Sequence record: NC_000866.4
Length of the DNA: 64,000 nucleotides
Direction: 5' to 3' (one strand)
Source: Escherichia phage T4
In this document: piece by piece, positions 1-64,000 of the stretch
Layout of the letters: every line of letters begins with the position of its first letter
How positions within the stretch are numbered: position 1 is the stretch's first letter
Notes under the pieces: generated by a model
Database searches by the model: none
Told to the model about the DNA's origin: nothing
What the model saw: only the letters and a program-made list of their open reading frames with translations
Position numbers and translations under genes: made by a program

Positions 1-11
1 AATTTTCCTTA

Positions 12-2189
12 TTAGGCCGCAAGGGCCTTCATAGTTTTAGCGATTTGGGAAACTTCATCATCACTTAAAGAGTTGCGATAACCGATGAAGTCGGAAACAA
101 TACGGAATTTCTTGGTAAACTCAGCAACCATTTTATCACTGTTTTTTGAAGCATTATTTGATAATACATCAAAAAGATTAGTTACTGTCCAAATGTCATG
201 ACCGATGGTATCTTTTCCACCATTAAAATATACACCCTGTAATGAACTAACCATATTAGCGAGTCGTGTATATTCTTCAGAAACTTCATCTATACTGAAG
301 TACTTCATCATAAAATCTAACTCAGGATACTTGATAATTTTATCAATATATCGTTTAGCTGAACTTGAATAACCTACATACTTATCATAATCTACATCAT
401 CAAAAGCATCTACATATAAATCACGCAAAGCTTCAAAAATACATTGGCACTGACCGAGTTCTTTTACCTTTTTCTGTAAAAGCGGACGAATAACATAAAA
501 TTCATTAATGCCAATAAGATTAGCCATACGAATCAAAATATTCATAGATGGATGACAAAGAGATGTAGTACCATCCATAGAGAAAATATCAGAACGATGC
601 ATATACGCTACATAACCAGTAATTTCATCTGCTTCTGATGTGAGGCGTAAATAATTCCTCTTTTCCCAGCGCCCGTCTTTAATTTCAAACTTAAACGCTG
701 TAGCAGCTTTAGGACGAGGAGCTTTACTTTTAACTACCTTTGGAATATAACTTTTTACTAAAGCTTCAATTTCTGACAAATAATGAATGTTAACTTCATC
801 ACTTTCAAACATCGCCATAATATCAGGAAGCAAATCAATCTGCGATTCTACTTCTGGATTAATAAACAGAAGACGTTCGTTATGATGAATATTCAAAGTG
901 TTATTAAATTCACTATCATCTAACGCACGTGCTAATCCACGGACAATATTAACACGATTTTTAATATTATCAATAACGATATTAATTTTTGTTGTATTAA
1001 TACCAAACAGACGATAACTTGATGCAACGGCTGAAGTTTCATGACTTTGCTTAATGCGCTTCAGTCGAGGGTCAAGATTTACTTCATACACAACTCCCGC
1101 GTTGCATAACTTACTGTCAGGTTCAAACATGCTCTGCATCTTTTTATATGACAGATTTTTAGTCGTGAATTTGACTGAATTACTAATCATATAATCTCGA
1201 GCAGAATACCCCATCTTCATCAATTCACGATATGTGTGACGAGGAGATGTAGATTCTTTAAATCGTTTTACATCTTCATTAAATGCTTTCTCACTGAGTT
1301 CTTTAACTCGTTCAATAATATTTTTACGAGTGCGATCATCCAGTGAAAGAGCCTCGCGAGATGGAGCAATATCAAGTGAACCCATTGGAAACTTAATGTA
1401 ATTCACTTCATTGCGAATGCTTAGCCAGTTACGGTCTCTAATAACACCATCGATAGGATAAACAATACCACCGTAGATAGCATATAATCCACCACGATCA
1501 GGCCAGTATCTTTCTGGATTTACACCGTAATAGTCATCAAAATCCGGAAAATAATCAATTTCGCGGTCAAGACCATTAATGATAGCCAAATCTTTGAACG
1601 GTCGCATGATATAAGAAACTTCATAAGCAAAGTTTCTAAAGTCTTTTTCTTCAACTGGAACTACGATTTCAATACCAGTTTTATCATCTGGACCCATTTC
1701 TTTTACGAATGTAGGTTTAATCTGTGGACCATCACCATCCATGTAAGCTACATAACCACGAATTTCACCTTTATGATACGAAGTAATACTAAACGTATCA
1801 GTATAACTAAACGGAGATTTAGAACCTAAACCAAATCCGCCAATAAAGTCATTAGATTCAGCTTTAGATGAACTGAAGTATGAATTATACAACCCAGGAG
1901 AATTATCATCACCTTGAATATCAAAATCACTCATACCCGGACCAAAATCTCGACAAACAAATCGTGGGTCTAAACGTCCAGGAACTTGTATGATAAATTT
2001 TTCAGGATTTCCATTAAGTGCATGAGCATCAATCATGTTAGTAATCAATTCACGGACTACTGCGCGAATCTTGTTTGTATACAAATCAGATGACAGAATT
2101 TTAAATACTTTAGGAGATGCTGTGATGCTAAATGCTTTTGATTTAGAACCATTACCAAGAATTGTTTCTTTTTCAGTGGTGATAATCAT
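12..2189 (-). CDS. rIIA: rIIA protein, 725 aa, GHKL-type ATPase-like N-terminal region
   Basis: 725-aa [11 protein letters not shown]..., ATG at 2187-2189; length and sequence match T4-type rIIA; motif [10 protein letters not shown]. Confidence 0.93.
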
Positions 2190-2199
2190 AATTTCCTCA

Positions 2200-2403
2200 T
2201 TAATTCATATTACGCTTAATAACTTCAGCAACTTCTAGTAGTTCATCTTTAGTTGCGGTGTCGGATTGAATTTTATCTCTAATATCTTTAAAGCGGGTTT
2301 TAAATTCTTCGGCTTCTCCCATATCGAAAAAGCGTTGAATGATTCTATATTCTCGATGAACTGCTTTATCAAAAAGTTCTAAATTTACTTTATATGATTT
2401 CAT
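2200..2403 (-). CDS. hypothetical small protein (rIIA.1 position)
   Basis: 67-aa ORF packed between rIIA and gene 60. Confidence 0.6.
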
Positions 2404-2457
2404 TTCAATATCCTCATTTGCCCAATTAATTATACCACATCCTTGTGGTAAAGTAAA

Positions 2458-2990
2458 CTACTGGCTCATCCATTCTTTACGAAGGTCAGCATTATCTCCC
2501 ATGAGCATTTCAAAAAGCTCTTTCCAGTTCTCAGGAAGTTTAACAACATCATATACTGGGTTTTGAATCATCTCACGATATTCAGATTTTTCCAAAGAGC
2601 CAAGTCCCTTAATATAACGGATGCTATGTTTAGGTAGAGCATCTTTGGCACTCTCATATTCAGCGACTGTATAAAACCATTCTTGTTTTTTACCGACCTG
2701 AGCGATGATTACAGGAGTTTTGACAAAGCGAATTCGTCCTTGCTCAAACAATTCTGGCCAATTACTAAAAAATCCGAGCAGAGAAGGATAAATAGAACCT
2801 AATCCAATAATCTCTTAATTATGAGGTATTTCTATAGATAGCCCGAAGGCTATCCATCGTGATCTGCGTCTGTCATAATAGCGACATTCGCATAGTTCAT
2901 TGAAGAGGATTTAATAGAACGACGAACATTGTTCTGCAATTTATATTTTTTCATATCAACGCTAGAAGAATCAATTTTTACAAATTTCAT
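2458..2990 (-). CDS. 60: DNA topoisomerase II subunit gp60, translated across a 50-nt coding gap
   Basis: Two ORF-track pieces (2850..3041 holding MKFVKIDSS...MTDADHDG then stop; 2458..2751 holding the C-terminal part) separated by the classic bypass sequence; ATG at 2988-2990. Confidence 0.9.
2803..2855 (-). other. translational bypass (hop) element: take-off GGA, UAG stop, UUCG-loop hairpin, landing GGA
   Basis: Minus-strand sequence GGA UAG CCUUCGGGCUAUCUAUAGAAAUACCUCAUAAUUAAGAGAUUAUU GGA read directly; take-off GGA at 2853-2855, stop at 2850-2852, landing GGA at 2803-2805. Confidence 0.88.
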
Positions 2991-3351
2991 TATACACCTC
3001 ATAGAACTTTTCATCAGGAATCCAACCGCGTTTAAATTCATTAAATGCTCGGCCGAATAATTTTGAATTCACAGTTATATTATTAACTGATTTCCATTTA
3101 GCAACTCCCGTTCGTTTATAATGATCGGGGTCATATTTCGTGACGTACCATTCATATAAATTTGGTATTAATTTTACAGCCTCTGGATTTGTCGCTGATT
3201 TATTATACCATGGTTTCGCTTTTTCAAGTTCAGCTGCTTTTGCAGTAGCAGCAACAGTATTTCCAACACCAACTAATTTTTCAGTTTTAATGCGTGGATC
3301 ATTAACATGAAGACGAAAAACTTCGCCCTTTTCATTTTTAAAGCATGTCAT
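2971..3351 (-). pseudogene. mobA: mobA-like truncated homing-endonuclease remnant
   Basis: 126-aa ORF between genes 60 and 39; upstream 3352-3777 has no intact ORF on either strand. Confidence 0.45.
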
Positions 3352-3777
3352 GCCTTTAATTCCAGGAAGCTTAACACCTTTATTAACACCGCATCATTCC
3401 TTTGGGTTAAATGATCCTTTAATTAATAAGGCGCATTTACCCGATTTAACTACTTCTCATTCAACAACTTTATCTTTCATAACGTTTTTTGACCATTCAG
3501 ATACTGCTCTTTGATGGCTAAATTCTAGCAATTTCACTATAATTTGCACTAGAACGTAAACTATTTTTCAGTGTTTCAACATTCTATTCATCGCATATGC
3601 CATTTCACGATTACGATGAATTTTATATAGTAGAAAATAGTGCTAAAAAGTGTTCACGAAAAGTCATGTTTCACCAAATTTTCGTTATCATCAGAACCTC
3701 CCATTGATCTTGGAAGGATATGATGAATTTCACCCTTAAATTTAGAAACGCGGGTTTTACCCCGCACTATTAAGTCA

Positions 3778-5328
3778 TTATAGATTTTTTCGTAATTCAC
3801 CTACTGTTATCCATTTACCATTAATCTGTACTTCATCATTTTCATTTACGATAATTGTATCGCCATTTAGCTCGAAAGTAAACCACTCGCCATCTTCTTT
3901 TTCTTCAAACGCTTTTTCACCGAGAACTAGACCAGTGATTGCGCAAATATCAAATAGTTCTTTGTTTTTAAGCATATCTGCATAAGACATACCCCAACTG
4001 TTGAGAACTTTACCACGCAATGGATAACCACCGTGAAGTTCTTTATCACGAACATCAATAAGATATCCGATAGCCGAATCACCCTCAGTCAAGAAAAGAG
4101 TAGTATCAGCATCTTTACCGCAAAGATTCGCTTTGATATGTTTATGAACCTTAGCTTTAGAAGCCTTTTTAGCTGCTTTAGTTTCTGCTGCTTTTTCTGC
4201 CGCCAATTTACGAGCCAAAGCAGCTTCAATAATCGGCATTAGAATTGCTTCATTATTTAGAATATCACGTGAAATCTTTTTAGCATCAAGTTGAATATGA
4301 CTACGAATTTCGCCAAATGGAGAAGTCAAACGCTCTTTAGTTTGACGAATCAATCGCATGTTTTTCATATCACGAACAAACATAACGATAGTCAAACATT
4401 CTTTGACACGTGCTTTAGTCACATCAATTTTGAACTTACGTTTGATTTGTGGAATAAGGTCTTCACAAATATCATCCATAGCGCAGTCAATGTGATGGCC
4501 ACCATTCTTAGTATGAATGTTATTGACGTATGTTAATTGACGAAAACCATCCGGTGAACGACCAACCGCAATAGAACAATTTTCTTGCTCTTGAACAATA
4601 GCATGTTCATCATACTGCCGTGCATATTTCTTAAAATTGCCCTGAACCTTTTTACCATTAAAGGTAAATTGAATATCAGGATAAACTACAGCAAGTGTCT
4701 GGAGACGATCCAGTGTAATGTCAAGATAAACTTGGGACAGCTCATTAGTTTCAAATGACATAAAATCAGGAATGAAAGTAACACGAGTTCCTTTCCATTT
4801 TCCAGGAATATCTTCCCATGATTTATTTTCCATGCCATTTGAACAACGAACTACAATATTATTTTGACCGTCGCCAGTTTCACCGACAAACATCACAGAA
4901 AAAATGTTTGTCAAACTAGAACCAACACCGTTCATACCGCCGGTGACGCGTTCTTTATCATCACCAAAGTTACCACCTGCTTTTGGAATAGTCCATGCGG
5001 CAACAGGACCAGGAATTTCTTCACCGGTAGGTGTTTTAACCATCGCTTGTGGAATACCGCGACCGTTATCTTCAACTGTTACTTGATTGTTTTTAATAGT
5101 AACATTAATTTTATTCGCGAATTTAAACTTAGTACGAATACCTTCATCTACTGAGTTATCGATAATTTCATCAATAAGCTTAACAAGACCAGGTACATAC
5201 TGAACACTTTCCCATTTACCAAACATAAAGCGCTCATGCGTTTCATTAGCAGAAGAGCCAATGTACATGCCACTACGCTTTTTGATATGTTCAATATCGC
5301 TCAGAATTTTAATTTCATTCTTAATCAT
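3778..5328 (-). CDS. 39: DNA topoisomerase II large subunit gp39 (GyrB-like ATPase)
   Basis: ORF MIKNEIKILSDIEHIKKRSGMYIGSS..., GHKL ATPase motifs; ORF-track start is GTG at 5329-5331, ATG at 5326-5328 gives 516 aa. Confidence 0.94.
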   Translation of the reverse strand: MIKNEIKILSDIEHIKKRSGMYIGSSANETHERFMFGKWESVQYVPGLVKLIDEIIDNSVDEGIRTKFKFANKINVTIKNNQVTVEDNGRGIPQAMVKTPTGEEIPGPVAAWTIPKAGGNFGDDKERVTGGMNGVGSSLTNIFSVMFVGETGDGQNNIVVRCSNGMENKSWEDIPGKWKGTRVTFIPDFMSFETNELSQVYLDITLDRLQTLAVVYPDIQFTFNGKKVQGNFKKYARQYDEHAIVQEQENCSIAVGRSPDGFRQLTYVNNIHTKNGGHHIDCAMDDICEDLIPQIKRKFKIDVTKARVKECLTIVMFVRDMKNMRLIRQTKERLTSPFGEIRSHIQLDAKKISRDILNNEAILMPIIEAALARKLAAEKAAETKAAKKASKAKVHKHIKANLCGKDADTTLFLTEGDSAIGYLIDVRDKELHGGYPLRGKVLNSWGMSYADMLKNKELFDICAITGLVLGEKAFEEKEDGEWFTFELNGDTIIVNENDEVQINGKWITVGELRKNL

Positions 5329-5397
5329 CACTTATCCTCGTTTGGTTTCGGGAATATTATACTCCGGTAATCATAAAGCTAAAGGCCCGAAGGCCTT

Positions 5398-5595
5398 TTA
5401 TTTAAAACGAATAGTTGAATCCTTAAAGAACAGCCCAGAACATACTGTTCCTTCTACTTTCTGCCCGGTAGGTCCAATAGCACGAAATCCAGTATGCTGG
5501 AAATCATTTTCAGAGCAACCGAACCAATTATATCCAGTGATTTCAATATTAGTAAAACCACTTGAAGACAAAACTTTGGTTGCATTAATCAGCAT
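5398..5595 (-). CDS. hypothetical protein (39.1 position)
   Basis: 65-aa ORF followed by a UUCG-loop hairpin. Confidence 0.5.
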   Translation of the reverse strand: MLINATKVLSSSGFTNIEITGYNWFGCSENDFQHTGFRAIGPTGQKVEGTVCSGLFFKDSTIRFK

Positions 5596-5701
5596 CAGTA
5601 CTATTAATTAAAGACACTGCTAATACTAATGCTGCAATTGAACGACTAATATATTTCATAACTACCCTTTAAGCAAGTCGTAAAATCCATTATTCCCATG
5701 C

Positions 5702-5839
5702 TTAGGAAGCGGAAACTAACCGAACAGCCAGCCGATGACAATCAGGACATACACCAGTATCTCTTCCAGAAATTTTCTTGATTTTTTCGTATTCTTTTGC
5801 ACAGTCTTTGGATTGACATTTATAATCATAAAGCGGCAT
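5702..5839 (-). CDS. possible 45-aa zinc-ribbon protein (CxxC...CxxC)
   Basis: Translation gives MPLYDYKCQSKDCAKEYEKIKKISGRDTGVCPDCHRLAVR... only if one extra T is read in a T-run near 5820; the goF ORF-track coordinates imply my reading is 1 nt short in this interval. Confidence 0.35.
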   Translation of the reverse strand: MPLYDYKCQSKDCAKEYEKIKKISGRDTGVCPDCHRLAVRLVSAS

Positions 5840-5841
5840 AA

Positions 5842-6267
5842 TTATTCCTTAAAGTAAGCTTTCAACATCTGATATAAAGACCACGCCTGATCATTATTTT
5901 CAATAGTAACTTTCATGACTGGGAATTCTGTGAAATCTTCTATTTGTTCTTGCTCTTTCTCTTCCTGCTCTTGCTCTTCAACCGCCTGATATGGATTTTC
6001 CACTTCATCAAAGAACCCAGCTTCGTTAGTAGAGAGCCAGATAAAGTTTTCGTCAAGGATATCACCGCCGGCACAACGTTTGAGTACACCTATGGATGTC
6101 ATAATTTTAGTAGGACGCCCAAGATAATCAGCATCTAAAATTTTAAAAGGCTCCATACCTAAACGTCGTGCATAGATTCCGTTATCAGTATGGTCTTTAA
6201 TAAAATTTTCTTGAGCTTGTTTATTTTTAAATTGATACCATTTATTAACTTCAAATTTAATAGCCAT
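5842..6267 (-). CDS. goF: 141-aa protein, probably goF
   Basis: 141-aa [15 protein letters not shown]... at the goF position and length. Confidence 0.6.
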
Positions 6268-6482
6268 TAATAAATTTCCTTCCAGTAAGTTGTGCCGTCT
6301 TCAGTAATTTCACGAAATACACCATAAATTGGCTGTTTATCACCGACTTTCTCATACACATAAACAGAAGTCAAGTGAGTAAACTTGCTAGTATGTTCCT
6401 TTTGAACTACTACCAAATTTGGATCAAATAATACATCTTCAAATTCATCATTAGTGCAATTCTGAACAATTTTACGTTTCAT
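6267..6482 (-). CDS. cef: 71-aa protein, probably cef
   Basis: 71-aa ORF whose stop overlaps the goF start; synteny. Confidence 0.5.
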
Positions 6483-6652
6483 TACAATTTCCTCATTAAT
6501 TGAACAGTGGAGCGATACGTTTCAGAAGAGTATCAACACCTTTAGCGAATTTTCCATTTTATTCTCCAAGTTGTTTTCTGTATCAGTAGTTGATATTGAT
6601 ATAGTACCATAATCAACTACTGATGTATATAGTTTTATGAAAAATTTAAACT

Positions 6653-7141
6653 TTATGCATAGAGAGCATTGCTATAGTGTTTAATCCAACTTTCAGGAAT
6701 GACTTTGTATGTTCCTAAAAATACCACGTTGTACAACTTAACACCATCTTCTACCCATTGATCGGTAATGTATCCACACATAGCGCGAGTATAAACAACC
6801 CTTCCATCATCTTTAATAAAGTTAAATTCACAAGGAGCAATGAACTTGATAGCCTGACCGAGTTTCCACTTAAAGTCTACACCTACATGCGAAGTATCAA
6901 TCGTTTCAATTCCTTTAGCAGGAACAGCTTTTAAAAACGCAGACTCAAGAAATTTCGCACGAACATAGCCAAACTGGGGTTTAGACTTTCCATCTTTAGG
7001 AATGATACGCACTTTTACTTCAGAATCTTCATCTTTAACACCATGCTTAAGCTGAATGCTTACAACTTCGACCAATTTTCCTGCTGCTTTAGAACGGGAT
7101 TTATCAGATACACGAGCTAATTCACCAATATTAATAATCAT
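6653..7141 (-). CDS. motB: 162-aa protein, probably MotB
   Basis: 162-aa ORF with an early promoter upstream; synteny. Confidence 0.6.
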   Translation of the reverse strand: MIINIGELARVSDKSRSKAAGKLVEVVSIQLKHGVKDEDSEVKVRIIPKDGKSKPQFGYVRAKFLESAFLKAVPAKGIETIDTSHVGVDFKWKLGQAIKFIAPCEFNFIKDDGRVVYTRAMCGYITDQWVEDGVKLYNVVFLGTYKVIPESWIKHYSNALYA

Positions 7142-7185
7142 AGTTATCTCTCACTTGTTAAAAAGATTTTATACTCCACGGGACC

Positions 7186-7216
7186 ATTATACTCTGGTCC
7201 CAAGAGTTTGTAAACT
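7186..7216 (-). promoter_or_regulatory. early sigma70-type promoter (GTTTAC -35, TATAAT -10)
   Basis: Minus strand reads GTTTACaaactcttgggaccagagTATAAT upstream of 6653..7141. Confidence 0.6.
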
Positions 7217-7290
7217 ATTAATTCAAAATAGCTACCACTGCACTACGAGGAACTACGGAGTACTCTCCAGCATGAACTACGTTCAGAAGT

Positions 7291-7650
7291 TCAACGCCAT
7301 CTTCCAATCCATTGGTCAGTTACCCAACCACCAATCGGATTCGCAAATGGACGACGAATGTAAACTGCCTTACACAACAAATCAGTCGGGTCTTCAGGTT
7401 TTTCAATTTCTGTCAATAGATTAAAATCTTCTTCATAGATGATGAATGATGATACCCTTCCATAATAGTTTCTAATTTCCATGTACACTGTACCAATGAG
7501 AATTCCACTATTAACACTAATGACAGTAAAAGGATATCCGCCAGTTGTACCAAGAAGTTCCCAAAATTTGCTATCAGTCGTATTCGACATTGTCTGAAAA
7601 TCAATTTCAGATGGTTTTTTCATTTGATACGCAGTATTAATTTTAATCAT
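7291..7650 (-). CDS. hypothetical protein
   Basis: 119-aa ORF in the minus-strand array. Confidence 0.55.
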   Translation of the reverse strand: MIKINTAYQMKKPSEIDFQTMSNTTDSKFWELLGTTGGYPFTVISVNSGILIGTVYMEIRNYYGRVSSFIIYEEDFNLLTEIEKPEDPTDLLCKAVYIRRPFANPIGGWVTDQWIGRWR

Positions 7651-7660
7651 AATTTTCTCT

Positions 7661-8200
7661 TTAGTTTAAGGTAATAAAGCCTTTTAGTTCGGCATAGGAT
7701 TTACGGAACATTACTTGATGCCCGCCAATGATAACTTGGTCATCTGGTACTTCGTATACAGCAAGATAAAATCCTTTCGAAGCTAATTCTTCACGCTCTT
7801 CTCGTGTGAACCATTTCATCATATCATATTCGCTAGCAAAAGCAAAATGATAAAGAGCTACAAACCATCCGGGAATATGATATTCTACTCCAACATAATC
7901 TTTCTTGAACTTAGTATTAATTACGATATTAGCATTTTTAACTAATAGTTTGTCTTCGTGCGGCACAGGAATTCTTTTATTATCATTACTATGATGCATA
8001 AAATTAGGTCTGTCATAACCTACATGTAATAACCACTCTTCACTCCATGAATCTATTATACTTCTATACGGCGTTATTTGAACACAAAGATCTCGGCGTA
8101 TTGTTATAGCGTCTTCATAATTAAGAATACTAAACGATGATTCAACACGATAAATTTTCATTTTATTATCCTCAGTAGCTATGGTGTTATAGTACCACAA
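7661..8200 (-). CDS. hypothetical protein
   Basis: 179-aa ORF in the minus-strand array; true start may be an internal Met. Confidence 0.55.
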   Translation of the reverse strand: MWYYNTIATEDNKMKIYRVESSFSILNYEDAITIRRDLCVQITPYRSIIDSWSEEWLLHVGYDRPNFMHHSNDNKRIPVPHEDKLLVKNANIVINTKFKKDYVGVEYHIPGWFVALYHFAFASEYDMMKWFTREEREELASKGFYLAVYEVPDDQVIIGGHQVMFRKSYAELKGFITLN

Positions 8201-8224
8201 CTAACCGAGGAAGTAAACAACTTT

Positions 8225-8908
8225 TTATCGTTTTGTTGGAAGAGATAGAGGATCGCATTCTTCCTCTGATGGAGCATCTTCAAGACCCATAGCATATCGC
8301 AAAGCATACTTCATCATCAGGATGTCTTTCGCACAGTCATGAATAGAATCATGTGCAACGAATCCATCTAAAGTTCCCTTTGGAAGAGGACACGTTGTCA
8401 TATCACGAACAAGCAGAAGTGCTTCAATTCTAGTACGAATATCACGCTGATTCCAAAATTTACAAGGTTCTAACTTAAATGTATCAAGCTCATTCTCGGA
8501 AACGCCGTTAAGACGTTGAATATCGCGAATAAGATCGACTAAAATTGGAAAATCAAACGACATTCCACGGCACCAGCCTTGAGATTTCCAAGGATCGATA
8601 TTATGTGCATTGATGTAATCATTAAATTTTGCAATACCGTCGATAGTGCTTACATCTTCATCGGATGGTGCAATATTTTTTCGAGCTTCAGGAGATTGAT
8701 TCTTCCACCATTCGATAGTACTTTTAGTAAAAAGACGGTGTCCTTTTTGGCTTTTTAAATCAAATTTGATTTTAATGCCACGTGAAACTAATTCATCGAA
8801 TGTTTCAACTACTTCTGGATTAGGGTCAAAAGCAATTACAGCCAAATCAATAACCGCTGCTTTTTCACCACTTCCCATTGTTTCAAAATCTATAATAAAA
8901 TCAAACAT
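8225..8908 (-). CDS. dexA: exonuclease A (DnaQ-like 3'-5' exonuclease)
   Basis: 227-aa ORF MFDFIIDFETMG... with DxE exonuclease motif. Confidence 0.88.
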   Translation of the reverse strand: MFDFIIDFETMGSGEKAAVIDLAVIAFDPNPEVVETFDELVSRGIKIKFDLKSQKGHRLFTKSTIEWWKNQSPEARKNIAPSDEDVSTIDGIAKFNDYINAHNIDPWKSQGWCRGMSFDFPILVDLIRDIQRLNGVSENELDTFKLEPCKFWNQRDIRTRIEALLLVRDMTTCPLPKGTLDGFVAHDSIHDCAKDILMMKYALRYAMGLEDAPSEEECDPLSLPTKR

Positions 8909-9165
8909 TAAATTTTCCTCGCTAAATCACGAATTTGACCTACAGTATAGTCTTGAATATAAACTTTATTAATAGGCTCATCAATAAATTTTGCCATAGA
9001 TTCAATATCTTTTTGTATTTCTTCAAGACTGTATACTATCTTTGAAGCTTTTTCGCGAATAGTGATATTTTCAGGACCCGGATTTTCTTGAATGACAACT
9101 TTAACATTTGTCATAAGAGATTTAAACTGGTACCAACTTAATTCAATCATTAATAATCGCCTCAT
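8908..9165 (-). CDS. hypothetical protein
   Basis: 85-aa ORF, start overlaps upstream stop. Confidence 0.55.
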   Translation of the reverse strand: MRRLLMIELSWYQFKSLMTNVKVVIQENPGPENITIREKASKIVYSLEEIQKDIESMAKFIDEPINKVYIQDYTVGQIRDLARKI

Positions 9166-9403
9166 AAAGATAGCTAATTTCGCCTAAAACATAATCATTG
9201 ATTGTAACAGTTTTAACTTCACCGCAAAAGAATTCTAACGCAATTAAATCTCGTTCAATTTCTTCTAATTGAAGCATCAACTTACTAGATTCAATTTTTA
9301 CAGTTTCACGATTTTTGCTATAAGCTATTTCATAAATTTCGCTTACTTTATCTTGAAGAAGATAAAACTGATCTTTAGTTATTTCCACGAATAGCTTCCT
9401 CAA
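9143..9403 (-). CDS. hypothetical protein
   Basis: 86-aa ORF. Confidence 0.55.
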   Translation of the reverse strand: MRKLFVEITKDQFYLLQDKVSEIYEIAYSKNRETVKIESSKLMLQLEEIERDLIALEFFCGEVKTVTINDYVLGEISYLYEAIIND

Positions 9404-9409
9404 ATTTAA

Positions 9410-10729
9410 TCATACATAAAACACATCATAACGACCACGGGTGACACCAACATAAAGAAGTTGTTGAGCTAATTCAACATCTGCATAATGAATACAAGGC
9501 GTATAAATGAAAGCACGGTCTACAGACATACCCTGCGCTTTATGGAATGTTGATGCAGGAAGTGCTTTCACTTTACTAAACTGTGATTTAGCATCCCAAA
9601 AATCACTCCACGGAGCTTTTCCGCCTTTGTTCCAATTTTTATAAGTTTCTGCTGTTTTAGCTAAAAATAGGTTAAACTTATACAATTCTTCGTCAGATGA
9701 AATTATTTTAATCTTTTCACGATAATATTCATCATCGCCATAAGTTTCTACTGTTAAATCCCAATGACGAATTAGATATTCTCCAGGAACACCACGGGCT
9801 TTAACAAACGTTGATGTATACTCTGCTTCTATAATACGAACTAATTGTCCGTTATTAAAAATAATTTCTGACACAGGCTTTCCATCAATTTTATATGTTT
9901 TAAATAATGGTTCCTGCATTACAATAATTTCACCGACAATAAAATCTTTATCAGTTTCAAAAATCTTTTTACGAATAATGCTATTTAACTTGTCAACAGA
10001 TTTATTCGTAAATGCCATTACGCGATTTTCAAACAAATCATCTAGTGATTTGACGATTGAAAAATAATTTACCATAAAATCGCGTAAAGCGGTATCACCA
10101 GTAAATCCACGTACTCCATGCCCGTCAACAACTTTATCATAATTCCACTTACCGTTGCGAACGTCAGTAGCTACATCAATAATAGGAGCATTACTGCGTT
10201 TAACTTCAGTGAGTTCACACTGATAAAAATCTTTATGTGTAAAGAATGGACTGATATAAGCAGTATTTTCTCCTGGTTCAACAGGTCTGATTTGCTTATT
10301 ATCCCCTATTCCAATTATAGTACACCAAGGTGGAATAGTTGAAAGCAGAATTTTAAATAGCTTTCTATCATACATTGACACTTCGTCGCAGATTAATACT
10401 CTGCATTTGGCTAAATCAGGTACTTCTTTTTGTTCAAAAAGAACATTTTCTTCATATGTTACTGGGTTAATTTTAAGAATACTATGAATAGTACTCGCTT
10501 CTTTCCCTGATAGTTTTGAAAGAATCTTTTTAGCTGCATGTGTAGGAGCTGCTAAAATAATACCAGTTCCACCCGTAGATATTAAAGCTTCAATGATGAA
10601 CTTAGTAAGAGTAGTCTTACCGGTACCAGCAGGTCCATTAATAGTTACATGATGTTTCTTTTCTTTAATAGCCTTCATAACAATGTTAAAGGCATTTTTC
10701 TGGCCTTCGGTCAAATCATCAAATGTCAT
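9410..10729 (-). CDS. dda: Dda DNA helicase (SF1)
   Basis: 439-aa ORF, Walker A GPAGTGKT. Confidence 0.94.
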   Translation of the reverse strand: MTFDDLTEGQKNAFNIVMKAIKEKKHHVTINGPAGTGKTTLTKFIIEALISTGGTGIILAAPTHAAKKILSKLSGKEASTIHSILKINPVTYEENVLFEQKEVPDLAKCRVLICDEVSMYDRKLFKILLSTIPPWCTIIGIGDNKQIRPVEPGENTAYISPFFTHKDFYQCELTEVKRSNAPIIDVATDVRNGKWNYDKVVDGHGVRGFTGDTALRDFMVNYFSIVKSLDDLFENRVMAFTNKSVDKLNSIIRKKIFETDKDFIVGEIIVMQEPLFKTYKIDGKPVSEIIFNNGQLVRIIEAEYTSTFVKARGVPGEYLIRHWDLTVETYGDDEYYREKIKIISSDEELYKFNLFLAKTAETYKNWNKGGKAPWSDFWDAKSQFSKVKALPASTFHKAQGMSVDRAFIYTPCIHYADVELAQQLLYVGVTRGRYDVFYV

Positions 10730-11037
10730 CGTAAATTCCCTGCAATTGGTATACTAACAATACGCCCAGTATCTAAAATTCGCTGATATAATCTTTGCGT
10801 GTCTACGTCAGGCTTAACATGTTTAACTTCTATTTTATTAAACCAAAATTTACGTGGAGTCTCAACTAATCTTGGAATTCCCTTACCTAAAGCTAATCGA
10901 TACTGCTCTTTAAGAGTGGTAAATACTTTATCAGCAATCTTCCATTCAAAAAATACAGCAGGACGATGTTCATCAAGCGGAACTGGCGCTGTAAATCCGT
11001 CTTTGTCTCGGTAAACTATCGCATATACATAAACCAT
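10726..11037 (-). CDS. hypothetical protein
   Basis: 103-aa ORF. Confidence 0.6.
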   Translation of the reverse strand: MVYVYAIVYRDKDGFTAPVPLDEHRPAVFFEWKIADKVFTTLKEQYRLALGKGIPRLVETPRKFWFNKIEVKHVKPDVDTQRLYQRILDTGRIVSIPIAGNLR

Positions 11038-11038
11038 A

Positions 11039-11785
11039 TTATCCTCGGATAAGTTTAAAAATTGAACAATTTAGCGGATATCCTCTTTTCAGTTTAAGTT
11101 TATCAATAAAAGACAAATTTTGATACCGCTCTACACCTTGAATAATTTTATCACACATATCATATTGCATTTCTGCTTCTGACAACTTTTTCACAATTTT
11201 CCAATCCGAGCCTTTAAGAAGAACGTTCAATTTAACAACTTCAGCGCCTTCTGCTATGCGAGAACCATCAATACGTGCTTTAAGTGCTATAATTCTCAGC
11301 TTAATGTCAGAGGTCTGTTTTGATTTAGAAAGCTGAGAAATGTGTTCAATTCGATTTTCACGTTTTTTCTGTATAGCTTTAATTTGATTATAAGTCTTTT
11401 TGATTTTAGCCCATTTCTTTTCATCTAAATTTAGTTTATGAACTTTTTTCGCAGATGAACGACCAATTCGCAAAGCAAATAAATCACGCTTTTCAATCAA
11501 CTCTTCTAAAGTATAATCAGAACGAAATGTATTATACTTTTTCTTTACTGCAATAACATTCCCTTTAATGTATCCAACGTTATTATCAAAACGTTCTAAT
11601 GATAATTTCTCTCCTTCAATACGATTATCAAAAGGTTCTCCCGAGTAAGCACAAACTTTTTGATCTAAAATGTTCTTAATGTAATTGAAGTCTAAGTTAA
11701 AATCTTTAGAACGTCTTTTTGCAGATGCCTGAGTATGCTCTAAACGACGTTTAATTTTACGAATTTGGTTATTAGACAGCTTCAT
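11039..11785 (-). CDS. srd: 248-aa basic protein, probably Srd
   Basis: 248-aa lysine/arginine-rich ORF at the srd position. Confidence 0.55.
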   Translation of the reverse strand: MKLSNNQIRKIKRRLEHTQASAKRRSKDFNLDFNYIKNILDQKVCAYSGEPFDNRIEGEKLSLERFDNNVGYIKGNVIAVKKKYNTFRSDYTLEELIEKRDLFALRIGRSSAKKVHKLNLDEKKWAKIKKTYNQIKAIQKKRENRIEHISQLSKSKQTSDIKLRIIALKARIDGSRIAEGAEVVKLNVLLKGSDWKIVKKLSEAEMQYDMCDKIIQGVERYQNLSFIDKLKLKRGYPLNCSIFKLIRG

Positions 11786-11907
11786 ATTTTTCTCACATCT
11801 TACGGACGGTTAACTACTTATACTATAACATTTTTACTTTAACTTGTAAACAACTTTATGAAAAATGCTTTAAAACTTTCATGGTATAATGAATCTAAGT
11901 CCTTCCA

Positions 11908-12510
11908 TTATAGATTAAATCCTTCAAAATCAAGAGTATAGATAGTGTATGTTGAACACTTTTTATACTCATATCTATCTGCAATTCTAAATACACTTCC
12001 AGCTGGTATCATTACTTCTTGTTCATCTGAAACTAATTCCATATTACGATAACGATGACTATCCGGAAACTTAAAGTTTGGATTGTATTCTTTACAGCGT
12101 AGAGCTTTTATAGCATACTCCTGGAAATTGAATACCATAGGAGCTTTGAATTCAAAAATAACTTGTGTGTTATACTCTAAACCAGAAGCAAAATGTAGAG
12201 CTATATTTTTATCATATGAAGCTGATACGACTTTATCAAATGTAATAATATCAATTCCTTGATTTAATACTTGTTTAGTCTCAGCTGGAACACCTCTCCA
12301 AAGAGGTTTATCGTTTGGAACCAAACGAGATTTGATTATTTCATTTAACCAAGAATGGTCATCTGGTTTATTAGTAATACAATGAATTAAAAGTTCAATT
12401 TCAGATAAATTAAACCCTTCAGAAAGTAATTCTTCACGAATAGAAGCACGCACCGATGCATCCATTGATTTTATTTTAAAATCTTTTAGTTGCATTACTG
12501 AGTATTTCAT
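11908..12510 (-). CDS. modA: ADP-ribosyltransferase ModA
   Basis: 200-aa ORF, paralogous to the adjacent 207-aa ORF; synteny and length. Confidence 0.78.
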   Translation of the reverse strand: MKYSVMQLKDFKIKSMDASVRASIREELLSEGFNLSEIELLIHCITNKPDDHSWLNEIIKSRLVPNDKPLWRGVPAETKQVLNQGIDIITFDKVVSASYDKNIALHFASGLEYNTQVIFEFKAPMVFNFQEYAIKALRCKEYNPNFKFPDSHRYRNMELVSDEQEVMIPAGSVFRIADRYEYKKCSTYTIYTLDFEGFNL

Positions 12511-13130
12511 TCAACTACCTCAATATCATAAACTTTAAATGTTCCAAATGAATCGTGTAATTTTTCTTTTGAAATAGAAGTTATTTTATACTTTCCAATT
12601 GGAATCATCCATTCTTGTTCACGCACAATCATCATTAAGTTATCAGTACGCTCTGAATCTAATCCATCAGTATCTTCATACGTGTACTTAAACTCAGTAT
12701 TAGGAGAAGAAAGTATAATATCGCTGATATGGTCAGAATAATTAAAAGCTTTATCAGTTTTTAAACGAAGTATTGTTTCAGTGAAATATTCAGCATAAGA
12801 AAAAGAACACGCTGTATGCAAACTAGTAGTAAATGAATCTACCCTGTTCGTTGAAAACACTTCTCCAACTTGTAAATCTTTAATGAGTTCTTTTGTCGAT
12901 TTTGATATACCACGATATAATTGATAAGGCGATTTAGTTAAATGCTTTTTAATGATTTCATTTAAATGCTTATGAAGAGCTTCATTCTTTTTGGCTTCCA
13001 TACATTGCCAAAGAACAGACTGCTCAAAGTCAGTAAATTTTTCACAGACCTTTTTATACATATCATATTGAAAATCAACGCTTTCAGCTTTTATAGATAA
13101 CTGTTCAACATCTGCAAGATTAATAATCAT
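12507..13130 (-). CDS. modB: ADP-ribosyltransferase ModB
   Basis: 207-aa ORF, stop overlaps the modA start. Confidence 0.78.
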   Translation of the reverse strand: MIINLADVEQLSIKAESVDFQYDMYKKVCEKFTDFEQSVLWQCMEAKKNEALHKHLNEIIKKHLTKSPYQLYRGISKSTKELIKDLQVGEVFSTNRVDSFTTSLHTACSFSYAEYFTETILRLKTDKAFNYSDHISDIILSSPNTEFKYTYEDTDGLDSERTDNLMMIVREQEWMIPIGKYKITSISKEKLHDSFGTFKVYDIEVVE

Positions 13131-13197
13131 GATAGCCTCCGTATACTTCAGAAGCTATCATATCATCGTTAGAAAGGAAAGTAAACAACTTTTTGAA

Positions 13198-13380
13198 TTA
13201 TTTTGCCCAGGGAGCCCAAGGCGGAGGGTCAAGATGGTATGAAGCTAGTTCTTCTAGAAGAGCATCTGGGGCTTCAATTCCATAATTCTGTAATACTATA
13301 CGGTACTCTTTCTTATAATCACTAGAATCATTCTGGTTATTCGTAGAATGATTATCTTCTAACATCTCAAATAAATCCAT
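13198..13380 (-). CDS. hypothetical small protein
   Basis: 60-aa ORF. Confidence 0.5.
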   Translation of the reverse strand: MDLFEMLEDNHSTNNQNDSSDYKKEYRIVLQNYGIEAPDALLEELASYHLDPPPWAPWAK

Positions 13381-13388
13381 ATTAATTC

Positions 13389-13859
13389 CTAGCGATAAAA
13401 ACCAAATTTACGATTAGTTTCAATGATCTTTCTTTCTTCTTCGGACATTCTCCAGCGTAGTCCAACATCAAAATGAGCCCAGACCATCCTAACAAATGCA
13501 TTTATATCTTTAATATCTTCAATAATGAATGTTTTACTTTTAGAAGGTTGACTCGCTAATTTAACTTTATCGTCTTCAAACATGTCAAAAAGACCATATT
13601 CATGAGCTCTTTTATAGCCTTTAATAGTTAAAGCTTCAGAAGAAGAAAATGGTGAATCTGTATTCTGCAAAATATCTTCAGTATGCTTTATAATTAGAAT
13701 AATATTTTCTGGATATTTTCTTTCTTTTATATCTTTAATTAAAAAATCCGGATTTTCTGCTAAAGGAATAATTAATGAGCAATTTTTATCAAGTGTATTT
13801 ACTGATTTACCTTCTTTAGACATAAATTCTATTGAATATAATTTTGCTACTTCAATCAT
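13389..13859 (-). CDS. hypothetical protein
   Basis: 156-aa ORF. Confidence 0.6.
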
Positions 13860-14017
13860 GTGATTTCCTTTTGCCTACTAATGGACCGTCAGGAATTTTA
13901 TTTTCCTGGATATATTTCTCATTTTCTTCCATCATTTTACTGCCAATTTTAAGAAGCAAATCCATTGCTTCATTTGCTTTTGCTTTAGCTTCTTCTAACG
14001 TCATATCTTTGTTCATG
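13857..14017 (-). CDS. hypothetical small protein (about 54 aa)
   Basis: By-eye translation [42 protein letters not shown]...; stop overlaps next ATG (ATGA); below the ORF-track size cutoff. Confidence 0.4.
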
Positions 14018-14216
14018 ATTTATCACCATAGATGTCTCTCATCAATTTAAGCGCTGAGCGTTCTAGTTTCTTTTCTTTCTCAGCACTAATCATTGATTTC
14101 ATCCATTCTTCTGATTCATTCTGCATTTCTTTATTTGCTTGTTCAACCCAACCGTCATCAATATACATTGAGTTTGGTCTATTGAACCATTCAAGCATCT
14201 TCTTCAGAACTTTCAT
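14013..14216 (-). CDS. hypothetical small protein
   Basis: 67-aa ORF. Confidence 0.5.
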
Positions 14217-14688
14217 TCGTTTTACCTAAAACAATAGTAGGAGCATCGTCAAATTTATGAATTTTTAGCAAATTTGGATTTAAATTATTCCATAAAGAGG
14301 TAATAAAATATGATAGCGCACTTTCGTCCGTAATTATAAATTTATTTCCTTTATCTATTTTCCAATCATATATTGAATCATATGAATAGAAGGATAACGG
14401 TTTATTATTATAATATGCTTCAGCAACATCAATATAGTTAGATTTAGTAAATGCTTGAATTGCCATAAATGGAGAATTTTGTACAGTTTCAATAATTCCG
14501 ATCTTTTTAAGTTTTATTTCAACATCTTCTGGAATTGGCATTGAAATAAAATCTTCTACTAGATACATATTATTGTCATATCTTTTATCAATCATTACTG
14601 CTACAGTAATTGGAACATCCTTGACAAACGCCATACTAATACTATTGATAGACATTTCAAACAAAATTGCTTCCATAATTTTCCTCAA
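14191..14688 (-). CDS. hypothetical protein
   Basis: 165-aa ORF. Confidence 0.6.
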
Positions 14689-15026
14689 TCACAAGATGTA
14701 GATGAACAACTAGAATCACAAGAACTTCCACATGAATCACCTGCCCATACATGAACAGGAACATTAGTATCATATGAATCAGAACTAGACTGTGTATTCT
14801 GTGTGTTAGATGATGTAGTAGGTGTTGACCAGCGCCAAGGATTTTTATAATATTCTTGGGCTTCTTCATAAGTCATAGTAACTGCTTCTACTGTTCCATC
14901 TCCCATATAAACATATTCAACTACAGTTAAAGGAAGGTAGTCATTTGAAATAGGAACTACACCTTCCCCAGGAGTTGTAGAGAAAAAATCCGTAAAGAAA
15001 CTTTTAAACCAATTAAAGATAAACAT
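14685..15026 (-). CDS. hypothetical protein with Cys/Ser-rich C-terminus
   Basis: 113-aa ORF ending ...[18 protein letters not shown]. Confidence 0.55.
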
Positions 15027-15232
15027 TACAAAAAGCCTCTTTTGAATTCGACTTGCTTCTCACCATAATCATATCGAATCTCTACATTAAATTCGACAGA
15101 ACCATCTGCGTACATCATAAATGAATGCACAACAACTTCTGTAGACCATGGTTGTAGTTCATATTTCTTCATTACATGTCGTGAAATGATAATATCTAAA
15201 TCTTCATTTGGTTTAATCCAACGATTTAACAT
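15026..15232 (-). CDS. hypothetical small protein
   Basis: 68-aa ORF. Confidence 0.55.
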   Translation of the reverse strand: MLNRWIKPNEDLDIIISRHVMKKYELQPWSTEVVVHSFMMYADGSVEFNVEIRYDYGEKQVEFKRGFL

Positions 15233-15258
15233 AGTACTCTCCTCTATAAGATAATTCT

Positions 15259-15288
15259 ATTATACCATACTCATTTTGGAAAGTAAAC
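15259..15288 (-). promoter_or_regulatory. early sigma70-type promoter
   Basis: Minus strand GTTTACtttccaaaatgagtatggTATAAT. Confidence 0.6.
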
Positions 15289-15304
15289 CATTTAAATGAA
15301 AAAA

Positions 15305-15322
15305 GGACTCCCGAAGGAGTCC
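15305..15322 (-). terminator. GC-rich hairpin with UUCG tetraloop downstream of soc
   Basis: ggactcc-cgaa-ggagtcc inverted repeat directly after the soc stop. Confidence 0.6.
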
Positions 15323-15330
15323 TTGAGTTA

Positions 15331-15573
15331 TTAACCAGTTACTTTCCACAAATCTTCATTTGCAGCAATCCATTCAGTACGTTGATTTTCTTCATATACT
15401 GTAGAATATGCTGCTTTTTCTGAAGGGAATGTCTGGTAATGAGCGCCAGAAATTTTGTGAACGTCAGAATAAAGAGGGAAAGCTACAGAAATTTCCTTTC
15501 CTTCAATTTTCTTATTTCCATCTAATTTCTGCTCAAATGTTTTGATATTAACATAACCGCGAGTACTAGCCAT
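15331..15573 (-). CDS. soc: small outer capsid protein Soc
   Basis: 80-aa ORF MASTRGYVNIKTFEQKLDGNKK... Confidence 0.93.
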   Translation of the reverse strand: MASTRGYVNIKTFEQKLDGNKKIEGKEISVAFPLYSDVHKISGAHYQTFPSEKAAYSTVYEENQRTEWIAANEDLWKVTG

Positions 15574-15603
15574 GTAATTCTCCTTTATTTAAATTACATG
15601 ATT

Positions 15604-15611
15604 ATTTATAC
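15604..15611 (-). promoter_or_regulatory. late promoter motif TATAAATA upstream of soc
   Basis: Minus strand TATAAATA about 25 nt upstream of the soc SD/ATG, inside the 3' end of the segF ORF. Confidence 0.55.
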
Positions 15612-16295
15612 ATCTTCTTTTCTGAATAAGTAAATTAAATTCTTAAGAGCCGAACTTGTTACATCATATTTTCCTTTAAGCGCCTTTACAACCGGGCCTG
15701 TTGCTGGTTTACCTAAAGAAACCCATAACTCGTGTATTTCGCTTTTAAGTGGTTCATGCCAATGCGGTGCTTTTCTTTGCGCCCTTGAAGTTCCTTCTGA
15801 AATCTTTTTATTTCCGCCATTCGAATAAAACTTTTTCATTACTTCAGATTGCCGAGCTTTTCTTTCTGCCCTATTTTGGGCTATACGTTGTGAATTCTTC
15901 ATCCGAGTTTTTGTTTCAGGATTGTTTAATCTAAGTTTATGTTCTAATCGTTGTTGCTCAGTCCATTTTCTTCCTTCTCCACCCTGACCACCAGGAGAAA
16001 TATTAATGCAAGTATCTGGGTGTTTACGTTTTAATGCAGATATTAGCTCACGTTCAACTTCATATGATTTTTCTCTAGAACCATGGCATTTTGACCATCG
16101 TATTTTATAATTAAATCCATACTTACGATATATGTTCCATAGTATTTTACCTGAACCCGGATATTTATCATTATATGGATTTACAATAAATGATTCATGT
16201 TTCCCAGCGTACCAAAAGACGCCTTTCGGCGTCCTAACTTTTACTATATATGTTCTATAAAATTTTTGTTTAATATCCATTATCTTGACGTTCAA
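15606..16295 (-). CDS. segF: GIY-YIG-type homing endonuclease SegF
   Basis: 229-aa ORF with an N-terminal GIY-YIG-like region (YIVKV...YAGKH); sits between 56 and soc. Confidence 0.75.
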   Translation of the reverse strand: MNVKIMDIKQKFYRTYIVKVRTPKGVFWYAGKHESFIVNPYNDKYPGSGKILWNIYRKYGFNYKIRWSKCHGSREKSYEVERELISALKRKHPDTCINISPGGQGGEGRKWTEQQRLEHKLRLNNPETKTRMKNSQRIAQNRAERKARQSEVMKKFYSNGGNKKISEGTSRAQRKAPHWHEPLKSEIHELWVSLGKPATGPVVKALKGKYDVTSSALKNLIYLFRKEDV

Positions 16296-16785
16296 AATTA
16301 TGTTTGTTCTTCAGATAATAAAGTTTAAAGATTTCTTCCGCATTCATTCCAAGGCCAACAAACATATTTAATACGAAATGAAATATATCCACAAGCTCAA
16401 ATTTAATTTCGAGCTGGTCTTCGGGGGACATTTCATCAATGCGTTTTTCTTGCGCTTCAATATAACGTGCTTTCCATTTTTTCCATACAGCAGAAGCTTC
16501 TTTTTCACCACGTGACATTTCACCAAGAGAAGTCAGAAGTTCGCGGAATTCATCATCAATACAGTCTTTTTGTTCACGCATCCAAGAAACAACATCACCG
16601 GCAGTTTCTAATTTATCTGGATGATAGCAGTATTCGCGGACATTAGCCAAACGAATCTGTAAAAACCGCTGCATATCAAGCATAACTTGCAGCGGATCTT
16701 TTTCATCACCGAGAATATCCCAGTATTCATTTTGAGCTTTATCAACACCTTCGATCAAATGAGCACATTCATTAAAGTGAGCCAT
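16270..16785 (-). CDS. 56: dCTP pyrophosphatase gp56 (MazG-like)
   Basis: ORF MAHFNECAHLIEG...; ORF-track start is TTG, ATG at 16783-16785 gives 171 aa; stop overlaps the segF start by 26 nt. Confidence 0.88.
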   Translation of the reverse strand: MAHFNECAHLIEGVDKAQNEYWDILGDEKDPLQVMLDMQRFLQIRLANVREYCYHPDKLETAGDVVSWMREQKDCIDDEFRELLTSLGEMSRGEKEASAVWKKWKARYIEAQEKRIDEMSPEDQLEIKFELVDIFHFVLNMFVGLGMNAEEIFKLYYLKNKHNFERQDNGY

Positions 16786-16845
16786 TAGTTTTCCTTTCAA
16801 TTCATTAATAAGTTAAATAATTATATCATTTGAGTATGTAAGCAA

Positions 16846-17634
<789 letters not shown>

Positions 17635-17737
17635 TCATTTATTGCAGCAAAAATGAATTATACAATTCTTCATCATATGTATTTGATAGTAATACTAACA
17701 CGTTTTGCGATAAATATTAATTTAAAGGAGGATATAT

Positions 17738-17938
17738 ATGGTACAAAAATTAATGGCACTTGTTAATGCCATAAAAGGTAATAAGAAACGTATAGCTTTT
17801 ACTATTTCTACTATGGTAGGAATTTTACTCTGGAACTTTATTTTATCACCTGTTGCAATTGCACATGGTGTTAATATTCCAGTAGTTACTCTTGATACAT
17901 TCGTAGATTTAGCATTTGCTTTAGTTGGGTTAATTTAA
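17738..17938 (+). CDS. hypothetical small hydrophobic protein, 66 aa, opposite strand to all neighbours
   Basis: ORF-track plus-strand ORF in a 309-nt intergenic gap; strong SD (AAAGGAGG) 6-8 nt before the ATG; late-promoter-like GATAAATA about 20 nt upstream; two hydrophobic segments. Confidence 0.45.
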   Translation: MVQKLMALVNAIKGNKKRIAFTISTMVGILLWNFILSPVAIAHGVNIPVVTLDTFVDLAFALVGLI

Positions 17939-18963
17939 ATCTTAGCATATTTAGATAGCCGCATTTTAGCCATTAACCCCTGGGCAATATTATTTTTCAT
18001 ATATTCCATAATTTGTTCAGGGGTTGCACCTTCCTTTCTAATCATATCATTAACATCTTTTGATTTCCAGGGAGATTTATCCCAAAACATAACCCTTTCT
18101 CCTGCATCAACTAATTTAGTCATTCGTTTAATAGTGTCAGGGTGACGAGGTTCATTATCTAAGACCCACACACGTCTATCTTTAAATGGAACAACTTCTA
18201 GGTCTAATTGACCGCCCGTAATAGCTATACCATTTTCAATAAAAAGTGAATCTATAGGTCCTTCTAGAACATATACATCACCATCTTTAACTCGTTCGAC
18301 TCCATAGATTTTTGTTGCCTCAGGATAAGCTTCGATGGTGATATATTTTTGAGGAGCATCTTTCTTTAATGCACGTCCTTGAAAAGACTCAGCTTTTCCA
18401 TTAGCATTATAAATTGGAATAACAAGACGAGGCTCAGAAATTTCCTTTTTGTATGTTCCCGGTGCTATGCTATTAACTAATTTAGGCCATTCGGTTGTAA
18501 ACCAAAGATATTTCCATTTATCCTTTGGAATACAACGAGCTTTTACGTATTTTATAATTGGATGGTCTTCCGCCAGTTTATCTAATCTAACACATGACGG
18601 AAGAGATTTAATTATTTTCTTCTCGGGTTGTTTAGGAAGTTCTTTAGGTTTTTCTATTGGACGACTTTTACCTTTTTCTTTTCTTATTTCAAAGATATAC
18701 TCACGATATAAATCGGGTTCAAACTCCTTTAAATATATTCCGATTGGTGCATGATAGTTACAGTTATAACAATGAATATTTCCTTCATTATTATCACCAT
18801 AATACCATCCACGGGCTTTATTCTGGTCGGTTTTTGAATCTCCACAAACAGGGCATCTAAACCGTAATTTAAAAGTTGAACTATTATTTACTTGTGTGAA
18901 TTTAGGTAAATGAGCTAATGCACGGTATGCAAACTCATTATCAATCCAAGGTATTGATGACAT
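17935..18963 (-). CDS. 61: DNA primase gp61
   Basis: 342-aa ORF with an N-terminal zinc-ribbon (CPVCG...CYNC) and TOPRIM-like region. Confidence 0.93.
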   Translation of the reverse strand: MSSIPWIDNEFAYRALAHLPKFTQVNNSSTFKLRFRCPVCGDSKTDQNKARGWYYGDNNEGNIHCYNCNYHAPIGIYLKEFEPDLYREYIFEIRKEKGKSRPIEKPKELPKQPEKKIIKSLPSCVRLDKLAEDHPIIKYVKARCIPKDKWKYLWFTTEWPKLVNSIAPGTYKKEISEPRLVIPIYNANGKAESFQGRALKKDAPQKYITIEAYPEATKIYGVERVKDGDVYVLEGPIDSLFIENGIAITGGQLDLEVVPFKDRRVWVLDNEPRHPDTIKRMTKLVDAGERVMFWDKSPWKSKDVNDMIRKEGATPEQIMEYMKNNIAQGLMAKMRLSKYAKI

Positions 18964-18965
18964 TT

Positions 18966-19130
18966 TTACTCTTCTTTTTCTTTAGATTCCTCTTTTTTCT
19001 TTTTAGGAATCTGTTCAGGACCTTTATTTACTACAGCGCCTGATGTTGTTCCAATAGAGATATTTTCAGGATTACCACCTGAATCTCCAGCGACCATATC
19101 TTCTTTGATAAATTCTTTAAATGTTTTCAT
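18966..19130 (-). CDS. hypothetical small acidic/basic protein (about 54 aa)
   Basis: By-eye translation MKTFKEFIKEDMVAGDSGGNPENISIG...KKKKEESKEKEE; stop sits 2 nt before the gene 61 ATG. Confidence 0.4.
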   Translation of the reverse strand: MKTFKEFIKEDMVAGDSGGNPENISIGTTSGAVVNKGPEQIPKKKKEESKEKEE

Positions 19131-19131
19131 A

Positions 19132-19758
19132 TTAACCTCTATTCATAAAAGCATTAAAAATTTGGTCATCAATAGAAACATTTACTTTAGGCTGTTTTTC
19201 AGATGGCAATTCATATCCACATATTACAATTTTATGATCAATATCAAAATACACAGAAGCAATATGATTAATGATATTTTCAGTAAAGTCTAAATCAACA
19301 TCAATATCTTTTTGACCAAAGCCCAAAGGATAAATAATGCGAGTAATTCGATTATCTTTAACAAAGATTCCACCGACATACTCTGTGCTGCGTTTAAAGT
19401 CTACACGCCGACGAAATGAAAAATATTCAGGCTCTTTATGAGCTCGGCTCATAGGACACAACGAATAACTAGAATAAGAGATGTCAAATCCTACGCCTTC
19501 AATATGAACTAAATTGTCATGATTAAACCAATTATAATCATATGCCAAGTCCATTAGATTGTCATATGTGAAAAGCACCGGATTAACATCATTGGTCACA
19601 AGCATATAATTAGCAACTGCTATAATTTCATTATTTTTAACGAATACAAACCGTGATTGATGCGAATGGCCTGGACCTGCGTTTTCACGATTAATGATAT
19701 AACACTGGGCACCTTTATATTTGTACGTGTCTTTACACTTGTGCATTTGATAAAGCAT
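19132..19758 (-). CDS. hypothetical protein at the 61.2 position (possibly the anti-DarT factor AdfA)
   Basis: 208-aa ORF; assignment by synteny and from memory only. Confidence 0.55.
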   Translation of the reverse strand: MLYQMHKCKDTYKYKGAQCYIINRENAGPGHSHQSRFVFVKNNEIIAVANYMLVTNDVNPVLFTYDNLMDLAYDYNWFNHDNLVHIEGVGFDISYSSYSLCPMSRAHKEPEYFSFRRRVDFKRSTEYVGGIFVKDNRITRIIYPLGFGQKDIDVDLDFTENIINHIASVYFDIDHKIVICGYELPSEKQPKVNVSIDDQIFNAFMNRG

Positions 19759-20051
19759 TATTCACCTACCACTTCAGCGATGATATTTTTGTTATTAAAG
19801 TTTTTATCGCAATACAGAACATAATTATACTGCATTACACCACCAGACTTAAGCTGTTTTTGCACTTCAGCTTTCATTTCAGGACGATCACGCTTAACGA
19901 TATTCATAATATCTGCTTCAATTTGAGTTTCAACCTCAGTCTGATCCGCAGTCATAGACCATTCGCACAAATCTTTATCATAACCTGCCATAGCAGGCTG
20001 AGCAGCACAAGAAGCTAAAGCAAAAATTGTAGCAAAGATGAATTTTTTCAT
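19758..20051 (-). CDS. predicted lipoprotein
   Basis: 97-aa ORF with signal peptide and lipobox (MKKFIFATIFALASCAAQ...). Confidence 0.65.
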   Translation of the reverse strand: MKKFIFATIFALASCAAQPAMAGYDKDLCEWSMTADQTEVETQIEADIMNIVKRDRPEMKAEVQKQLKSGGVMQYNYVLYCDKNFNNKNIIAEVVGE

Positions 20052-20111
20052 GATAATCTCCTCAGTAGTTTATGTTTATATAGTATCTCAATTTCCAACA
20101 AAAGTAAACAG

Positions 20112-20411
20112 TTATTTTAAAATTTCTGCGTAATCACATGTTACAAACTGTTTCTCTAACTTGACGATTTTACGAAAGTATCTTTTGCATTGGCGAATCT
20201 GCCTCTTCGTAGGGCGAACAGCAAACTTAATAAATTCCACTCGACCAAATGGAGGGCTTTCTTCTGCTGGAATATCTAACACCAATTCCCACGTATCTGC
20301 AATAAGTGCTTTGAATTGCGTATTTTTCCTGACGTTATACGGAGTAGGTTTAAATAAAACAATATGCATATTATCCTCGGCAATCCACTTCACATACTTT
20401 CTTGTCATCAA
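20112..20411 (-). CDS. small basic protein at the 61.4 position (possibly TifA)
   Basis: 99-aa ORF with a basic C-terminal region (KRQIRQCKRYFRKIVKLEKQ); assignment from memory. Confidence 0.55.
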   Translation of the reverse strand: MMTRKYVKWIAEDNMHIVLFKPTPYNVRKNTQFKALIADTWELVLDIPAEESPPFGRVEFIKFAVRPTKRQIRQCKRYFRKIVKLEKQFVTCDYAEILK

Positions 20412-20553
20412 TGAAAGCTTTAACTAATGCTTTATTAACTTCAGCATATTGAGTAGTAGCCCATTGAACGTCATCTTTCATCATTGTGATTTCTTTAGTA
20501 AACATGCTTTCATTCTTAAACCACCCCATAAAAACTACCTTTACCAATTCCAT
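20371..20553 (-). CDS. dmd: Dmd, antitoxin against RnlA/LsoA
   Basis: 60-aa ORF MELVKVVFMGWFKNESMFTKEITMMKDD... matches Dmd. Confidence 0.88.
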   Translation of the reverse strand: MELVKVVFMGWFKNESMFTKEITMMKDDVQWATTQYAEVNKALVKAFIDDKKVCEVDCRG

Positions 20554-20582
20554 AACAATCTCCTCATTTAACCGACAAGACT

Positions 20583-20611
20583 ACTATACCATAGTCTTGT
20601 CAGCTTGTAAA
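20583..20611 (-). promoter_or_regulatory. early sigma70-type promoter upstream of dmd
   Basis: Minus strand GTTTACaagctgacaagactatggTATAGT within a 13-bp inverted repeat. Confidence 0.55.
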
Positions 20612-22039
20612 CTAAAATTTTAATTCATTCGCCAAAGCATCTAACTGAGCTCGAGTCGATTCATTTCTTTGATAGCGATTCTGCTCAGCCTGAATCTGTT
20701 GTGAACCTGCTACTTCGTTCACTTCAGTTGGAGTAGAATCTTGTTCAATTTCTACCCATTTTTGATTTCCTTTTTGAACACCCATCAAAAACTTATTCCA
20801 CTTATTCTTATCACCATATCGTGATTTGATTTGCTTAATGAGTTGTTGTTCAGCAGCTGCTAGCTCCTCGGTTTCAATGACCGCAAGCATAAAATCGGCT
20901 GTTGCTGGAAGACCGGCAGATTCTGCAATATCGCTCATGTTAACATCGGAAGAGTCCCAAGCTTGTTTACCAACCTGTGCTGCAGTCCAAAGAACAGTTT
21001 CGGTTTCAACAGCCAGAGCACGTAATTCCTCTGCAATAGCTTTAACAGTTGTGTAACTATTTTCTGAATAAACTCTAATGCGGCAAGATTTACAAATACC
21101 TAGATAGTCGACAATAATGATTGTTGGAACAAAATTCTTCTTGAGCTTCAATTCGTTTAAAAGTGATCGAAATGTATTAGCGTCTGCTCCACCAGTAGGA
21201 TACTGTTTAACGATTAAACGACCAAGAGTAGATTTCTCACGCCATTTTTCCATTTTTCCTTTATACTCAGCGTAAGAAATATGCCCATCATCAATGTCAT
21301 CAAGAGAAACATCAAGCATATTAGCGTCAATACGTTTAGCACAGACTTCTTCTGCCATTTCCATGGAAATGTAAAGAACATTATGTCCGAGCTGTAAATA
21401 ATCTGCCGCTAATGAACACAATCCTAATGATTTACCAACGTTAACGCCAGCCATTAAAACGTTCAGTGTTCCAGTTTCAGCTCCGCCTTTCGTAATTTTG
21501 TTCAGAATTCTGAGTTTAAATGGAACCTTACGAGCTTTATTCATATAAGATAGCCAACGTGCTTCGTAGTCATCCATCCAATCATGACCAACGTAACTAT
21601 CAAATGAAATTGATAATGCCTGGCGCATGATGTCAGGAATAGCACCAACATCCGGCATTTTCTTATTTCGTTTTTCCGGAGGAAGCTCAGCATTAGTTTG
21701 AATTTCGATTATTTTAGACGTAGCATTAAACATCGCCCTTTGCTGAACATATTTTTCTGTTTCTTTTACTAACCAGCTGTGGTCTTCCGGAGAATCAGCC
21801 AGTTTTGAAATAAGTGTTTTTACACCAGAATATTCTGTTTCAGTAAATGAACTATTTTCTAATGCAACATTTAACGCATTAATAGATGGAACGCTATGGT
21901 ACTCATTAACATGAGATTTAATTAATTTGAATGTATTTTTAGCTGGACCACTTTCAAAATATTCTGAATCCATATATGGCCAAACTTTTGAAAAATAAGC
22001 TTGATCAAATATGAGATGAGAAAGAATAATTTCTACCAC
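20612..22039 (-). CDS. 41: replicative DNA helicase gp41 (DnaB-like)
   Basis: 475-aa ORF, Walker A GVNVGKS. Confidence 0.94.
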   Translation of the reverse strand: MVEIILSHLIFDQAYFSKVWPYMDSEYFESGPAKNTFKLIKSHVNEYHSVPSINALNVALENSSFTETEYSGVKTLISKLADSPEDHSWLVKETEKYVQQRAMFNATSKIIEIQTNAELPPEKRNKKMPDVGAIPDIMRQALSISFDSYVGHDWMDDYEARWLSYMNKARKVPFKLRILNKITKGGAETGTLNVLMAGVNVGKSLGLCSLAADYLQLGHNVLYISMEMAEEVCAKRIDANMLDVSLDDIDDGHISYAEYKGKMEKWREKSTLGRLIVKQYPTGGADANTFRSLLNELKLKKNFVPTIIIVDYLGICKSCRIRVYSENSYTTVKAIAEELRALAVETETVLWTAAQVGKQAWDSSDVNMSDIAESAGLPATADFMLAVIETEELAAAEQQLIKQIKSRYGDKNKWNKFLMGVQKGNQKWVEIEQDSTPTEVNEVAGSQQIQAEQNRYQRNESTRAQLDALANELKF

Positions 22040-22048
22040 ACTTACTCC

Positions 22049-22411
22049 TTAAAAGAATTTAAATTTTTTCTTTGACCTTTTATTAAATGCATCTTGCAGT
22101 TGCATTGTAATACATTTTTCTACATGAGGAGCTAACTCAGCTTTTCTTTCTTGGTCAAGAACAGCAAAGTCCATTACAACCTTTCCATCAACCCAATCCA
22201 GTTTAGTTACATACACTATATGCGTAGAACCATCTTCTAGTTTAATGACAATCTCCTGGATAACATTTTCCATAGCAGATTTAATTATCTTAAGAGACTC
22301 ATTAAAAAGACGTTCTTTTCTTTCTTCTTCCCCCTCCGAAGAGGGGGATTCATCGATAATTTCTAGATCTAAATCTAAATCATCTTTATTCATTAAATTC
22401 TTCCATATCAC
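22049..22411 (-). CDS. 40: gp40-like protein
   Basis: 120-aa ORF between 41 and uvsX; synteny. Confidence 0.65.
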   Translation of the reverse strand: MIWKNLMNKDDLDLDLEIIDESPSSEGEEERKERLFNESLKIIKSAMENVIQEIVIKLEDGSTHIVYVTKLDWVDGKVVMDFAVLDQERKAELAPHVEKCITMQLQDAFNKRSKKKFKFF

Positions 22412-23561
22412 TTAGCTGTTCGAGGTCAGTTTCTAAATCAGCAGCTGATTTACTTTTACTTTCTGGAGATTTAAATTTTTCAACCTTTGAGTTAATCAAT
22501 TCATCAACTTCAGCTTCAACAATTTCATTACTATCAATAGCACCTAACTGATAAGCACGTTTAATAGCATCTCGGAATGGTTGATGCTTAAATAAAGGAC
22601 CCCAGAATGTAGTGCAGTTGGTATCTTTTGCACGCCAAGATTTTTCTTCGCGAATCATCTCGCCAGTTTCTTCGTCAAGAAATTCACGAGCATACCAGCC
22701 ATTTTTAGGTTTTACCACGAATCCTAATTCTAGAGCCATATCTAACAATCCAGAATAAGGATCGATACCACCGTCAAATTTAACATCAATAAAGAATTTA
22801 CTTTTTTCTTTAACGGTACGAGATTTTTCTACATTTAGAACAAATTGATACCCCTGAAGATCAGAACCATCTTTAATCTGGCGTTTACCGATAATGAATA
22901 CGGTATCAGCCGAATACATCGGTCCAGTACCACCTCCCATAACTGTTTTACTAAACATTTCTTGTGTTTCGTATGTATGGTTAATAGCAATACATGGAAT
23001 ATTTTTAGTACTAAAATAGGGAGTTACGATACGAAATAAGCTTTTCATTGTTTTAGCTCTAGTCATATCACTAACAACTTTTTCATTTAAAGCATCTTCA
23101 GTTTCTTTCTTAGAAGCTAAGTTACCAAGTGAATCGATAAAAACGACTACCTTTTCGCCGCGTTCAATTGCATCCAATTGATTAACCATGTCAATACGTA
23201 ATTGCTCAAGTGATTGAACCGGAGTATGAATTACTCGTTCTGGATCGACTCCCATAGACCGCAAATAAGCAGGAGTAATACCAAATTCACTATCATAAAA
23301 CAAACATACTGCATCAGGATATTGACGCATGTAAGATGACACCATTGTTAATCCAAAGTTTGATTTAAATGATTTTGATGGACCTGCCAAAATTAACAGA
23401 CCAGATTGCATACCACCAGTAATTTCACCAGAAAGTGCAATATTCATCATAGGAATTTTTGTTCGAACTACATCTTTTTCATTAAAGAATTTAGATGCTG
23501 TTAATTCTGCAGTCAATTTAGAAGTAGAAGCTTTAATCAAACGAGATTTTAAATCAGACAT
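22386..23561 (-). CDS. uvsX: UvsX recombinase (RecA-like)
   Basis: 391-aa ORF, Walker A GPSKSFKS. Confidence 0.94.
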   Translation of the reverse strand: MSDLKSRLIKASTSKLTAELTASKFFNEKDVVRTKIPMMNIALSGEITGGMQSGLLILAGPSKSFKSNFGLTMVSSYMRQYPDAVCLFYDSEFGITPAYLRSMGVDPERVIHTPVQSLEQLRIDMVNQLDAIERGEKVVVFIDSLGNLASKKETEDALNEKVVSDMTRAKTMKSLFRIVTPYFSTKNIPCIAINHTYETQEMFSKTVMGGGTGPMYSADTVFIIGKRQIKDGSDLQGYQFVLNVEKSRTVKEKSKFFIDVKFDGGIDPYSGLLDMALELGFVVKPKNGWYAREFLDEETGEMIREEKSWRAKDTNCTTFWGPLFKHQPFRDAIKRAYQLGAIDSNEIVEAEVDELINSKVEKFKSPESKSKSAADLETDLEQLSDMEEFNE

Positions 23562-23569
23562 ATAATACC

Positions 23570-24235
23570 TTATAGTAGTGTTCTTGTTCCACGAAATACT
23601 TCGAGCATTCTTGCATAAGATTTATTTGGAAATCCAGCTTCAATTGCTAATTTTTTAAGCTTAATAGCACCGGATTTTCCAGAGTTTTCCCATATTTCTT
23701 TAATCTTTTCAATGTTATCCCACATTATTGGGTCACGTTTATGTGATGGTTTATTTCTATTATAACCATATGGATTATTAAGCAAAGCTTCTTTTCGTTT
23801 TGCTTTAGTTTCTTCTGACTGCTTTTTGCCTAGCTGGGCTTTCCGGCAAACATCACTAAATCCAAGATGTTTTGGTTTTCCTTTTTGAGCTTTTGAAATT
23901 TTTTCTTTGGTTTCTGATGAAACTCTATAACCAATTCTTCTACCACCCTCTCCACCAATTTTTAAATTATAAGTCATAGGATCATTTACCACATCTATTG
24001 TTACTAATTCTCTTTCAGCATCACGGGCTGATTTAAAATCTTTATAAAACCCAAGAATGCTTAAATTAAAATTTTTCTTACCATACTTTTTCTTGGCTTG
24101 TGCTAATAAAGTTCCTGATCCCATATAACCATCATTTAAATCATCGGTTGAATGAGTTCCATAGTAAATTTTATTATTAACTAAATTAGTTATAACATAA
24201 GTATAATTATATTTCTTTTCTTTATGTCTTTTCAT
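23570..24235 (-). CDS. segA: GIY-YIG homing endonuclease SegA
   Basis: ORF with GIY-YIG motif (YVITNLVNNKIYYGTH); ATG at 24233-24235 gives 221 aa. Confidence 0.82.
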   Translation of the reverse strand: MKRHKEKKYNYTYVITNLVNNKIYYGTHSTDDLNDGYMGSGTLLAQAKKKYGKKNFNLSILGFYKDFKSARDAERELVTIDVVNDPMTYNLKIGGEGGRRIGYRVSSETKEKISKAQKGKPKHLGFSDVCRKAQLGKKQSEETKAKRKEALLNNPYGYNRNKPSHKRDPIMWDNIEKIKEIWENSGKSGAIKLKKLAIEAGFPNKSYARMLEVFRGTRTLL

Positions 24236-24399
24236 GTCATTAATCAACTGCTATTCGATGAACTTCTCTCTTTTCTAATCAATATAACAAAAGAAGTCCC
24301 AAAAAGCAAACAGACCTAAACCGATAATAAGCAATAAAGGTCCTAACATTTATTCCACCGGTTAAAGATAAATAACTTTCTAATAATAGTTCATAATTT

Positions 24400-25455
24400 T
24401 TATAAATCAATAGCTTTTTTGAACGCATCTTGCCATTCGGCTTTCTTTGCACGGGTTTTATTTAAAATATCATGTTGAATAGAAAGCATCTCTTTACGCA
24501 AAACATCACTGTGTTTTAACTCATTGACTCTATCAATGAGTTCAGCACGATTATTTACATAAAAACGAGCATCATTAATAATTCGATGTTTGGTATCAAA
24601 TTCTTCGTCAATTAGCATCACTGCATCAGATGCCATTGTTTCCCAGACGCGTAAGGTAATAAAGTTGTCATTATAATTCTTGTCACCAATAATTAATGCA
24701 GCAATAGCTTGACTATTCTTTTCAGATACCATGTTCATAGGAATTTTTCCAGTGAACACCGGAGCTTTGGTCCAAGGATATTTAGGATTTTTAAACTGTT
24801 TTTCTCGTGCATTGCCAAAAAACTCAATATTTAAACCGGTGTCAAATAAGAATTCTACCATCTTGGATTCGCGTTGACCGGACCGAAATGAACCGCCATA
24901 AATAACATCCAAAGTTTTCTTGGTAGGCTTAGATAATTGAAAATCGTTCATATGAATTTTATATTGTTCAATAGGAAAATATTCAAATTCAATAACATTA
25001 TCAACTTTCTTATGCGCAGCCTTAGCAATGTCTAAATTTATACCTTGGGAAATCACTTTAATTGGTGATTTAATTAATAGCTCTTCTTCAGTGTACAAAT
25101 ATGCCCATGGTCTATTTTTAACATTTGGCCAAGACTGCGAAAACGGCAAACGTATATCTGTAAATAAATAATAAATTTTACTTTTGTATTTTGCCATAAA
25201 TTTTTGCGCAGATAAAATTGCTAAATTAGGTTTACCGCCAAAAAAGTTAATAGAAGAATTAACAACTATCAAACGGTCATAATCATTAACATCTACTTCA
25301 TCAAAAGATTTAGTGTAAACACCATTTTTAAGAGAAATAATGTCGACATTAAGACCCATTTCAGAAATAACTTTAAAAAGATAAATAGTTTCAGAAGATG
25401 GAACAGTTTTAAAATTAATAACATTATTACCCATATTAATTATAGCAATTTTCAT
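24400..25455 (-). CDS. bgt: DNA beta-glucosyltransferase
   Basis: 351-aa ORF MKIAIINMGNNVINFKTVPSSETIYLFK... Confidence 0.9.
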   Translation of the reverse strand: MKIAIINMGNNVINFKTVPSSETIYLFKVISEMGLNVDIISLKNGVYTKSFDEVDVNDYDRLIVVNSSINFFGGKPNLAILSAQKFMAKYKSKIYYLFTDIRLPFSQSWPNVKNRPWAYLYTEEELLIKSPIKVISQGINLDIAKAAHKKVDNVIEFEYFPIEQYKIHMNDFQLSKPTKKTLDVIYGGSFRSGQRESKMVEFLFDTGLNIEFFGNAREKQFKNPKYPWTKAPVFTGKIPMNMVSEKNSQAIAALIIGDKNYNDNFITLRVWETMASDAVMLIDEEFDTKHRIINDARFYVNNRAELIDRVNELKHSDVLRKEMLSIQHDILNKTRAKKAEWQDAFKKAIDL

Positions 25456-25478
25456 ATTATTCCTTTTATGTTAAACGA

Positions 25479-26219
25479 TTAAGCGTATTTTCCTACATAA
25501 TCTTTTTTCGAAATATGTGTTTCGCCAGTTTTCCACCAATGATCAACCAAATAAAAATGACGAGAATACACATGTAGGCTTCCAACATTCCATATAATGG
25601 AACCTGCTTTATACTGGCGAGTTGAATCACCTGCATTCAAATCAGATACTAATTTATCTAATACGTATTTTTGCCATGCATAATCATTACGGAATCCGAA
25701 GACCACGTCATTTGAGCGCATGTTAACAACCGCATTGATTTTCTTGTCACGAATCAGGTATTGTACTGTATTCGTGCACATGAAATCTGACATACCATCT
25801 TTATTATAGTCAAACTGCATAGATGGACGAGTATAAATCATGATACCACGTCGAGAATCAGGATTTTGACCAAGTTCAGCTAAACACATGTCATACTGAG
25901 CATAGTTATCTTCTGACCAGATAGCCCAACCATAATTCGAGTTAATTTCACCTTTAGAAGATGCTACTTGTTGCCAAATCTTCGGTGTTTCACCCGGAAT
26001 ATCTTTAACGAACAAGCTTTTAGATTTATACCATTCAAGTTCACGCTGAATGTATTCATCATTAAGAGCGCCAAAAATAAACGGTTCATCTGCTACAAAT
26101 GATGCGCCAATAATTTCAATAGTTTTAACACCTGTTTTATCAACTACGAAATCTTTTTCTTTTAATGCAAGCCCCAAATGAAGACGGATTTCTTCAACTG
26201 TCATAGAGTCACTAATCAT
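25479..26219 (-). CDS. 42: dCMP hydroxymethylase gp42
   Basis: 246-aa ORF, thymidylate-synthase-like fold. Confidence 0.93.
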   Translation of the reverse strand: MISDSMTVEEIRLHLGLALKEKDFVVDKTGVKTIEIIGASFVADEPFIFGALNDEYIQRELEWYKSKSLFVKDIPGETPKIWQQVASSKGEINSNYGWAIWSEDNYAQYDMCLAELGQNPDSRRGIMIYTRPSMQFDYNKDGMSDFMCTNTVQYLIRDKKINAVVNMRSNDVVFGFRNDYAWQKYVLDKLVSDLNAGDSTRQYKAGSIIWNVGSLHVYSRHFYLVDHWWKTGETHISKKDYVGKYA

Positions 26220-26227
26220 TTAAACCT

Positions 26228-26376
26228 CAATTGATACATTCATATTTAACTTGTAACAGTAATAAACTCCAACCTAAAATAATAGTTGGAATCATAAGAG
26301 GAACCGTTACACTATAGTATATACTTATTATAATCATCAAGATTAAAAGCAATGCTGCTATAATTTTGCTTTTCAT
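26228..26376 (-). CDS. possible 49-aa membrane peptide
   Basis: By-eye ORF MKSKIIAALLLILMIIISIYY...; its ATG overlaps the upstream stop (ATGA). Confidence 0.35.
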
Positions 26377-26624
26377 TCCTTCTCTCTGATGATAATTACC
26401 TGATTTGGCTGCGCAGACTTTTTAGTTTCACCTGCAATTGACCAAATAAATGTAATAAACCAACCAATAATTGACCAGTTAAACAGTAAAGATGCGAAAA
26501 AGATTCCTACTGTCGATTTTGACCCACGCATCAAGGCGATAAACCATGGAAGCATGTATATAATAATAGCCAACACGCCTGAAACTAAAACCATAAAAAT
26601 TGAACCTGCTACTAAAGTTTCCAT
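26373..26624 (-). CDS. imm: two-TM membrane protein, probably Imm
   Basis: ORF METLVAGSIFMVLVSGVLAIIIYMLPWF... with two hydrophobic helices; ATG at 26622-26624 gives 83 aa. Confidence 0.6.
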   Translation of the reverse strand: METLVAGSIFMVLVSGVLAIIIYMLPWFIALMRGSKSTVGIFFASLLFNWSIIGWFITFIWSIAGETKKSAQPNQVIIIREKE

Positions 26625-26635
26625 GTTTTCCTCAC

Positions 26636-27025
26636 TTAGGTCAAATTTTTTACACATGAATTATAAGAATTCACTACATACTCCATCGGAGCGTTTTTAC
26701 CTGTACGCCACTGGTAATTATTAGCCCAATTTGCCCAAAGCTCAGCGCAGTAGTTTTCAATTTTTTCTTCGCGTGTAATTACATCTGAATTACGATATGC
26801 TTGAGCAGATTCATCTGGACGAATAGCTTCGTCAAAATTCGCCTGCATTTGTTCTACTGTCTGTTTTGGAGCTTCTTTATAACACTTGACATTAGGATTA
26901 TAAAATTTGCTTGAACAGTTTACAATTTTTCCTACATCAGACTGATTTACTACCGGTCCTTGAGCTACACAACCAGCAAGACCTAATGCAATAACCAAAA
27001 TAGCGATTTTCATTTCATTCTCCAA
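26636..27025 (-). CDS. predicted lipoprotein (imm.1 position)
   Basis: 129-aa ORF with signal peptide and lipobox (LGLAGC). Confidence 0.6.
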   Translation of the reverse strand: MENEMKIAILVIALGLAGCVAQGPVVNQSDVGKIVNCSSKFYNPNVKCYKEAPKQTVEQMQANFDEAIRPDESAQAYRNSDVITREEKIENYCAELWANWANNYQWRTGKNAPMEYVVNSYNSCVKNLT

Positions 27026-27048
27026 ATCCGTATCAGTAGTTGATAGTT

Positions 27049-27080
27049 GTATAGTACCATGGAAGAACAGTCTTGTAAAC
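27049..27080 (-). promoter_or_regulatory. early sigma70-type promoter
   Basis: Minus strand GTTTAC -35 with AT-rich UP-like tract, just upstream of 26636..27025. Confidence 0.55.
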
Positions 27081-27167
27081 AGTTTTGTGAAAAAATTTTT
27101 AGGGAATCCAAAGGGTCCAGAATCATCTCTTTTTCATAAGTATAGATTTATATTACTTGTATGAAAA

Positions 27168-27185
27168 AGGGACCTGGAGGTCCTA
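27168..27185 (-). terminator. hairpin downstream of gene 43
   Basis: gggacc-tgg-aggtcc inverted repeat after the gene 43 stop. Confidence 0.5.
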
Positions 27186-27196
27186 GATTTATTCTA

Positions 27197-29893
27197 TCAG
27201 CCAAACAGGAAGTCTAACGAAGCTTTTTCTTCATAGTCCATGCCAGCCGATTCACACATACCCGCAAGCGGTTTAACAAACGATTTTTGGAACAAAGTTG
27301 AGTGGTCAATCCAAGATAGCACATCAGAACGAATTTCTTTTGGAAGTTCTGTACCCGATGGCCAAGCAATGCACTTGTCACCAAATGGATTTCCTTCACG
27401 TAATGGAAGAACCATTACTTTATTTCCATCCAAAATTGGAGCTACACCTAAACCGCTAACAGCTCGACGATAAGTTAGCACACCACGAATATGGAACGGG
27501 CATTTAAATCCTGGCCAACCTTTATCATCATATTTCGCTATATCGTTCGCAGTTTTTACTTCAGCAATAACTTTATAGTCAAGTTGACGATATTCTTTCT
27601 CGAAGTTCTTGTAGTATTCTTGGACAGACTCTTCACCTTCCTGAAGAATACGACGAATACTTTCTTCGAGAGCTTCTTGCACTGCTTTTGGTGTTGAACT
27701 CTGCTGAGTTTCCATACCCATGATTTTTAGATGCGGTTCAGCAAATCGCTTATCTTCCATATCATAAACGTTCAGAGCATAACGCTTTTTCGCTTTCCAA
27801 AATCCACCAACGCCCTTTGAACCAAGCGGAGGGCAAGAAATAGCTTCACGGTCCATATGCATCAGATGCTCGCGGTTATTCATATAATCACATAACTCAC
27901 GATATGCAACATCAATCATAGGTTCCATCTTTTTCTTACCGAACTGATTCATGAATTCAACCAAATCGTTCTGCTCTTTGAATCGGTCAAGACCAACTTT
28001 TTCAATAACTTTATCTACGCAAACATATACCGAATCAGTATCACCTGCTGCAATGAAATCTTCATCATTAGTTCCGCATACTTTATTCAGATATTCATTA
28101 ATTTTACGAGCAATCCACTGAATACCGACTTGGCCGAAAATTGTGATAGCAGTAGCATTTCGCAAATCATAGTAACGGAAATGAATATTACCAAGAGCAC
28201 CATAAAGACTGTTAATGAGAATTTTACGGTTCAGCTGATTTGTATTAGCAAGTGTAGCTGCTTTTTCACATTCTTCAATCAGACTATTGAGAACAGATTC
28301 GGTGTAATTCGATAGTTCATTTAAGAAATCATCACTGAACTTAACATATCGTTCAACTTCTGGTTTAGTTGAACAAGACCCTGCGCCTTTCATAATAATC
28401 TTTTTAATAGCTTCGGCATTCATTTCTTCAGCGAACATTTTCTTTTTCCAGTCTTTACGCTGGAAAAATACTTTAGCGATTTCCTTTGGAATGATACCTT
28501 CTTGATGTTTATCATACATCCATCCATTCGGAGAACAAGAATATTCATCACTCGGTTTAGGAGCTGTTCCTGCGATATATTCATGAATTGGATGAACTTT
28601 AAACTGACCACGAATAGTTTCAGGACTAATGTTAACCTGGCGAATAATGCTCGGATACAGAGACGTCAAGTCAAAACTCATAATGTATCGACGTGCAATT
28701 GGTTTAGGTTCAAACACAAATGCACCCGGAAAACTCTGTTTAACGTGCGAACCTTGTTGAGGAATAACCTTATGTTCACCTTTCAATGAGTTAAAAATAA
28801 TAGCATCCCAAGTTTTAATAGGACTCATTACACCAGAAAAAGGCATTTTAGCGTAATAAGACATACTTAAAACTAGATCGATAAACCCACGAATTTTATC
28901 GATTGCTTGAACTGATTCTACGTCAATGATGTTATAACTAATGTATCGTTGATGATTAGTCTCACGAAGTTTATTAATAGGACCGTCGTATGGTAATTTA
29001 CCTTTTTTGGTTTCATGTTGAGCAACTGATTCCAAAGAGAATGACGGCAAATTAGTAAAAGCGAATTTCTTGTACAAATCTAAATAATCAAGAATAGATA
29101 CGCCATCAATAGAATAAATTTCTTTGCTACCGTACATATTTTGAATTAGTTTAGATTTTACCCGACCGATTGGAGAGAAACGTTTCATACTACGTTCACC
29201 CAGAATCATTTTAACACGATTCATGATATACGGAACGTCAAACCCCTCAATATTCCAACCAGTAAAAATAGCAGGTCGTTTCTGTTCCCAAAGATTGATA
29301 TATTCCATGAGCATATCACGCTCATTATCGAATGGCATATAAATTACTCGGTCAAGAATTTCTTGAGGAACTTCATCACCACCTTCACAGTCAAGCTTAG
29401 CAGCTAACTTTGCATCCCATTTTGATACTGAACCGTACATTGAATTCAAAAGGTCGAAAACATAAAAACGATCGTCAATTGAATCGTAATGAGTGATAGC
29501 ATCAATTTCATATTCTGCTTTCATTGGGTCAGGAAATTTATCACCAGTAACCTCAATGTCACAGTTAGCTACACGAACAAATTTTCGGTCATAAACAATT
29601 TCTGAACCATATGTATCACTTATATAAGCGAGTTTAAAATCGTTCATACCGAGAGCTTCGAGACCGATGTCTTCCATTCGCTTCATCCAATCTCGAGCAT
29701 CTTTCATTGATGGAAATTTTTGAGGAGCGCAGTTTTTACCATAGATGTCTTTGTATTTTGACTCTTCCTTACAATGCCTAAACATAGTTGGAAGATATTC
29801 TACTTCACGGGTACGTTCCTTTCCATTTTCATCAATATAACGTTCAACAATGTTATTTCCGACTGTTTCAATAGAGATATAAAATTCTTTCAT
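27197..29893 (-). CDS. 43: DNA polymerase gp43 (family B)
   Basis: 898-aa ORF MKEFYISIETVGNNIVERYIDENGKER... Confidence 0.96.
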   Translation of the reverse strand: MKEFYISIETVGNNIVERYIDENGKERTREVEYLPTMFRHCKEESKYKDIYGKNCAPQKFPSMKDARDWMKRMEDIGLEALGMNDFKLAYISDTYGSEIVYDRKFVRVANCDIEVTGDKFPDPMKAEYEIDAITHYDSIDDRFYVFDLLNSMYGSVSKWDAKLAAKLDCEGGDEVPQEILDRVIYMPFDNERDMLMEYINLWEQKRPAIFTGWNIEGFDVPYIMNRVKMILGERSMKRFSPIGRVKSKLIQNMYGSKEIYSIDGVSILDYLDLYKKFAFTNLPSFSLESVAQHETKKGKLPYDGPINKLRETNHQRYISYNIIDVESVQAIDKIRGFIDLVLSMSYYAKMPFSGVMSPIKTWDAIIFNSLKGEHKVIPQQGSHVKQSFPGAFVFEPKPIARRYIMSFDLTSLYPSIIRQVNISPETIRGQFKVHPIHEYIAGTAPKPSDEYSCSPNGWMYDKHQEGIIPKEIAKVFFQRKDWKKKMFAEEMNAEAIKKIIMKGAGSCSTKPEVERYVKFSDDFLNELSNYTESVLNSLIEECEKAATLANTNQLNRKILINSLYGALGNIHFRYYDLRNATAITIFGQVGIQWIARKINEYLNKVCGTNDEDFIAAGDTDSVYVCVDKVIEKVGLDRFKEQNDLVEFMNQFGKKKMEPMIDVAYRELCDYMNNREHLMHMDREAISCPPLGSKGVGGFWKAKKRYALNVYDMEDKRFAEPHLKIMGMETQQSSTPKAVQEALEESIRRILQEGEESVQEYYKNFEKEYRQLDYKVIAEVKTANDIAKYDDKGWPGFKCPFHIRGVLTYRRAVSGLGVAPILDGNKVMVLPLREGNPFGDKCIAWPSGTELPKEIRSDVLSWIDHSTLFQKSFVKPLAGMCESAGMDYEEKASLDFLFG

Positions 29894-29951
29894 AGATATT
29901 CCTTAGTTTATAGCCCGAGTTATTAGGCTCTTGATATATTATACTCCAAAT

Positions 29952-29969
29952 AAGGGGCCGAAGCCCCTT
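29952..29969 (-). terminator. UUCG-tetraloop hairpin between regA and 43
   Basis: aaggggc-cgaa-gcccctt inverted repeat. Confidence 0.5.
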
Positions 29970-29971
29970 GC

Positions 29972-30340
29972 TTAATTACCAATCGTATATTTAGGAACGA
30001 GCTTCCATTCATGTTTTTGTTTAAAAGAAATAACTCGGAAGTTATTAGTTAAATCTTTCATAAAAGTTCTTTGACCAGGAACGATTTCAATTAGTCCCCA
30101 ATCTTCTAATAGCCATGCAATCGAATCACGACGAACTTCATCTTCTTCTGTCATTTCAACTTGACGACCATCCATACGAAGCATTTCTTTAAAATGAACG
30201 ATATAGTATAGTCCTTTTTTCTGAAGAATATGACAGGACTGATATAGAACTTTATCTTTATTATTAGCAATTCCCATACGAGTCAAAGTTTCTTTTACTT
30301 TCAGAAAATCTTCAGGTTTTTTAAGAGTAATTTCAATCAT
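29972..30340 (-). CDS. regA: translational repressor RegA
   Basis: 122-aa ORF MIEITLKKPEDFLKVKETLTRMG... Confidence 0.9.
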   Translation of the reverse strand: MIEITLKKPEDFLKVKETLTRMGIANNKDKVLYQSCHILQKKGLYYIVHFKEMLRMDGRQVEMTEEDEVRRDSIAWLLEDWGLIEIVPGQRTFMKDLTNNFRVISFKQKHEWKLVPKYTIGN

Positions 30341-30341
30341 T

Positions 30342-30905
30342 TTACCATTCCAATGCTAGTTTTTTGAGTTGTTTCTGTTCTTTTACGTTCTTAGTCACTT
30401 CTTTCAAAAAATCATCCGTGACTAAACCTTTTAGTTCTTTTAATACTAAAGGAAGTTTTCCATTTTTAGTAAGAATTGATTTATAGTTAATTGCATCATT
30501 TGTATTAACTTGATACCGCTTAGCAAGTAACTTAATAATCAATACTTCGGTGGAATCTTCAACCAGTTTTGCCCATTTACCATATCTTTTACCACGAGGA
30601 ACTGCAGCCATTAGATAATTAAAATGAGCTTCATCACTTAAGCCTGATCCAATTAAATTCATAGCATATACAGCTGGCATACACTCTGGAAATTGTGATA
30701 ATGCATTTTCAACCATGAATTTTGAATAATCTTTTTGAGCAATAGAGCATTTAGTTTTATTATTAATAGCTCCAATTATTTCAAAAAATTCATTTTCTGC
30801 TTTTTCTTTAAAAGAATCAGCAGCGGATTGGACAGCTGTCCAATCTTTTGAATACCAAGCAACTTGATGCTCGTTTAATTGAATATCATCTTTAAATAAG
30901 CTCAT
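30342..30905 (-). CDS. 62: clamp loader small subunit gp62
   Basis: 187-aa ORF directly downstream of 44. Confidence 0.88.
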
Positions 30906-30906
30906 A

Positions 30907-31866
30907 TCACTTCCACTGCATTTCGCATGCTAATTGAATGAAAAGATAAGCTAAATGCAATTCAGTATTAGCTGCAATACCATGATACTGATTATTTTCG
31001 CCGACAATTTCGTACATACGAATAATACTTTGTGGAGTTACACGTGAATAGATTTCTTCGGCAAGTTTACCCACGAACCACGAATAATCAGCCGCATATT
31101 TTGGTGCTAAAGCTCTGAGTTGTTTAACATCTTTATTTTTGAGAGACTCAAGAACATCATCAATAGCACCACGATCGTTAGTAACCAGTGATAAAATACC
31201 AGCATCCAAAACACCTTTAGACGAATAACTATCGAGCTCGCCAATAGTTTTACGAAAATCAGGAAAATTCTTTTTAACCAAAGCTGCTACAACTTTCATA
31301 TCAGCTATAGCAATTCCTTCATGCTTGCAGATTTCAGTCAATCGACGAATCATCTGCTTCATCATTTCAATTTTATCTTCATCAGTTGGTTGACCGAATG
31401 TAATAACTCGGCAGCGTGACTGAAGCGGTTTAATAATACCATCAATATTATTAGCAGTAATAATAATACTACAGTTTGAACTATAAGCTTCCATAAAGGA
31501 ACGAAGATGTCGCTGAGACTCTGCTAACCCTGAACGGTCAAATTCATCAATAACGATTACTTTTTGACGACCATCAAATGAAGCGGCGCTGGCAAAATTA
31601 GTCAAAGGACCACGAACGAAATCAATTTTACAATCTGACCCATTCACAAACATCATATCAGCATTTACATCATGACATAATGCTTTTGCTACAGTTGTTT
31701 TACCTGTTCCTGGAGAAGGAGAATGAAGAATAATATGTGGAATCTTACCTTTACTTGTAATAGATTTAAAGGTTTCTTTATCAAAAGCGGGAAGAATACA
31801 TTCATCGATAGTAGATGGACGATATTTCTGTTCAAGAATGTGTTCTTTTTCATTTACAGTAATCAT
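30907..31866 (-). CDS. 44: clamp loader large subunit gp44 (AAA+)
   Basis: ORF-track start is TTG; ATG at 31864-31866 gives 319 aa; Walker A GTGKTT. Confidence 0.92.
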
Positions 31867-31916
31867 AATTTCCTCATTCAAGTTTTAGTGTAAATTATAA
31901 AGGCCGAAGCCCTCTA

Positions 31917-32603
31917 TTAAAAATCGTGGGTAGAATCAGCTTCAAGAGCTACCACATAATTCGCGTGTTCACCTTCAAATTTAGCAGCACCTTGTTTACC
32001 TTTTGCCCAAAGCAGAAGTTTATAATTTCCTGGTTGCATTTTCATATTTGCCATATTGATAATGAAATTAAATGTATTTTCACCATCATAATCACCAAGA
32101 GTCAAAGAATATTTAACACGGGTCAGAGCAGAATCTTCTACTTTATTAAAACCGTTAATTACGATTTTACCTTCTTTTACCGTGATAGCAATTGTATCAA
32201 TTTGCAGACCACGAGATACACGCAACAGCTGTTGAAGGTCTTCAGCTTTAATTTCAGTAACAGCAGATGCTACCGGGAATGGAATTGGTTTATTAGGAGC
32301 AACTACTGTACTCGGATCGGCTGCTGGCCAAAAAATTGTTGAGCGGGCATCAGCAATTTTAATATTTCCATCTTCTGACTGGGAAATTTCTGCATCATCA
32401 TTAACTAAAGACAGAATACCGAGAAAACCGTTCAAATCGTAAATTGCTACATCAAAATCAATAACGTCAGAAATATTTGCTTCCGCATAAGTTGTACCAT
32501 TAACTGCGCGAGTCATAATAAATTGACCGGATTTAAGCATAATACCAGAGTTAATAGTAGCGAAATTTTTAAGCAGAGCAGTAGTATCTTTAGACAGTTT
32601 CAT
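31917..32603 (-). CDS. 45: sliding clamp gp45
   Basis: 228-aa ORF MKLSKDTTALLKNFATINSGIMLK... Confidence 0.94.
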   Translation of the reverse strand: MKLSKDTTALLKNFATINSGIMLKSGQFIMTRAVNGTTYAEANISDVIDFDVAIYDLNGFLGILSLVNDDAEISQSEDGNIKIADARSTIFWPAADPSTVVAPNKPIPFPVASAVTEIKAEDLQQLLRVSRGLQIDTIAITVKEGKIVINGFNKVEDSALTRVKYSLTLGDYDGENTFNFIINMANMKMQPGNYKLLLWAKGKQGAAKFEGEHANYVVALEADSTHDF

Positions 32604-32658
32604 GTAATTTCCTTCAATTCAAATGAGATTTAATTTTATAACTAATTTAATAAAGCAA

Positions 32659-33048
32659 TTAACGATTAAAATCAGCCGCAATTGTTTCCGCAACAATTTG
32701 AGCAGCAACAATTAGACGTTCATCTGCATTACCGCAATAATCATCTTCAAGGCGTTCACCACATGAAGTCATAATAAATTTAGCACCGGCGTTTAGGGAT
32801 TCTGTAGTATGTTTGCGCATTAGTTCAATCCATTTATTACTTACTTCACGATCGATAGCTTCATAATACGCATGACGAGCAGGTGCAGATTTAATTTTGT
32901 TCTGAATAACTTCCATTGCGTTATCAGAAAGAGACAAAACCCATGCTCGACGAATTTTATTTTGGTTTTGTGGATTTGATTCAGAACGCACGTGTTTTGG
33001 CTGAATATCTTTTACATCAACAGTATAATTCACAGTAATTTTAGTCAT
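32659..33048 (-). CDS. rpbA: RNA polymerase-binding protein RpbA
   Basis: 129-aa ORF at the rpbA position; synteny and length. Confidence 0.65.
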
Positions 33049-33057
33049 AATACACCT

Positions 33058-33246
33058 TTAGTCATAATAATCAGTAACAGTCCAAGCTTCATTTCTATTG
33101 GACATTATTTTTGTATATTCTGCTTTAAATGCATTCCTAAGCATAGATTCAGTAACTATATGCTCTTCATTAGAAAAATTATTTCTCAGAATATATCGTT
33201 TTATTTCAGGAATAGTTAATAGATGCTGTCCAGTTGAATATTCCAT
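33058..33246 (-). CDS. hypothetical small protein
   Basis: 62-aa ORF. Confidence 0.5.
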   Translation of the reverse strand: MEYSTGQHLLTIPEIKRYILRNNFSNEEHIVTESMLRNAFKAEYTKIMSNRNEAWTVTDYYD

Positions 33247-33301
33247 GTTTTTCCTCCATAGAGATTATACTCTAATAAATTAAAGCATAATCTCTTATAA
33301 A

Positions 33302-34984
33302 TTAAACCATTACAGTAAATCGACCAACTTTCTTCATTTGAAGATGCTGACCATATTCTTGCGGGTCATGGTCTTTATGCGAAATTATAAAAACGTTAGT
33401 GTTTTTCATTGAATTTATAATATTAGCTACACCTTTAATACCTTCGGCATCAAATGACCCATCAAACACTTCATCAAGAATTAATGTACTAATACTAACA
33501 CCAGATACGATAGAAGCAATATCACGCCAAGTAAATAAAAGAGCAATATCGATTCGTGCCTTTTCACCTTCACTAAATGAAGCATAACTAAAATCTTCAC
33601 GACCACGGGATTTAATTGTCTCATTAAATTCTTCATCTAATGTAAACACATAATCCGCTTCCATTATTTTAAGATAATGGTTAATCTGCTTATTAAATAA
33701 TGGAATGTACTTTTTAATAATAGCACCTTTAATACCAGAATCTTTGAGCATATCAGTCAAAATTCCTCGGTGGTATTTTTCCATTACTAAATTAGTTTTT
33801 GTCTTAACAATTTTATCAAGTTCTTCTTGAAGCAGTGCTATTTCATCAGCATGGTCAATAAACTCAGAAGATGCTTTTTCTATAGCCGCTTTAACTTTTT
33901 TAGCTTTATCTACTGCTGCGATCAGAGATTGCTTTTTATTGCGAATATCATTTGCCAACGACTGCTGGGTTTTAATATTATCTCGGTATTCATCAACAAG
34001 AACTTTTAAATTATCACGATGTGTTGAAAGCTGTTCAAACGAATGTGTGCATTCAGAAACTTTATCTTTAATTTTAGAAACAACTTTATCACCGGAACTC
34101 AATTGTGACAAACAGGTTGGACATAATCCACCTTCGTGATACATATTAATGACTTTATTATACGAGTCAATTTTTGATTTAATTAAAAATGCTTCTTGAC
34201 CGATTTTATTAAATGCATCAGTCGGGTCTTCGTCCAAAACAATATTAACTAATCTTTCGTTAGCTTCTTCTATTTCCGATTTTAGCGTTCTAGCTTCTTT
34301 TGCCAAATCATCATACATATTTTGTAGACGAGTAAGGTTGTCACCCGTTAATTTTTTCTGGCGTTCAACATTATCATTATATATTTTAATTTGTTGGATA
34401 ATACTATCTTTTTTAACATCAAGCACTTGGTTCTGCGAATTTAATTCACGTATTAGTGCTTTATTAAGCTTATCCATTTCAGCTAATGTTCCTACCTCAA
34501 GCAGGTCTTCCACAAGCTTTCTTCGCGCAGGGGTCGACAAACCCATGAAAGGGGTATACCCTGCTGTACCAAGGACAACAATCTGCTTGAAACTGGCATA
34601 TGACATTCCGATAAGCTGTTCAAATTCTGCTTGGAAATCTTTACTGCTGGCAGATTCATTAAGACGTGTACCGTTAACGGTGATTTCGAAAACGTTTGGT
34701 TTTTGTCCTCTTTTGATATAGTACTTTTTCTCATCATATTCCATCCACAGTTCAACTAAAAGTTCTTTCTTATTTGTGCTGTTTATTAATTGACCTTTCT
34801 TTACATCGCGAAATGGCTTACCAAAAAGCCCAAATGTGATGGCTTCTAGCATAGTAGACTTACCACCGCCATTTCGTCCAGTAATAAGAGTTTTTTGAAC
34901 CTTATCTAATTGAATGTCAATCCCATTTTGACCAACTGACATTATATTTTTATATTTTACTCTATTAAGTTTAAAATTCTTCAC
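33302..34984 (-). CDS. 46: recombination nuclease subunit gp46 (Rad50/SbcC-like ATPase)
   Basis: 560-aa ORF, Walker A GRNGGGKST, coiled-coil middle. Confidence 0.92.
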   Translation of the reverse strand: MKNFKLNRVKYKNIMSVGQNGIDIQLDKVQKTLITGRNGGGKSTMLEAITFGLFGKPFRDVKKGQLINSTNKKELLVELWMEYDEKKYYIKRGQKPNVFEITVNGTRLNESASSKDFQAEFEQLIGMSYASFKQIVVLGTAGYTPFMGLSTPARRKLVEDLLEVGTLAEMDKLNKALIRELNSQNQVLDVKKDSIIQQIKIYNDNVERQKKLTGDNLTRLQNMYDDLAKEARTLKSEIEEANERLVNIVLDEDPTDAFNKIGQEAFLIKSKIDSYNKVINMYHEGGLCPTCLSQLSSGDKVVSKIKDKVSECTHSFEQLSTHRDNLKVLVDEYRDNIKTQQSLANDIRNKKQSLIAAVDKAKKVKAAIEKASSEFIDHADEIALLQEELDKIVKTKTNLVMEKYHRGILTDMLKDSGIKGAIIKKYIPLFNKQINHYLKIMEADYVFTLDEEFNETIKSRGREDFSYASFSEGEKARIDIALLFTWRDIASIVSGVSISTLILDEVFDGSFDAEGIKGVANIINSMKNTNVFIISHKDHDPQEYGQHLQMKKVGRFTVMV

Positions 34985-35244
34985 AAAAGATTCCTTTTAA
35001 TGTATCTTTTAGACCATTCTATCATATCATCATAATCTAAAAAGTATTCATCAAATTCAGCCATGCAAACAACGCCTTGTGCTGTTTTTGATGTGATATA
35101 AATTATTCCAACATATCTAGAATCTTCTTCGGTATAATCAATATTTGCTATGAATTCATCATTAATGTCAAATGTCGAAAACTTCACAGTATGCATCCTT
35201 AATACAAGATACAGCCATATCTCGTAATGATTTAGGTGTGTCAT
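34981..35244 (-). CDS. hypothetical protein
   Basis: 87-aa ORF. Confidence 0.55.
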   Translation of the reverse strand: MTHLNHYEIWLYLVLRMHTVKFSTFDINDEFIANIDYTEEDSRYVGIIYITSKTAQGVVCMAEFDEYFLDYDDMIEWSKRYIKRNLL

Positions 35245-35431
35245 TATCTAAAATGTTGAAGTTAAAAGATACAGCCCAGTCAGTGCAGACAGTAACCTTT
35301 TTAATACAATTATCTTCAACCTCTAACGGTTCAAACCAGTATTCAATAATTTCTTTATGACCAATATCATCTTTTACTTCACATTTAAAATGCTGACTCA
35401 TCATAACATTTTTAAATTCATCAAAAGTCAT
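35168..35431 (-). CDS. hypothetical protein
   Basis: 87-aa ORF, start likely at an internal Met. Confidence 0.5.
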   Translation of the reverse strand: MTFDEFKNVMMSQHFKCEVKDDIGHKEIIEYWFEPLEVEDNCIKKVTVCTDWAVSFNFNILDNDTPKSLRDMAVSCIKDAYCEVFDI

Positions 35432-36447
35432 TGTGTTGCCTCTACATATAGCTGATTTGCATATTGAATAAGTGCTTCACGGTCAGAATCAGTGATGTCT
35501 GGAATTGCATTAATATACTCTTCCATTAATGTCTGAAGCGATTGAACTTCAACTTCTTCACTGTCATCTGACTCGACAGAGTTATCAATCTTTGACACAA
35601 CTCGTAATGAATGCACAACTTTTTCTAGTTCAGATTCGAACTTCGTCAGATTTTTGTCTACTTCAGTTACTATAACACGTACTGATAGATTTGTAAAATC
35701 TTTATAGTCAATTTTTCCTTTAAATGGATAATGAATTCTACGATGCCAGGTAGTATTGTTTGGAATAAATTCCGTTCGTTCTGTTTCTGTATCAAACATC
35801 CAGAACCCACGAGGGTCATTCTCGTCACCTGCGGTTAGTGTCCATGGTGTCCCAATATATCTGACGTTTGCAGCCTCAGAAATAGTATGGAAGTGACCAG
35901 ACCACACTTCTTTATAAGTCTTAAGGAAATCGGGTTCAAGACCATGAGATTTCATTCCTTTATAAAAATAAAATCCATTCAGTTCCCAGTGACCAACACA
36001 AAAAGAAGCAGATGAAGTTTTGATATGCTCAAGAATTTCACCAGTATTTTCTTCGCACATCCAAGGAATCAAATCAATCAAACACCCGTCAAAATCTACT
36101 GTAGTAGGCTTATCATACACTTTAACATTAGGATATTTAGCCAAAAGCTCAGTAGAAGCATTTGGATGCATTACATTTTTATAGTGGAGATCGTGATTTC
36201 CTACAATAGTGTGTAATGTAATTCCAGCATCATCAAGCGTTTGAACTATTTCACGGGCAAACTCCATAGTTTTATGTGTGATCGCTTTTCGCACATCAAA
36301 AATATCACCGTATTGAATCCAGGTAGTAATTCCATTTTTCTTAGAATATTCTATCGCTTGCTTAATTCCATCAATTTGAATACCGCGAATCCACTCATCA
36401 TCAGCTTTAACGCCTAAATGCCAATCACCTAAATTTAAAATTTTCAT
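35428..36447 (-). CDS. 47: recombination nuclease subunit gp47 (Mre11/SbcD-like)
   Basis: 339-aa ORF with calcineurin-like phosphoesterase motifs (GDWH, GNHD). Confidence 0.92.
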   Translation of the reverse strand: MKILNLGDWHLGVKADDEWIRGIQIDGIKQAIEYSKKNGITTWIQYGDIFDVRKAITHKTMEFAREIVQTLDDAGITLHTIVGNHDLHYKNVMHPNASTELLAKYPNVKVYDKPTTVDFDGCLIDLIPWMCEENTGEILEHIKTSSASFCVGHWELNGFYFYKGMKSHGLEPDFLKTYKEVWSGHFHTISEAANVRYIGTPWTLTAGDENDPRGFWMFDTETERTEFIPNNTTWHRRIHYPFKGKIDYKDFTNLSVRVIVTEVDKNLTKFESELEKVVHSLRVVSKIDNSVESDDSEEVEVQSLQTLMEEYINAIPDITDSDREALIQYANQLYVEATQ

Positions 36448-36607
36448 ATATCAAGAACCGTCATTGAAATGCAAAATAAAATTATTGAAATAAATCCATC
36501 TGGAGTGCTAAAGAACCCAATCCAACATGCTCTAGTGAATAGATAAAATGCAAGAAAAAGTATCACATATCCAAGAAATATCATTATATCAAACTCCGTA
36601 TAAAGCT

Positions 36608-36622
36608 AAAGGGCCGAAGCCC
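36608..36622 (-). terminator. UUCG-tetraloop hairpin after the alpha-glucosyltransferase gene
   Basis: aaagggc-cgaa-gcccttt inverted repeat. Confidence 0.5.
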
Positions 36623-36623
36623 T

Positions 36624-37826
36624 TTATTTTGTAATAATGTCAAACTGTTCTTTAAAGCAGAAGCTTGAATCTTGATGCTGATACAAAAATTCATATGCTT
36701 TTTCTCGCTCACGGTCATAAAGAGCTCGGTCAGATGACAGTTCTTTAATACGTTCAAATGTTGATTCCATATCATTTTCATCAAACCAAATGATACCGCT
36801 ATCATGCGAGGTCAAAGGAGTATTATCAACACGGAATTTTAAATTTTCGCCAGTAGATTTCCAAAATACCGGAATTGTTCCACATGCACCAAGCTCGAGA
36901 TGAGTATATTCGAGTGAGCGTTGTAAGTATTTCTGGTTAAGTTTACTCAACTGATATCCAAAGCCAGATTTACTCATTCGTTCAAGCATTTCACTATTAA
37001 TATAACAATCTAGGATTTGTGCCGGTTGATTCGGCGCGAGATTCATTTTATCAATCTCACGATTACCGTAATATTCATACGGAATACCTTTTTCCTTAAT
37101 TGCAATAAAAGCAGGGGAACGTTCCAGACCTTCCATTACAGTGGATTTACCAGCAGGTTTTAAGAATTTTTCATGAAAATCAAACATCTGGTAAAAACCT
37201 TTCCATGTAGTCGTACGACCAATCCAACGGTTGATATTCATGTTAATTTCAGAAACATCTTTCCAATAAGTTGACCGAACCTTCACAATATCCATAGGAG
37301 GCTGAAAATTATATACTGTCGGTGCTTCTTCAATATCATCAAACAGAGAAACAGTTTCTGGATACCATTCTTTCATCAGAACTTTATTAAAATCACCATT
37401 ATCAGAATGGCTAAAAATAACATCAGCTCGACGAACAGTTTCTTCTAATCCCAAATTTCGACGCAAAGAAAGAACAGAATGATCATGCTGATAAACTACA
37501 ACACGAATAGAAGGTTTAATATTATCTAAAAGTTTTTTATAGTTATTAATCGTAGCTTCTTGAACGGAAGTAGCAGGAACAGAATTAATAATTAGAATAT
37601 CACAATCATTTACTAGCTTAAGTGCTTTATCGTATTCTTTAGCTAAAATAACTGGAATTGAAAATGATTTGTGGTCATGAGAACTTGTACGAGTAAATGA
37701 TTTATCTTTAGCATAAACCAAAGTTACTTCATGACCATTTTTAATAAACCAATCACGTTGCTCGAGTGAGAATTTTGTTACACCACAACCTTCAAGACCT
37801 CGAGCCATAAAAATGCAAATACGCAT
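36624..37826 (-). CDS. agt: DNA alpha-glucosyltransferase
   Basis: 400-aa ORF MRICIFMARGLEGCGVTKF... Confidence 0.9.
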   Translation of the reverse strand: MRICIFMARGLEGCGVTKFSLEQRDWFIKNGHEVTLVYAKDKSFTRTSSHDHKSFSIPVILAKEYDKALKLVNDCDILIINSVPATSVQEATINNYKKLLDNIKPSIRVVVYQHDHSVLSLRRNLGLEETVRRADVIFSHSDNGDFNKVLMKEWYPETVSLFDDIEEAPTVYNFQPPMDIVKVRSTYWKDVSEINMNINRWIGRTTTWKGFYQMFDFHEKFLKPAGKSTVMEGLERSPAFIAIKEKGIPYEYYGNREIDKMNLAPNQPAQILDCYINSEMLERMSKSGFGYQLSKLNQKYLQRSLEYTHLELGACGTIPVFWKSTGENLKFRVDNTPLTSHDSGIIWFDENDMESTFERIKELSSDRALYDREREKAYEFLYQHQDSSFCFKEQFDIITK

Positions 37827-37884
37827 AGTTTTCCTCTTTTCATTTAATAAATCATGTAAATAATATTTTATTTTCTATAAAACG

Positions 37885-38679
37885 CTACGAATAGGCCCAA
37901 ACATATCCATAAGCAATTTTGCTTTTTCCAGATATGCACTTTTTAATATTAGACATGCATCCTTTAACGGATACAGCTGCGTCTTTAATTCTAGGAAATA
38001 CTCGTAATAATTTTCCAGTAGTATCATATTGAAATACTGGCACATTTCTTTTCTGAGTTATCCCACGTTTAGATTTAGACATTTTTTGTTTAGTTGCATT
38101 AGACATCCTAGAGGGCTTTCCTATGTTATCAGAATAATAATATTTCCATTGAAATCCTCCAGCGGTTTTCCTTTTACCATCTACACATTGTTTAATTGAA
38201 GTTGAACAGCTATATGACATATCTTCTGCAGCATCTGTAATACATCTATATTTGCGAATAAAATTTCCATTTAAATCATATTGATAAATTGGTTTTCCAG
38301 CATTTCGTCTAGCGTTAGACATGTATTTTTTATTATCATCATCTTTCCAGAACTCTTTCATGCTTTCCGATATTGAAGAAGATACAGCTGTTTTAATCCA
38401 TCCATACATTTTATTATTTAGTCTTGTTCCGTCAGAACTATAACACATCATACGAATAGCTAAAGCCAATTTAGGAAGTCTATAAATTTTAAATAATAAT
38501 AAATGCGCGGTAAAATGTTCTTCTGGTGTCAAAAGAACTAAATTAGTTTTATCATCTGTACCACCCATACATCTAGGAATTATATGATGTGTTTCAGTAT
38601 AGTATGTCAAAAGACTTTTATCATTGCCTCTGTTTAGTCCTTTTTCGATCAGTAAATTATATATGTTTAAATAATTCAT
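37885..38679 (-). CDS. mobB: HNH homing endonuclease MobB
   Basis: 264-aa ORF with HNH motif (HHIIPRCMGGTDDKTNLVLLTPEEH). Confidence 0.8.
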   Translation of the reverse strand: MNYLNIYNLLIEKGLNRGNDKSLLTYYTETHHIIPRCMGGTDDKTNLVLLTPEEHFTAHLLLFKIYRLPKLALAIRMMCYSSDGTRLNNKMYGWIKTAVSSSISESMKEFWKDDDNKKYMSNARRNAGKPIYQYDLNGNFIRKYRCITDAAEDMSYSCSTSIKQCVDGKRKTAGGFQWKYYYSDNIGKPSRMSNATKQKMSKSKRGITQKRNVPVFQYDTTGKLLRVFPRIKDAAVSVKGCMSNIKKCISGKSKIAYGYVWAYS

Positions 38680-38730
38680 TTTAGTTTATTTTACCAAAAA
38701 ATTTATAAAGCAATATAGGAGCCGAAGCTC

Positions 38731-38922
38731 CTATCCACATAATACGCCATACAGAGGCTCGTTAGAACTTTTAAATTTTATGCGCTTATATGTTATAGTT
38801 CCTTCTGCTTTAGCTTTATCATGAGCCTCTTTAAAGCGTCTCATCATTTCCTCTCTAGAGGAACGAATTTTATTATAATCTATTTCAGAAGTCGGATGTT
38901 CATCTTTCACAGTTGCCACCAT
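38731..38922 (-). CDS. hypothetical small protein
   Basis: 63-aa ORF. Confidence 0.5.
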   Translation of the reverse strand: MVATVKDEHPTSEIDYNKIRSSREEMMRRFKEAHDKAKAEGTITYKRIKFKSSNEPLYGVLCG

Positions 38923-39113
38923 TTTTTGACTTGATAAGAATCAACCCACACTTTCATATTAGGGTCTGCTCTTACAATAGGAGGATTAACTTCTTTGATT
39001 GAACTATCACGGTATTCTTTTTCAGAAATTTTCACGCAAAGATGACCATTCAAAGATTCAGTAAATCCTGCATTAATTTTAAGACGCTTGAATTTTACGT
39101 GTGTAAGCATCAA
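38907..39113 (-). CDS. hypothetical small protein
   Basis: 68-aa ORF. Confidence 0.5.
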   Translation of the reverse strand: MMLTHVKFKRLKINAGFTESLNGHLCVKISEKEYRDSSIKEVNPPIVRADPNMKVWVDSYQVKKWWQL

Positions 39114-39396
39114 TCATATCCTCAATCTGCGATCTAGTAGTCTTCCAAAGAATACTGATGAGTTCATCGTTATATGGCTGTTTTAGAATATCCCGACTTT
39201 TCTTGATAGCATATTCGTATTGAGCAAAATTATTATTTTCAGCTGCGATCTGAGCGTGCTTATAAAGACGATTCAGTTCGCGTTTGTTTTTAGACAATAA
39301 CTTATTTGCTTTTCTTTCTGCTTCAAGACGGTTCTTTTCTTCAATAGAAGAAATAAGCTTTTCCACTTCATCATTAATTTCGGGTTTATCAGTCAT
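39079..39396 (-). CDS. hypothetical coiled-coil protein
   Basis: 105-aa ORF. Confidence 0.5.
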   Translation of the reverse strand: MTDKPEINDEVEKLISSIEEKNRLEAERKANKLLSKNKRELNRLYKHAQIAAENNNFAQYEYAIKKSRDILKQPYNDELISILWKTTRSQIEDMIDAYTRKIQAS

Positions 39397-39397
39397 A

Positions 39398-39643
39398 TTA
39401 TTTCTCTAATATAAAATAAAAATCATCATCTGTTAAATGATACCGATAGTTTAATTCTACACCATTAGATTTAAAAGCGGTATCATACGGATTTTCTGGA
39501 TCAATATCAATGTCAAGAGCTAAAACTTCCCTGAGATACATTTTAAGTAAATAGGGAATAGCTTCAACTTCAGGTATTTCTTCCAAGAATCCGGAGAGGT
39601 TAATCGTTAGCCTCATATAAAAAATCCAAACTAGGAGAATCAT
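39398..39643 (-). CDS. hypothetical small protein
   Basis: 81-aa ORF, start likely internal. Confidence 0.45.
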
Positions 39644-40157
39644 CTACAACACTTTTCTTTTCAGCCCCCGGTGTTCTATAGGTTGATTCTTCGTAATGCG
39701 TCATTTTATCATAGATGTCTTGAATAAAAGTTTCATCTACTAACGCAACCATATCGTCGTCACGGCTGTCATAGACATTGTGAACGAAGTAACTATATTT
39801 CTTTGCAACTTCCTTACGTTCTTTTTTAATACGTTGGACGAATGCATTAAAACAAGCTTGAGTTATATACGCATGTGGGTTTTTATATTTCGTTTCATCA
39901 AAATTGTGAAGCCCCTTAATAGAAGCTTCTATACCATCTGCAATCATTTCTTGTTTCCAAGACTGGGTGTATCCTGAAAAGTTGAAACGTTTAGATAAGC
40001 CTTCTGCAATAAGCATAATGGCTAATCCGATAGTATCATTCTGACGAACTACTTTATTTGGGTCTTTATTATTTGCTAATTCTGTTTTCCAATCAATAAT
40101 AGCTTGTAAAAGCTCTTTATTGTTTACGTAATTATATTTAGGCTTAGTTTCTGACAT
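39600..40157 (-). CDS. 55: late sigma factor gp55
   Basis: [26 protein letters not shown]...; ORF-track start is GTG, ATG at 40155-40157 gives 185 aa. Confidence 0.9.
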
Positions 40158-40192
40158 TTTCACCTCTTAGCTCAATTCATAGATCTATTATA

Positions 40193-40456
40193 TCATAATA
40201 TTTGAAGACCTATCTTAAAGCATAGAGGATGAATCAATTTCAAGCACTTCATCAGATTAGCCGCTCCAAGAGCTGCATCTAGTGAATCAAATTGGTCAAC
40301 ATATTCAATTAATTCGCCGTAATTAGCGTATAACCACCATTGGCTAAATTCATACTCAAGGATGAATCCATTTCCTTCAATTTGAGTTAAACCAATGCCA
40401 TTTGTATTTACTTCATACCCAGCGAGACGTAAATCGTTAATAAGAGCTTCGTTCAT
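40193..40456 (-). CDS. hypothetical protein
   Basis: 87-aa ORF. Confidence 0.5.
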   Translation of the reverse strand: MNEALINDLRLAGYEVNTNGIGLTQIEGNGFILEYEFSQWWLYANYGELIEYVDQFDSLDAALGAANLMKCLKLIHPLCFKIGLQIL

Positions 40457-40458
40457 AA

Positions 40459-40785
40459 TTATACCTTAGTAATTTTCAGGTCTGCAAATTTTTTCTTGCG
40501 TTGATTTTTCATGCGACGAATAGTTTTATCGGAAATTTCATGCTTTTGATAAGCTTTAGATTCTACACCAAAAGCTTTAACATCAAATTCTGACAAGATA
40601 TATTGAACCAACAATTCACGGACAGTATTGCGTCCAATCTTCTGATCATTCTGTTTCATCGTTTGATGAAGCTCTTTTTCCCATTTATCCAAAATTTGAG
40701 GAGTTACAATATCGCCTTTTTCTAGCAAAGAAACTACTTTATCATATGCGTAAGAATTGATGGCGTTTTTAATTTGAATAGTCAT
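40459..40785 (-). CDS. hypothetical protein
   Basis: 108-aa ORF. Confidence 0.55.
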   Translation of the reverse strand: MTIQIKNAINSYAYDKVVSLLEKGDIVTPQILDKWEKELHQTMKQNDQKIGRNTVRELLVQYILSEFDVKAFGVESKAYQKHEISDKTIRRMKNQRKKKFADLKITKV

Positions 40786-40798
40786 ACATTATCCTCAA

Positions 40799-41038
40799 TT
40801 ACGTTAAAATTTTATTATCCAAAAAGGCCGAAGCCCTTAGGCTAAACTTTTTGGCACCCTTCCAGCCTTCGTACATCATTGCGACTGACAATGACAAAGC
40901 TCCTTCACATGCTGCATACTTATTATTCCAGAACCAATTTAGAAAAACTTCATCCTCAATACCGTTGTGTTTCATGTTCTGGAAAAATTTGGCGCGTTCT
41001 TCAGCAATTCGCTGCGATAATTTAGATTCAGGATTCAT
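40799..41038 (-). CDS. hypothetical protein
   Basis: 79-aa ORF; a UUCG-loop hairpin is embedded in its 3' end. Confidence 0.5.
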   Translation of the reverse strand: MNPESKLSQRIAEERAKFFQNMKHNGIEDEVFLNWFWNNKYAACEGALSLSVAMMYEGWKGAKKFSLRASAFLDNKILT

Positions 41039-41254
41039 TTAAATTTCCCAATTGCCATTTTCATCAATAAATTTAATCCAGTCATTTACTGACCACTTGG
41101 TCGTATCGCCTTTTGGAGTAACATTTAAAGTGTATAGCCCTTGCTTAAAAAGCATGCGTTTGATATTCATATTTTCCTCAGCTGTAACGATAACACTCGT
41201 TTGATTTACGTTTAGCAACTCGTTGAGAAGTATTATAATCAAAATCATCATCAA
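41039..41254 (-). CDS. hypothetical small protein
   Basis: 71-aa ORF. Confidence 0.5.
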   Translation of the reverse strand: MMMILIIILLNELLNVNQTSVIVTAEENMNIKRMLFKQGLYTLNVTPKGDTTKWSVNDWIKFIDENGNWEI

Positions 41255-41516
41255 TGTAAACTGATTTTTTCAACTTTCTTACTTCACCGCGTAATTGACG
41301 ATTTAACTCATCTTTAACTTCTGAATCAATACCTTTCATTCTACGCCATTTATCTGAGCGAAAAATGTTTTCAACCATATCTTTATGACTTACCCCATCA
41401 GGAGCTTTACGCTTTCCGAAATAGTCATAATCACGCACTTTTAAGTCTTTACGACGATACGTTTTACCCATGGAGTTTAATTTCCTTAGCAACTGAACTA
41501 AATACAGCACGATCAC
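41178..41516 (-). CDS. hypothetical basic protein
   Basis: 112-aa ORF, start likely internal. Confidence 0.45.
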   Translation of the reverse strand: MIVLYLVQLLRKLNSMGKTYRRKDLKVRDYDYFGKRKAPDGVSHKDMVENIFRSDKWRRMKGIDSEVKDELNRQLRGEVRKLKKSVYIDDDFDYNTSQRVAKRKSNECYRYS

Positions 41517-41646
41517 AAATCATACGTTTATGTAACTTGAGTATAAGATAGTAAACATCAAAACCATTTACATAAGTAACACGAACAACATTACCATTCA
41601 CGAGATAATACTGTCCCTTTTTAATCTCTTTATCAACCACAACCAT
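41464..41646 (-). CDS. hypothetical small protein
   Basis: 60-aa ORF downstream of an early promoter. Confidence 0.5.
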   Translation of the reverse strand: MVVVDKEIKKGQYYLVNGNVVRVTYVNGFDVYYLILKLHKRMICDRAVFSSVAKEIKLHG

Positions 41647-41676
41647 ATCAATTCCTCAAAGGTAATTCATATGTTA

Positions 41677-41706
41677 ATAATACCACGGTTTGAACTTGTT
41701 GTAAAC
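41677..41706 (-). promoter_or_regulatory. early sigma70-type promoter
   Basis: Minus strand GTTTACaacaagttcaaaccgtgGTATTAT. Confidence 0.5.
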
Positions 41707-41786
41707 AACTTTGTGAAAAATATTTTAGGGAATGATAAGAAAGGAACGATAGCTTAGAATGGTAATATACAGAATGTGAGAAAGAA

Positions 41787-41803
41787 AGGCCCAGAGGGCC
41801 CGT
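41787..41803 (-). terminator. GC-rich hairpin after nrdH
   Basis: ggccc-aga-gggcc inverted repeat directly after the nrdH stop. Confidence 0.5.
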
Positions 41804-41804
41804 C

Positions 41805-42113
41805 TTAATCTTCTATGATATCTCTATCATATCCAAGTGAAATGAGAGTTTCTTTGAAGTGTTTAATGTTCTTTTGTCTAGAATCATTAATGAAAATGAC
41901 TGGATAACGAATGTTAAGAGATGTGAATCCAGCGCGTTTAGCAAGAGATACAATCAGCGGACGATCATACTCAATCTTACCATTATTTGTAAGAACTTTA
42001 TAGAAAGTAAAAGGAGCATTGAGCTCCTTTAGAAGTTTTGTAACTGATTGACATCCAGGACAACGACCTACTTCATCTGGAATTCCATAGACTTCAATCT
42101 TATTTTGTTTCAC
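41805..42113 (-). CDS. nrdH: glutaredoxin-like protein (CPGC active site)
   Basis: 102-aa ORF with CPGC redox motif. Confidence 0.72.
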   Translation of the reverse strand: MKQNKIEVYGIPDEVGRCPGCQSVTKLLKELNAPFTFYKVLTNNGKIEYDRPLIVSLAKRAGFTSLNIRYPVIFINDSRQKNIKHFKETLISLGYDRDIIED

Positions 42114-42115
42114 AA

Positions 42116-42328
42116 CTATTCCTTACTAAGAGCAGCATTCAGCTTGTTAGTAATTTTATCCAGACGCTCATTGAATTCACTAGAAGATAAGCCCTTTTCT
42201 GGAGAAATCAAACTAATCACGAAAAATATAGCAATAAAAGGAATAAGGAAAATAGCTCCAACTGCCATAAACAGAAAGAATGTTACAGTTGTAAGAAAAT
42301 CAGCTAAACCTTTACGAAATTTATACAT
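42116..42328 (-). CDS. hypothetical small membrane protein
   Basis: 70-aa ORF with one hydrophobic helix. Confidence 0.5.
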   Translation of the reverse strand: MYKFRKGLADFLTTVTFFLFMAVGAIFLIPFIAIFFVISLISPEKGLSSSEFNERLDKITNKLNAALSKE

Positions 42329-42445
42329 TTACATTTACCTTTAATTGATTAACCAAGCATTGATAAGCACTAAACTATACTGCGAATAAAATTCTGGACC
42401 AAAATGAAAATCATATCATTTATAGTATCCATAATGTAATTCAAT

Positions 42446-42916
42446 TTAATCATGTTTCCACACCCCATCGGTATTTGACCAAAGTCGCTGATTATCTGAT
42501 CCTCGCCACAGCTTTTTGGTCGGAAGATTTTTCTCATACTTCCCATCAATAATAACATCAACATATTTAAGCATTTCTAGTTGTTTAATATCTTCAAACT
42601 TATATCCTGTCCACAACCAGATATCTTTCTCCGGAAATCTTGCTTTAACCCAAGAAACTAAATTTGAAATCTCTTCTCGGTTCTGTGGATAAAGTGGGTC
42701 ACCGCCGGTTAAGGTAAGGCCTTGGATATACGATTTGCTTAAATGGGACGCAAGTTCTTTAACGGTATTCATAGTGAATAACTGTCCGTTACGAGCATTC
42801 CAAGTACTACGATTATAACAACCTTCGCATTTATGCAAACATCCAGTGACGAAGAGAACGACCCTACATCCAGGGCCGTTAACGAAATCGCATGGATAAA
42901 TTCTATCATAATTCAT
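42446..42916 (-). CDS. nrdG: anaerobic ribonucleotide reductase activating protein NrdG (radical SAM)
   Basis: ORF MNYDRIYPCDFVNGPGCRVVLFVTGCLHKCEGC... with CxxxCxxC cluster; ATG at 42914-42916 gives 156 aa. Confidence 0.9.
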   Translation of the reverse strand: MNYDRIYPCDFVNGPGCRVVLFVTGCLHKCEGCYNRSTWNARNGQLFTMNTVKELASHLSKSYIQGLTLTGGDPLYPQNREEISNLVSWVKARFPEKDIWLWTGYKFEDIKQLEMLKYVDVIIDGKYEKNLPTKKLWRGSDNQRLWSNTDGVWKHD

Positions 42917-43538
42917 CTTTATATTTCCAAGTATATCCCTTATGAATAGATTGAATTCCTTTGCAACATTTATAAACAGCAGAATGAAAAAATCCTGCAT
43001 TTCTTATTTCAGTTGCTCCAGTTAGTTCTATTGTATTTCCGTCTGGTGAATAGCCAATAACCGTTTTGGTGTTAAAGCGATTTCTAGAACTATTTTTGAT
43101 ATGCTCTTTATGATTAGTAGACAAAGTTCTTCCTGTTAGCCCATCAGATATCCTTTTTCCAAAATCATCAGGAAGAGTTACTTTAGACCTAGCTATGCTC
43201 ATTAGCTTCTTAGTTTTATCGCTTCTTTTTGCGCCACGCTGATTTTCAAATTTCTTAGCTTTTGCATACGCGTATTGTGAAGAAGTAACTTTTCTATGCT
43301 TACTATTACTCATTATCCAATATGCATCATACATCTTTCCACCATATATTTTAGCCAATAAATGGTGAGCAGTATAGTGGGCCTTATAAGTTAAAAATAC
43401 TAAGTTGTCTAAATCATCTGAACCACCCATACTTCTTGGAATTATATGATGAAGTTCATACCCGGCTTTAGTTTGACGGGGCTTAGATGGGTGTTCAGCA
43501 GAATTAACTAGATTTGAATAGATTCTGTCATAATTCAT
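42906..43538 (-). CDS. mobC: HNH homing endonuclease MobC
   Basis: 210-aa ORF with HNH motif (HHIIPRSMGGSDDLDNLVFLTYKAH); paralogous to mobB and mobD. Confidence 0.8.
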   Translation of the reverse strand: MNYDRIYSNLVNSAEHPSKPRQTKAGYELHHIIPRSMGGSDDLDNLVFLTYKAHYTAHHLLAKIYGGKMYDAYWIMSNSKHRKVTSSQYAYAKAKKFENQRGAKRSDKTKKLMSIARSKVTLPDDFGKRISDGLTGRTLSTNHKEHIKNSSRNRFNTKTVIGYSPDGNTIELTGATEIRNAGFFHSAVYKCCKGIQSIHKGYTWKYKDEL

Positions 43539-44809
43539 TGGTGCTTAACCCTATGCATGATTTCTTTATTTTTACCGAGATTAAATCCGCGTTCGTTCGG
43601 ATTTCCCAAATAACCACATGTTCTTCTTATGGTATTCATCTTTTTAGGATCAGTTTCTCCACAAATAGAACAAACAAATCCGTTTTCAGTAGGAGTCATT
43701 TCATGGGTACTTCCACATGTAAAACATTTATCTACTGGCATATTAACACCAAAATAATCTAAATGCTGTGCAGCATAATCCCACACGGCCTCAAGACCTT
43801 TTAAGTTATTTTTCATATCAGGAAGTTCAACATAAGAAATGTGACCACCTGTCGCAATGAAATGATATGGCGCTTCACGAGAAATCTTTTCAAACGGAGT
43901 AATATTTTCTTCTACTGAAACATGGAAACTGTTAGTGTACCAGCCTTTATCGGTAACATCTTTTACGCTTCCATATTTTTCTGTATCGAGTTTACAGAAG
44001 CGATAACACAGGTTTTCAGCAGGAGTCGAATATAAACTAAAAGCAAATCCGGTTCTTTCAGTCCACTGTTTAAGATGAGCATTCATTTTAGTTAAAATTT
44101 CTCGTCCAATATCACGACCGACAAGAATATTCAATTCGTGAATACCAATGTATCCTAAAGACACTGAACTTCTACCGTTTTTAAATAACTCAATTATGTC
44201 GTCATCAGGTTTAAGACGAACCCCGAATGCACCTTCTTGGTAAAGAATAGGAGCAACAGTAGCTTTAACTCCTTTTAAGGAACTAATTCTACACATCAAA
44301 GCTTCAAAACATAAATCCATTCGTTCATTAAATAGCTCAACAAATTTCTGTTCATTGAACTGTGTTCCAATATAAGAATCTAACGCGATGCGAGGAAGAT
44401 TCAGTGTTACAACACCAAGATTATTGCGTCCATCAAGAATTTCATTGCCAGTCGAATCTTTCCATACGCTCAAGAAACTACGGCAACCCATCGGAGAAAC
44501 AGGAACAGATGAACCAGTGATAGCTTTATTGTTCTTAGCTGAAATAATATCAGGATACATCCTTTTGCTTGCGCACTCTAGAGCAAGCTGTTTAATATCA
44601 TAGTTCGGATCGTCTTTATAAAGATTAACACCTTCTTCAACGAACATAACAAGCTTAGGGAAAATAGGAGTTATCCCATCACGACCAAGACCTTTAATAC
44701 GATTTTTCAGAATTGCTTTCTGAATCATTCGTTCAGTCCAGTCAGTTCCCGTACCAAATGTAATTGTTACAAAAGGAGTCTGTCCGTTTGAACTGAATAA
44801 CGTGTTCAC
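43535..44809 (-). CDS. nrdD: anaerobic ribonucleotide reductase NrdD, exon 2 (glycyl-radical C-terminus)
   Basis: 424-aa ORF ending ...RTCGYLGNPNERGFNLGKNKEIMHRVKHQ; ORF-track start is GTG, the true exon boundary lies upstream within 44810-44851. Confidence 0.9.
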   Translation of the reverse strand: MNTLFSSNGQTPFVTITFGTGTDWTERMIQKAILKNRIKGLGRDGITPIFPKLVMFVEEGVNLYKDDPNYDIKQLALECASKRMYPDIISAKNNKAITGSSVPVSPMGCRSFLSVWKDSTGNEILDGRNNLGVVTLNLPRIALDSYIGTQFNEQKFVELFNERMDLCFEALMCRISSLKGVKATVAPILYQEGAFGVRLKPDDDIIELFKNGRSSVSLGYIGIHELNILVGRDIGREILTKMNAHLKQWTERTGFAFSLYSTPAENLCYRFCKLDTEKYGSVKDVTDKGWYTNSFHVSVEENITPFEKISREAPYHFIATGGHISYVELPDMKNNLKGLEAVWDYAAQHLDYFGVNMPVDKCFTCGSTHEMTPTENGFVCSICGETDPKKMNTIRRTCGYLGNPNERGFNLGKNKEIMHRVKHQ

Positions 44810-45845
44810 TTCATCAATGTGTTCAGTAGAGTTCGCTACTTCTCTACCCGTTTATATGAAACAATGTAATTTGGATAATTGTCATCTAAACACAAATCTT
44901 TAATACGACTTGGGTGGAGTTTTAAATCTTTAGCAGCATCCACAAATGATTTATAGATATTGTCATTTATTTTAACATATTCTGGGACGGGATGAATTGT
45001 TATTTTTATATCTATAACATTTGGATGATTACTAACCTGTTCTTCAGAGCATTTAAGAAATTTTGCAGCTGATTTAAAACTTCTAAATTTATTTCCGGAT
45101 TTTAAAGCTATAGAAACAGTCTTTTTAGCCGTTCTACTACCAATATTATTTTTAACATGAGCTTCACTTCTACTATTATTTTTATAATGCTCAATCAATT
45201 TCTCTCGTATCTTATCTTTATGTTTTAAAGATAAGATTTTACCTTTATGGGCATTACTAAGTTTTTGCTTATGTTCTTCTGAATCCGGATATTTGTTAAA
45301 TTTATATCCACCTATAGATTTATTAAGAATAAATTCGTTATTAAAATATTTCCTAATAAGCATTTCTTCATGTTTAAGGGCCGATTCATAAGAATCAAAA
45401 ACTTGAAGAATTATCCACTTAGCTTTATAATCTTTAAGCTTTTCTTTAACAAGCTTAGATGACGAATTGTATTCTTTCCAATTTGTATCTTTACCATATA
45501 TAGTTTTGAATTTTTTAAAACCTATATAAAAAGACTTATCAGGAAATCTTACCATATAGGTAAATGCTACAGAATTGGCAATTTTTAAGCTTTTTCTTAA
45601 TTTCCATTTCATCGTTTCACCTCGTATTCATATTTATACGAGGATAAACAGCTGCATGTCACCATGCAGTTCAGACTATATCTTCAACTCTTAGAGTTGT
45701 CTGCCGTTTCGGGTCGCTTGACCCTACTCCCTTACATTCATCAGGGATAGTCGTTGGGCATTTACAGCTACTGCTGATTTAGCAACGGATTGTCTCAGTG
45801 AGAGTTTCCCGTTTTAGGCAGATTTTACATGAGCTTGACTTACGT
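44810..45845 (-). ncRNA. group I self-splicing intron in nrdD, carrying the I-TevII ORF
   Basis: About 1 kb between the two nrdD exons; minus strand contains the conserved group I element AAGAUAUAGUC (about 45700-45725) and an intron-encoded GIY-YIG ORF. Confidence 0.8.
44836..45612 (-). CDS. intron-encoded GIY-YIG homing endonuclease I-TevII
   Basis: 258-aa ORF MKWKLRKSLKIANSVAFTYMVRFPDKSFYIGFKKF... with GIY-YIG motif. Confidence 0.88.
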   Translation of the reverse strand: MKWKLRKSLKIANSVAFTYMVRFPDKSFYIGFKKFKTIYGKDTNWKEYNSSSKLVKEKLKDYKAKWIILQVFDSYESALKHEEMLIRKYFNNEFILNKSIGGYKFNKYPDSEEHKQKLSNAHKGKILSLKHKDKIREKLIEHYKNNSRSEAHVKNNIGSRTAKKTVSIALKSGNKFRSFKSAAKFLKCSEEQVSNHPNVIDIKITIHPVPEYVKINDNIYKSFVDAAKDLKLHPSRIKDLCLDDNYPNYIVSYKRVEK

Positions 45846-46385
45846 TAACTCATAAGCTTGGAATGCATCGTATACGTCTTTTTCTGTTTTAGATTGAGCA
45901 TAATTCAACGCATCAGCGATTTGCCATTTTTCTGCATCCTCAATATGTTTTGCATAGGTGCGTTTAACATAAGGAGAAAGTACTTTATCTACATTCGCAA
46001 AAGTCGTTCCGCCGTATTGGTGAGAAGCAACTTGCGCAGTAATTTGTGCCATAATTGCAGTAGCAACTCCAATTGATTTAGGAGTTTCAATCTGCGCATT
46101 ACCAAGCTTAAATCCGTTTTCAAGCATTCCTTTTAAATCTACTAAACAGCAATTAGTAAATGGAAGAGCAGGGGAATAATCAATATCATGCACGTGAATA
46201 ATTCCGCTTTCATGCGCTTTCATAATAAAAGACGGGACCATATTTTTGGCAATGTGTTTAGACACAATACCAGCCATAAGGTCCCGTTGAGTTGGAAAAA
46301 CACGAGAATCTTTATTAGCATTCTCGTTTAAAAGGTCTTTATTAGTTTTATGAATTAATCCTTCAATTTCTTTTTCAATTGTCAT
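45840..46385 (-). CDS. nrdD: anaerobic ribonucleotide reductase NrdD, exon 1
   Basis: 181-aa ORF with NrdD N-terminus; the ORF reads a few codons into the intron before the stop. Confidence 0.88.
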   Translation of the reverse strand: MTIEKEIEGLIHKTNKDLLNENANKDSRVFPTQRDLMAGIVSKHIAKNMVPSFIMKAHESGIIHVHDIDYSPALPFTNCCLVDLKGMLENGFKLGNAQIETPKSIGVATAIMAQITAQVASHQYGGTTFANVDKVLSPYVKRTYAKHIEDAEKWQIADALNYAQSKTEKDVYDAFQAYELT

Positions 46386-46855
46386 TTTAAACTCTTTCTA
46401 AGCTGCTTCTTGAATGAAGCTATTAATTGTGTTTTGGTGTCAGATTCATTATATTCAAATCCTCTTTGAAGCATCTCGGCCATCATTTCCTCTTTTCCTA
46501 AACGAGAAAATTCCTTTGATTTATCTCCAACAAAGTTAGGGTGAATATTATTTTGGGTGTAATCGGATTTTAAATAAGTAAGTAAATTTTCTAACCATTC
46601 AAGATAATCAACACCTTGTCCCTTTAAGCCAGAACGATTAAATTTATGCTTCATTTGACCTTCTGCAGCATTGCATAGATTACAAAGCAATCCACGCACC
46701 TTTCCTGCTTTTGGTCCATTTAATTCATGGTCATGGTCGAGGTGATTAGCTTGAACATCAGGATTTAGTTCTCGTTGGCAAATTAAGCATTTACCGTTTT
46801 GTGCATCATAAAATTTCTGTTTTTCTTCTTTGTATAATTTGCCAGTCAATAACAT
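46382..46855 (-). CDS. 49: endonuclease VII (Holliday junction resolvase) gp49
   Basis: 157-aa ORF with zinc-binding CxxC...CxxC and HNH-like region. Confidence 0.92.
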   Translation of the reverse strand: MLLTGKLYKEEKQKFYDAQNGKCLICQRELNPDVQANHLDHDHELNGPKAGKVRGLLCNLCNAAEGQMKHKFNRSGLKGQGVDYLEWLENLLTYLKSDYTQNNIHPNFVGDKSKEFSRLGKEEMMAEMLQRGFEYNESDTKTQLIASFKKQLRKSLK

Positions 46856-46896
46856 AATAAACCCTTACCTTAAATAGATAAGGGTATTTATTATTT

Positions 46897-47382
46897 TCAA
46901 GTATTGTAAAACATTTGATGCAATCGCTTATATTGCTGAATCATTCGGTCAGAAAAAGAAATTTGAGTTTCAAGCCATTCAATGTACTCTGCGGCAGCTT
47001 GCATTAAATTTCCTTCATAGCCATCGTTATTTTCTTGTGCAGCTAATTTAGCTAATGCGTATGAAATACGTTCACCTTGAAAATCGGCTTTAGGCTTCTG
47101 AACAACTTGATTAGTTCGCTCTACAACTTCTTCAATTTCGCCATTTTCTACTGATTCAGTATTCCACAAACACCAATACGTAATTGGCTTATCGTAGATG
47201 TTAATAATCTTTCCATCAGAAAGTTCAATTTCAATAATTCCAGTGTCAGGCTCTATATCATCTTCACATTCTTTTACAAGTTCACGAACTTTAAAGACAG
47301 TACCTGCACTAAGTTCCGGCCAGTAATTACACAGCCCTGTATCAGCACGATTAATTCTAAACCATTTATCTACTGTAATCAT
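46897..47382 (-). CDS. pin: 161-aa protein, probably protease inhibitor Pin
   Basis: ORF MITVDKWFRINRADTGL...; ATG at 47380-47382 gives 161 aa; synteny. Confidence 0.65.
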   Translation of the reverse strand: MITVDKWFRINRADTGLCNYWPELSAGTVFKVRELVKECEDDIEPDTGIIEIELSDGKIINIYDKPITYWCLWNTESVENGEIEEVVERTNQVVQKPKADFQGERISYALAKLAAQENNDGYEGNLMQAAAEYIEWLETQISFSDRMIQQYKRLHQMFYNT

Positions 47383-47505
47383 GTCCCATCTCCATATCAA
47401 TTAAGTCATTTATCGTTGGTTCATTATACACCGTTTCTTCATCAGTGTAAACCGGTTCTTCCGGCTCTGGCTCTACAGTTTCCCATCTAGCCGCCCACCA
47501 AGGTT

Positions 47506-47826
47506 TTATAGCGTAATCCATTCTCGTACTGTCTGAGTTACTACACGTTCTCGAAGCTCAACCAGTTCAACAGTAGGAACTGCATAATACCAGTCAGAAT
47601 GGTAAGAACCTGAGCGAGATTCATTTACAGCCACATGTACATTATGTTTTGGACTAAAATAAACACACTGACGATATTGGCATTTACCATCTTGCACCCA
47701 GTCTTCTATTTCGATAGGTTTAAGATAGTCGGAAAAATCGAAATCATAGTTTTCCGAAAATGCATCATGGTCTTCAATGATTTCGCTCAGAACTGCATCA
47801 ACATCTAATTTATTTTCAATATTCAT
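47506..47826 (-). CDS. hypothetical protein
   Basis: 106-aa ORF. Confidence 0.55.
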   Translation of the reverse strand: MNIENKLDVDAVLSEIIEDHDAFSENYDFDFSDYLKPIEIEDWVQDGKCQYRQCVYFSPKHNVHVAVNESRSGSYHSDWYYAVPTVELVELRERVVTQTVREWITL

Positions 47827-48131
47827 TTTTCACACCACCAACTGCTTACTTCAAAATCGGGTTCGCCATGTTCCCAGAACCAGGGGCCGATAGGAATCCA
47901 CTTACCTTCATCGGTGACGTCATATTCTTCGGATTTAAGCCCAACGTATCGCCATTCGACTTCATAAGCGGTACCACCGATTACAACTGTGTTCTCGCCA
48001 TACGGGTTAGACACAACAAAGTCTATACCTTCTGCTTTAGCTAACCAAATCATGTATTCATAGAGTTTATATTCCAGGTCGCCTTCTGTTCCATCGCCTA
48101 GAAAAATAATTTGTTCATTTAATTCTATCAT
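47823..48131 (-). CDS. hypothetical protein
   Basis: 102-aa ORF. Confidence 0.55.
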   Translation of the reverse strand: MIELNEQIIFLGDGTEGDLEYKLYEYMIWLAKAEGIDFVVSNPYGENTVVIGGTAYEVEWRYVGLKSEEYDVTDEGKWIPIGPWFWEHGEPDFEVSSWWCEK

Positions 48132-48391
48132 TTAAAGTATTCCCGCAATTGGTCAAATCCACCAATATGACTTCCATCAGGAGCAAATACCTGAGGCATT
48201 GTTAAGCCGATTTGAGTATCACGACCTAGTTTAGTCAGAAGCTCAGCAATTTTCTCATCATCAAAAACACCTTTTTCCGGCATAATGTTGATAAATTCAA
48301 ACGGCTGTTTCTTCACAGTCAAAAGACGTTTTGCATTATCGCAATACACACATTTATGAATGTTGCTATCATAACCATATACTTTAAACAT
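48128..48391 (-). CDS. nrdC: thioredoxin/glutaredoxin NrdC
   Basis: 87-aa ORF MFKVYGYDSNIHKCVYCDNAKRLL... with CVYC active site. Confidence 0.9.
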   Translation of the reverse strand: MFKVYGYDSNIHKCVYCDNAKRLLTVKKQPFEFINIMPEKGVFDDEKIAELLTKLGRDTQIGLTMPQVFAPDGSHIGGFDQLREYFK

Positions 48392-48392
48392 A

Positions 48393-48617
48393 TTATTCCT
48401 TAATTCCTAGTACTTGTTTAAAAGTCTCGTCGTAATCAAGACTTTGGCCCGTTTGTTCTTTATGCTTGTATATAATATCACTTACTTCTGATAGCATATT
48501 TTTATATGAACGAGTTAAAGCAGATTTAAGCACGCTGTATCTATCAGGAAATTTACCGTGTTCATTATAATAAGCTATTGCTAATTCACGGACTGCCTTT
48601 TCAGCAGTCTCCATATA
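48393..48617 (-). CDS. hypothetical protein
   Basis: The 48393..48776 ORF overlaps the next gene; an internal ATG near 48617 removes the overlap. Confidence 0.45.
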
Positions 48618-48621
48618 TTCT

Positions 48622-48936
48622 TTACGCTTTGTCATTTTCTTCTCGGTCAAATCGGTGTTTACAATGGCGACATTTATAACGAAGATTATTAGTCTGCCAA
48701 TGGACCAATTGCACCTGTTCAGTTCCACATTCAGGGCAATTAGGAACGTTTTTAGAAGCCCTTTCGCGACGTTCAACCATGACCATTACAGAATCCCAAT
48801 TAACAGGAGGGCTATAATCATCACAACCATAAATCTTTCCACGCATTTCCAGATCGTCTTCTTCACCAGCCATAATAATTTTAATTAGACTAGAATTACT
48901 TGAAGCTGCAATGTCTTCTAATAGACGCTTTTTCAT
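48622..48936 (-). CDS. hypothetical zinc-ribbon protein
   Basis: 104-aa ORF with CPECG...CRHCKH. Confidence 0.55.
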
Positions 48937-49859
48937 TTCAATACCTCAATAGCATTACGTAAACCATTTGCTTTGGCGGTTAAATCCTTAAGAACTTTAG
49001 TATGCTCTTCAATCTGTTTTTCAACTTCAATCAAACGGGTACTGAGATATTCGCGTTCTTCTTTCATAGTATCATTCCCATGATTGGGCTTTGGCGTAGG
49101 TTTAAATTTATTAGGGTCCTTTAACTTAATAACAACTTTAGTTTCAAACAGTGAAAGACCATAATTCGTATTATCATCAAAGGATTCAACTACGTCCATT
49201 TTAGACAATAACGTACGAAGTTTATAAGTCAAAGAACGAATCGTTTTATTATGTTTATTAGCTTCACATGGTTTCATATATGGAAGATTTTTATATATTT
49301 CATGCGGAGCACAAACAATAATTAACAATTCAAATGGTCCATTCTGAGATGATGGAATGAATTTAGCCGTAACCCAATCTTTTACATTTACATTAATAGT
49401 ACGATCATCGCCATGACAAAACAGTCTACGAGAATGCTTAAAAAGCATATTCACATTATTATTAAATTCGTGTGAAAACTCACTGGCAAATTTTTCTTTA
49501 CTATCTTTAGAAAACCATTCTTCTAAATAAGTTCTTTTCACGTCGTTAATAATATTAAATGTAACAACATTATCATTTGATACATTAGTCTCAATGTAGC
49601 TTGGATACATAAATTTTTTAACATTATTAACAGCTATCACAGAAGATAGTAATCGGGAACGTTTGAACCACTCGAGCAAAGAACCAAGAGAATGTGAATA
49701 CGCATTTTGTGTATCTTTACAAATATGGTTTTCCCATCCAATATAGTCTAAAAAATCACGAAGAATATTATTGATTACTTCTCTATGTCCTTTCTGATAA
49801 TCACGATGTTTAGTAATAAGACTGTCAAAATAATCAATATAATGTTTACGAGTTTTCAT
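48933..49859 (-). CDS. hypothetical protein, paralog family with coiled-coil C-terminus
   Basis: 308-aa ORF starting MKTRKHYIDYF..., coiled-coil C-terminus. Confidence 0.6.
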   Translation of the reverse strand: MKTRKHYIDYFDSLITKHRDYQKGHREVINNILRDFLDYIGWENHICKDTQNAYSHSLGSLLEWFKRSRLLSSVIAVNNVKKFMYPSYIETNVSNDNVVTFNIINDVKRTYLEEWFSKDSKEKFASEFSHEFNNNVNMLFKHSRRLFCHGDDRTINVNVKDWVTAKFIPSSQNGPFELLIIVCAPHEIYKNLPYMKPCEANKHNKTIRSLTYKLRTLLSKMDVVESFDDNTNYGLSLFETKVVIKLKDPNKFKPTPKPNHGNDTMKEEREYLSTRLIEVEKQIEEHTKVLKDLTAKANGLRNAIEVLK

Positions 49860-49913
49860 GTTCTTCTCACTTGGTTAATGATTTATACTCCGAGCCATCC
49901 TTGGCTTTAAATT

Positions 49914-50915
49914 TTACTTAATTAACTGCAAAGCTTGTTCTAGACGATCAAGACGATTAACGGATTCTTCCCAAATCTTTTTAGCCTGCTCATATTCTTT
50001 CTGCGCTTTATTAGAAATTTCTAGAACTTCTTTATAAGCTTTTTCTAGTGCAATAACTTCTGGACGAATTTCTATCGGTTCAGGTGAATCATCAAGACAT
50101 TCCATTAGTTCCTCAAGGGTAGTTTCTTCTTTAGGAGTATTCACAATTTCATCACATTTTTGTTGGTAAATTTCTTTACTAGTAGGTGAATAAGCACATT
50201 TCACTTCACGAAGGCTAATTACGAGTTTATATCCTTCCCAACCGCATATATTCTTAAAAGGATATGTATGAATATTTTCTACTGTTTCCATACAAAGTAA
50301 TGCGGTCTCTAATTGACGAGTTATAGTGCTAGCAATTGAGAAAAATTTATTAATATTCTTTTGGTTAGTTTCTGGTGTAAAAAATCCATAATTCACAAAA
50401 ATAGATACTTTATTTTTATCAAGTTCATATTCTTTTATGATAATCATATCAGAAGCCAAAGGATGAATTTGACGATAATCGCCATAACATAATTTAGAAG
50501 CTGATTTTAGAATTTGCTTCTTGAAAAGTCTGAAATTACTAATCCAACGACGAGTAAAAATATTCTCAGGGTCTTCTTTATTATTGAGATGATAAGAATT
50601 AACATCACCGAACCAATTATATCCTACTACATCTTTAGTTCGTTTAATTTCTTTCCCAAAATTACCAAGAATATCCCGATTAACCAAATATGAAAGAAGA
50701 CGAGACTCTTTAAAGGTTTTCTTGATAACATCTTTATCTACACGGCTAGAAATTTTACGAATTTCATGAATAAATTTAGTAGAAGAAACAATACTTGCAT
50801 CAACACTATTGAGCCACTGATTGATAATAGAAAGAACGCTATTTTGGCCAAACATCGGTATAGCTTTATCATCAATAACGCTATTGAATGATTTGATATA
50901 TTCGTTACGAGTCAT
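49914..50915 (-). CDS. hypothetical protein, paralog family with coiled-coil C-terminus
   Basis: ORF MTRNEYIKSF... (ATG at 50913-50915 behind a strong SD GAGGAG). Confidence 0.6.
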   Translation of the reverse strand: MTRNEYIKSFNSVIDDKAIPMFGQNSVLSIINQWLNSVDASIVSSTKFIHEIRKISSRVDKDVIKKTFKESRLLSYLVNRDILGNFGKEIKRTKDVVGYNWFGDVNSYHLNNKEDPENIFTRRWISNFRLFKKQILKSASKLCYGDYRQIHPLASDMIIIKEYELDKNKVSIFVNYGFFTPETNQKNINKFFSIASTITRQLETALLCMETVENIHTYPFKNICGWEGYKLVISLREVKCAYSPTSKEIYQQKCDEIVNTPKEETTLEELMECLDDSPEPIEIRPEVIALEKAYKEVLEISNKAQKEYEQAKKIWEESVNRLDRLEQALQLIK

Positions 50916-50943
50916 ATTAATCTCCTCAGTAGAAAGTAAGAAC

Positions 50944-50973
50944 ATTATACCACATCCTTGTGGCAAAGTAAAC
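50944..50973 (-). promoter_or_regulatory. early sigma70-type promoter
   Basis: Minus strand GTTTACtttgccacaaggatgtgGTATAAT. Confidence 0.6.
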
Positions 50974-51995
50974 TAGTTCAGTGCATTTAGTGCATTGTTC
51001 AGTTTAGAACGTTGCTTTGTCAGATTTTGAACCCTTGACTGAGCTTGTTCTAACGCCTTTTCAGCTTCTAGCACTTCATTGGTCGCTTTAACTAATTCAG
51101 CATCTACTGCCTTAAGAGACTTCTCAATCGCATCCGCGTGCCATTTTTCAACAGGTTTAAGACTTGGATTTTCAACAGGAAGAAAATTCACTTTATTGAA
51201 TTTCCATGCATCTTTATTACCTGAGCTATACATCCAAAATTTAGGATCGTTTGATAAGTAATTAGATAAATTTAAGTTATCTTGCACTTCTTGCTTTTTC
51301 TCTTGTGTGACTTCGTCCTTTCTCAAAAATTCATATTTAAATGAAACGATCATATCAAGTTCATATGATGTTGTATCTAACTTAAATCGTTCAAAACGAG
51401 GTAAAATCTTAGATTGAACAGCAGCAACAACATCCATATACTTAAATGCTTCTGTCAACTGCGATTTAAGGCATTCGCAAATTGAAAGAGAATTTTTTGT
51501 ATTAGGTTTAAAGCTAATTCGTGCAGTTCTATTATTTTCTTTTAACGGTCTTACTTCCATCTGAAGAGTATAACCATCAAATTTCAGATTCTTTAAGTTA
51601 ATGTCAGAGCCTTTTAATCGACTAGCAGTAGACAAAATTTGCTTTAATTGTCTACGGAACAGAGCAATAAATCTCCATTCAATACGATAATGATTTGGAT
51701 TGAAAAATCCAGATGATAAATCGACCTTACTTTGACCAACGCCTTGAACAAATAGAGGATTTTTATAATCAATAGTTTTACAGAAATCGGTGAGCTGTTC
51801 ACGAGCAGTCATTTGAGTAATATACCCTGCTTTACTAAAATTACGCACCCATTCACTGCTATTCGTATACTTAAAGTGATGAATAACACGATTAACTTTA
51901 TCAGGGTCTAAATTATTTTCACACAAAAATGTCATAACATCACGAGTATAGCTGGCATTACGAACCATATCTTCAATTTGAGAACGAGTTTTCAT
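50973..51995 (-). CDS. hypothetical protein, paralog family with coiled-coil C-terminus
   Basis: 340-aa ORF starting MKTRSQIEDM..., coiled-coil C-terminus. Confidence 0.6.
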   Translation of the reverse strand: MKTRSQIEDMVRNASYTRDVMTFLCENNLDPDKVNRVIHHFKYTNSSEWVRNFSKAGYITQMTAREQLTDFCKTIDYKNPLFVQGVGQSKVDLSSGFFNPNHYRIEWRFIALFRRQLKQILSTASRLKGSDINLKNLKFDGYTLQMEVRPLKENNRTARISFKPNTKNSLSICECLKSQLTEAFKYMDVVAAVQSKILPRFERFKLDTTSYELDMIVSFKYEFLRKDEVTQEKKQEVQDNLNLSNYLSNDPKFWMYSSGNKDAWKFNKVNFLPVENPSLKPVEKWHADAIEKSLKAVDAELVKATNEVLEAEKALEQAQSRVQNLTKQRSKLNNALNALN

Positions 51996-52065
51996 GGTGT
52001 TCCTTAAGATTTAAGTAAATCAACAATTTTAATTAACTTTTCACGCTCAGATTTAGCTTTACTAC

Positions 52066-52917
52066 TCAATCCAGATAGTCTGAAAATTTCATCATCATAT
52101 TGTTGAATAGAAATATCAGCTCTTCAATTTGCTTATTAAAATAATCAATTTGTTCAGAATGTTTTTCGTTACTACGAACTGGTACAGGTTTTGTAGGCAA
52201 TTTAGTTGAACTGGATTCATTCGGGCGATAAATTAAAATGCAATTTGAACCAATCGGGCATTTAGCACCAGATGAATATTCTAACGTTCCAGCTTCTTTT
52301 AAAACTTCAAAAGCTAAACAGAGATGATGCCCCATATTAACATAATCAGTAGAGCGAGCTCTGATGTAATAATCATCTCCACGAGTGCTAAATTTAAAGC
52401 ATTTAAGGTCTTCTGTATTATTAGTTTTAAAAATCATTTGTTTATCTAGACCTTTAGCCAATCGAGCACCTAATGCTAATAATCGTCGTTGATTTTCCCA
52501 CAAATCTGCGATCATTTGGTCAAATGATAATTTCGGCATTAGCCGACCATAAAGGTCATATCCTTTATTATAATTGCGAAGGATTTCACTCGCATTAATA
52601 CGAGACAACGCTCCAATTTTATTAAGGGCTTTCATAATACGATTAGATAAACTCATTCCAGACCCGTTTGTTCGCTGTAAATGTTTTTCTAATCCAAATC
52701 CAATATCAACTTTAAATTTATCTAAAATTTCAGCATGAACATCTCTGTCAATAACATTCAAATCCAAAGTTGGGTTAAATCTATGAAAAAATTTATCTGG
52801 CTCTCCACGACGTAAAACAGTCCATTCATTCATCATTTTTTTATTAACTAAAGATTTAATTACTGCGTTGACATTATTAATTACTACTGACATATTTTCC
52901 TCACTCAATTTTACCAA
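52066..52917 (-). CDS. hypothetical protein
   Basis: 283-aa ORF. Confidence 0.55.
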   Translation of the reverse strand: MVKLSEENMSVVINNVNAVIKSLVNKKMMNEWTVLRRGEPDKFFHRFNPTLDLNVIDRDVHAEILDKFKVDIGFGLEKHLQRTNGSGMSLSNRIMKALNKIGALSRINASEILRNYNKGYDLYGRLMPKLSFDQMIADLWENQRRLLALGARLAKGLDKQMIFKTNNTEDLKCFKFSTRGDDYYIRARSTDYVNMGHHLCLAFEVLKEAGTLEYSSGAKCPIGSNCILIYRPNESSSTKLPTKPVPVRSNEKHSEQIDYFNKQIEELIFLFNNMMMKFSDYLD

Positions 52918-53302
52918 TTACGCGGAATAAGATTGAACAGACTATATAAGTACCACATATAGATTGAACTAATGCCATTCCAAAGAACCAAACAATATTA
53001 TCAAACCATGTCTGTTTTACGTCGAAAGGACGTAAACTTACAGTAATATTATCACCTTTTTCTATTGAAGAATACGTCTCTGGGGAAATATATTCACTAA
53101 ATCTATAACCGTCTTTGAGTTCATATACAGCAATAAACGATAAACTAGACCCCTTTCCTTGAGTTCCTGTAAGGGTATTAACTACAGTAACATCATAATC
53201 TTTATAATGCATATAATCATTAATTGCGTAATAACCATATGCAATTACTATACATAAACAACATATCAATAAATTCAATCTTTTAATTATCAACTGTTTC
53301 AT
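52901..53302 (-). CDS. hypothetical membrane protein
   Basis: 133-aa ORF with N-terminal hydrophobic helix. Confidence 0.55.
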   Translation of the reverse strand: MKQLIIKRLNLLICCLCIVIAYGYYAINDYMHYKDYDVTVVNTLTGTQGKGSSLSFIAVYELKDGYRFSEYISPETYSSIEKGDNITVSLRPFDVKQTWFDNIVWFFGMALVQSICGTYIVCSILFRVIGKIE

Positions 53303-53357
53303 AATAATCTCAATTAAAAGGGCTTAGAACCATTATACCATCCTTGGTATAAAGCGG

Positions 53358-53885
53358 TTATGCGAGTACCGTATTTAACCGTTCTTCAAACTTCCGAAGA
53401 GTGTTCTGGCGTTCAGCTCTTTGCTTTTTGTAAGTTTCAATACGCTCTGAAATGAGAGTGTATCGTTCATTTACTGATTCTTTCATAAAATCAGGAATTT
53501 CTCGAGAAGCTTTAATCTCGTCAAATTTATCAATAACAGCTTGCTCTTCAGCAATTAAGTTATCATACATCAAAATATCTTTCTTGATGAACTCAATATC
53601 TTCTTGAGTTACACGAGATAATTTAGATGCTTTATCCTTTTTGTACTGTTCGTTAGTATCACGAGACCAGTGTAATGTACGATTTTTATTCGTATTCTTG
53701 TAAATTTCTACAATACCAATCTCATCGATAATAACGATCCAATTCCAACGGGATTTGTAAATTTGTCCTCCATTAACAGTGATTTCACCTCCGATTGAGA
53801 TGTCATTAAAGAACTTGCTTTGTGCTTCTGATTTAAATTTACCATCGTTGTAATTTACCAGGTTGAAAATATCTTTAGCGTTCAT
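53358..53885 (-). CDS. hypothetical protein
   Basis: ORF MNAKDIFNLVNYNDGKF... (ATG at 53883-53885 behind SD GGAGGAA); the longer ORF-track start would overlap the promoter. Confidence 0.55.
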   Translation of the reverse strand: MNAKDIFNLVNYNDGKFKSEAQSKFFNDISIGGEITVNGGQIYKSRWNWIVIIDEIGIVEIYKNTNKNRTLHWSRDTNEQYKKDKASKLSRVTQEDIEFIKKDILMYDNLIAEEQAVIDKFDEIKASREIPDFMKESVNERYTLISERIETYKKQRAERQNTLRKFEERLNTVLA

Positions 53886-53911
53886 TTTGTGTTCCTCCGT
53901 AGTTGATAGTT

Positions 53912-53943
53912 GTATAGTACCACAGAGGAACGGTCTTGTAAAC
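53912..53943 (-). promoter_or_regulatory. early sigma70-type promoter
   Basis: Minus strand GTTTAC -35 with a TATAC-type -10, same arrangement as the other early promoters here. Confidence 0.5.
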
Positions 53944-53945
53944 AA

Positions 53946-54260
53946 CTAAAAGAAACTTCTTTCACAATTTTTTCCACTGAACCAAGCGCTCACTGCTTTC
54001 TTAGTTTCAGGAGCAGTGTTATCCATAAACCATTCAAAGGCAGCCTTTTTATGATTCTGGAGGGCTTCTCGGGCTTTAATCTGCTCACGGTCTATTAACA
54101 CTAACATATGAGCCTTTCTTGTCACCAGGGGCTTCTTATGATTTTTTGAATACTCCCAATCATTTGTCCATCGCATCGTTGTTGCGAATTGAAATACAGC
54201 TTCTTTAATCTTAGTTTCGTAAATTTCACGAGCCTTTGAGTATAACATCATTACCTCCAT
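53946..54260 (-). CDS. hypothetical protein
   Basis: 104-aa ORF. Confidence 0.5.
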   Translation of the reverse strand: MEVMMLYSKAREIYETKIKEAVFQFATTMRWTNDWEYSKNHKKPLVTRKAHMLVLIDREQIKAREALQNHKKAAFEWFMDNTAPETKKAVSAWFSGKNCERSFF

Positions 54261-54342
54261 TTACCAGTTTAATTCTAGTCATCTTTTTGATGGCAGTCCA
54301 TATAATCTATTTCTGAACTGCCTTTTTGTCTTAGAAGGCCTC

Positions 54343-55332
54343 TTATGAATTTATTTCAGAAGAGTAACCCGTAGCGATTTCTTCCCAACCGTTTTTGTCG
54401 GTCATAATAAAGTCAGCAAGATAAAGTGCAGTACGCAGTGAAACATTACGTAAACGGTTAACATTGACTTTCATCCATGATAATGCTTTATAAGTTTCTT
54501 CATCAGAAAGACCACGCTTTTGCATCATGTCGGTTGAAAGAATAACATCTTCAACCCTGACCATAATTTCTTCATTAGTGTGAACACCCAAATCCAAATA
54601 AACTGAGCGGGACACTAATGCTTGTAAATGTGGAGCAAGTTTAGTACCACGGTCTAATTCGCGGTCAATGTCAACGTTTGTGATAAAAACAATTGTTCCT
54701 TTAAATTCGAGCTCACGCTCAATGCCTTTTTCTTCTAAGTAAGAAGATGCAGTGCTCCAGCAGACTTTACGGGTCTCTCCAGTGTCCAGAGCAGCTTTCA
54801 GAAGATTAAGAATGTCCATATCAGAGAAAACATCCACATCATCAATCAAAAGGACAGAATTCTCTTCACGATTATTCCAAAGCTGTTCATAAAGACCGAT
54901 ACCAGAGATTTTACCGTTAATGCTTTTATACTCAATGTATCCAATATCATTTGCTTTATTCAAAGCTTTATCTAAAGAATATGTTTTACCAATACCCGCC
55001 GCACCAGAGATAATTAATGAACGAATATTTCCGTTAATAATACCATTCGTCATCATTCCCATAACATTAAATCTTTTATTAATGCGGGTTTTCATATCTT
55101 CATATGATTCTTTAACTTCTTCAACTTTTACACCATCATATGAAATGTCTGATTTGTAAACCCAAACACCGCGACGTTTACCGTCAATTTCAACAAAAAC
55201 TTTACCATCTCCTTGTGCATCTACCGGAGCATTATCAGGGAACCATTCACCTAAGAGCTCAAAAGTTCCAGAGATTTCTTTACCGAAGTACATACCCTTA
55301 TTGATAGTTACAGTTTTCATTTTATTCTCCAA
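54343..55332 (-). CDS. predicted P-loop NTPase (AAA-like ATPase)
   Basis: 329-aa ORF with Walker A GAAGIGKT and Walker B LLIDDVD. Confidence 0.65.
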   Translation of the reverse strand: MENKMKTVTINKGMYFGKEISGTFELLGEWFPDNAPVDAQGDGKVFVEIDGKRRGVWVYKSDISYDGVKVEEVKESYEDMKTRINKRFNVMGMMTNGIINGNIRSLIISGAAGIGKTYSLDKALNKANDIGYIEYKSINGKISGIGLYEQLWNNREENSVLLIDDVDVFSDMDILNLLKAALDTGETRKVCWSTASSYLEEKGIERELEFKGTIVFITNVDIDRELDRGTKLAPHLQALVSRSVYLDLGVHTNEEIMVRVEDVILSTDMMQKRGLSDEETYKALSWMKVNVNRLRNVSLRTALYLADFIMTDKNGWEEIATGYSSEINS

Positions 55333-55352
55333 ATCCGTATCAGTTGATAGTT

Positions 55353-55384
55353 GTATAGTACCATAAAGCTTTATGCTTGTAAAC
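55353..55384 (-). promoter_or_regulatory. early sigma70-type promoter
   Basis: Minus strand GTTTAC -35 with an A-rich upstream tract. Confidence 0.5.
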
Positions 55385-55412
55385 CGTTTTGTGAAAAAAT
55401 TTTGAAATAAAA

Positions 55413-55432
55413 AAGGGAGCCCGAAGGCTCCC
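55413..55432 (-). terminator. UUCG-tetraloop hairpin
   Basis: agggagc-ccgaagg-ctccct inverted repeat directly after the 55435 stop. Confidence 0.55.
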
Positions 55433-55434
55433 TA

Positions 55435-56445
55435 TCATTTATAATAACTTCGATGGTTTTCAAGATAAACCCTCTCAAGGAAGTCATCCCAGAAACTCAT
55501 GTCTACTTTTTGCTGCATACCGTTCTTAGAAGCTTCAGTAGATGCTGCTTCTACTTGATCGACCACATCTTCCAAAAACTCTTGAACGGTTTTAAATGGA
55601 TGCTTACCCAACTTCACGTCGAGAATAAATGGAGCATCTTGGAGTGGATAAACCAAGTCACCAGTTTTGTAAATTTCCAATAGTTGAAGTCCACCACGAC
55701 AAGCATGGCTCAGAGCTTTCCAGTCAATGCCTTCATTGGCTTCGGCCTTACGAGCACGTTCGCCGTATTCAGCATCTAATTTGTTCAGTGACTGCTTAAG
55801 CTCAATAAGAGAAAGCGTTGTCTGATATTTACGACCCAACACTGTGTAAAACGTTTGTGGGCCTGTTTTCTCATGATTATGGAACACCCATTCACAGAAT
55901 TCGTTTTCTGGAAGACGATGCTTAATATCTTCAACTTTAGTACGACGCTGCTTAATGGAACCATCTTCTTGGTAATCAACCCATTGCTCAGGGATTTGAT
56001 TAACTACTTTCAATACATCGCGTAATGCAGCCAAACGAGAACCCTTGACGCCGTATTTAGAAGCTTGCTTGCGGACATATCCTAAATATGATTTCATGTT
56101 AGTCGTATAAAAACGAGAACGGTTGTCTTGAATAAACTTCCAAACATCAGGCAAATCGGATTTAACCACTAGTTCAGGTGGAGTGTGAAGCATATCCAAT
56201 GCTACAGGTTCACCATCTGCTGCTAATTTAAAGAAATACTTAAGACTATACAATTCGTGGTCAATATTATCTTTAGTGTTTTTAGATGATGTGTTGTTGG
56301 TATTTTTACTCATGTGCTCTTTGACGTTTCCAATAAGAATATCGCGAGCAGGAGGAACAAAGATTTCTTTAAAATCTACATCAGATTCTGGAGTAGAAGT
56401 TCCATAAAGATGACTACCAAAATAAGACTTAACTACAGTTTTCAT
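55435..56445 (-). CDS. predicted Pol-beta-type nucleotidyltransferase
   Basis: ORF with the minimal NTase motif GSHLYGTSTPESDVD (GS...S/D-x-D); ATG at 56443-56445. Confidence 0.6.
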   Translation of the reverse strand: MKTVVKSYFGSHLYGTSTPESDVDFKEIFVPPARDILIGNVKEHMSKNTNNTSSKNTKDNIDHELYSLKYFFKLAADGEPVALDMLHTPPELVVKSDLPDVWKFIQDNRSRFYTTNMKSYLGYVRKQASKYGVKGSRLAALRDVLKVVNQIPEQWVDYQEDGSIKQRRTKVEDIKHRLPENEFCEWVFHNHEKTGPQTFYTVLGRKYQTTLSLIELKQSLNKLDAEYGERARKAEANEGIDWKALSHACRGGLQLLEIYKTGDLVYPLQDAPFILDVKLGKHPFKTVQEFLEDVVDQVEAASTEASKNGMQQKVDMSFWDDFLERVYLENHRSYYK

Positions 56446-57208
56446 TATTAGACCTTTCATAATCTTCATTAAATTGTACAATCAATCGATGATAATTAGA
56501 TTTTGGATATCCTAATTTACTTATATAAGTTCCGAATGACCCACGTTTAGGTCTATTTAATTTAATCCATAACTTATAAAGTAAGTCATAGTCTTGCCAA
56601 TGTTTACCAGTTCTTTGTCTAATTTTAGATGAATTTGATTGTTTCTTTTTAGCTTCAAAATTATTCAAAGATTTTTTGACTGCAGCAGAGTGTTTTTCTT
56701 TAACTCCCGGTCGTTTAAAAGCAGCTTTCACCCCTTTAGATATTTTTTCTTTAACTTCCGGTTTGTTTTGTGCTTCTAACTGGGATTCTGAAATTTTAGC
56801 CCTTATTTCAGGAAGACTTAATGTTATCGAACGTTTTTCTCTGTATTCATTAGACTTCCACATTTCTTTCATTGTATTAGAATGTATTTTTGAAAATTTT
56901 TCTCTAACTAACTGATATCCTCTTGAAGTTAATTTGAGATTTCTTCCTAAAGAATCTTCTCCAAAATTATAAAATGACCACCATGCATAAATTAATCCAG
57001 GCGAATTGTAATGAATTTTAGCTAAAAGCCAATGGGCTATAAAATGCTCTCTAGCTGTTAATAAAACTAGATTATCAGAATCATCATTACCACCAATACA
57101 AGATGGAATAATATGATGCTTTTCCGTATAAAAATTTAATTTAGATTTATCTAATTTTCTGAGTTTTCCTTTCTTAATTAAATTATTATATACTTTAGTA
57201 TAATTCAT
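56429..57208 (-). CDS. mobD: HNH homing endonuclease MobD
   Basis: 259-aa ORF with HNH motif (HHIIPSCIGGNDDSDNLVLLTAREH). Confidence 0.8.
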   Translation of the reverse strand: MNYTKVYNNLIKKGKLRKLDKSKLNFYTEKHHIIPSCIGGNDDSDNLVLLTAREHFIAHWLLAKIHYNSPGLIYAWWSFYNFGEDSLGRNLKLTSRGYQLVREKFSKIHSNTMKEMWKSNEYREKRSITLSLPEIRAKISESQLEAQNKPEVKEKISKGVKAAFKRPGVKEKHSAAVKKSLNNFEAKKKQSNSSKIRQRTGKHWQDYDLLYKLWIKLNRPKRGSFGTYISKLGYPKSNYHRLIVQFNEDYERSNNENCS

Positions 57209-57282
57209 TGGTTCTTCGTCTCATTTAATTTTGCTTTGCATTTATAACACATGTCTGTTCCACTTGAAATAAACATATTTCC

Positions 57283-57828
57283 TCACTTTGAAATCATAGT
57301 TGGAATAACAGAATCAAGATAAGTCTTTAGTGCAATAGCTTCCTCTTTCTTTAATGTAATGATATGTGATCGAAAATCATCAATTTGACGAATAGATACT
57401 ACATCTCCCTCTTCATAGCATTTTGAAACATTTAAAATAGTTTCATCATTCTGATTACAGGAGTTAGTAATAATAGCATTACATTTTTTAAACCATTTTA
57501 AATTATGTTTTCTTTTAGTAGAATCATAAAAATATTTAATGTTAGTTATAAAATTATCCCAATTATTAATTGATAAGCACATTGACTCGCTTTTAATATT
57601 AAATCCTGGGCATGAAGAATAAAAATGAATTTTATGCTCATCATTAATGCTTACAATTTTATCAGTGTAAGCATATTCAATTTGGGTTAAACGAACAATT
57701 TCGCTAGGCGTAAAATATAACATGTCATCTTCTTGCGTCAAACGATACATGTTATTTACTTTTTCTATAGCCAATTCACCAAAAAGTGGACTAACTTCTA
57801 ATACTAGTCGTTTCGCCTCGCTCATCAT
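57283..57828 (-). CDS. hypothetical protein
   Basis: 181-aa ORF. Confidence 0.55.
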   Translation of the reverse strand: MMSEAKRLVLEVSPLFGELAIEKVNNMYRLTQEDDMLYFTPSEIVRLTQIEYAYTDKIVSINDEHKIHFYSSCPGFNIKSESMCLSINNWDNFITNIKYFYDSTKRKHNLKWFKKCNAIITNSCNQNDETILNVSKCYEEGDVVSIRQIDDFRSHIITLKKEEAIALKTYLDSVIPTMISK

Positions 57829-58154
57829 TACATACTCCTCTGAATCATATTAATAATGTTATTCACCAGATTATAAGTAAACATTGGGTAATTATATTGA
57901 ATCATCACATATATAACAAACAAAACTTTCATTCTCTTCTCCTTGGCAGTTGACAAGATTACTATACCATAATCTTGTCAACTTGTAAACCATTAAATGA
58001 CGTTTTCGATAAAATTTTGAAGCTTTGTATGAGCATCAACCATGATTTTCATTTCTTCCTTGGAAAAGCTGTGCCTCTTTCCCGAGAAGAACATTCATAG
58101 TCAGAAACTGCATTAGCATATTCTTCAATTAGCTTCATTAAAAACATCTGTTTT

Positions 58155-58349
58155 TCAGTTTTCATTATTCCACCTAATCATTTCAAGATATTGAACTAAC
58201 TTAGCTTTGGATTTATCCAAATCCCTTTTAGCTGCTTCTATACCGTCGTATGAATATCCTTCACAATGCTCAACTGCTAATTGATATGAATCTATTTCAA
58301 TATCATGCGCTAATTTAATGATTTTTTCAAACTGTTCGCGTGTTAGCAT
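58155..58349 (-). CDS. hypothetical small protein
   Basis: 64-aa ORF. Confidence 0.5.
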   Translation of the reverse strand: MLTREQFEKIIKLAHDIEIDSYQLAVEHCEGYSYDGIEAAKRDLDKSKAKLVQYLEMIRWNNEN

Positions 58350-58351
58350 AC

Positions 58352-58570
58352 TTAAACTCTCGTATTATGATCGATAATTTCATCAAGAAACATATCTAAC
58401 GCTTCTACAGCATTATTAACTTTAGCTTCAAATTCTTCAATACCTGATAAGGCAAAGTTAATGCGTTCCTCATCTGCTTTACGAATTAAAGCTACCAATT
58501 CCTTAATTTTATCCGCTTGTTCGATACTAATCATTATTCCACCACATATGAAAGAGAGAATATTGCACAC
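58352..58570 (-). CDS. hypothetical small protein
   Basis: 72-aa ORF. Confidence 0.5.
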
Positions 58571-58722
58571 GCCATGTGAGTTGCAACTTCATCACACATA
58601 TTATAACGTTTCTTAAGAAGTTCTACAAGTTCTTCACTAGTAACTTCATCCATGTCGACGAAAAAATCACCATTAATGATGACGTAGATATTTCCTTCTT
58701 GATTGAGTGCTTCAATTTTCAT
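58534..58722 (-). CDS. hypothetical small protein
   Basis: [21 protein letters not shown]... (ATG at 58720-58722 behind SD GAGGAGA). Confidence 0.5.
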
Positions 58723-58748
58723 GATGTTCTCCTCTTTATCCGATGGTT

Positions 58749-58780
58749 GTATAGTACCACAGCTCAAACGGAAAGTAAAC
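58749..58780 (-). promoter_or_regulatory. early sigma70-type promoter
   Basis: Minus strand GTTTAC -35 with a TATAC-type -10. Confidence 0.5.
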
Positions 58781-58795
58781 CGGTAAAATGAAAAA

Positions 58796-58815
58796 AAGTC
58801 TCCCGAAGGAGACTA
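58796..58815 (-). terminator. UUCG-tetraloop hairpin
   Basis: agtctcc-cgaa-ggagact inverted repeat after the 58819 stop. Confidence 0.55.
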
Positions 58816-58818
58816 ATG

Positions 58819-59205
58819 TTATTCGAGGGAAAGAAGATACTTACTCTGGTAAAACATTCCAGTAATATCATCTATCGTGCTTTGGATGGCTGGAGGCATT
58901 TCTTTATAAATGCTGTTAGATTGGTCTAGTATGCGATCAATCATTTTAATTGTGTCGGTAGGAAGTTTACTGGCATCTGGAATTGAAGGCGTGTATTTTC
59001 GACCAGAATACCCCAAATATTGCTCACCAAATTTATCAATCAAATCTGGCAACTCGGAAAAAATAAAATCGTATGCTTTGTGTCTAGCATAACTTTTAGT
59101 TTCAAAATGTGCAGAATGAAAATAAGCTTGTGCAGCCATTAATAAACCTAAGTATTCATCTGCCTTTGAAGGTTTTCCACTTTGTGAAAAGTCGCTGAAT
59201 TTCAT
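58819..59205 (-). CDS. hypothetical protein
   Basis: 128-aa ORF, start overlaps the rI stop. Confidence 0.55.
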   Translation of the reverse strand: MKFSDFSQSGKPSKADEYLGLLMAAQAYFHSAHFETKSYARHKAYDFIFSELPDLIDKFGEQYLGYSGRKYTPSIPDASKLPTDTIKMIDRILDQSNSIYKEMPPAIQSTIDDITGMFYQSKYLLSLE

Positions 59206-59495
59206 TCAGTCTCCAATTTAATGTTCATAATTCTAGCGTATGATTGTGCCATCTCCGCGCCTCGCTCTATACATTCAAAATCAGAAGAGCACGGGTCATT
59301 TTTATAGGTCGTTCTCATAAAACTATAGAATTGTTCAGACGATTCTACGCTTTTATTTTCAAAAAGCATATAAACGTGCCTAATACCAGATTCCATAAAT
59401 TTATCAAAATGAGGATCGACATTCGCTTCAATCGATGGAGATAAAACAAATGACAATCCTAGCATGGCAAAAAGTGCTGTTGCTTTTAAGGCCAT
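59202..59495 (-). CDS. rI: lysis-inhibition regulator rI (periplasmic antiholin)
   Basis: 97-aa ORF MALKATALFAMLGLSFVLSPSIEANVDPHFDKF... with N-terminal signal-anchor. Confidence 0.85.
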   Translation of the reverse strand: MALKATALFAMLGLSFVLSPSIEANVDPHFDKFMESGIRHVYMLFENKSVESSEQFYSFMRTTYKNDPCSSDFECIERGAEMAQSYARIMNIKLETE

Positions 59496-59507
59496 AAAGG
59501 CCTCCTA

Positions 59508-59720
59508 TCATTTTTGTCCTGTATTTACTTTGTGCCGATGCACGGCCTTAACTTTATCAAGGTATTTTTCAAAATTTCGCAATCTAGTATAGTCTGCCGG
59601 AGATTGGTTGAGTGATACTTCTCGACGCAAAGCTGAAATGATATTTCCAACTTCCCTACGAATTTCATCTAATTGAAGAACAGTAAGATTGCGAAGTTGC
59701 TTTTCAGTTAATTGTAGCAT
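59508..59720 (-). CDS. hypothetical small protein
   Basis: 70-aa ORF. Confidence 0.5.
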
Positions 59721-59762
59721 ATATACCCCTTTAGTTAGATAAACCTATTTATAACTTTTGCA

Positions 59763-60344
59763 CTAACCGAGCTTTTTAGTTAATTCATTCCAATGTTTTC
59801 TACACAAAGAAACATAAATTTCATCACCAATACAAATTTGATTACCTTCTTTAACTGGTGTTCCATCTTCCATTAATCGAGCTGTCATAATCGCTTTTTT
59901 ACCACAATGACAAACTGCTTTTAGTTCAATAAGTTTATCTGCAATCGCTAAAAGTTCTTTAGAACCTTCAAATAATTTTCCAGCGAAATCAGTCCTTAGC
60001 CCATAAGCCATAACAGGAACATTATATGTATCAACAATTCGGCTCAATTGATGCACCTGTTCAGTTTTTAAAAACTGAGCTTCATCTACAAATACGCAAT
60101 GAATATCTTTTTGTGCTTCAGCCCATTTATAGAACTCGAAAATATCCATATCATCTGTAATAATATTCGCTTCCTGCTTAATTCCAATGCGAGAAACGAC
60201 TTCACAGACAGAATCGCGAGTATCAATAGCAGGCTTAAGAACTAATACACTCATTCCACGTTCTTTATAATTATGTGCAGCAATCAAAAGAGAAGCAGAT
60301 TTTCCAGCATTCATTGCTGCATAAGTAAAAATTAAACTCGCCAT
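59763..60344 (-). CDS. tk: thymidine kinase
   Basis: 193-aa ORF, P-loop AMNAGKS, C-terminal zinc CxxC. Confidence 0.94.
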   Translation of the reverse strand: MASLIFTYAAMNAGKSASLLIAAHNYKERGMSVLVLKPAIDTRDSVCEVVSRIGIKQEANIITDDMDIFEFYKWAEAQKDIHCVFVDEAQFLKTEQVHQLSRIVDTYNVPVMAYGLRTDFAGKLFEGSKELLAIADKLIELKAVCHCGKKAIMTARLMEDGTPVKEGNQICIGDEIYVSLCRKHWNELTKKLG

Positions 60345-60345
60345 C

Positions 60346-60534
60346 TTAGTCCTTAGTTAAATTTTCTAAATATGTTTCTAAATCATTTTCAGCTTTATCG
60401 ATAGATTTTACTAATTCGTAATATGTTTCGGCATCTCCATATTCAGAAGATATTTCAAAAGACAAATCCTTTTCTAAACTAATAATTTCACCAACTAAAA
60501 ATAATATTTCGTTCTTTTGTTCGCGAGTAATCAT
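60346..60534 (-). CDS. hypothetical small protein
   Basis: 62-aa ORF. Confidence 0.5.
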   Translation of the reverse strand: MITREQKNEILFLVGEIISLEKDLSFEISSEYGDAETYYELVKSIDKAENDLETYLENLTKD

Positions 60535-60722
60535 AAGGAATTTATATAATCAATGAGTTCTTGTTCTTTATTATCGAATTCTTTAGAAAGTTCTTCGTAC
60601 TCGTTTGCGCTAAAAGGACCGCATTCATTACAAACTTTTTCCAATTCACTATTTTTATCCATAACTTCGTGGATAAGAGAAAAGAGTGTGTCTTTTTGTT
60701 CTTTGCTTAAACTCATAACCAT
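60531..60722 (-). CDS. hypothetical small protein
   Basis: 63-aa ORF, paralogous in style to 60346..60534 (...SKEQKDTLFSL / ...TREQKNEILFL). Confidence 0.5.
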   Translation of the reverse strand: MVMSLSKEQKDTLFSLIHEVMDKNSELEKVCNECGPFSANEYEELSKEFDNKEQELIDYINSL

Positions 60723-60940
60723 GTCACCTTTAAGCAGTATTCTTCTACATGCTGTTTACGACCTTTCTTATCAATAAAGGTATATTCAACGAATGTTCCA
60801 ATGTAGTCTTTATCTACATCATGTGGACTATTAATTGGACATTTAGTGCGACAAATGCGTTCCCATTGACGAATAATTACTGCCTTATTCTTTGGGTCAT
60901 ATGGATGTGGATAATGTATATTCATAATAATGGTTCCCAA
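60713..60940 (-). CDS. hypothetical small protein
   Basis: 75-aa ORF. Confidence 0.5.
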   Translation of the reverse strand: MGTIIMNIHYPHPYDPKNKAVIIRQWERICRTKCPINSPHDVDKDYIGTFVEYTFIDKKGRKQHVEEYCLKVTWL

Positions 60941-61389
60941 TCAACAATCACAATTTCTAATTTAGAGGAATATGTATCTAAAATCCCCTCAATAATATCC
61001 CAGTTCCCTTTACCTATGCCTGCACCAATCCTAGGCATATAGATTGTAGGTTTAATCAGTTTATTTTCACCAAACTCATTTAATTCTAACATACAATTCA
61101 TTAAAGCGGAATACTCAAAATTTGGCCCTGGTTGAAATTGAGTATAAAGATTGAAGCAGTAAGCTTTATGAGTCCTAAAGTATTTTTCATAGACTGAGTA
61201 AGAACCGAGTTTAGTTACATCACCCCATTCAGTCTGTAATTTATCAGCTTCCAAAATTTTAGGGAAAGCTTTGGTTAATTGACCCGCTACGCCTGAACCC
61301 ATAGTATGAAAACAATTACATCCATGTGCAATATTTTTACCTTCAGCGAAAAGGGCGACAATATCGCCCTTGATATATTTTACAATCAT
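60922..61389 (-). CDS. macro-domain protein (predicted ADP-ribose binding/hydrolase)
   Basis: 155-aa ORF with macro-domain signatures KGDIV...IAHGCNC..MGSGVAG and PRIGAGIGKG. Confidence 0.72.
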   Translation of the reverse strand: MIVKYIKGDIVALFAEGKNIAHGCNCFHTMGSGVAGQLTKAFPKILEADKLQTEWGDVTKLGSYSVYEKYFRTHKAYCFNLYTQFQPGPNFEYSALMNCMLELNEFGENKLIKPTIYMPRIGAGIGKGNWDIIEGILDTYSSKLEIVIVDWEPLL

Positions 61390-61733
61390 CTAGTACTCAA
61401 TCCTCGATTATAAGAATCTACCAAACGGTCAACCATTGAATGACAAGCGGCTTTATCTTTCTCCTCCGCAACTGAACATTCTAAGGTATTCCACTTTTTA
61501 GCATATCGTTTTAACAATGTATCGTTTTTGTATCTGCTTGATTTATCTCTTTCTCCGTCTTTATATGCATATATTAATTTCTGTGCAAATTCAGCTTGGC
61601 ATGCCTTATTTTTCCCACAATAATCTGCCGCAGTGCGGTTTACATATTCTCTAATTTCAGTATATGATGTATCTGCTGACGCAGAAGCAGAAAATGAAAT
61701 TAATCCTATACATAAAACCAAAATTTTAGTCAT
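61386..61733 (-). CDS. secreted 115-aa protein (vs position)
   Basis: 115-aa ORF with N-terminal signal peptide (MTKILVLCIGLISFSASASA). Confidence 0.6.
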   Translation of the reverse strand: MTKILVLCIGLISFSASASADTSYTEIREYVNRTAADYCGKNKACQAEFAQKLIYAYKDGERDKSSRYKNDTLLKRYAKKWNTLECSVAEEKDKAACHSMVDRLVDSYNRGLSTR

Positions 61734-62271
61734 TTACTATTTCCAAAAGTTTATTATTTTTAAGGTAATTAGCCTTTTCTAGGACTTCAGAAGCATATTT
61801 AGAACCTGCTTTAACATTCCATCCCGAATTATAAGAGGATATTGCTTTTCTTATATCGCCCTTATGTATATTTAACCAATAAGAAAGTTCAATGTACGCC
61901 CAGGAAGCTGAATTGGATCGTTTATTCAACATTCTTTTTATTTCAGCATCGGTCATATTATAACCAAGTTCCTTAACTCTTGCTCGCATAGTAGGCAAAT
62001 AATTTTGGAACATTCCGTAGGCGTGATGCTTTGGTTTAGATTTTAAATTAACTCCGCCAGAGCTTTCTTGCCATAAAATGGCAGCCATTATATGACCTAA
62101 TCCGCTCTTGTGGATATTTTTGTGTGTTTTATATTTTCCATCCTTAGAAAATTGTTCCCCGAATTGATACGCGTAACGCATGTTATCGAGTTGGACATTA
62201 CTGAAAGTATGCTCGGAGCTATGTGCCATCATTGAAATGGCCAATAGACCAGCGAGTAGTGCTTTTCTCAT
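61726..62271 (-). CDS. secreted lytic-transglycosylase-like protein
   Basis: 181-aa ORF with signal peptide and SLT-like motif (AAILWQESSGG). Confidence 0.6.
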   Translation of the reverse strand: MRKALLAGLLAISMMAHSSEHTFSNVQLDNMRYAYQFGEQFSKDGKYKTHKNIHKSGLGHIMAAILWQESSGGVNLKSKPKHHAYGMFQNYLPTMRARVKELGYNMTDAEIKRMLNKRSNSASWAYIELSYWLNIHKGDIRKAISSYNSGWNVKAGSKYASEVLEKANYLKNNKLLEIVND

Positions 62272-62278
62272 GCTTACC

Positions 62279-62740
62279 TCATTGAGTTTTAATTACTGCT
62301 TTAGAAGCCTTTCCTGGTAAACGACGACTGTTGATAATTGCCATCCTACATTGAAGTGACGGGTCTTTGAACTTCTCGTTAGGTTTACAAACTGTAAATC
62401 CAAGCCAAAGATTTCCATCTGTGATTTCTAAACGTCCAGGACGATATTCAACCCCATCAATAAAATCCTCGTCAATGTCAGGACGCGGAGGCATACTCAG
62501 GAATTCATTAACTTCTAAAACATGGTCTTTTATTTTATGGAATAATTCAAAAACGTATGTCTCATCAATCTCCCGTTGAATTGCGCGATCAAGAAGATGT
62601 TGAGAATATTTTAGATGAAACGATGAGACTCCTGCTGCTTTTGATGCCTCACGAATCTCATTGTTAATTTGACGAAACTCCGACTCAAAGTGACGACGAA
62701 GCTTATTTCGACGGATAAAAACTTCTGTATTGATAGTCAT
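62279..62740 (-). CDS. regB: endoribonuclease RegB
   Basis: 153-aa ORF MTINTEVFIRRNKLRRHFESEFRQINNEIREA... Confidence 0.88.
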   Translation of the reverse strand: MTINTEVFIRRNKLRRHFESEFRQINNEIREASKAAGVSSFHLKYSQHLLDRAIQREIDETYVFELFHKIKDHVLEVNEFLSMPPRPDIDEDFIDGVEYRPGRLEITDGNLWLGFTVCKPNEKFKDPSLQCRMAIINSRRLPGKASKAVIKTQ

Positions 62741-62768
62741 GTTATTCTCCTCTTAACTGATAGAAAAA

Positions 62769-62797
62769 TTATACCACAGTCAAGAGGAAAAGTAAAC
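62769..62797 (-). promoter_or_regulatory. early sigma70-type promoter upstream of regB
   Basis: Minus strand GTTTACttttcctcttgactgtgGTATAAT. Confidence 0.6.
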
Positions 62798-62799
62798 AG

Positions 62800-63078
62800 T
62801 TATTCTTTAAATCTAATCAATTTATTCATAGACTTTGAAACTTCGGCACGAACCTCATGTAGATTTTTGAGCTGTTCAAGACGCTGCGTATAGTAAGCAA
62901 TTTCATCTTCTTCGAGACAGTCCTGCGAATCTTCTTTAAGATAACGTGCATAGTCCTGGAAAGCGTTACGGACTACTTCCTGGAAGTCATCAAGACTTTG
63001 AATTTTCTTAGGAGCAACAGATACACGACGAGGGGCAGTATAATACTCATAACCAAACCCTGCGCTTAATTGAGCCAT
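62800..63078 (-). CDS. hypothetical protein (vs.3 position)
   Basis: ORF 62800..63120; likely ATG at 63076-63078 ([14 protein letters not shown]...) overlapping the upstream stop. Confidence 0.5.
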
Positions 63079-63380
63079 TAGTATTTTTCCTCTGGTTGGA
63101 ACACTGCACGACAAGCCCACATACTGGCTTCTTTGAGTTTCGTTTTAGCAATAGTTAACTGATCGAGACTTTCAGCATAATTCTTCGCGAATTCACAGTC
63201 TTCGCAATTATCTAGTGCTTCCCAGAATTCATCATATAAAGCATCAAAGATAAGTCCTAAACGAACTTCAGCGTCTTTAATAGCATTTACTTTACCGATT
63301 TTCTCTTCAGTATGTGGTTTATAACCCTTAATATCTTCAATCATATTTGACTTCCTCACCAGTACATAATACGTATTCAA
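63078..63380 (-). CDS. acb2: probable Acb2-like anti-CBASS cyclic-nucleotide sponge (vs.4 position)
   Basis: ORF-track start is TTG; first in-frame ATG gives about 88 aa ([17 protein letters not shown]...); assignment by synteny and from memory. Confidence 0.55.
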
Positions 63381-63556
63381 CTAAACGAATAGGTTCATGA
63401 ATGCCATAGCCTTGAACAGAAATTTCTGTCGTAGGATAAATTCCATCAATATCACCCATATTCCACGCTTCATTAAATTGCTGTTCGCCTGAGTTACTAA
63501 ACCACTCGCGAAAGCATTTAGCACATCTTCAGAACCTTCAATAATTATCTTTGCCA

Positions 63557-63919
63557 TTACAAACTTTCAGTAAAGGTACGAGCGATAACGTCGCGCTGCT
63601 GTTCCGGAGTCAGAGAGTTAAAGCGAACTGCATAACCGGATACACGGATGGTCAGCTGCGGATATTTTTCCGGATGCTTAACTGCATCTTCCAGAGTTTC
63701 ATGACGCAGAACGTTAACGTTCAGGTGTTGACCACCTTCAATTTTAACTGTAGGTTGTGGCTCAATTTCAATTTCACGGGCATGCAAACCATAGAAAATT
63801 TCTGGGTCTACAAAAGAGTCCTCTTTAAAGGTTTTAGAGACAATAATTCGTGCTTGAATACCATCTTCAAAATAAATAGTACCTTTATGTGTGCCTTCAA
63901 GAATTTGATATGCTTTCAT
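63557..63919 (-). CDS. GrcA/YfiD-like autonomous glycyl-radical cofactor
   Basis: 120-aa ORF ending ...[31 protein letters not shown] with the glycyl-radical motif RVSGY. Confidence 0.85.
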
Positions 63920-64000
63920 ATAAACCTCAATTAGAAAATAAATTTATCCAAGATTGTTCTTTAATTAAAAATGGCTCAGAATCATATGCCATTAAACTTT

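Follow-up and report, generated by a model that had tools for sequence, protein, structure and literature searches.

The short region between positions 15574 and 15611 of the phage T4 DNA analyzed here (a stretch of 64,000 nucleotides, referred to below as the window) is very probably the promoter and translation-initiation module of the late gene soc. The module lies inside an early/middle transcription unit, and segF is a promoter-less cassette that abuts its late-promoter box. This reading is carried by features that can be observed directly: the sequence anatomy of the region, the conservation of the box, exact breakpoints at the ends of the segF-specific DNA, a leader hairpin with covariation and a terminator. 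The initial annotation had assigned a late promoter and the soc ribosome-binding site to 15574–15611, and these coordinates are exact when the minus strand is read.

Anatomy of the soc promoter region

The 1701 bases around the soc promoter are 100% identical to GenBank record M30001.1, which identifies the window as phage T4; their identity with complete T4 genomes, where they occupy almost the same coordinates, is 99.9%. For annotation we used T4 records M30001.1, X01416.1 and HM137666.1. They agree with the window positions of genes 56, segF (formerly 69 or 69*) and soc, all of which are encoded on the minus strand. According to the list of open reading frames and the record annotations, the gene downstream of soc on this strand is mrh.2. 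The main features, all on the minus strand, are the following:

16270–16785, minus strand: gene 56 (dCTPase), from the record annotation; the segF ATG lies within its last codons, GAT AAT GGA TAT TAA
15606–16280, minus strand: segF coding sequence, 224 aa plus stop, with its ATG in the last codons of gene 56 and its TAA in the soc box; PHROG 314
15603–15610, minus strand: late-promoter box TATAAATA, P(L) 15.32 of soc; an exact match, annotated in X01416.1
15597, minus strand: predicted late transcription start, a G, the sixth nucleotide after the box, placed by the rule given in PMC2988020
15580–15584, minus strand: soc Shine-Dalgarno (SD) sequence AGGAG, 6 nt 5′ of the soc ATG (15573–15571); annotated in X01416.1
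15331–15573, minus strand: soc coding sequence, 80 aa, small outer capsid protein; Pfam Soc PF16855, E 2e-55
15297–15324, minus strand: intrinsic terminator after soc, with a 9-bp stem, a UUCG loop and a U-run; t 15.02 in X01416.1

Across the end of segF and the start of soc, the minus strand reads ...AAA GAA GAT GTA TAA ATA ATCATGTAATTTAAATAAAGGAGAATTAC ATG GCT... The TATAAATA box spans the last two nucleotides of the final Val codon of segF (GTA, 15611–15609), the TAA stop (15608–15606) and three nucleotides past segF. Both the motif and the soc SD had been placed inside the last segF codons. The motif is confirmed, but only five of its eight bases, counting the stop, belong to the segF reading frame and three lie beyond it, whereas the SD (15584–15580) is entirely outside segF.

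The region has the sequence features of a T4-type (gp55-dependent) late promoter. Its 8-bp box is an exact TATAAATA by the definition in PMC2988020, the ATCAT directly after the box provides an AT-rich downstream segment, and there is no conserved −35 element, the sequence 5′ of the box being unrelated among soc loci. T4 late promoters form a class without a conserved −35 element; the distance from their 8-bp box to the downstream start is about one helical turn, and box position 1 is numbered −13 (PMC2988020). Because of this numbering, G15597 is the predicted +1. The promoter feature in X01416.1 ends with the base that precedes this G.

Could the functional late box be another one? The near-consensus TTTAAATA at 15595–15588 is on the same strand, differs from the consensus by one mismatch and is nearer to the SD than the box at 15610–15603. 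However, a start six nucleotides on would fall inside the SD (at about 15582) and leave no ribosome-binding site. Moreover, TTTAAATA forms the loop of the leader hairpin considered below, and the other class of soc leaders has AATTAAACAA at this place, which is not kept as a box, while the distal box is invariant. We assign practically no probability to TTTAAATA being the functional box and reject it in favor of the box at 15610–15603.

Downstream of soc, AAGGACUCC-UUCG-GGAGUCCUU is followed by a U-run. Five of the nine stem pairs are GC and the loop is short, as expected of an intrinsic terminator, and a terminator scan agrees. The estimated dG is −15.1 kcal/mol, and none of 200 shuffled sequences folded as well; with a z-score of −5.3, the UUCG hairpin at 15324–15297, already pointed out in the initial annotation, is real. 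Immediately 3′ of this terminator, at 15259–15288 on the minus strand, there is a sigma-70-like promoter (TTTACT, a 17-nt spacer, TG, TATAAT), which corresponds to early promoter 14.95/14.98 for mrh.2 in the T4 records.

In X01416.1 (Macdonald and Mosig 1984), ATAAATAATCAT is annotated as 'put. promoter P(L) 15.32', and this feature shares bases with the end of the gene 69/69* coding sequence. The start of soc carries a Shine-Dalgarno feature and a 'reg. A binding sequence', and soc is followed by a 'palindrome sequence, put. transcription termination t 15.02'; P(M) 16.53 is annotated upstream. The P(L) 15.32 module is the same object as the one described here, with box, SD, coding sequence and downstream palindrome at identical bases. 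What our analysis contributes on top of this is comparative: the box is invariant, the breakpoints are exact, and the hairpin covaries in other soc classes. Soc fusions were expressed upon T4 infection from a plasmid that carries the 'soc promoter and soc terminator' (PMC6424964), and a dRNA-seq preprint (bioRxiv 10.1101/2024.04.04.588121) gives 150 T4 start sites. The soc promoter, its SD, the terminator and the translational control are already known, having been described in 1984. A paper by Macdonald, Kutter and Mosig of that year (Genetics 106:17), cited in PMC2988022, also concerns the soc late promoter with a hairpin at its ribosome-binding site.

The box in relatives and the edges of segF

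The comparison covered 23 soc loci. Besides T4 itself, these come from nine GenBank phages and from 13 IMG/VR contigs that were identified with the Soc protein. Although some of these loci encode a Soc protein only 47–65% identical to that of T4, a box [T/A]ATAAATA is present 37–42 nt before the soc ATG in all 23, whatever is upstream. It is TATAAATA in 20 loci and AATAAATA in the remaining three; A at −13 is the commonest natural variant of the late box (PMC2988020). In the alignment of soc leaders, seven of the eight box columns are invariant and the first is T or A. The SD is similarly constrained, AGG and the next A being invariant and the last G nearly so, and the soc ATG is invariant as well.

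The position between 56 and soc is occupied by segF in T4, in Dhakavirus AnYang (70% protein identity) and in contig L022. In T2 and T6, soc.2 and soc.1 are upstream of the box, a soc.1-like reading frame that crosses the box is also found in L014 and L024, and the remaining loci have other small reading frames upstream. Phages in which 56 directly adjoins soc (ESh29, Lutter, G50 and L013), as well as T2 and T6 with their soc.2/soc.1, all keep TATAAATA(A/G)TCATGTAATTTAAATAAA(A)GGAGAATTACATG. Where gene 56 is what precedes the box, its end is 0–48 nt away, and in L015 the TGA of 56 abuts the box. The soc.1 gene (Pfam DUF7422; PHROG 'head protein'; L005 1125–1334 in T2 and L006 1039–1248 in T6) crosses the soc box in another frame, and its TAA stop is located in the hairpin loop, 18–19 nt before the soc ATG (5 nt in L024).

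The comparison also delimits the DNA that is specific to segF:

15611–16269, minus strand: segF-specific DNA, 659 nt, without counterpart in segF-less relatives; bounded by the 56 stop and the first T of the box

In local alignments of T4 with six segF-less phages, the soc-side breakpoint is position 15610, the first T of the box, in all six cases. The breakpoint on the other side is 16270, the last base of the 56 stop, in five of them; for T2, the local alignment stopped short of it, at 16307. When a 161-nt query across the junction was used in blastn, 365 records matched, 48 of them over the full length, including the segF side. We took 60 of the 365, evenly spaced down the ranking. Among the matches listed, all 52 that lack segF start at the box; for 51 of them this is query position 51, equal to window 15610, and for the other it is position 52. 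Among relatives that are otherwise collinear, segF is thus either present or absent, with sharp boundaries (16270 and 15610), as expected of a free-standing homing-endonuclease gene.

Since segF-less relatives keep the box, and homology with them begins at its first base, sequence comparison supports a soc promoter that is older than segF and was left intact by it. This agrees with the initial annotation, in which a mobile segF had been inserted without disrupting the soc promoter: box and leader are kept in segF-less phages. The comparison with such relatives, proposed there as a check, gives the same answer through the constant position of the box and the breakpoint at 15610.

The opposite history would have the box arrive with the segF cassette, so that the late promoter of a mobile element now drives soc. 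It could draw on the overlap between the T4 box and the segF stop codon, and on one distant group of loci: TATAAATA is present in L022, which carries segF, and AATAAATA in its siblings L020 and L023, which do not. Against this, every segF-less phage that we examined has the box, followed by the identical leader and equally far from soc, whether 56 abuts it or soc.1 crosses it, and homology with T4 begins at its very first base. A cassette-borne promoter is therefore extremely improbable, and we reject it; the soc promoter almost certainly predates segF. In L022, the box region (about 42 nt before soc) reads GATG-TATAAATA-CGCTCG, and in L020/L023 it reads CGGT-AATAAATA-CGCCTG. In the L022 class, either the breakpoint or a tract of co-conversion may extend as far as the first box base or beyond it.

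How segF sits at this promoter can be compared with other endonuclease genes of T4. SegF belongs to PHROG 314, 'homing endonuclease' (E 1.5e-23), and its GIY-YIG status comes from record annotation and the review PMC2988022. Because no Pfam or NCBIfam match was obtained for SegF at the thresholds used, the family assignment rests on PHROGs and the record annotations. The fitting of T4 homing-endonuclease cassettes around host promoters was reviewed in 2010 (Edgell, Gibb and Belfort; PMC2988022). There, segF is described as a cassette that has no promoter and overlaps 56 by 11 bp, and SegF as active, with gene 56 as its target (Table 1). The same review gives segG (gene 32 promoters), segA, segE, mobB and mobC as genes in which promoters of downstream host genes are embedded, an arrangement argued to favor retention of the endonuclease gene. 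Although segF is not among the embedded-promoter cases of PMC2988022, it resembles them in that the endonuclease reading frame overlaps a downstream host promoter and host expression is preserved. It differs in that the overlap is minimal, 5 nt with the stop included, and in that the promoter lies at the cassette boundary, not inside the coding region.

In the mechanism we propose, the segF cassette (15611–16269) would be fitted between the gene 56 stop and the first box base, with an ATG supplied by the 3′ end of 56 and a TAA supplied by the box. As a late promoter has no required upstream element, other sequence can abut the soc box harmlessly. Such a promoter would let a mobile gene sit directly against a host gene, and even use its TAA as a stop, at no charge to the host. 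The soc/segF junction is a clean, base-exact textbook case and carries little weight as a discovery. For T4 engineering at soc (display, vaccine), it means that segF deletions must end at window position 15611 for soc to be expressed.

Other phages carry a different endonuclease gene in the same place. In ACG-C40 (L008 924–1760) and PYPS2T (L009 825–1661), the slot between 56 and soc holds a 278-aa homing endonuclease of PHROG 655, not 314. No significant similarity between the ACG-C40 endonuclease and SegF was detected by BLASTP (best E 0.065), and on this ground we rejected the idea that the two are variants of one gene. The T4, ACG-C40 and PYPS2T reading frames all begin at the same ATGGATATTAA within an identical 56 3′ end (…GATAATGGATATTAA). 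At the other edge, the five slot reading frames (T4, AnYang, L022, ACG-C40 and PYPS2T) end with xTA-TAA in the same frame of the TATAAATA box. There are exceptions at the start: AnYang is without that ATG, and L022 has ATGGCTATTAA.

Unrelated endonucleases on the same two edges suggest cassette replacement between fixed boundaries. It is conceivable, though we put it forward only tentatively, that the 56–soc junction is a fixed slot whose two edges, the ATG in the end of 56 and the TAA in the box, have been reused by unrelated cargo. If so, the cassettes would have been exchanged via flanking homology instead of being inserted independently, and the right edge could be base-exact for a structural reason, namely that the late promoter has no −35 element. 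Nothing at this locus is new in kind; the mildly novel residue is the pair of unrelated endonuclease genes on the same 56–soc edges.

A related difference is seen at the C-terminus of gp56 (16270–16284; L004–L022), which is ...QDNGY (GAT AAT GGA) together with segF and ...QDRGY (GAC CGA GGT) in most segF-less phages. The segF ATG exists only because gp56 ends with QDNGY and not QDRGY. QDNGY is also present in some endonuclease-less phages (L017 and L018), where it might be left over from a cassette that once occupied the slot or might be an old polymorphism.

A hairpin that pairs the soc start codon

The soc leader contains an inverted repeat, CATGTAATT...AATTACATG, that was absent from the initial annotation. 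It corresponds to the following feature:

15570–15601, minus strand: soc leader hairpin, 11 bp, with a 10-nt loop that holds most of the SD; dG −8.6 kcal/mol, z −3.1

In the RNA, the arm UCAUGUAAUUU (15601–15591) pairs with GAAUUACAUGG (15580–15570), and the soc AUG is fully paired. An equally good fold was obtained in one of 200 shuffles. Within an 86-nt context the T4 hairpin is modest (z −1.2).

The predicted +1 is the fifth nucleotide of the 5′ arm, so a late RNA and a longer one should fold differently. On the long RNA the AUG is paired, as in a sequestering hairpin. Folding of an RNA that starts at the predicted G15597 leaves seven AU-rich pairs, −3.4 kcal/mol and a free AUG. The same holds more widely: read-through RNA folds at −8 to −16 kcal/mol in nearly all leader variants, whereas the predicted late RNA has −1.1 to −4.6 kcal/mol across variants, with the exception of the L020/L022 type (−8.5).

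Is this hairpin conserved? The other soc class, with the leader ...ACACCUGUAAUUAA...UUAAUUAUGGGUG, forms an equivalent 13-bp helix whose register is shifted by two columns relative to the T4 class. We therefore rejected a single consensus hairpin for all 17 leader variants, and, as the registers of the two classes differ, covariation was counted on the 12 sequences outside the T4 class only. Among these 12 distinct related sequences, 91% of cells are paired in the helix, compared with 34–54% in slid registers. Compensatory changes affect three pairs and four cells (A-U to G-C twice and A-U to U-A once), and the covariation score exceeds that of all 500 shuffles, which, for 12 related sequences, is modest evidence. 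The soc hairpin thus appears to be a conserved structure with compensatory changes, modestly supported by these 12 related sequences.

These observations are consistent with what is known of soc translation. PMC3014915 names the gene together with e, 49 and I-TevI as a T4 gene in which a helix sequesters the initiation region, and genes with such sequestration, soc included, are late genes present on long polycistronic early/middle transcripts (PMC2988022). In T4 gene e, I-TevI and I-TevII, as in soc, a hairpin hides the SD or AUG on early transcripts; the late box is within this hairpin or immediately 5′ of it, and the late start disrupts it. Two differences set soc apart. Its main paired element is the AUG, not the SD, and its stem is AU-rich and weaker, at −8.6 kcal/mol against −15.3 kcal/mol for the hairpin around the box at 45638–45631, a second example of that control in the window.

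We propose that the soc hairpin links promoter position to translational control. Late in infection, RNA polymerase bearing gp55 would recognize TATAAATA at 15610–15603 without the need for a −35 element. Transcription would start about 6 nt downstream of the box, at the predicted G15597, and end at the UUCG-loop terminator (15324–15297), giving a monocistronic mRNA of about 300 nt. On read-through RNA from the promoters of 56/segF, the complete 5′ arm would pair with the soc AUG, and translation would be poor. A late transcript would begin within the 5′ arm and lose the base of the stem (C-G, A-U, U-A and G.U), so that the AUG would be exposed and translated well. It is this position of G15597 inside the 5′ arm that leads us to expect poor translation of read-through RNAs and good translation of late ones. 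In this scheme, we infer the start position, the gp55 dependence and late timing, and the repression of long transcripts, or take them from the literature, where reviews call soc a late gene.

Rarity of the motif and the source of soc mRNA

Exact TATAAATA occurs in only three copies in the 64-kb window, compared with 11.6 ± 3.3 expected from dinucleotide-preserving shuffles, an approximately four-fold depletion. At least three copies were present in 100 of 100 shuffles. Because the count is so far below expectation and no shuffle had fewer copies, the motif appears to be avoided in the window. All three copies are on the minus strand, 26–30 nt (from box end to ATG) 5′ of an ATG-initiated reading frame with an SD-like purine run. 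Such a depletion, with every copy on the strand that is transcribed, would fit selection that removes stray late promoters from a region of early genes.

This bears on whether the soc box functions at all. It might be argued that soc is made mainly from read-through of middle or early promoters upstream of 56, and that TATAAATA is incidental AT-rich sequence. Indeed, soc has the polarity of the upstream early/middle genes, P(M) 16.53 is located upstream in X01416.1, and structure-regulated late genes, including soc, are found on long polycistronic early/middle transcripts (PMC2988022). However, an incidental motif would not be expected to be both depleted about four-fold in the window and conserved before soc, and on this evidence we reject a chance motif. 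The AUG-pairing hairpin, in addition, is intact only on long RNAs, and in reviews soc is counted among the late genes that are repressed when carried on long transcripts (PMC2988022, PMC3014915). A terminator-like hairpin in the 5′ part of segF would also stand in the way of read-through:

16214–16233, minus strand: terminator-like hairpin GACGCC-GAAA-GGCGUC followed by UUUU, in the 5′ part of segF; dG −14.3, z −2.8

It is kept in segF of AnYang and L022, and X01416.1 has its 'termination site t 15.94' at this place; PMC2988022 likewise reports that segF contains an internal terminator. Judging from its sequence, this hairpin should lower read-through from the 56 promoters into soc. Taken together, we find it very unlikely that read-through is the main source of soc mRNA, and favor transcription from the late promoter at 15610–15603.

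The two remaining copies of the motif are of some interest in their own right. The second exact TATAAATA, at 45638–45631 on the minus strand, lies within the hairpin CCUCGUAU-AAAUAUGA-AUACGAGG (dG −15.3, z −5.0; region 45600–45650). This hairpin pairs the GAGG SD of a 258-aa reading frame, 45612–44836, whose product, like SegF, falls into PHROG 314 (homing endonuclease). We take this reading frame to be I-TevII in the nrdD intron, the classic arrangement of a late promoter in a hairpin. The third exact TATAAATA, at 59746–59753 on the minus strand, is 10 nt past the stop of thymidine kinase (193 aa, NF003300) and about 25 nt before the ATG of a 70-aa reading frame of PHROG 1826. Judging from its position, this copy may be a late promoter that serves a small gene within an early region.

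Follow-up and report, generated by a model that had tools for sequence, protein, structure and literature searches.

dam.1, a conserved small gene between dam and gene 61 of bacteriophage T4, is predicted to encode a late inner-membrane microprotein

Does the short gap between dam and gene 61 of bacteriophage T4 hold a protein-coding gene and, if so, what might its product do for the phage? We analyzed a stretch of 64,000 nucleotides of the T4 genome (the window), in which a plus-strand open reading frame (ORF) lies between these two minus-strand genes. The original prediction for this locus described a small membrane-protein ORF with a near-consensus ribosome binding site and suggested that it could be a late-expressed lysis or exclusion factor, or an unannotated gene. 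We address the existence of the gene, its range and regulatory motifs, the predicted topology of its product, and the roles that such a product could have.

Layout and annotation of the dam-61 gap

The ORF occupies positions 17738-17938 on the plus strand, starts with ATG, and encodes 66 amino acids followed by a stop codon (protein MVQKLMALVNAIKGNKKRIAFTISTMVGILLWNFILSPVAIAHGVNIPVVTLDTFVDLAFALVGLI). Its divergent upstream neighbor is dam, the gene for DNA adenine methyltransferase (16846-17625, minus strand), and its convergent downstream neighbor is gene 61, the gene for DNA primase (17935-18963, minus strand). The gap between these genes spans 17626-17934; its length of 309 nt agrees with the original prediction, as do the coordinates of the ORF and its 66 codons. 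The stop codon of the ORF had been said to overlap that of the primase gene, and we find the two TAA stops tail to tail with 4 nt shared (TTAA at 17935-17938, on both strands). A Shine-Dalgarno sequence (SD), AAAGGAGG, had been placed close to the ATG, and it is present on the plus strand at 17724-17731, with GGAGG at 17727-17731 and a spacer of 6 nt to the ATG. The late-promoter-like element expected about 20 nt upstream is the plus-strand octamer GATAAATA at 17709-17716, which ends 21 nt 5' of the ATG. The claim that this is the only plus-strand ORF in an intergenic gap needs qualification: it is the sole one with an SD, but a crude check placed other plus-strand ORFs of at least 40 amino acids outside large minus-strand ORFs as well. 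A 601-nt region around the ORF matches three T4 records (K03113, X01416, and KJ477686) at 100% identity, and T4T and further T4 genomes at 99.8%.

We noted two potential RNA structures at this locus. An inverted repeat pairs GGGTTAAT at 17927-17934 (the end of dam.1, codons G-L-I) with ATTAACCC at 17972-17979 (the 3' end of gene 61, codons G-L-M). The arms are 37 nt apart with a T-rich run after them, and similar pairing is partly kept in RB69 and in lineage L018; the pairing may be coincidental, or it may form a weak structure where the two genes converge. On the minus strand, a terminator-like hairpin at 17753-17772 (ATGGCATT-AACA-AGTGCCAT) is followed by TAATTTTTGT, a T-run that extends to about 17743. 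This hairpin lies ~165 nt 3' of gene 61, within dam.1 codons 6-12, and could attenuate read-through from gene 61 into dam. It is kept in Tequatrovirus and is not found in RB69, VR25, or more distant relatives. We considered it as a cause of ORF conservation and rejected it, as the hairpin is confined to Tequatrovirus and the protein has a much broader range. Scanned for Rfam families and tRNAs, the dam-61 gap gave nothing above noise.

The ORF already has a name in public records. T4T (HM137666) annotates it as 'dam.1, hypothetical protein' (ADJ39749.1), which is 98.5% identical to the window protein and differs at one residue (T25 in the window, A25 in T4T), and the UniRef name is 'Uncharacterized protein dam.1'. 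The counterpart in RB69 is RB69ORF029w (NP_861719.1), 54% identical to T4 dam.1 and alike in position and strand. A full-length match was obtained to PHROG 2024 ('unknown function'; E=4.6e-31, residues 2-66 against profile positions 1-65 of 65), and tblastn found the ORF encoded in 691 phage records, mostly as 'hypothetical protein'. None of the T4T, RB69, and PHROG entries differs substantively from the window ORF; they provide a name and no mechanism. K03113 and MT984581 list only dam and 61 at the locus, and the Thr25 protein of the T4 window is without an NCBI accession, whereas the Ala25 form has one. Because the exact Thr25 protein lacks an accession and these two records list only the flanking genes, our searches suggest that the reference T4 annotation (NC_000866) omits dam.1. 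The description of the ORF as an unannotated gene was therefore half right: older and classic T4 records appear to be without it, but it is annotated as dam.1 in T4T, as RB69ORF029w, in PHROG 2024, and in hundreds of genomes. dam.1 is an already catalogued hypothetical gene, re-discovered here rather than discovered.

The residue that distinguishes these records is encoded by codon 25 (17810-17812), which is ACT (Thr) in the window, K03113, X01416, and KJ477686. T4T and the ten further Tequatrovirus alleles that we compared have Ala there, and the codon is GCT in a T4 mutant record, OL964745.1. Since a resequenced T4 strain also carries Thr25, it appears to be a polymorphism among laboratory strains and not an error of early sequencing.

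T4 is the best-studied lytic phage, yet literature searches for dam.1 or 61.1 in bacteriophage T4 found no paper on the gene, and none on the dam.1 ORF turned up in a search on ribosome profiling and small proteins of phage T4. The HIDEN-SEQ and CRISPRi-ART papers contain no mention of the dam.1 locus; CRISPRi-ART took its target genes from NC_000866. A dRNA-seq data set of T4 transcription start sites has been published (bioRxiv 10.1101/2024.04.04.588121). dam.1 seems to be missing from the reference annotation behind transcriptomic, proteomic, and CRISPRi screens, and adding it would close a small gap in the catalogue.

Conservation and phylogenetic range of dam.1

We compared 11 Tequatrovirus alleles and found 25 variable sites, of which 9, 3, and 13 fall at codon positions 1, 2, and 3, respectively. 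The differences between alleles are mainly synonymous, and the amino acid changes are all conservative. dN/dS was 0.12-0.30 in nine of ten informative Tequatrovirus comparisons; the tenth gave 0.61 with only 3 differences. Amino acid identity to T4 dam.1 is 54% in Mosigvirus (RB69) and 48-52% in Gaprivervirus. A single-sequence, word-based search recovered close relatives only, and remote homologs needed profile searches. A profile search of 1.8 billion representative proteins yielded sixteen matches, nearly all of 57-70 amino acids, with the remote homologs at 21-29% identity. Members of the family share the motif KK-TM-WN[FY]..VP.AA.hG..LPP..LE, followed by a short hydrophobic tail, and all 13 aligned family sequences match PHROG 2024. 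Conservation of the ORF and its SD in T4-like genomes had been named as a check on the original prediction, and it is borne out: the ORF is present in at least eight Tevenvirinae genera, with a GGAG-type SD in 13 of 13 lineages. Because it is under purifying selection and its position is conserved across genera, dam.1 is a genuine protein-coding gene, conserved in Tevenvirinae.

The position of the gene is conserved in detail. On the same strand and converging on the 3' end of gene 61, dam.1 is found in Tequatro-, Mosig-, Gapriver-, Dhaka-, Jiaoda-, Moon-, Gelderland-, and Kanagawavirus, and the same arrangement occurs in an Enterobacter phage and two metagenomic T4-like contigs. These two contigs hold two of the most distant matches (23-25% identity); on each, the homolog is a lone plus-strand gene among minus-strand genes by the primase region, and its stop overlaps that of the convergent gene by 4 nt. 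This overlap is present in 11 of the 12 lineages for which the neighbor is known. T4-like genomes have dam or gene 56 on one side of the ORF and gene 61 on the other; dam is absent from RB69, VR-type phages, and other relatives that have retained the small ORF. The equivalent position is without dam.1 in Krischvirus, Pseudotevenvirus RB43, Roth88, an Acinetobacter phage, and an Aeromonas phage.

A homolog of 70 amino acids is encoded on the chromosome of E. coli PSJ-12 (22303-22515), as the last gene of a prophage that truncates yegD. This prophage is partly decayed, with IS5 insertions and a tail-fibre pseudogene, and its dam.1 homolog is present in 25 of 5,426 complete E. coli genomes. A phage lysozyme gene in reverse orientation and a DUF2730 transmembrane/coiled-coil gene lie ~1.5 kb away from the homolog. 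The dam.1 family appears to be restricted to Tevenvirinae and this one prophage lineage.

Several variations on the locus were observed among the relatives. A second, diverged subfamily has 23% identity to T4 dam.1. In VR25 (Gaprivervirus), a copy of this subfamily (1701-1901) lies in tandem after the first and has its own SD, AGGTGGA; in VR20, the second-subfamily copy carries TGA at codon 2. In Dhakavirus JS98, a second-subfamily ORF (1926-2126, minus strand) is the sole copy and is unannotated. Many Tequatrovirus records contain a ~540 bp insertion between dam and dam.1 (for example phage Lutter, 1625-2185), which encodes a 186-aa minus-strand hypothetical protein and is absent from T4. Relatives with a third upstream context (lineages L008-L010, L023, and L024) carry AATAAATA in place of GATAAATA. 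Krischvirus KFS-EC has a 591-nt 'gap' after gene 61 with no dam.1-like ORF; an unannotated 187-aa same-strand ORF at 1944-2507 looks, by eye only, like an HNH/AP2-type homing endonuclease.

One T4 record carries lesions in this region. Aligned to window positions 17600-17960, OL964745.1 ('Mutant T4 clone T4_7t1', viable) shows three small deletions: 3 nt at the start of dam, 4 nt in the spacer between the dam.1 SD and ATG, and a 2-nt frameshift at dam.1 codons 22-23. Another record, MZ375356.1, matches over an equally shortened length (590 nt). If the deletions in OL964745.1 are real and not assembly errors, dam and dam.1 are dispensable in the laboratory.

Expression signals and predicted topology

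The octamer GATAAATA is the T4 late consensus, TATAAATA, with a G at the first (-13) position. Late-promoter-like octamers are present in 13 of 13 lineages, where they end 15-33 nt before the ATG; in the 12 lineages other than T4 they lie 23-41 nt before it. The upstream DNA is unalignable between most of these lineages, which are not independent of one another. The octamer reads GATAAATA in three lineages, AATAAATA in four, CATAAATA in three, and ATTAAATA in two, and one lineage has the perfect consensus TATAAATA. Ten of the 13 lineages depart from the consensus at -13, and two others do so at two positions. In each of the 13 T4-like lineages, (A)GGAG(G) starts 9-12 nt ahead of the ATG, and in several of them the entire divergent gap is ~30-40 nt, which leaves just enough room for the octamer and the SD. 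The phage Lutter record annotates the same octamer as a plus-strand promoter.

These motifs can be read against what is established for T4 late transcription. A perfect TATAAATA is found in 32 of 50 T4 late promoters; -13 is the most variable position, A is the variant seen there most often, and T4 does use variants (PMC2988020). Transcripts of the early and middle stages of T4 infection all have a polarity opposite to that of dam.1 (PMC2988020). Since its strand is unused by early and middle transcription, dam.1 would be expressed late, and the octamer and SD conserved in 13 lineages agree with the late-gene signature originally proposed; we infer late timing from these regulatory motifs. The dam.1 promoter may have low activity, because it deviates from the consensus at -13 and, in some lineages, elsewhere. 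The non-consensus first position, found in 12 of 13 lineages, may reflect selection for low transcription combined with strong translation.

We also counted these words across the 64 kb of the window. AAGGAGG occurs once on both strands, as the dam.1 SD, against 4.25 occurrences expected from shuffles, and is thus depleted. The combined pattern ATAAATA-N(3-30)-GGAG-N(4-10)-ATG has two matches in the window versus 0.33 expected. The first is the dam.1 site. The second lies at 15609-15571 of the minus strand, and from the order of genes in T4 we read it as the promoter and start of the known late gene soc. Perfect copies of TATAAATA number three, all on the minus strand (59753, 45638, and 15610), and ATAAATA is rare (8 plus-strand and 5 minus-strand occurrences). 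Apart from functional sites, the window seems to avoid strong words of the late-promoter and SD kind. At the other end of the gene, the 460 nt downstream of the dam.1 stop in T4 contain no recognizable plus-strand terminator. In a distant homolog (L019), a strong hairpin with a T-run starts at the stop codon, which suggests a self-contained mRNA in that lineage.

We modeled the protein with AlphaFold2 (AF2) on the 13-sequence family alignment. The model has a mean pLDDT of 81 and places helices at residues 2-12, 16-42, and 52-65. The N-terminal helix (residues 2-12; 17741-17773, plus strand) is amphipathic, with a hydrophobic moment of 1.73, and is followed by the basic cluster KGNKKR at residues 13-18. 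The predicted transmembrane helix (residues 16-42; 17783-17863, plus strand; block pLDDT 79-87) contains a hydrophobic span of 24-27 residues, with crude Hessa-type insertion sums of -1 to +3 kcal/mol across the family. In the family alignment it carries a near-invariant W32-N33 pair and an invariant P38. After the span, most family members have an HG..LPP loop (His-Gly...Pro). The C-terminal helix (residues 52-65; 17891-17932, plus strand) is hydrophobic or amphipathic, and insertion sums for the C-terminal segment range from +5 to +13 kcal/mol across the family. Position D53 is D or E in 12 of 13 aligned sequences, and T4 has a second Asp, D57. Five K/R residues precede the transmembrane helix; none follow it, only the two Asp, and the protein ends in FVDLAFALVGLI.

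The AF2 helices and the hydropathy both predict a small membrane protein, in agreement with the original prediction. The further claim of two hydrophobic segments holds in T4, where their Kyte-Doolittle (KD) 19-residue means are 1.87 and 1.86, but across the family only the first is of transmembrane grade. Because K/R residues lie before the span and none after it (the positive-inside rule), and given the hydropathy, the predicted topology is N-in/C-out. The C-terminal helix is probably periplasmic or at the membrane interface, and not a second span. At the family level, we rejected residues 46-66 as a second transmembrane span on the basis of the conserved acidic residues and the high insertion sums. 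In T4 itself a helical hairpin is possible, as the C-terminal segment is hydrophobic enough there.

Similarity searches tied the family to no protein of known function. Pfam, NCBIfam, and PADLOC searches of the family gave no informative match, and a Foldseek search of the AF2 model against the PDB gave nothing below E=8. The only PDB sequence-profile matches were M4 helices of nicotinic receptors, which we dismissed as a product of composition and not homology. When the family HMM was run against the 492 ORFs of at least 30 amino acids in the window, the self-match was the only one below E=0.04, and we found no paralog.

Possible roles and relation to known systems

We consider it moderately probable that dam.1, as a conserved Tevenvirinae gene, encodes a late, bitopic inner-membrane microprotein that modulates a larger membrane protein. 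Judging from the motifs, the gene would have a gp55-type promoter of its own, GATAAATA, weak and non-consensus, that directs its transcription late in infection, and the near-perfect SD would allow efficient translation of the message. The product would be a bitopic inner-membrane microprotein of 66 residues with its basic, amphipathic N-terminus toward the cytoplasm. A single transmembrane helix would carry the conserved Trp-Asn pair and Pro, and the ~24 C-terminal residues, on the periplasmic side, would form the His-Gly...Pro loop and a short acidic hydrophobic helix. Having no catalytic domain, such a protein would most likely act by binding and modulating a larger membrane protein, of the phage or of the host, in the late phase of assembly and lysis, with helix-helix and juxtamembrane contacts to its partner. 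By analogy with known microproteins, a modulator that binds a larger membrane protein would be the most likely mode of action, because the polar residues within the membrane and the periplasmic juxtamembrane motif are both conserved.

Two alternatives dispense with the protein altogether. A late plus-strand transcript could run into gene 61, or the 61-dam message, and shut it down as an antisense RNA, leaving the ORF incidental. The convergent geometry with overlapping stops would suit such an RNA, as would the absence of a recognizable plus-strand terminator in T4 within the 460 nt, but we judge this very unlikely for a locus whose protein is conserved to ~23% identity with its motif, with low dN/dS and a universal strong SD and ATG. 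In addition, the strong terminator directly after the L019 stop limits read-through, and no Rfam match was found. We give almost no credence to a chance, unexpressed ORF in AT-rich intergenic DNA: although older T4 GenBank records and one recent one are without the annotation, and the searchable literature yielded no experimental detection, the comparative data (conservation, synteny, and motifs) effectively refute it.

The other alternatives accept the protein and assign it a task. A lysis or exclusion role, as originally suggested, is speculation. As a lysis-timing accessory, the protein would tune the T holin, the RI/RIII antiholin, or the spanins, or act as a weak auxiliary holin or pinholin-like depolarizer. 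A late-type promoter ahead of a small predicted membrane protein fits this role, weak promoters would fit a product that is toxic in excess, and the E. coli prophage homolog lies near phage lysozyme and DUF2730 genes; two database records even name homologs 'holin' or 'putative holin', apparently as an automated guess. We nevertheless regard the role as improbable. The family has no holin match in Pfam, NCBIfam, or PHROG function (the best is GTA_holin_3TM, E=0.08, in 2 of 13 members), its hydrophobic C-terminus is without the charged tail typical of holins, no endolysin gene neighbors it in any T4-like genome examined, its profile has no similarity to RI or other window ORFs, and the T4 lysis genes t, e, rI, rIII, and pseT.3/pseT.2 already cover the known lysis functions. 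An exclusion or host-interaction factor of the 'moron' type, which would block other phages or colicins or counter a membrane-acting host defence, also seems rather unlikely to us. The yegD prophage ends with the 70-aa homolog, a position typical of lysogenic-conversion or exclusion genes; the tandem diverged duplication in Gaprivervirus and the premature stop in VR20 represent turnover that fits arms-race genes; and dam.1 lies near sp (61.3) in a hyperplastic region. However, late expression would come at the wrong time to exclude a superinfecting phage, and both imm and sp belong to the early genes. In addition, the family profile has no match in any other window ORF (sp, 19758-20051, at E=8) or in PADLOC, and strong conservation with fixed synteny across genera is unlike typical accessory morons.

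A bolder extension of the modulator reading, which we put forward tentatively and hold to be doubtful, is that dam.1 is the founding member of a Tevenvirinae-wide family of late inner-membrane microproteins that control an envelope event, with the promoter kept sub-consensus by selection. Candidate events could include holin triggering or lysis inhibition, membrane-bound prohead initiation, and resistance to a membrane-acting defence. Such a family has perhaps been invisible to T4 genetics and genome-wide screens owing to its omission from the reference annotation, as in CRISPRi-ART with its NC_000866 targets. If dam.1 modulates lysis or another membrane step, it would be an extra component in a textbook system. 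Beyond the database entry, our analysis adds the breadth of the family, the architecture of promoter and SD, the likely topology, a paralogous subfamily, and the prophage homologs, and a conserved late membrane microprotein is a well-defined, testable hypothesis.

Comparison with known systems places the gene and its predicted product in context. A parallel in regulatory architecture is T4 soc, a late gene among early genes that, on our reading of the second match, has a late octamer, a short leader with GGAG, and an ATG, like dam.1. soc uses the perfect TATAAATA on the minus strand, whereas dam.1 has GATAAATA on the plus strand; the two have no sequence relation, and the soc product is a soluble capsid decoration protein. 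T4 has its own holin (T), antiholins, spanins, Imm, and Sp. Imm and Sp are small envelope proteins of T-even phages, and sp lies 1.8 kb from dam.1 in the same cluster. Both are early genes encoded on the other strand, and Imm has two transmembrane segments; dam.1, in contrast, has a late-type promoter and lies on the strand unused in early and middle transcription. Holins (T4 T, classes I-III, and pinholins) resemble the predicted dam.1 product as small, late inner-membrane proteins of phages with at least one transmembrane helix, which for dam.1 is a prediction. Unlike them, the dam.1 product lacks a charged C-terminal tail and shows homology to no holin family, and its gene is not linked to an endolysin gene in T4-like genomes. 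The bacterial proteins MgrB and AcrZ are bitopic regulatory microproteins that resemble the predicted dam.1 product: they are ~50-70 amino acids long, lack an enzymatic domain, and combine a single transmembrane helix with short juxtamembrane segments that are conserved. This likeness is an analogy only, with no sequence relation expected, and it offers the model on which a modulator role for dam.1 may be pictured.

Follow-up and report, generated by a model that had tools for sequence, protein, structure and literature searches.

The region between the replication genes 41 and 61 of Escherichia phage T4 contains a cluster of genes directed against host toxins, which raises the question of whether the small genes that accompany them are inhibitors of further host defences, as the earlier note on this DNA had proposed, or have another role. 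The window, that is, the whole stretch of 64,000 nt that was analysed, is phage T4 itself in reference coordinates: T4 records match it with a DNA identity of 99.9-100%, its coordinates are the T4 reference coordinates of a published omics table, and the annotation of the T4 records agrees with the gene calls at 18966-20553. A probable explanation of the whole locus is that of an accessory region with mixed cargo between genes 41 and 61, in which gp61.1 is the conserved element and carries a module like that of the major capsid protein gp23 behind a start resembling a capsid targeting sequence (CTS).

Gene Content and Early Expression of the Region Between Genes 41 and 61

The segment at 18966-20553 is a variable accessory region, transcribed early, and lies between two conserved flanks, gene 61 encoding the primase (17935..18963, minus strand) and gene 41 encoding the replicative helicase (20612..22039, minus strand). 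It contains exactly five minus-strand ORFs, corresponding to 61.1, 61.2, 61.3, 61.4, and dmd; these are real genes, and chance ORFs are ruled out. Early RNA is recorded for all five (61.1, adfA, sp, tifA, and dmd) in the published T4 omics table, and protein was detected for four of the five in the T4 infection proteome, gp61.1 being the exception. The top minus-strand promoter match of the region is an early-promoter-like site upstream of dmd-tifA (20583..20611, minus strand), composed of TTTACA, a spacer of 17 nt, TATAGT, and a TG extension (10/12 plus TG), and a previous study attributes the transcription of dmd-tifA to an early T4 promoter located upstream of dmd (PMC9391042). The spacer and the -10 element of this site are overlapped by a perfect 14-bp hairpin in the 41-dmd intergenic region (20571..20604, minus strand), with a dG of -23 kcal/mol in RNA folding (z = -4.7) and none of 200 shuffled sequences folding equally well. 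An Rfam scan of 17600-22600 returned no RNA family, the hairpin included.

The cargo of the region is mixed, comprising three anti-toxin genes and one superinfection-exclusion gene. Among the former, dmd (61.5; 20371..20553, minus strand; 60 aa; PHROG 2102) had been called an antitoxin mimic acting against RnlA and LsoA, and this call stands: the sequence is that of T4 dmd, and the match to Pfam Dmd PF17587 covers residues 1-60 of 60 (E 1.6e-46), denoting full-length membership of the family. The literature documents binding and neutralisation of the RnlA and LsoA toxins by this very protein (cited in PMC9391042). The assignment of 61.4 (20112..20369, minus strand; 85 aa from ATG) as the anti-ToxN factor TifA was likewise confirmed, as the locus is T4 61.4, its product matches DUF7279 (E 2.3e-20), and the gene has been renamed tifA; TifA binds and inhibits the ToxN endoribonuclease, and it is the protein of tifA, not its RNA, that binds ToxN and rescues its toxicity (PMC9391042). 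A 99-aa version of this ORF beginning at a TTG is a mechanical extension into dmd and nothing more.

The third gene of this kind, 61.2 (19132..19758, minus strand; 208 aa), was correctly recognised as encoding the anti-DarT factor A, AdfA, with a match to Pfam AdfA PF23813 at E 1e-135 in which residues 1-208 align to profile positions 1-211, again denoting full-length membership; the name adfA is used for 61.2 in PMC9391042 and PMC11257639. In an alignment with a Mosigvirus AdfA, the T4 protein has the "functional" His at the counterpart of RB69 R164, within the conserved I-N-H-I-A-S motif; the T4 and RB69 numberings differ by 4 because RB69 uses a later start codon. The substitution R164H in RB69 AdfA confers DarT1 neutralisation (PMC11257639). 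Identity to the published protein makes gp61.2 the AdfA allele of T4, AdfA being an inhibitor that binds DarT. Protection against DarTG by this allele is unproven, since deletion of adfA left T4 without a DarTG1 phenotype, also when adfN was missing (PMC11257639). The clustering of dmd, tifA, and adfA, which the earlier note had put forward as an anti-toxin island, is therefore real as a grouping of genes but was already in print (PMC9391042), including a Discussion in which the neighbouring genes are called attractive anti-toxin candidates; to an anti-TA island with attractive neighbours, as published by Srikant et al. in 2022, the earlier note adds little.

The superinfection-exclusion gene is the 97-aa ORF 61.3 (sp; 19758..20051, minus strand), which had been described as a lipoprotein without known role. 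It encodes Spackle (Pfam T4_Spackle PF25676, E 1.6e-44), all 97 of its residues being the same as in PDB 6x6o, with identity also to 6xc0, 6xc1, 7cn6, and 7cn7, so that crystal structures of the protein already exist. Spackle inhibits the gp5 tail lysozyme in the periplasm, at a 1:1 ratio, and acts in superinfection exclusion rather than counter-defence (PMC7650644, PMC7677548); gp61.3 is accordingly not the candidate inhibitor of host defence that had been suggested. The lipoprotein label holds only in part. Residues 12-15 of Spackle, L-A-S-C, fit the lipobox [LVI][ASTVI][GAS]C, and Cys15 is invariant in 19/19 homologues, the most distant at 26% identity, despite variation in the hydrophobic core. 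However, published N-terminal sequencing placed the cut after residue 22 and characterised a soluble periplasmic protein (PMC7650644), which corresponds to a signal peptide at 19986-20051 (minus strand); P19 and A22 are also invariant among the homologues, and the A-x-A site is the published cleavage point. This sequencing covered overexpressed Spackle released from the periplasm (PMC7650644), and the conserved cysteine suggests the possibility of a lipid-anchored form beside the soluble one. Once exported via its 22-residue signal peptide, Spackle blocks the gp5 lysozyme domain within the periplasm, for superinfection exclusion as well as control of stray gp5.

Conserved Position and Family of gp61.1

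The remaining ORF, 61.1 (18966..19130, minus strand; annotated 61.1 in T4T), encodes a 54-aa peptide that had been placed, wrongly, between 61.4 and 61.2; it sits between 61.2 and the primase gene 61. In every related phage examined, 61.1 adjoins gene 61, whereas the gene content from 41 to 61.1 changes with every genus examined. For instance, the annotated order in Aeromonas phage CC2 is helicase, 61.1, and 61, with zero cargo genes, and the helicase gene of Vibrio phage CZ01 also directly precedes 61.1 and 61, with zero cargo. The slot between 41 and 61.1 is occupied by five unrelated ORFs in RB43 and by three to eight genes in Moon, Jiaodavirus, JS10, and Mosigvirus, among them an Imm-like gene; the cargo of one Mosigvirus has sp in addition to the Imm-like gene, and an unrelated gene of JS10 fills the slot of adfA, yet with an identical 14-aa tail. 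The peptide gp61.1 is a conserved flank and no island cargo, keeping a fixed place while the genes toward 41 come and go. The patchy, lineage-specific presence of island cargo was not found for gp61.1, which matched 1486 phage records in many genera by tblastn; an exhaustive profile search for its family gathered 1941 clusters.

Counter-defence genes are usually patchy and fast-evolving. The reading of gp61.1 as a small early inhibitor of a further host defence, such as another TA system, draws on its place beside three anti-toxin genes in one early transcription unit, on its being small, charged, and predicted to be disordered, like many inhibitors, and on the flagging of the genes neighbouring the island as candidates by Srikant et al. 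(PMC9391042). It conflicts with a module that is well conserved across genera and with a fixed position next to which the true cargo turns over; in addition, no defence phenotype is reported, the two papers found to mention gp61.1 naming it in gene lists only. Inhibition of a host defence, including the variant in which gp61.1 is a capsid-mimicking immunity decoy, is highly doubtful, and an anti-defence role is less likely than a role in the phage head.

Considered as a family member, gp61.1 is a truncated form, found in the T-even phages, of a Straboviridae-wide family that is encoded directly upstream of the primase gene. It belongs to PHROG 1823 (3e-33) and also matches the C-terminus of the 156-aa phrog_2086. 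Sequence searches of Pfam, NCBIfam, and the PDB with gp61.1 gave no family, the sole PDB matches being chains of gp23. In distant relatives the family is represented by long forms of 135-166 aa, which adjoin gene 61, share the motif E-x-M-V-A-G-D-x-G-G-x-x-x-I-A-x-G-x-T-x-G, and possess an extra N-terminal domain absent from T4. This domain is an unrelated helical one with no fold match, and distant relatives of it are found near genes for a DnaB-like helicase, RNase H, and ribonucleotide reductase. The gp61.1 module itself ranks among the small motifs with the strongest conservation, across genera that extend from Escherichia to Vibrio, Aeromonas, and Acinetobacter.

A splitting of 61.1 by insertion of the island was rejected, as a search of 2447 six-frame T4 ORFs with the N-terminal domain gave a best E value of 0.96; with no better match among these ORFs, the domain of approximately 100 aa is truly lost. 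The ORFs upstream of short forms (63 aa in JS10 and 69 aa in Shinkou) were also considered as the missing domain and are not; that of JS10 is a homologue of a 65-aa gene also preceding the long form of Mosigvirus. The complete loss of this domain, with no trace elsewhere in the T4 genome, and the failure of proteomics to detect gp61.1 would suit a decaying and functionless remnant of a long gene, left after a nearby island insertion or deletion. This is scarcely credible, however, for an ORF that is intact in T4, with a strong GAGG ribosome-binding site, and 93-95% identical in close T4 relatives. Short-form homologues in Dhakavirus, Jiaodavirus, and others retain 57-78% identity with a module free of frameshifts, and the short forms share one specific new N-terminus rather than random sequence.

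The constant proximity of 61.1 to gene 61, its position alone between 41 and 61 in phage CC2, and the replication-type gene neighbours of the distant N-terminal domains could also be explained by a service to replication, through a physical or regulatory connection to gp61 or gp41. The T4 ORF may mainly supply translational coupling and the ribosome-binding region of gene 61, the 61.1 stop codon standing 2 nt before the gene 61 ATG after purine-rich tail codons. Elsewhere the gap between 61.1 and 61 is approximately 36 to 150 nt, and because the 2-nt junction is T4-specific, coupling cannot explain the conservation of the peptide and is ruled out as a general explanation. The module, moreover, is homologous to a capsid segment and to no replication protein, and neither it nor the N-terminal domain matches a known DNA-binding or primase-associated fold, which makes a replication role of gp61.1 rather improbable.

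A gp23-Like Module and a CTS-Like N-Terminus in gp61.1

Codons 10-46 of 61.1 (18993..19103, minus strand) encode a module that, on the evidence of profile comparison, is homologous to residues 65-101 of gp23. In a phmmer search of the PDB, 61.1 residues 3-39 aligned to gp23 58-94 (E 0.0067), and a profile of the module built from 25 homologues, when compared with the 2447 six-frame T4 ORFs, matched gp23 65-101 at E 1.7e-10, the next match having an E value of 1.7. The profile match begins exactly at gp23 Glu65, and the ungapped alignment of gp61.1 with gp23 contains 17 identities in 44 positions, all of them in the first 37. The segment 65-101 of gp23 includes the Glu at P1 of the site cleaved in maturation, all 25 residues of the N-fist, and the beginning of the N-arm; the N-fist of gp23* has been described as disordered until capsid expansion and as ending on the outer surface (PMC9958956). 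The module is disordered in an AF2 prediction of the long form. Just ahead of the module stands a Glu with at least 90% conservation, preceded at a distance of three residues by L, I, M, or V in the long forms as well as the short ones, an arrangement that fits the L/I-x-E specificity of the gp21 protease (PMC9026906). Some homologues bear the database names "major capsid protein" or "major capsid domain-containing protein", which are misleading, as the HK97-fold body is absent.

The module is preceded in T4 by the decapeptide MKTFKEFIKE (codons 1-10 of 61.1; 19101..19130, minus strand), which resembles a CTS and ends in I-x-E, with a predicted gp21 cut after Glu10. Among the internal proteins of T4, IPI starts with MKTFKEF, and IPII and IPIII start with MKTYQEFIAE. 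Across all six T4 frames, MKT[FY].EF occurs only in ipI, ipII, ipIII, and 61.1, and the propeptide pattern M..h.Eh[LIVM].E (h being F, Y, W, I, L, M, or V), applied to ATG starts in the six-frame translation of T4, is found only in gp61.1, IPII, IPIII, and gp24, with a mean of 0.1 in shuffled sequences. Previous studies have indicated that the key residues of the CTS are 4 and 7 for targeting and 8 and 10 for processing, and that the CTS alone suffices for the packaging of foreign proteins (PMC9026906). The gp61.1 N-terminus matches at four of the four functionally mapped positions and is, in the T-even phages, a bona fide-looking CTS. CTS variants in the internal proteins of JS10 include MKTYQEFIKE and MKTYKEFITE, from which T-even 61.1 N-termini are at most one substitution away. 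The 61.1 N-terminus of JS10 itself is MKSFKEVMNE, with Phe7 lost.

Other features of the N-terminus and of the predicted product were less typical. The predicted P1' residue after the cut is Asp or Glu, versus Ala or Ser at known sites, and mature gp61.1 (residues 11-54) would have a pI of 5.0, mildly acidic despite a KKKK patch. The long forms are without the F-x-x-F pattern, and any capsid targeting of theirs would need another determinant. MKTFKEF is encoded by the same 21 nt in ipI and in 61.1; as a sign of recombination, this identity was judged uninformative given the codon bias of T4.

Candidate Role of gp61.1 and Comparison with Known Systems

The homology to gp23 and the CTS point to head morphogenesis as the process in which gp61.1 may take part. 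Its targeting to the prohead and cleavage by gp21 are proposed tentatively, with somewhat less than even confidence. The scaffolding core of the prohead would recruit gp61.1 through residues 1-10, as with IPI-III, and the gp21 protease would cut it after Glu10. The product would be a 44-residue peptide (4.6 kDa) that reproduces the gp23* N-terminus in free form and ends in a lysine-rich tail, and the predicted semi-tryptic peptide of the cut protein is DMVAGDSGGNPENISIGTTSGAVVNK (2489.17 Da). The 44-residue peptide might stay in the head and be injected, or might act on gp23 assembly via occupied N-fist or protease sites; the role of gp61.1 would then be head morphogenesis or delivery and not host-defence inhibition. 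In addition to its absence from the proteins detected in the T4 infection proteome, gp61.1 is unmentioned in the main text and the text-form supplement of a mass-spectrometry paper on T4 ejection proteins, and the PDB holds no gp61.1 chain, despite several T4 capsid structures. The late promoter TATAAATA has three copies in the whole window, none of them near 61.1; the RNAs of ipI-III are likewise classed as early in the published omics table.

An early RNA, preceding the accumulation of gp23, would also suit an unpackaged, cytoplasmic regulator of head assembly that competes for gp21 or caps the N-fist sockets of gp23, limiting premature or aberrant polymerisation. Such a regulator would be in keeping with the gp23 65-101 homology, which extends to the cleavage context, and with long forms that keep the module without an obvious CTS, and other early or middle head-assembly helpers (gp40 and gp31) also sit among replication genes, the head-assembly gene 40 lying within the uvsX-40-41 cluster. 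However, a purely cytoplasmic factor offers no reason for the retention of all four CTS positions in the T-evens, and an early target of the free peptide is doubtful, the N-fists being disordered until expansion and finally located on the outer surface. A cytoplasmic regulator is thus considered unlikely.

The copying of a gp23 segment also bears on the decoy variant of the anti-defence reading, as capsid-sensing host systems exist, including Lit/Gol acting on gp23 and CapRel (PMC9712102). A head-delivered gp61.1 peptide, loaded through its CTS, cut by gp21 after Glu10, and injected along with the DNA, could in principle serve as a gp23 mimic that pre-empts host immunity directed at the N-terminal region of the capsid protein, which is very improbable. 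The copied segment (65-101) stops about where the Gol core begins, and gp61.1 is therefore without the known Lit-activating residues; a Gol/Lit decoy is for this reason unlikely.

Recruitment to the prohead followed by gp21 cleavage remains the preferred reading, and its interest lies in the phage concerned. Capsid assembly and injected internal proteins have T4 as their reference system, and to our knowledge the list of T4 gp21 substrates is considered essentially complete. A fourth ORF in which an apparently intact CTS is joined to the maturation site and N-fist of gp23 as a free copy, and of which a longer form exists family-wide, suggests that either a component of the head or a regulator of capsid maturation has been overlooked; gp61.1 is the one new testable lead of a known locus. 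In addition, the clean boundary of the island, from gene 41 to 61.1, helps to mine the same slot for counter-defence genes in T4-like phages.

Compared with gp23, gp61.1 is collinear and ungapped over the maturation site (Glu65/Ala66) and the N-fist (66-90), the 17 identities falling in the first 37 positions, and both proteins have an F-x-x-F-[LI]-x-E context before the cut. The peptide differs in that, at 54 aa in total, it has no HK97-fold body and thus no HK97 shell domain, and in that its module is followed by a lysine-rich tail of mixed charge and not by the N-arm. [quoted passage not shown] In contrast to IPI-III, the mature part of gp61.1 would be mildly acidic rather than basic, with Asp as the predicted P1' residue, its gene lies at the primase locus and not at the ip loci, its membership of the virion is a prediction, its body is gp23-homologous, and its long-form orthologues are without the decapeptide.

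In relation to superinfection exclusion by Spackle and Imm, the 97-aa ORF is Spackle itself, a secreted, disulfide-bonded protein that inhibits the gp5 lysozyme; unlike lipoprotein exclusion factors such as Llp of phage T5, it is treated in published work as soluble and cleaved after residue 22. The region as a whole corresponds to the anti-TA island of Srikant, Guegler and Laub (2022, eLife, PMC9391042), with the same locus, the same dmd, tifA, and adfA, and the same early expression. It departs from the published description in two respects: the island proper is the variable cargo from gene 41 to 61.1, with 61.1 as its flank, and this cargo also has superinfection-exclusion genes, represented by sp in T4. 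By analogy, it may be compared with the islands in which other phages group anti-CRISPR or anti-RM genes.

Gene content and known products of the dmd region

The interval 18966-20553 contains, in the ORF listing of the window, five closely packed minus-strand ORFs: 61.1 (18966-19130, 54 aa), 61.2 or adfA (19132-19758, 208 aa), 61.3 or sp (19758-20051, 97 aa), 61.4 or tifA (20112-20369, 85 aa counted from ATG), and dmd (20371-20553, 60 aa). They are flanked by the primase gene 61 (17935-18963) and the helicase gene 41 (20612-22039). The DNA matches T4 record K03113 at 100% identity and complete T4 genomes at 99.9%; in these genomes, the genes are annotated as 61.1, 61.2, sp, 61.4, and dmd. Their coordinates are exactly those of a published T4 omics table, and therefore the window is T4 reference sequence, beginning at its position 1. 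In that table, the RNA of all five genes is classed as early, and gp61.2, Sp, gp61.4, and Dmd are among the early proteins detected. A mechanical ORF list gives tifA a 99-aa form with a TTG start overlapping dmd (20370-20411), while the start annotated and used experimentally is the ATG at 20369.

Along its entire length, Dmd fits its Pfam family (1.6e-46); gp61.2 matches Pfam AdfA (1e-135), and gp61.4, a member of DUF7279, was found to bind and inhibit ToxN, hence its renaming as tifA (PMC9391042). These matches bear out the identities that the earlier note had given for Dmd, TifA (61.4), and AdfA (61.2). T4 AdfA carries His at the site where R164H in RB69 creates DarT1-neutralising activity; deletion of T4 adfA gives no DarTG1 phenotype, even without adfN (PMC11257639). 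The same note had described a counter-defence island around dmd, its remaining ORFs being candidate inhibitors of further host defences. The island as such is already known, and the other genes of the region have been named in print as attractive anti-toxin candidates (PMC9391042), so this interpretation repeats a published proposal. Overall, the observation was confirmed in part and its interpretation is partly supported.

The 61.3 product, taken previously for a 97-aa lipoprotein with no known role, is Spackle, as indicated by a Pfam T4_Spackle match (1.6e-44) and identity at 97/97 residues with PDB 6x6o (same chain in 6xc0 and 6xc1); the mature protein of 75 residues is held in 7cn6 and 7cn7. 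Its published function, inhibition of the gp5 tail lysozyme in the periplasm, accounts for superinfection exclusion and restraint of stray gp5, a role in phage-versus-phage competition and self-protection and not in the inhibition of host defences. The identity of the locus is secure, as are the four published functions. The lipoprotein label was reasonable from the sequence (L-A-S-C, residues 12-15), but N-terminal sequencing of overexpressed, periplasm-released Spackle showed that 22 residues are removed, and the invariant Cys15 lies inside the cleaved part (signal-peptide codons, 19986-20051). The hydrophobic core varies among 19 aligned homologues, with identities as low as 26%, but all of them keep Cys15, and Pro19 and Ala22 (A-x-A site) are likewise invariant. 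The contexts of Cys15 are lipobox-like (LASC, VASC, VSSC, AVSC, LSAC). Judging from the sequence, a lipid-anchored form of Spackle may exist.

Variation in the cargo genes from 41 to 61.1

The genes lying between 41 and 61.1 differed in every genus compared. Aeromonas phage CC2 and Vibrio phage CZ01 have none, the order being helicase gene (annotated in CC2 as a primase-helicase subunit), 61.1, and 61, uninterrupted; Moon has three, Jiaodavirus four, RB43 five unrelated ORFs, JS10 six, and Mosigvirus eight, one of them an Imm-like superinfection immunity gene. Because this cargo differs by genus, the true island is the variable set between gene 41 and 61.1, and 61.1 belongs to the conserved flank outside it. 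The corresponding island of the RB69-like Mosigvirus RPN187 has an Imm-type gene (L012:2222-2470; PF14373) beside sp, plus a DUF5481 gene; the slot therefore gathers superinfection-exclusion as well as anti-toxin genes. The adfA slot of JS10 holds an unrelated 146-aa ORF whose likeness to AdfA is confined to an identical 14-residue C-terminal tail, SIDDQIFNAFMNRG (window 19132-19173; JS10 locus L010:3750-3791), to which the C-terminus of a Mosigvirus AdfA, SVDDQIFNAFMNRG, is close. This conserved adfA 3' end also contains the ribosome-binding site for the gene that follows and looks like a fixed junction for the swapping of different cassettes.

Between gene 41 and dmd, a perfect 14-bp hairpin (20571-20604, minus strand; dG -23 kcal/mol, z -4.7) shares sequence with the early promoter of dmd-tifA (TTTACA, 17 nt, TATAGT, at 20611-20583), namely in its spacer and -10 element. 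The hairpin would form only in transcripts reading through from gene 41; a classical terminator was rejected because no U-run follows the stem.

Distribution of gp61.1 and its relation to gp23

The lead worth following at this locus is gp61.1, which has two mentions in the literature searched, both in gene lists, and gave no match to Pfam, NCBIfam, or PDB families. Using tblastn, it was found in 1486 phage records, including phages of Escherichia, Klebsiella, Aeromonas, Acinetobacter, Vibrio, Shewanella, and others. Distant T4-like phages (Acinetobacter phage Meroveus, CC2, CZ01, RB43, a Mosigvirus, and Citrobacter phage Moon) encode a long form of 135-166 aa immediately upstream of the primase gene. 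Long and short forms have in common a C-terminal module, E-[DE]-M-V-A-G-D-x-G-G-x-x-x-I-A-x-G-x-T-x-G-A-x-x-N-x-G-P, after which comes a Lys/Arg patch; the proteins of T4, Dhakavirus, and Jiaodavirus consist of this module alone with a new short N-terminus. A remnant without function is a very improbable reading of gp61.1. The long-form N-domain (about 100 residues; long-form genes at L012:3698-4165, L007:2686-3186, and L004:2665-3141) is missing from the whole T4 genome (best E 0.96) and gave no fold match and no Pfam family; an AF2 model of the long form is confidently helical in this domain and predicts the module to be disordered. An exhaustive search with a profile of the whole family alignment returned 1941 clusters at 50% identity, and the weaker matches listed were mostly the N-domain alone, joined to diverse C-termini, up to 470 aa. 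A DUF7207 gene lies upstream of the N-domain gene, directly or one small ORF apart, in four contigs from metagenomes (L015-L018; three distinct relatives), and close by is a gene for a DnaB-like helicase, for RNase H, or for ribonucleotide reductase.

In T4, 2 nt separate the 61.1 stop from the gene 61 start (TAA AA ATG, window 18961-18968), with purine-rich codons of the gp61.1 tail just ahead of the junction, while the gap in the other phages compared is about 36 to 150 nt. Since the 2-nt gap occurs in T4 alone among these phages, a possible translational coupling of primase and 61.1 would be T4-specific. A replication role linked to primase, suggested by the neighbourhood, appears improbable.

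Searched against PDB sequences, gp61.1 matched T4 gp23 chains and no others (residues 3-39 against gp23 58-94, E 0.0067), and a module profile of 25 homologues matched gp23 65-101 with an E of 1.7e-10 among 2447 six-frame T4 ORFs (runner-up, E 1.7). The match begins exactly at Glu65, P1 of the maturation cleavage by gp21, and spans the 25-residue N-fist of mature gp23*. The N-fist, disordered at the prohead stage, shifts upon expansion to the outer surface, where it touches four subunits and helps to build the Soc site (PMC9958956). The Glu preceding the module is conserved at >=90% in long and short forms, with L/I/M/V three residues upstream, a pattern that fits the specificity of gp21, which cuts after L/I-x-E (review of Black's work). 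The names 'major capsid (domain-containing) protein' or 'gp23-like', given to 61.1 homologues in some databases, are misleading because the HK97 fold is wholly absent. The likeness to gp23 could also point to a cytoplasmic protein that regulates gp23 or gp21, a reading that is possible but rather unlikely.

The gp61.1 N-terminus as a candidate capsid targeting sequence

gp61.1 begins MKTFKEFIKE, the internal head protein IPI MKTFKEF, and IPII and IPIII MKTYQEFIAE. When the complete T4 genome is read in six frames, MKT[FY].EF is confined to ipI, ipII, ipIII, and 61.1. A generalised pattern for propeptides, M-x-x-h-x-E-h-[LIVM]-x-E (h being F, Y, W, I, L, M, or V), applied to the starts of ORFs with ATG, finds exactly gp61.1, IPII, IPIII, and gp24, against an average of 0.1 matches in shuffled genomes. 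In the capsid targeting sequence (CTS), residues 4 and 7 serve targeting and 8 and 10 processing, and the first ten residues alone package foreign proteins (review of Black's work); all four key residues are kept in gp61.1 (F4, F7, I8, E10). The ip loci of JS10 hold four genuine CTS-bearing ORFs (MKTYQEFIKE, MKTYQEFITE, MKTYNEFIAE, MKTYKEFITE), from which the T-even 61.1 N-termini MKTYKEFIKE and MKTYKEFVTE differ by one or two substitutions. An unannotated 97-aa JS10 ORF starting MKTYQEFIKES (L014, minus strand, 15787; NC_012741, about 70.5-70.8 kb) occupies the trna.4-57B gap, the ipI locus, and is probably an internal protein with a CTS.

We tentatively favour, at somewhat below even confidence, a head role in which residues 1-10 would bring gp61.1 to the prohead core and gp21 would cleave behind Glu10, freeing a 44-residue peptide (4.6 kDa, pI 5.0) that would duplicate the gp23* N-terminus in free form and carry a Lys-rich tail. 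Early RNA is no objection, because ipI-III likewise belong to the early RNA class, nor is location, because the head-assembly gene 40 sits in the same cluster, uvsX-40-41. Against this role, gp61.1 is undetected in the T4 infection proteome of the published omics table, though its main peptide, once processed, would be semi-tryptic, and no capsid model in PDB includes it; the mature peptide is not basic and has Asp at P1', Phe7 is lost in the JS10 copy, and long forms are without the F-x-x-F pattern. No late promoter was found near 61.1. The anti-defence factor of the earlier note, which could include a capsid-mimic decoy given the gp23 likeness, is slightly less probable still than a primase-linked function.

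CTS positions 4, 7, 8, and 10 align with F59, F62, L63, and E65 of gp23 (pre-cut segment, gene 23 codons 59-65, T4 locus L002:5099-5119) and, in the propeptide of gp24 (MAKINELLRE; gene 24 codons 1-10, L002:7302-7331), with I4, L7, L8, and E10. Given these shared positions, a single recognition element may occur in three variants: as the internal-protein CTS, as the gp24 propeptide, and as the octapeptide that precedes the gp23 cut.

What the first reader, a model, noticed from the sequence alone, without database searches (positions are those of the whole stretch)
26228..27025. Cluster of three small envelope proteins after gene 42
A 49-aa hydrophobic peptide (by eye), an 83-aa two-helix membrane protein (Imm position) and a 129-aa lipoprotein are translationally coupled and sit downstream of an early promoter. 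Only Imm has a known role (superinfection immunity), so the other two may belong to the same exclusion mechanism.
Basis: partly seen in the sequence, partly recalled or inferred. Interest (0 to 1): 0.35.

Follow-up and report, generated by a model that had tools for sequence, protein, structure and literature searches.

The report
T4 imm.1–imm–42.1 envelope gene string
These are three real, already catalogued small envelope genes of phage T4 lying between its DNA polymerase gene (43) and gene 42: only the middle one (Imm) has a known job, it does that job alone, and comparison with related phages shows the other two are independent add-ons rather than parts of the same machine.

Summary
The window is phage T4 in reference coordinates. 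On the minus strand, between gene 43 and gene 42, lie imm.1 (26636-27013), imm (26373-26624) and a 49-aa ORF (26227-26376). The 49-aa ORF is called 42.1 in T4T and is not annotated in the T4 reference.

- The lipoprotein is 125 aa from the ATG, not 129.
- In transcription order the cluster lies upstream of gene 42.

All three are real genes.
- imm.1 is Pfam DUF5481, has an LAGC lipobox, and shows early RNA and early protein in published omics.
- imm is PF14373.
- 42.1 is phrog_3610, with dN/dS of 0.2-0.4 across eight lineages.

A T4-type early promoter and a terminator hairpin sit upstream.

The "same mechanism" idea is not supported.
- Imm alone excludes T4 and binds the tape-measure protein (2026 preprint).
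- imm.1 knock-down has no fitness cost.
- The three genes occur separately. The lipoprotein exists without imm in Karamvirus and other lineages. 42.1 stays behind when imm moves in Mosigvirus.

One point does favour a link. The short DUF5481-type lipoprotein sits directly upstream of imm in 5 of 5 lineages, and in Mosigvirus it sits next to spackle.

An independent periplasmic role in handling secondary adsorption is plausible but untested. These genes are already known, so interest is low to moderate.

The parts
27169..27184 (-). Terminator-like GC hairpin after gene 43, followed by a T-run
   Evidence: GGACCTCCAGGTCC then CTTTTTCATA. It is annotated as a putative termination signal in M37159. 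Resequenced T4 genomes carry one extra C at 27181, which makes the stem perfect.
27051..27079 (-). T4-type early promoter (gTTTACA-N17-TACTAT, TG before the -10 hexamer, A/T-rich upstream) driving imm.1
   Evidence: It matches the T4/PST consensus TTTACW-N17-TAYWAT (PMC4122927). imm.1 RNA is classed as early (PMC9697503 supplement). Activity of this site was not measured here.
26636..27013 (-). imm.1 (T4p046, UniProt P18057): 125-aa prolipoprotein. It is 126 aa in resequenced T4.
   Evidence: Pfam DUF5481 E 5.8e-72; phrog_1754. Early RNA and early protein were detected. CRISPRi knock-down is 'Not Fit'.
26969..27013 (-). Signal peptide with lipobox LAGC. Cys15 (codon 26971-26969) is the predicted lipidated N-terminus, and +2 is Val.
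   Evidence: Read directly from the sequence. A lipobox Cys is present in 18 of 20 family representatives; two have an ordinary signal peptide instead.
26373..26624 (-). imm (T4p045, P08986): 83-aa inner-membrane superinfection immunity protein
   Evidence: PF14373 E 1e-15; phrog_1039. The N-terminus ME[TLA] is conserved across genera. It works alone and binds gp29.
26227..26376 (-). 42.1: 49-aa hydrophobic micro-protein with two hydrophobic segments around a conserved P-x-MIPT motif and a C-terminal KYEC(F/I)N. It is not annotated in the T4 reference.
   Evidence: Annotated as '42.1' in T4T. phrog_3610 E 1.2e-25. Homologues carry Pfam PF26865 Phage_T4_Y02C. tblastn finds it in 648 phage records. 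dN/dS is 0.2-0.4 with saturated dS.
26327..26351 (-). MotA-box-like middle promoter (TGCTTTTA...TATAAT) inside the 42.1 ORF, upstream of gene 42
   Evidence: Pattern match only. It is consistent with imm and 42 being classed as 'middle' RNA. Not tested here.
25479..26219 (-). Gene 42 (dCMP hydroxymethylase), the downstream neighbour. Its ATG lies 7 nt after the 42.1 stop.
27197..29893 (-). Gene 43 (DNA polymerase), the upstream neighbour

Best explanation
The region holds three independent early envelope genes of phage T4, packed into one transcription unit between genes 43 and 42.

**Shown**
- An early promoter behind the gene 43 terminator drives imm.1. Tight spacing passes ribosomes on to imm, 42.1 and 42.
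- Imm is an inner-membrane protein. It blocks genome entry of later-arriving T-even phages on its own, by binding the helical-bundle domain of their tape-measure protein gp29.
- The three genes have separable distributions among T4-like phages. Imm.1 and 42.1 are therefore not obligatory subunits of Imm.

**Inferred from sequence and models**
- Imm.1 is exported, lipidated at Cys15 and sorted to the inner leaflet of the outer membrane. A flexible tether of about 35 residues carries a conserved short motif (QG-x-VV-x-x-S-x-VGK). A disulfide-stapled helical hairpin (invariant C75 and C106 of the mature protein) hangs into the periplasm.
- 42.1 is a two-segment inner-membrane hairpin.

**Inferred function (least certain)**
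- Imm.1 acts by itself in the periplasm on something common to all T-even infections. The most likely target is the consequences of secondary adsorption. That would make it an extra layer beside Spackle (periplasm, gp5 lysozyme) and Imm (inner membrane, gp29), not a masker of a particular receptor.
- 42.1 is a small membrane accessory whose link to imm is positional.
For: - **Identity and annotation:**
- **Families:**. All five lipoproteins from five genera hit phrog_1754 over their full length.
- **Expression:** imm.1 shows early RNA and early protein.
- **Promoter and terminator:**
- **Imm acts alone:**
- **Separable distributions:**
  - T4: LP-imm-42.1.
  - VR26 and Bp7: imm-42.1-LP.
  - KPV15 and L089: LP-imm with no 42.1.
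  - Mosigvirus: LP-imm-sp, with 42.1 left beside gene 43.
  - L082, L083 and L090: LP-SIS(-42.1) without imm.
  - L085 and PG7: LP only.
- **Link to exclusion genes:** the short-type LP is directly upstream of imm in 5 of 5 lineages. All 25 T4-like imm loci have the LP next to imm, or separated from it only by 42.1.
- **Periplasmic design:** lipobox or signal peptide in all 20 representatives, and invariant Y24, C75 and C106. The models give a disordered N-terminal tether plus confident helices. The T4 model has pLDDT above 90 for residues 67-110. The VR26-type model has mean pLDDT 83 with a 69-residue helix.
- **Against receptor masking:** all 500 Tequatrovirus-type copies are at least 95% identical.
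- **42.1 is a real gene:**
Against: - No experiment links Imm.1 or 42.1 to exclusion.
- imm.1 knock-down is neutral in a pooled T4 fitness screen in which imm itself scored 'Fit'.
- The lipoprotein persists in phages with no detectable imm nearby (PG7). Its function therefore cannot depend on Imm and may have nothing to do with exclusion.
- Adjacency to imm may only reflect both genes sitting in the same variable slot after gene 43.
- Lipidation, outer-membrane sorting and the disulfide are predictions.
- The T4 model is only moderately confident overall (pLDDT 73.5). Neither model matches any informative fold.
- In Mosigvirus each of LP, imm and sp has its own early promoter. They are separate cassettes, not one operon.
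Confidence: 0.55

Rival explanations
1. Imm.1, Imm and 42.1 are parts of one exclusion device: Imm needs the outer-membrane lipoprotein and/or the micro-protein to block DNA entry.
For: - Tight packing, including the ATGA overlap of imm and 42.1.
- All three are envelope proteins made early.
- The same trio occurs in a different order in VR26, Bp7 and L077-L079.
- The short-type lipoprotein is always directly upstream of imm.
Against: - Imm alone excludes T4 and binds gp29.
- The lipoprotein occurs without imm.
- imm occurs without 42.1.
- 42.1 stays behind when imm moves, and it couples equally to an SIS-domain gene.
- imm.1 knock-down is neutral while imm knock-down is not.
Confidence: 0.1
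2. Imm.1 masks a receptor in the manner of T5 Llp or the Cor proteins. As an outer-membrane lipoprotein it binds the periplasmic face of the phage's outer-membrane receptor (OmpC for T4), stops further adsorption, and protects progeny from cell debris.
For: - It is a small early phage lipoprotein with an intramolecular disulfide, predicted to sit on the periplasmic side of the outer membrane. This is the same general design as Llp (PMC9586334).
Against: - No Pfam or fold similarity to any known family.
- The gene sits beside the DNA polymerase gene, not beside the receptor-binding protein gene as llp does.
- All 500 Tequatrovirus-type copies are at least 95% identical. Members of that genus use different receptors (OmpC, Tsx, FadL, OmpA; established knowledge, not tested here).
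- T4 exclusion is described as blocking DNA entry, not adsorption (PMC6832632).
Confidence: 0.1
3. Imm.1 is a host-envelope takeover factor unrelated to exclusion. It might stiffen or re-tether the outer membrane during the long lysis-inhibited state, or interfere with a host periplasmic system. It sits next to imm only because both occupy the variable slot after gene 43.
For: - The lipoprotein is the most widespread of the three genes. It is anchored after gene 43 even where imm is absent.
- Long family members are predicted to have a 69-residue helix, long enough to reach far into the periplasm.
- Knock-down is neutral under laboratory conditions.
Against: - When the lipoprotein moved in Mosigvirus, it landed with imm directly beside spackle.
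- The short type is always directly upstream of imm.
- No candidate host target was identified here.
Confidence: 0.25
4. The 49-aa ORF is not a gene. Its conservation reflects the middle promoter and ribosome-binding region of gene 42 that lie within it.
For: - It is not annotated in the T4 reference.
- A MotA-box-like promoter lies inside it.
- RB69 annotators described the homologue as 'similar to T4 42-imm intercistronic region'.
Against: - The ORF is kept open at 45-51 aa in eight or more lineages, with a conserved protein motif.
- dN/dS is 0.2-0.4 while synonymous sites are saturated.
- It is present where gene 42 is not the downstream neighbour, as in VR26, RB69 and L082/L083.
- It has its own PHROG and Pfam families.
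Confidence: 0.05

Closest known systems
T4 Imm (Pfam PF14373, Imm_superinfect; phrog_1039)
   Same: The middle ORF is T4 Imm itself. It has the same sequence and coordinates as T4p045/P08986, and the domain hit has E 1e-15.
   Different: Nothing differs for the 83-aa product. The 94-aa 'long' form is open only in the reference sequence. Three resequenced T4 genomes lack 1 bp at 26639/40, which puts the upstream ATG out of frame.
DUF5481 (PF17578) / phrog_1754, T4 Imm.1 family
   Same: The 125-aa ORF is the founding member of this family (E 5.8e-72).
   Different: The Pfam model recognises only the short T4 and Mosigvirus type. The longer lipoproteins of Gaprivervirus, Dhakavirus, Jiaodavirus and Karamvirus join the family only through the PHROG profile. 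The family has no assigned function. Some records label members 'immunity protein' or 'iduronate sulfatase', and I found no domain-level support for either name.
T5 Llp / Cor superinfection-exclusion lipoproteins
   Same: Both are small, early, phage-encoded outer-membrane lipoproteins with a disulfide that face the periplasm (PMC9586334).
   Different: There is no sequence or fold similarity. Imm.1 is not encoded beside a receptor-binding protein gene. It is nearly invariant across a genus whose members use different receptors. No receptor-binding data exist.
T4 Spackle (gp61.3)
   Same: Both are early, exported, small, mainly helical periplasmic proteins with a disulfide. In Mosigvirus, spackle is encoded directly after the lipoprotein-imm pair.
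   Different: There is no homology: hhalign probability is 0.1%. Spackle is soluble and inhibits gp5 lysozyme (PMC7677548). Imm.1 is predicted to be lipid-anchored and its target is unknown.
Phage_T4_Y02C (PF26865) / phrog_3610
   Same: The 49-aa ORF belongs to this family (phrog E 1.2e-25). The Pfam label appears on homologues.
   Different: The family has no known function. My local Pfam copy did not return this model for the T4 protein itself.

Membership tests
Imm_superinfect (PF14373) | Match to the family profile above the curated cut-off | tested here: met
   57.8 bits against a cut-off of 27.9; E 1e-15.
Imm_superinfect (PF14373) | Blocks entry of superinfecting phage DNA and binds tape-measure protein gp29 | not testable with these tools
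   Reported for this exact protein in bioRxiv 10.64898/2026.03.06.709160.
DUF5481 (PF17578) / phrog_1754 | Match to the family profile above the cut-off | tested here: met
   239 bits against a cut-off of 27, E 5.8e-72; phrog_1754 E 4.9e-43.
Bacterial lipoprotein (signal peptidase II substrate) | Positively charged n-region, hydrophobic core, and lipobox [LVI][ASTVI][GAS]C within about 15-25 residues of the start | tested here: met
   MKIAILVIALGLAGC has K2, the core IAILVIALGL and L-A-G-C ending at residue 15. A lipobox Cys is conserved in 18 of 20 representatives.
Bacterial lipoprotein (signal peptidase II substrate) | Outer-membrane sorting, meaning no Asp at +2 | tested here: met
   +2 is Val in T4. 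It is A, G, V or Q in the family and never Asp. This is a prediction from the sorting rule only.
Bacterial lipoprotein (signal peptidase II substrate) | Actual acylation and globomycin-sensitive processing | not testable with these tools
   Needs labelling or globomycin experiments.
Llp/Cor receptor-masking lipoproteins | Sequence or fold similarity to Llp or Cor | tested here: not met
Llp/Cor receptor-masking lipoproteins | Encoded next to the receptor-binding protein gene | tested here: not met
   The gene lies between DNA polymerase gene 43 and imm/42.
Llp/Cor receptor-masking lipoproteins | Binds and inactivates the phage's outer-membrane receptor | not testable with these tools
   No data exist. 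Near-invariance across Tequatrovirus argues against specificity for one receptor.
Spackle (gp61.3) family | Homology to Spackle | tested here: not met
   hhalign probability 0.1%, E 0.55.
phrog_3610 / PF26865 Phage_T4_Y02C | Match to the family profile | tested here: met
   phrog_3610 E 1.2e-25 over residues 3-49. Homologues from VR26 and RB69 also hit it. The PF26865 label is precomputed on homologues and was not returned by my local Pfam copy for T4.
Outer-membrane spanin subunit (o-spanin) | Late lysis-cassette gene paired with or embedded in an inner-membrane spanin gene | tested here: not met
   The gene is early, not late. Its neighbours are imm and gene 43. There is no spanin family hit.

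The most novel reading that the evidence does not exclude
Imm.1 is a third, outer-membrane-anchored layer of T-even superinfection exclusion or resistance to lysis from without. It would act in the periplasm through the conserved linear motif on its tether, independently of Imm (inner membrane, gp29) and Spackle (periplasm, gp5). That would give T-even phages one dedicated blocker per envelope compartment. 42.1 would be a small inner-membrane modulator made in step with Imm.
Probability: 0.25. Interest if true: 0.55.

Novelty: already known. Interest (0 to 1): 0.28.

Why it matters
T4 exclusion has been attributed to Imm and Spackle for fifty years, and a mechanism for Imm was reported only in 2026. 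Two conserved envelope genes wrapped around imm still have no function. The comparative picture assembled here tells an experimenter three things.
- Imm.1 and 42.1 should be tested as independent factors, not as Imm subunits.
- A receptor-masking role for Imm.1 is unlikely.
- Mosigvirus, with its lipoprotein-imm-spackle order, is the natural place to look for combined effects.

This is a pointer for bench work on a model phage, not a discovery.

Tried and rejected
**Function of Imm.1 from structure**
- Two AlphaFold models were made.
- Foldseek against the PDB gave a best E of 4.5.
- Foldseek against BFVD returned only a family member from phage JS10.
- A PDB sequence-profile search gave 0 hits.
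- None of these was informative.

**Other family libraries**
- NCBIfam and PADLOC gave only noise.

**Homology of Imm.1 to Spackle**
- Rejected: hhalign probability 0.1%.

**Widening the family**
- A word-indexed homologue search with the T4 protein returned 3 near-identical clusters.
- The exhaustive profile search found only 20 clusters among 1.84 billion representatives. The family is therefore small and nearly confined to T4-like phages.
- The search for related loci with the lipoprotein alignment failed because no stretch was conserved enough.

**A general 'Imm plus lipoprotein' rule outside T4-like phages**
- Only 3 of 49 other PF14373 loci have an adjacent same-strand lipoprotein gene. 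That is not convincing.

**Literature**
- No paper in the library mentions imm.1 in its main text, and none mentions DUF5481.
- Miller 2003 and Lu & Henning 1989 are not held.

**The 94-aa Imm start**
- Rejected. It is open only in the reference sequence, and the N-terminus ME[TLA] is conserved across genera.

**The TTG start at 27025 for imm.1**
- Rejected in favour of the ATG at 27013, which has GGAG upstream. The TTG overlaps that ribosome-binding site.

Full report
**What the region is**

The 1.2 kb around the finding is 100% identical to T4 record M37159 and 99.8% identical to resequenced T4 genomes. Published gene tables give the same coordinates as the window: imm.1 at 26636-27013, imm at 26373-26624 and gene 43 at 27197-29893. 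The window is therefore the T4 reference in its own numbering.

All genes here are on the minus strand. In transcription order they run as follows.

| Feature | Coordinates |
|---|---|
| Gene 43 | 27197-29893 |
| Terminator hairpin | 27169-27184 |
| Early promoter | 27079-27051 |
| imm.1 | 26636-27013 |
| imm | 26373-26624 |
| 49-aa ORF (42.1) | 26227-26376 |
| Gene 42 | 25479-26219 |

The 49-aa ORF is annotated as '42.1' in T4T but has no locus tag in the reference.

**Check of the observation**

The three ORFs exist as described. Four corrections apply.
- The 129-aa length of the lipoprotein counts from a TTG that overlaps the ribosome-binding site. The annotated ATG at 27013, preceded by GGAG, gives 125 aa.
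- Imm is 83 aa.
- The published model gives Imm four helices rather than two.
- 'After gene 42' holds only in plus-strand coordinates.

The lipoprotein call is sound. MKIAILVIALGLAGC has a basic n-region, a hydrophobic core and an L-A-G-C lipobox. Val at +2 means no inner-membrane retention signal.

Packing is tight.
- imm.1 stops 11 nt before the imm ATG, with GAGG between them.
- imm and 42.1 overlap as ATGA.
- 42.1 stops 7 nt before the gene 42 ATG.

The promoter gTTTACA-N17-TACTAT fits the T4/PST early consensus TTTACW-N17-TAYWAT published for promoter/stem-loop cassettes. imm.1 RNA is classed as early.

**Are they real genes?**

- *imm.1.* It hits DUF5481 (E 5.8e-72) and phrog_1754. It is found in 655 phage records. 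A time-resolved omics study lists it as 'early RNA, early protein', so the protein was detected.
- *imm.* It hits PF14373 and is found in 987 records.
- *42.1.* It hits phrog_3610, and homologues carry the Pfam label PF26865 Phage_T4_Y02C. It is found in 648 records.
  - Eight lineages keep it open at 45-51 aa with a shared motif, IYW..P.MIPTL.IGW....Q.KYECFN.
  - Pairwise dN/dS is 0.2-0.4 while synonymous sites are saturated.
  - It is therefore a coding gene and not merely the promoter region of gene 42, although a MotA-box-like middle promoter does lie inside it.

**What is known about function**

A 2026 preprint shows two things. Imm expressed alone reduces T4 plating. Imm also co-purifies with, and was imaged bound to, the helical-bundle domain of the tape-measure protein gp29. 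Reviews attribute T4 exclusion to Imm and Spackle only. I found no paper that discusses imm.1 or DUF5481 in its text. In a genome-wide translational knock-down screen of T4, imm.1 scored -0.77 (p 0.98, 'Not Fit'), whereas imm scored 1.40 (p 0.022, 'Fit').

**Comparative genomics**

Lipoproteins (LP) next to imm in five genera share little pairwise identity: Tequatrovirus, Mosigvirus, Gaprivervirus, Dhakavirus and Jiaodavirus. All of them hit phrog_1754 over their full length. The arrangements differ.

| Phage or locus | Arrangement |
|---|---|
| T4, L076, L084 | 43 \| LP-imm-42.1 |
| KPV15, L089 | 43 \| LP-imm-42 (no 42.1) |
| VR26, Bp7, L077-L079 | 43 \| imm-42.1-LP |
| Mosigvirus | dmd-61.4-LP-imm-sp-61.2; 42.1 stays beside gene 43 |
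| L082, L083, L090 | 43 \| LP-SIS(-42.1), no imm |
| L085, Karamvirus PG7 | LP only |

- In Mosigvirus each of LP, imm and sp has its own early promoter.
- For PG7, the 40 kb examined contains spackle but no imm or 42.1.
- All 25 T4-like imm loci sampled have the lipoprotein beside imm, or separated from it only by 42.1. The reverse is not true.
- 42.1 overlaps by 4 nt whichever gene is upstream, whether imm or the SIS-domain gene.
- The three genes are therefore separable modules.
- The one positive signal for a link is that the short DUF5481-type lipoprotein sits directly upstream of imm in all five lineages that have it, and moved with imm to the spackle locus in Mosigvirus.

**The lipoprotein itself**

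An exhaustive profile search found only 20 clusters at 50% identity among 1.84 billion representatives. Eighteen have a lipobox. Two have an ordinary signal peptide, so the lipid anchor is not absolutely required.

The conserved and predicted features are as follows.
- Y24, C75 and C106 of the mature T4 protein are invariant.
- The segment just after the lipidated Cys carries a conserved motif (QG-D/P-VV-x-x-S-x-VGK).
- That segment is predicted to be disordered.
- The C-terminal helices are modelled with confidence. In T4, residues 67-110 have pLDDT above 90.
- The VR26-type model has mean pLDDT 83, with a beta-hairpin and a 69-residue helix.

No informative fold or sequence match exists in the PDB or BFVD, and there is no relation to Spackle. 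All 500 Tequatrovirus-type copies are at least 95% identical. Members of that genus use different receptors (established knowledge, not tested here), which argues against an Llp-like receptor mask.

**Most likely account**

*Shown.* One early transcription unit encodes three independent envelope proteins, and Imm works alone.

*Inferred.* Imm.1 is an outer-membrane-anchored periplasmic protein whose tether motif and stapled hairpin engage a target common to T-even infections. 42.1 is an inner-membrane hairpin.

*Least certain.* Imm.1 adds a periplasmic layer to the handling of secondary adsorption. A role in the host envelope unrelated to exclusion is almost as likely.

**Verdict**

The 'same mechanism' reading is not supported, and a weaker 'related but independent' reading remains open. 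The genes and their families are already catalogued, so novelty is 'already known' and interest is modest.

Noticed in passing
window 26639-26640 and 27181: The T4 reference (and M37159) differs from three independently resequenced T4 genomes (T4T HM137666, MT984581, OZ035787) by one extra base pair at 26639/40 and one missing C at 27181. The first change makes Imm.1 125 aa instead of 126 aa. It also puts the upstream ATG at 26657 in frame with imm. The 94-aa 'long Imm' used for cryo-EM in the 2026 preprint is therefore open only in the reference sequence. The second change makes the terminator stem after gene 43 imperfect.
   Followed up: yes
L004 570-1605 (Shigella phage phi25-307, Mosigvirus); T4 sp = window 19758-20051 (-): In Mosigvirus the lipoprotein-imm pair lies between 61.4 and spackle, giving three consecutive exported or membrane early genes. 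Each has its own GTTTACA-N17-TAYWAT early promoter. This looks like a cassette-type rearrangement of the kind described for promoter/stem-loop elements.
   Followed up: partly
window 26373-26644 (imm and its ribosome-binding site): In the CRISPRi-ART screen imm scored 'Fit' (1.40, p 0.022), although that study's own list has it as non-essential. Guides sit on the imm start, which is coupled through 42.1 to essential gene 42. A polar effect on 42 is one possible explanation. A real cost of losing exclusion in a pooled infection is another.
   Followed up: no
window 26327-26351 (-): A MotA-box-like middle promoter (TGCTTTTA...TATAAT) lies inside the 42.1 coding sequence, about 110 nt upstream of gene 42. 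The 42.1 sequence would then serve both as a gene and as a promoter.
   Followed up: no
GenBank/RefSeq records under hits H10, H11, H16, H22 and many others: Homologues of imm.1 are annotated variously as 'iduronate sulfatase', 'immunity protein', 'Phage immunity' or 'capsid and scaffold protein'. No sulfatase or other domain supports any of these names. They look like propagated mis-annotations.
   Followed up: partly
L080 3001-3459 and L081 1633-2091: A distant member of the lipoprotein family (P0018, E 5e-5) sits among a resolvase, an acetyltransferase and an HTH regulator, not in a T4-like context. This suggests the family also occurs on other mobile elements.
   Followed up: no
L028 3524-3940, L043 4350-4772, L044 2078-2422: In three of 49 non-T4-like viral contigs with a PF14373 protein, an unrelated lipoprotein gene lies directly next to it on the same strand. 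This is too few to call a pattern.
   Followed up: partly
L003 2318-3801 (RB69), L082, L083, L090: Where imm is absent after gene 43, the slot holds an SIS-domain (arabinose-5-phosphate isomerase-like) gene and a nucleotidyl-transferase gene, with 42.1 wedged between them. These resemble the genes linked to arabinosyl-hmC DNA modification in RB69 (paper title).
   Followed up: no
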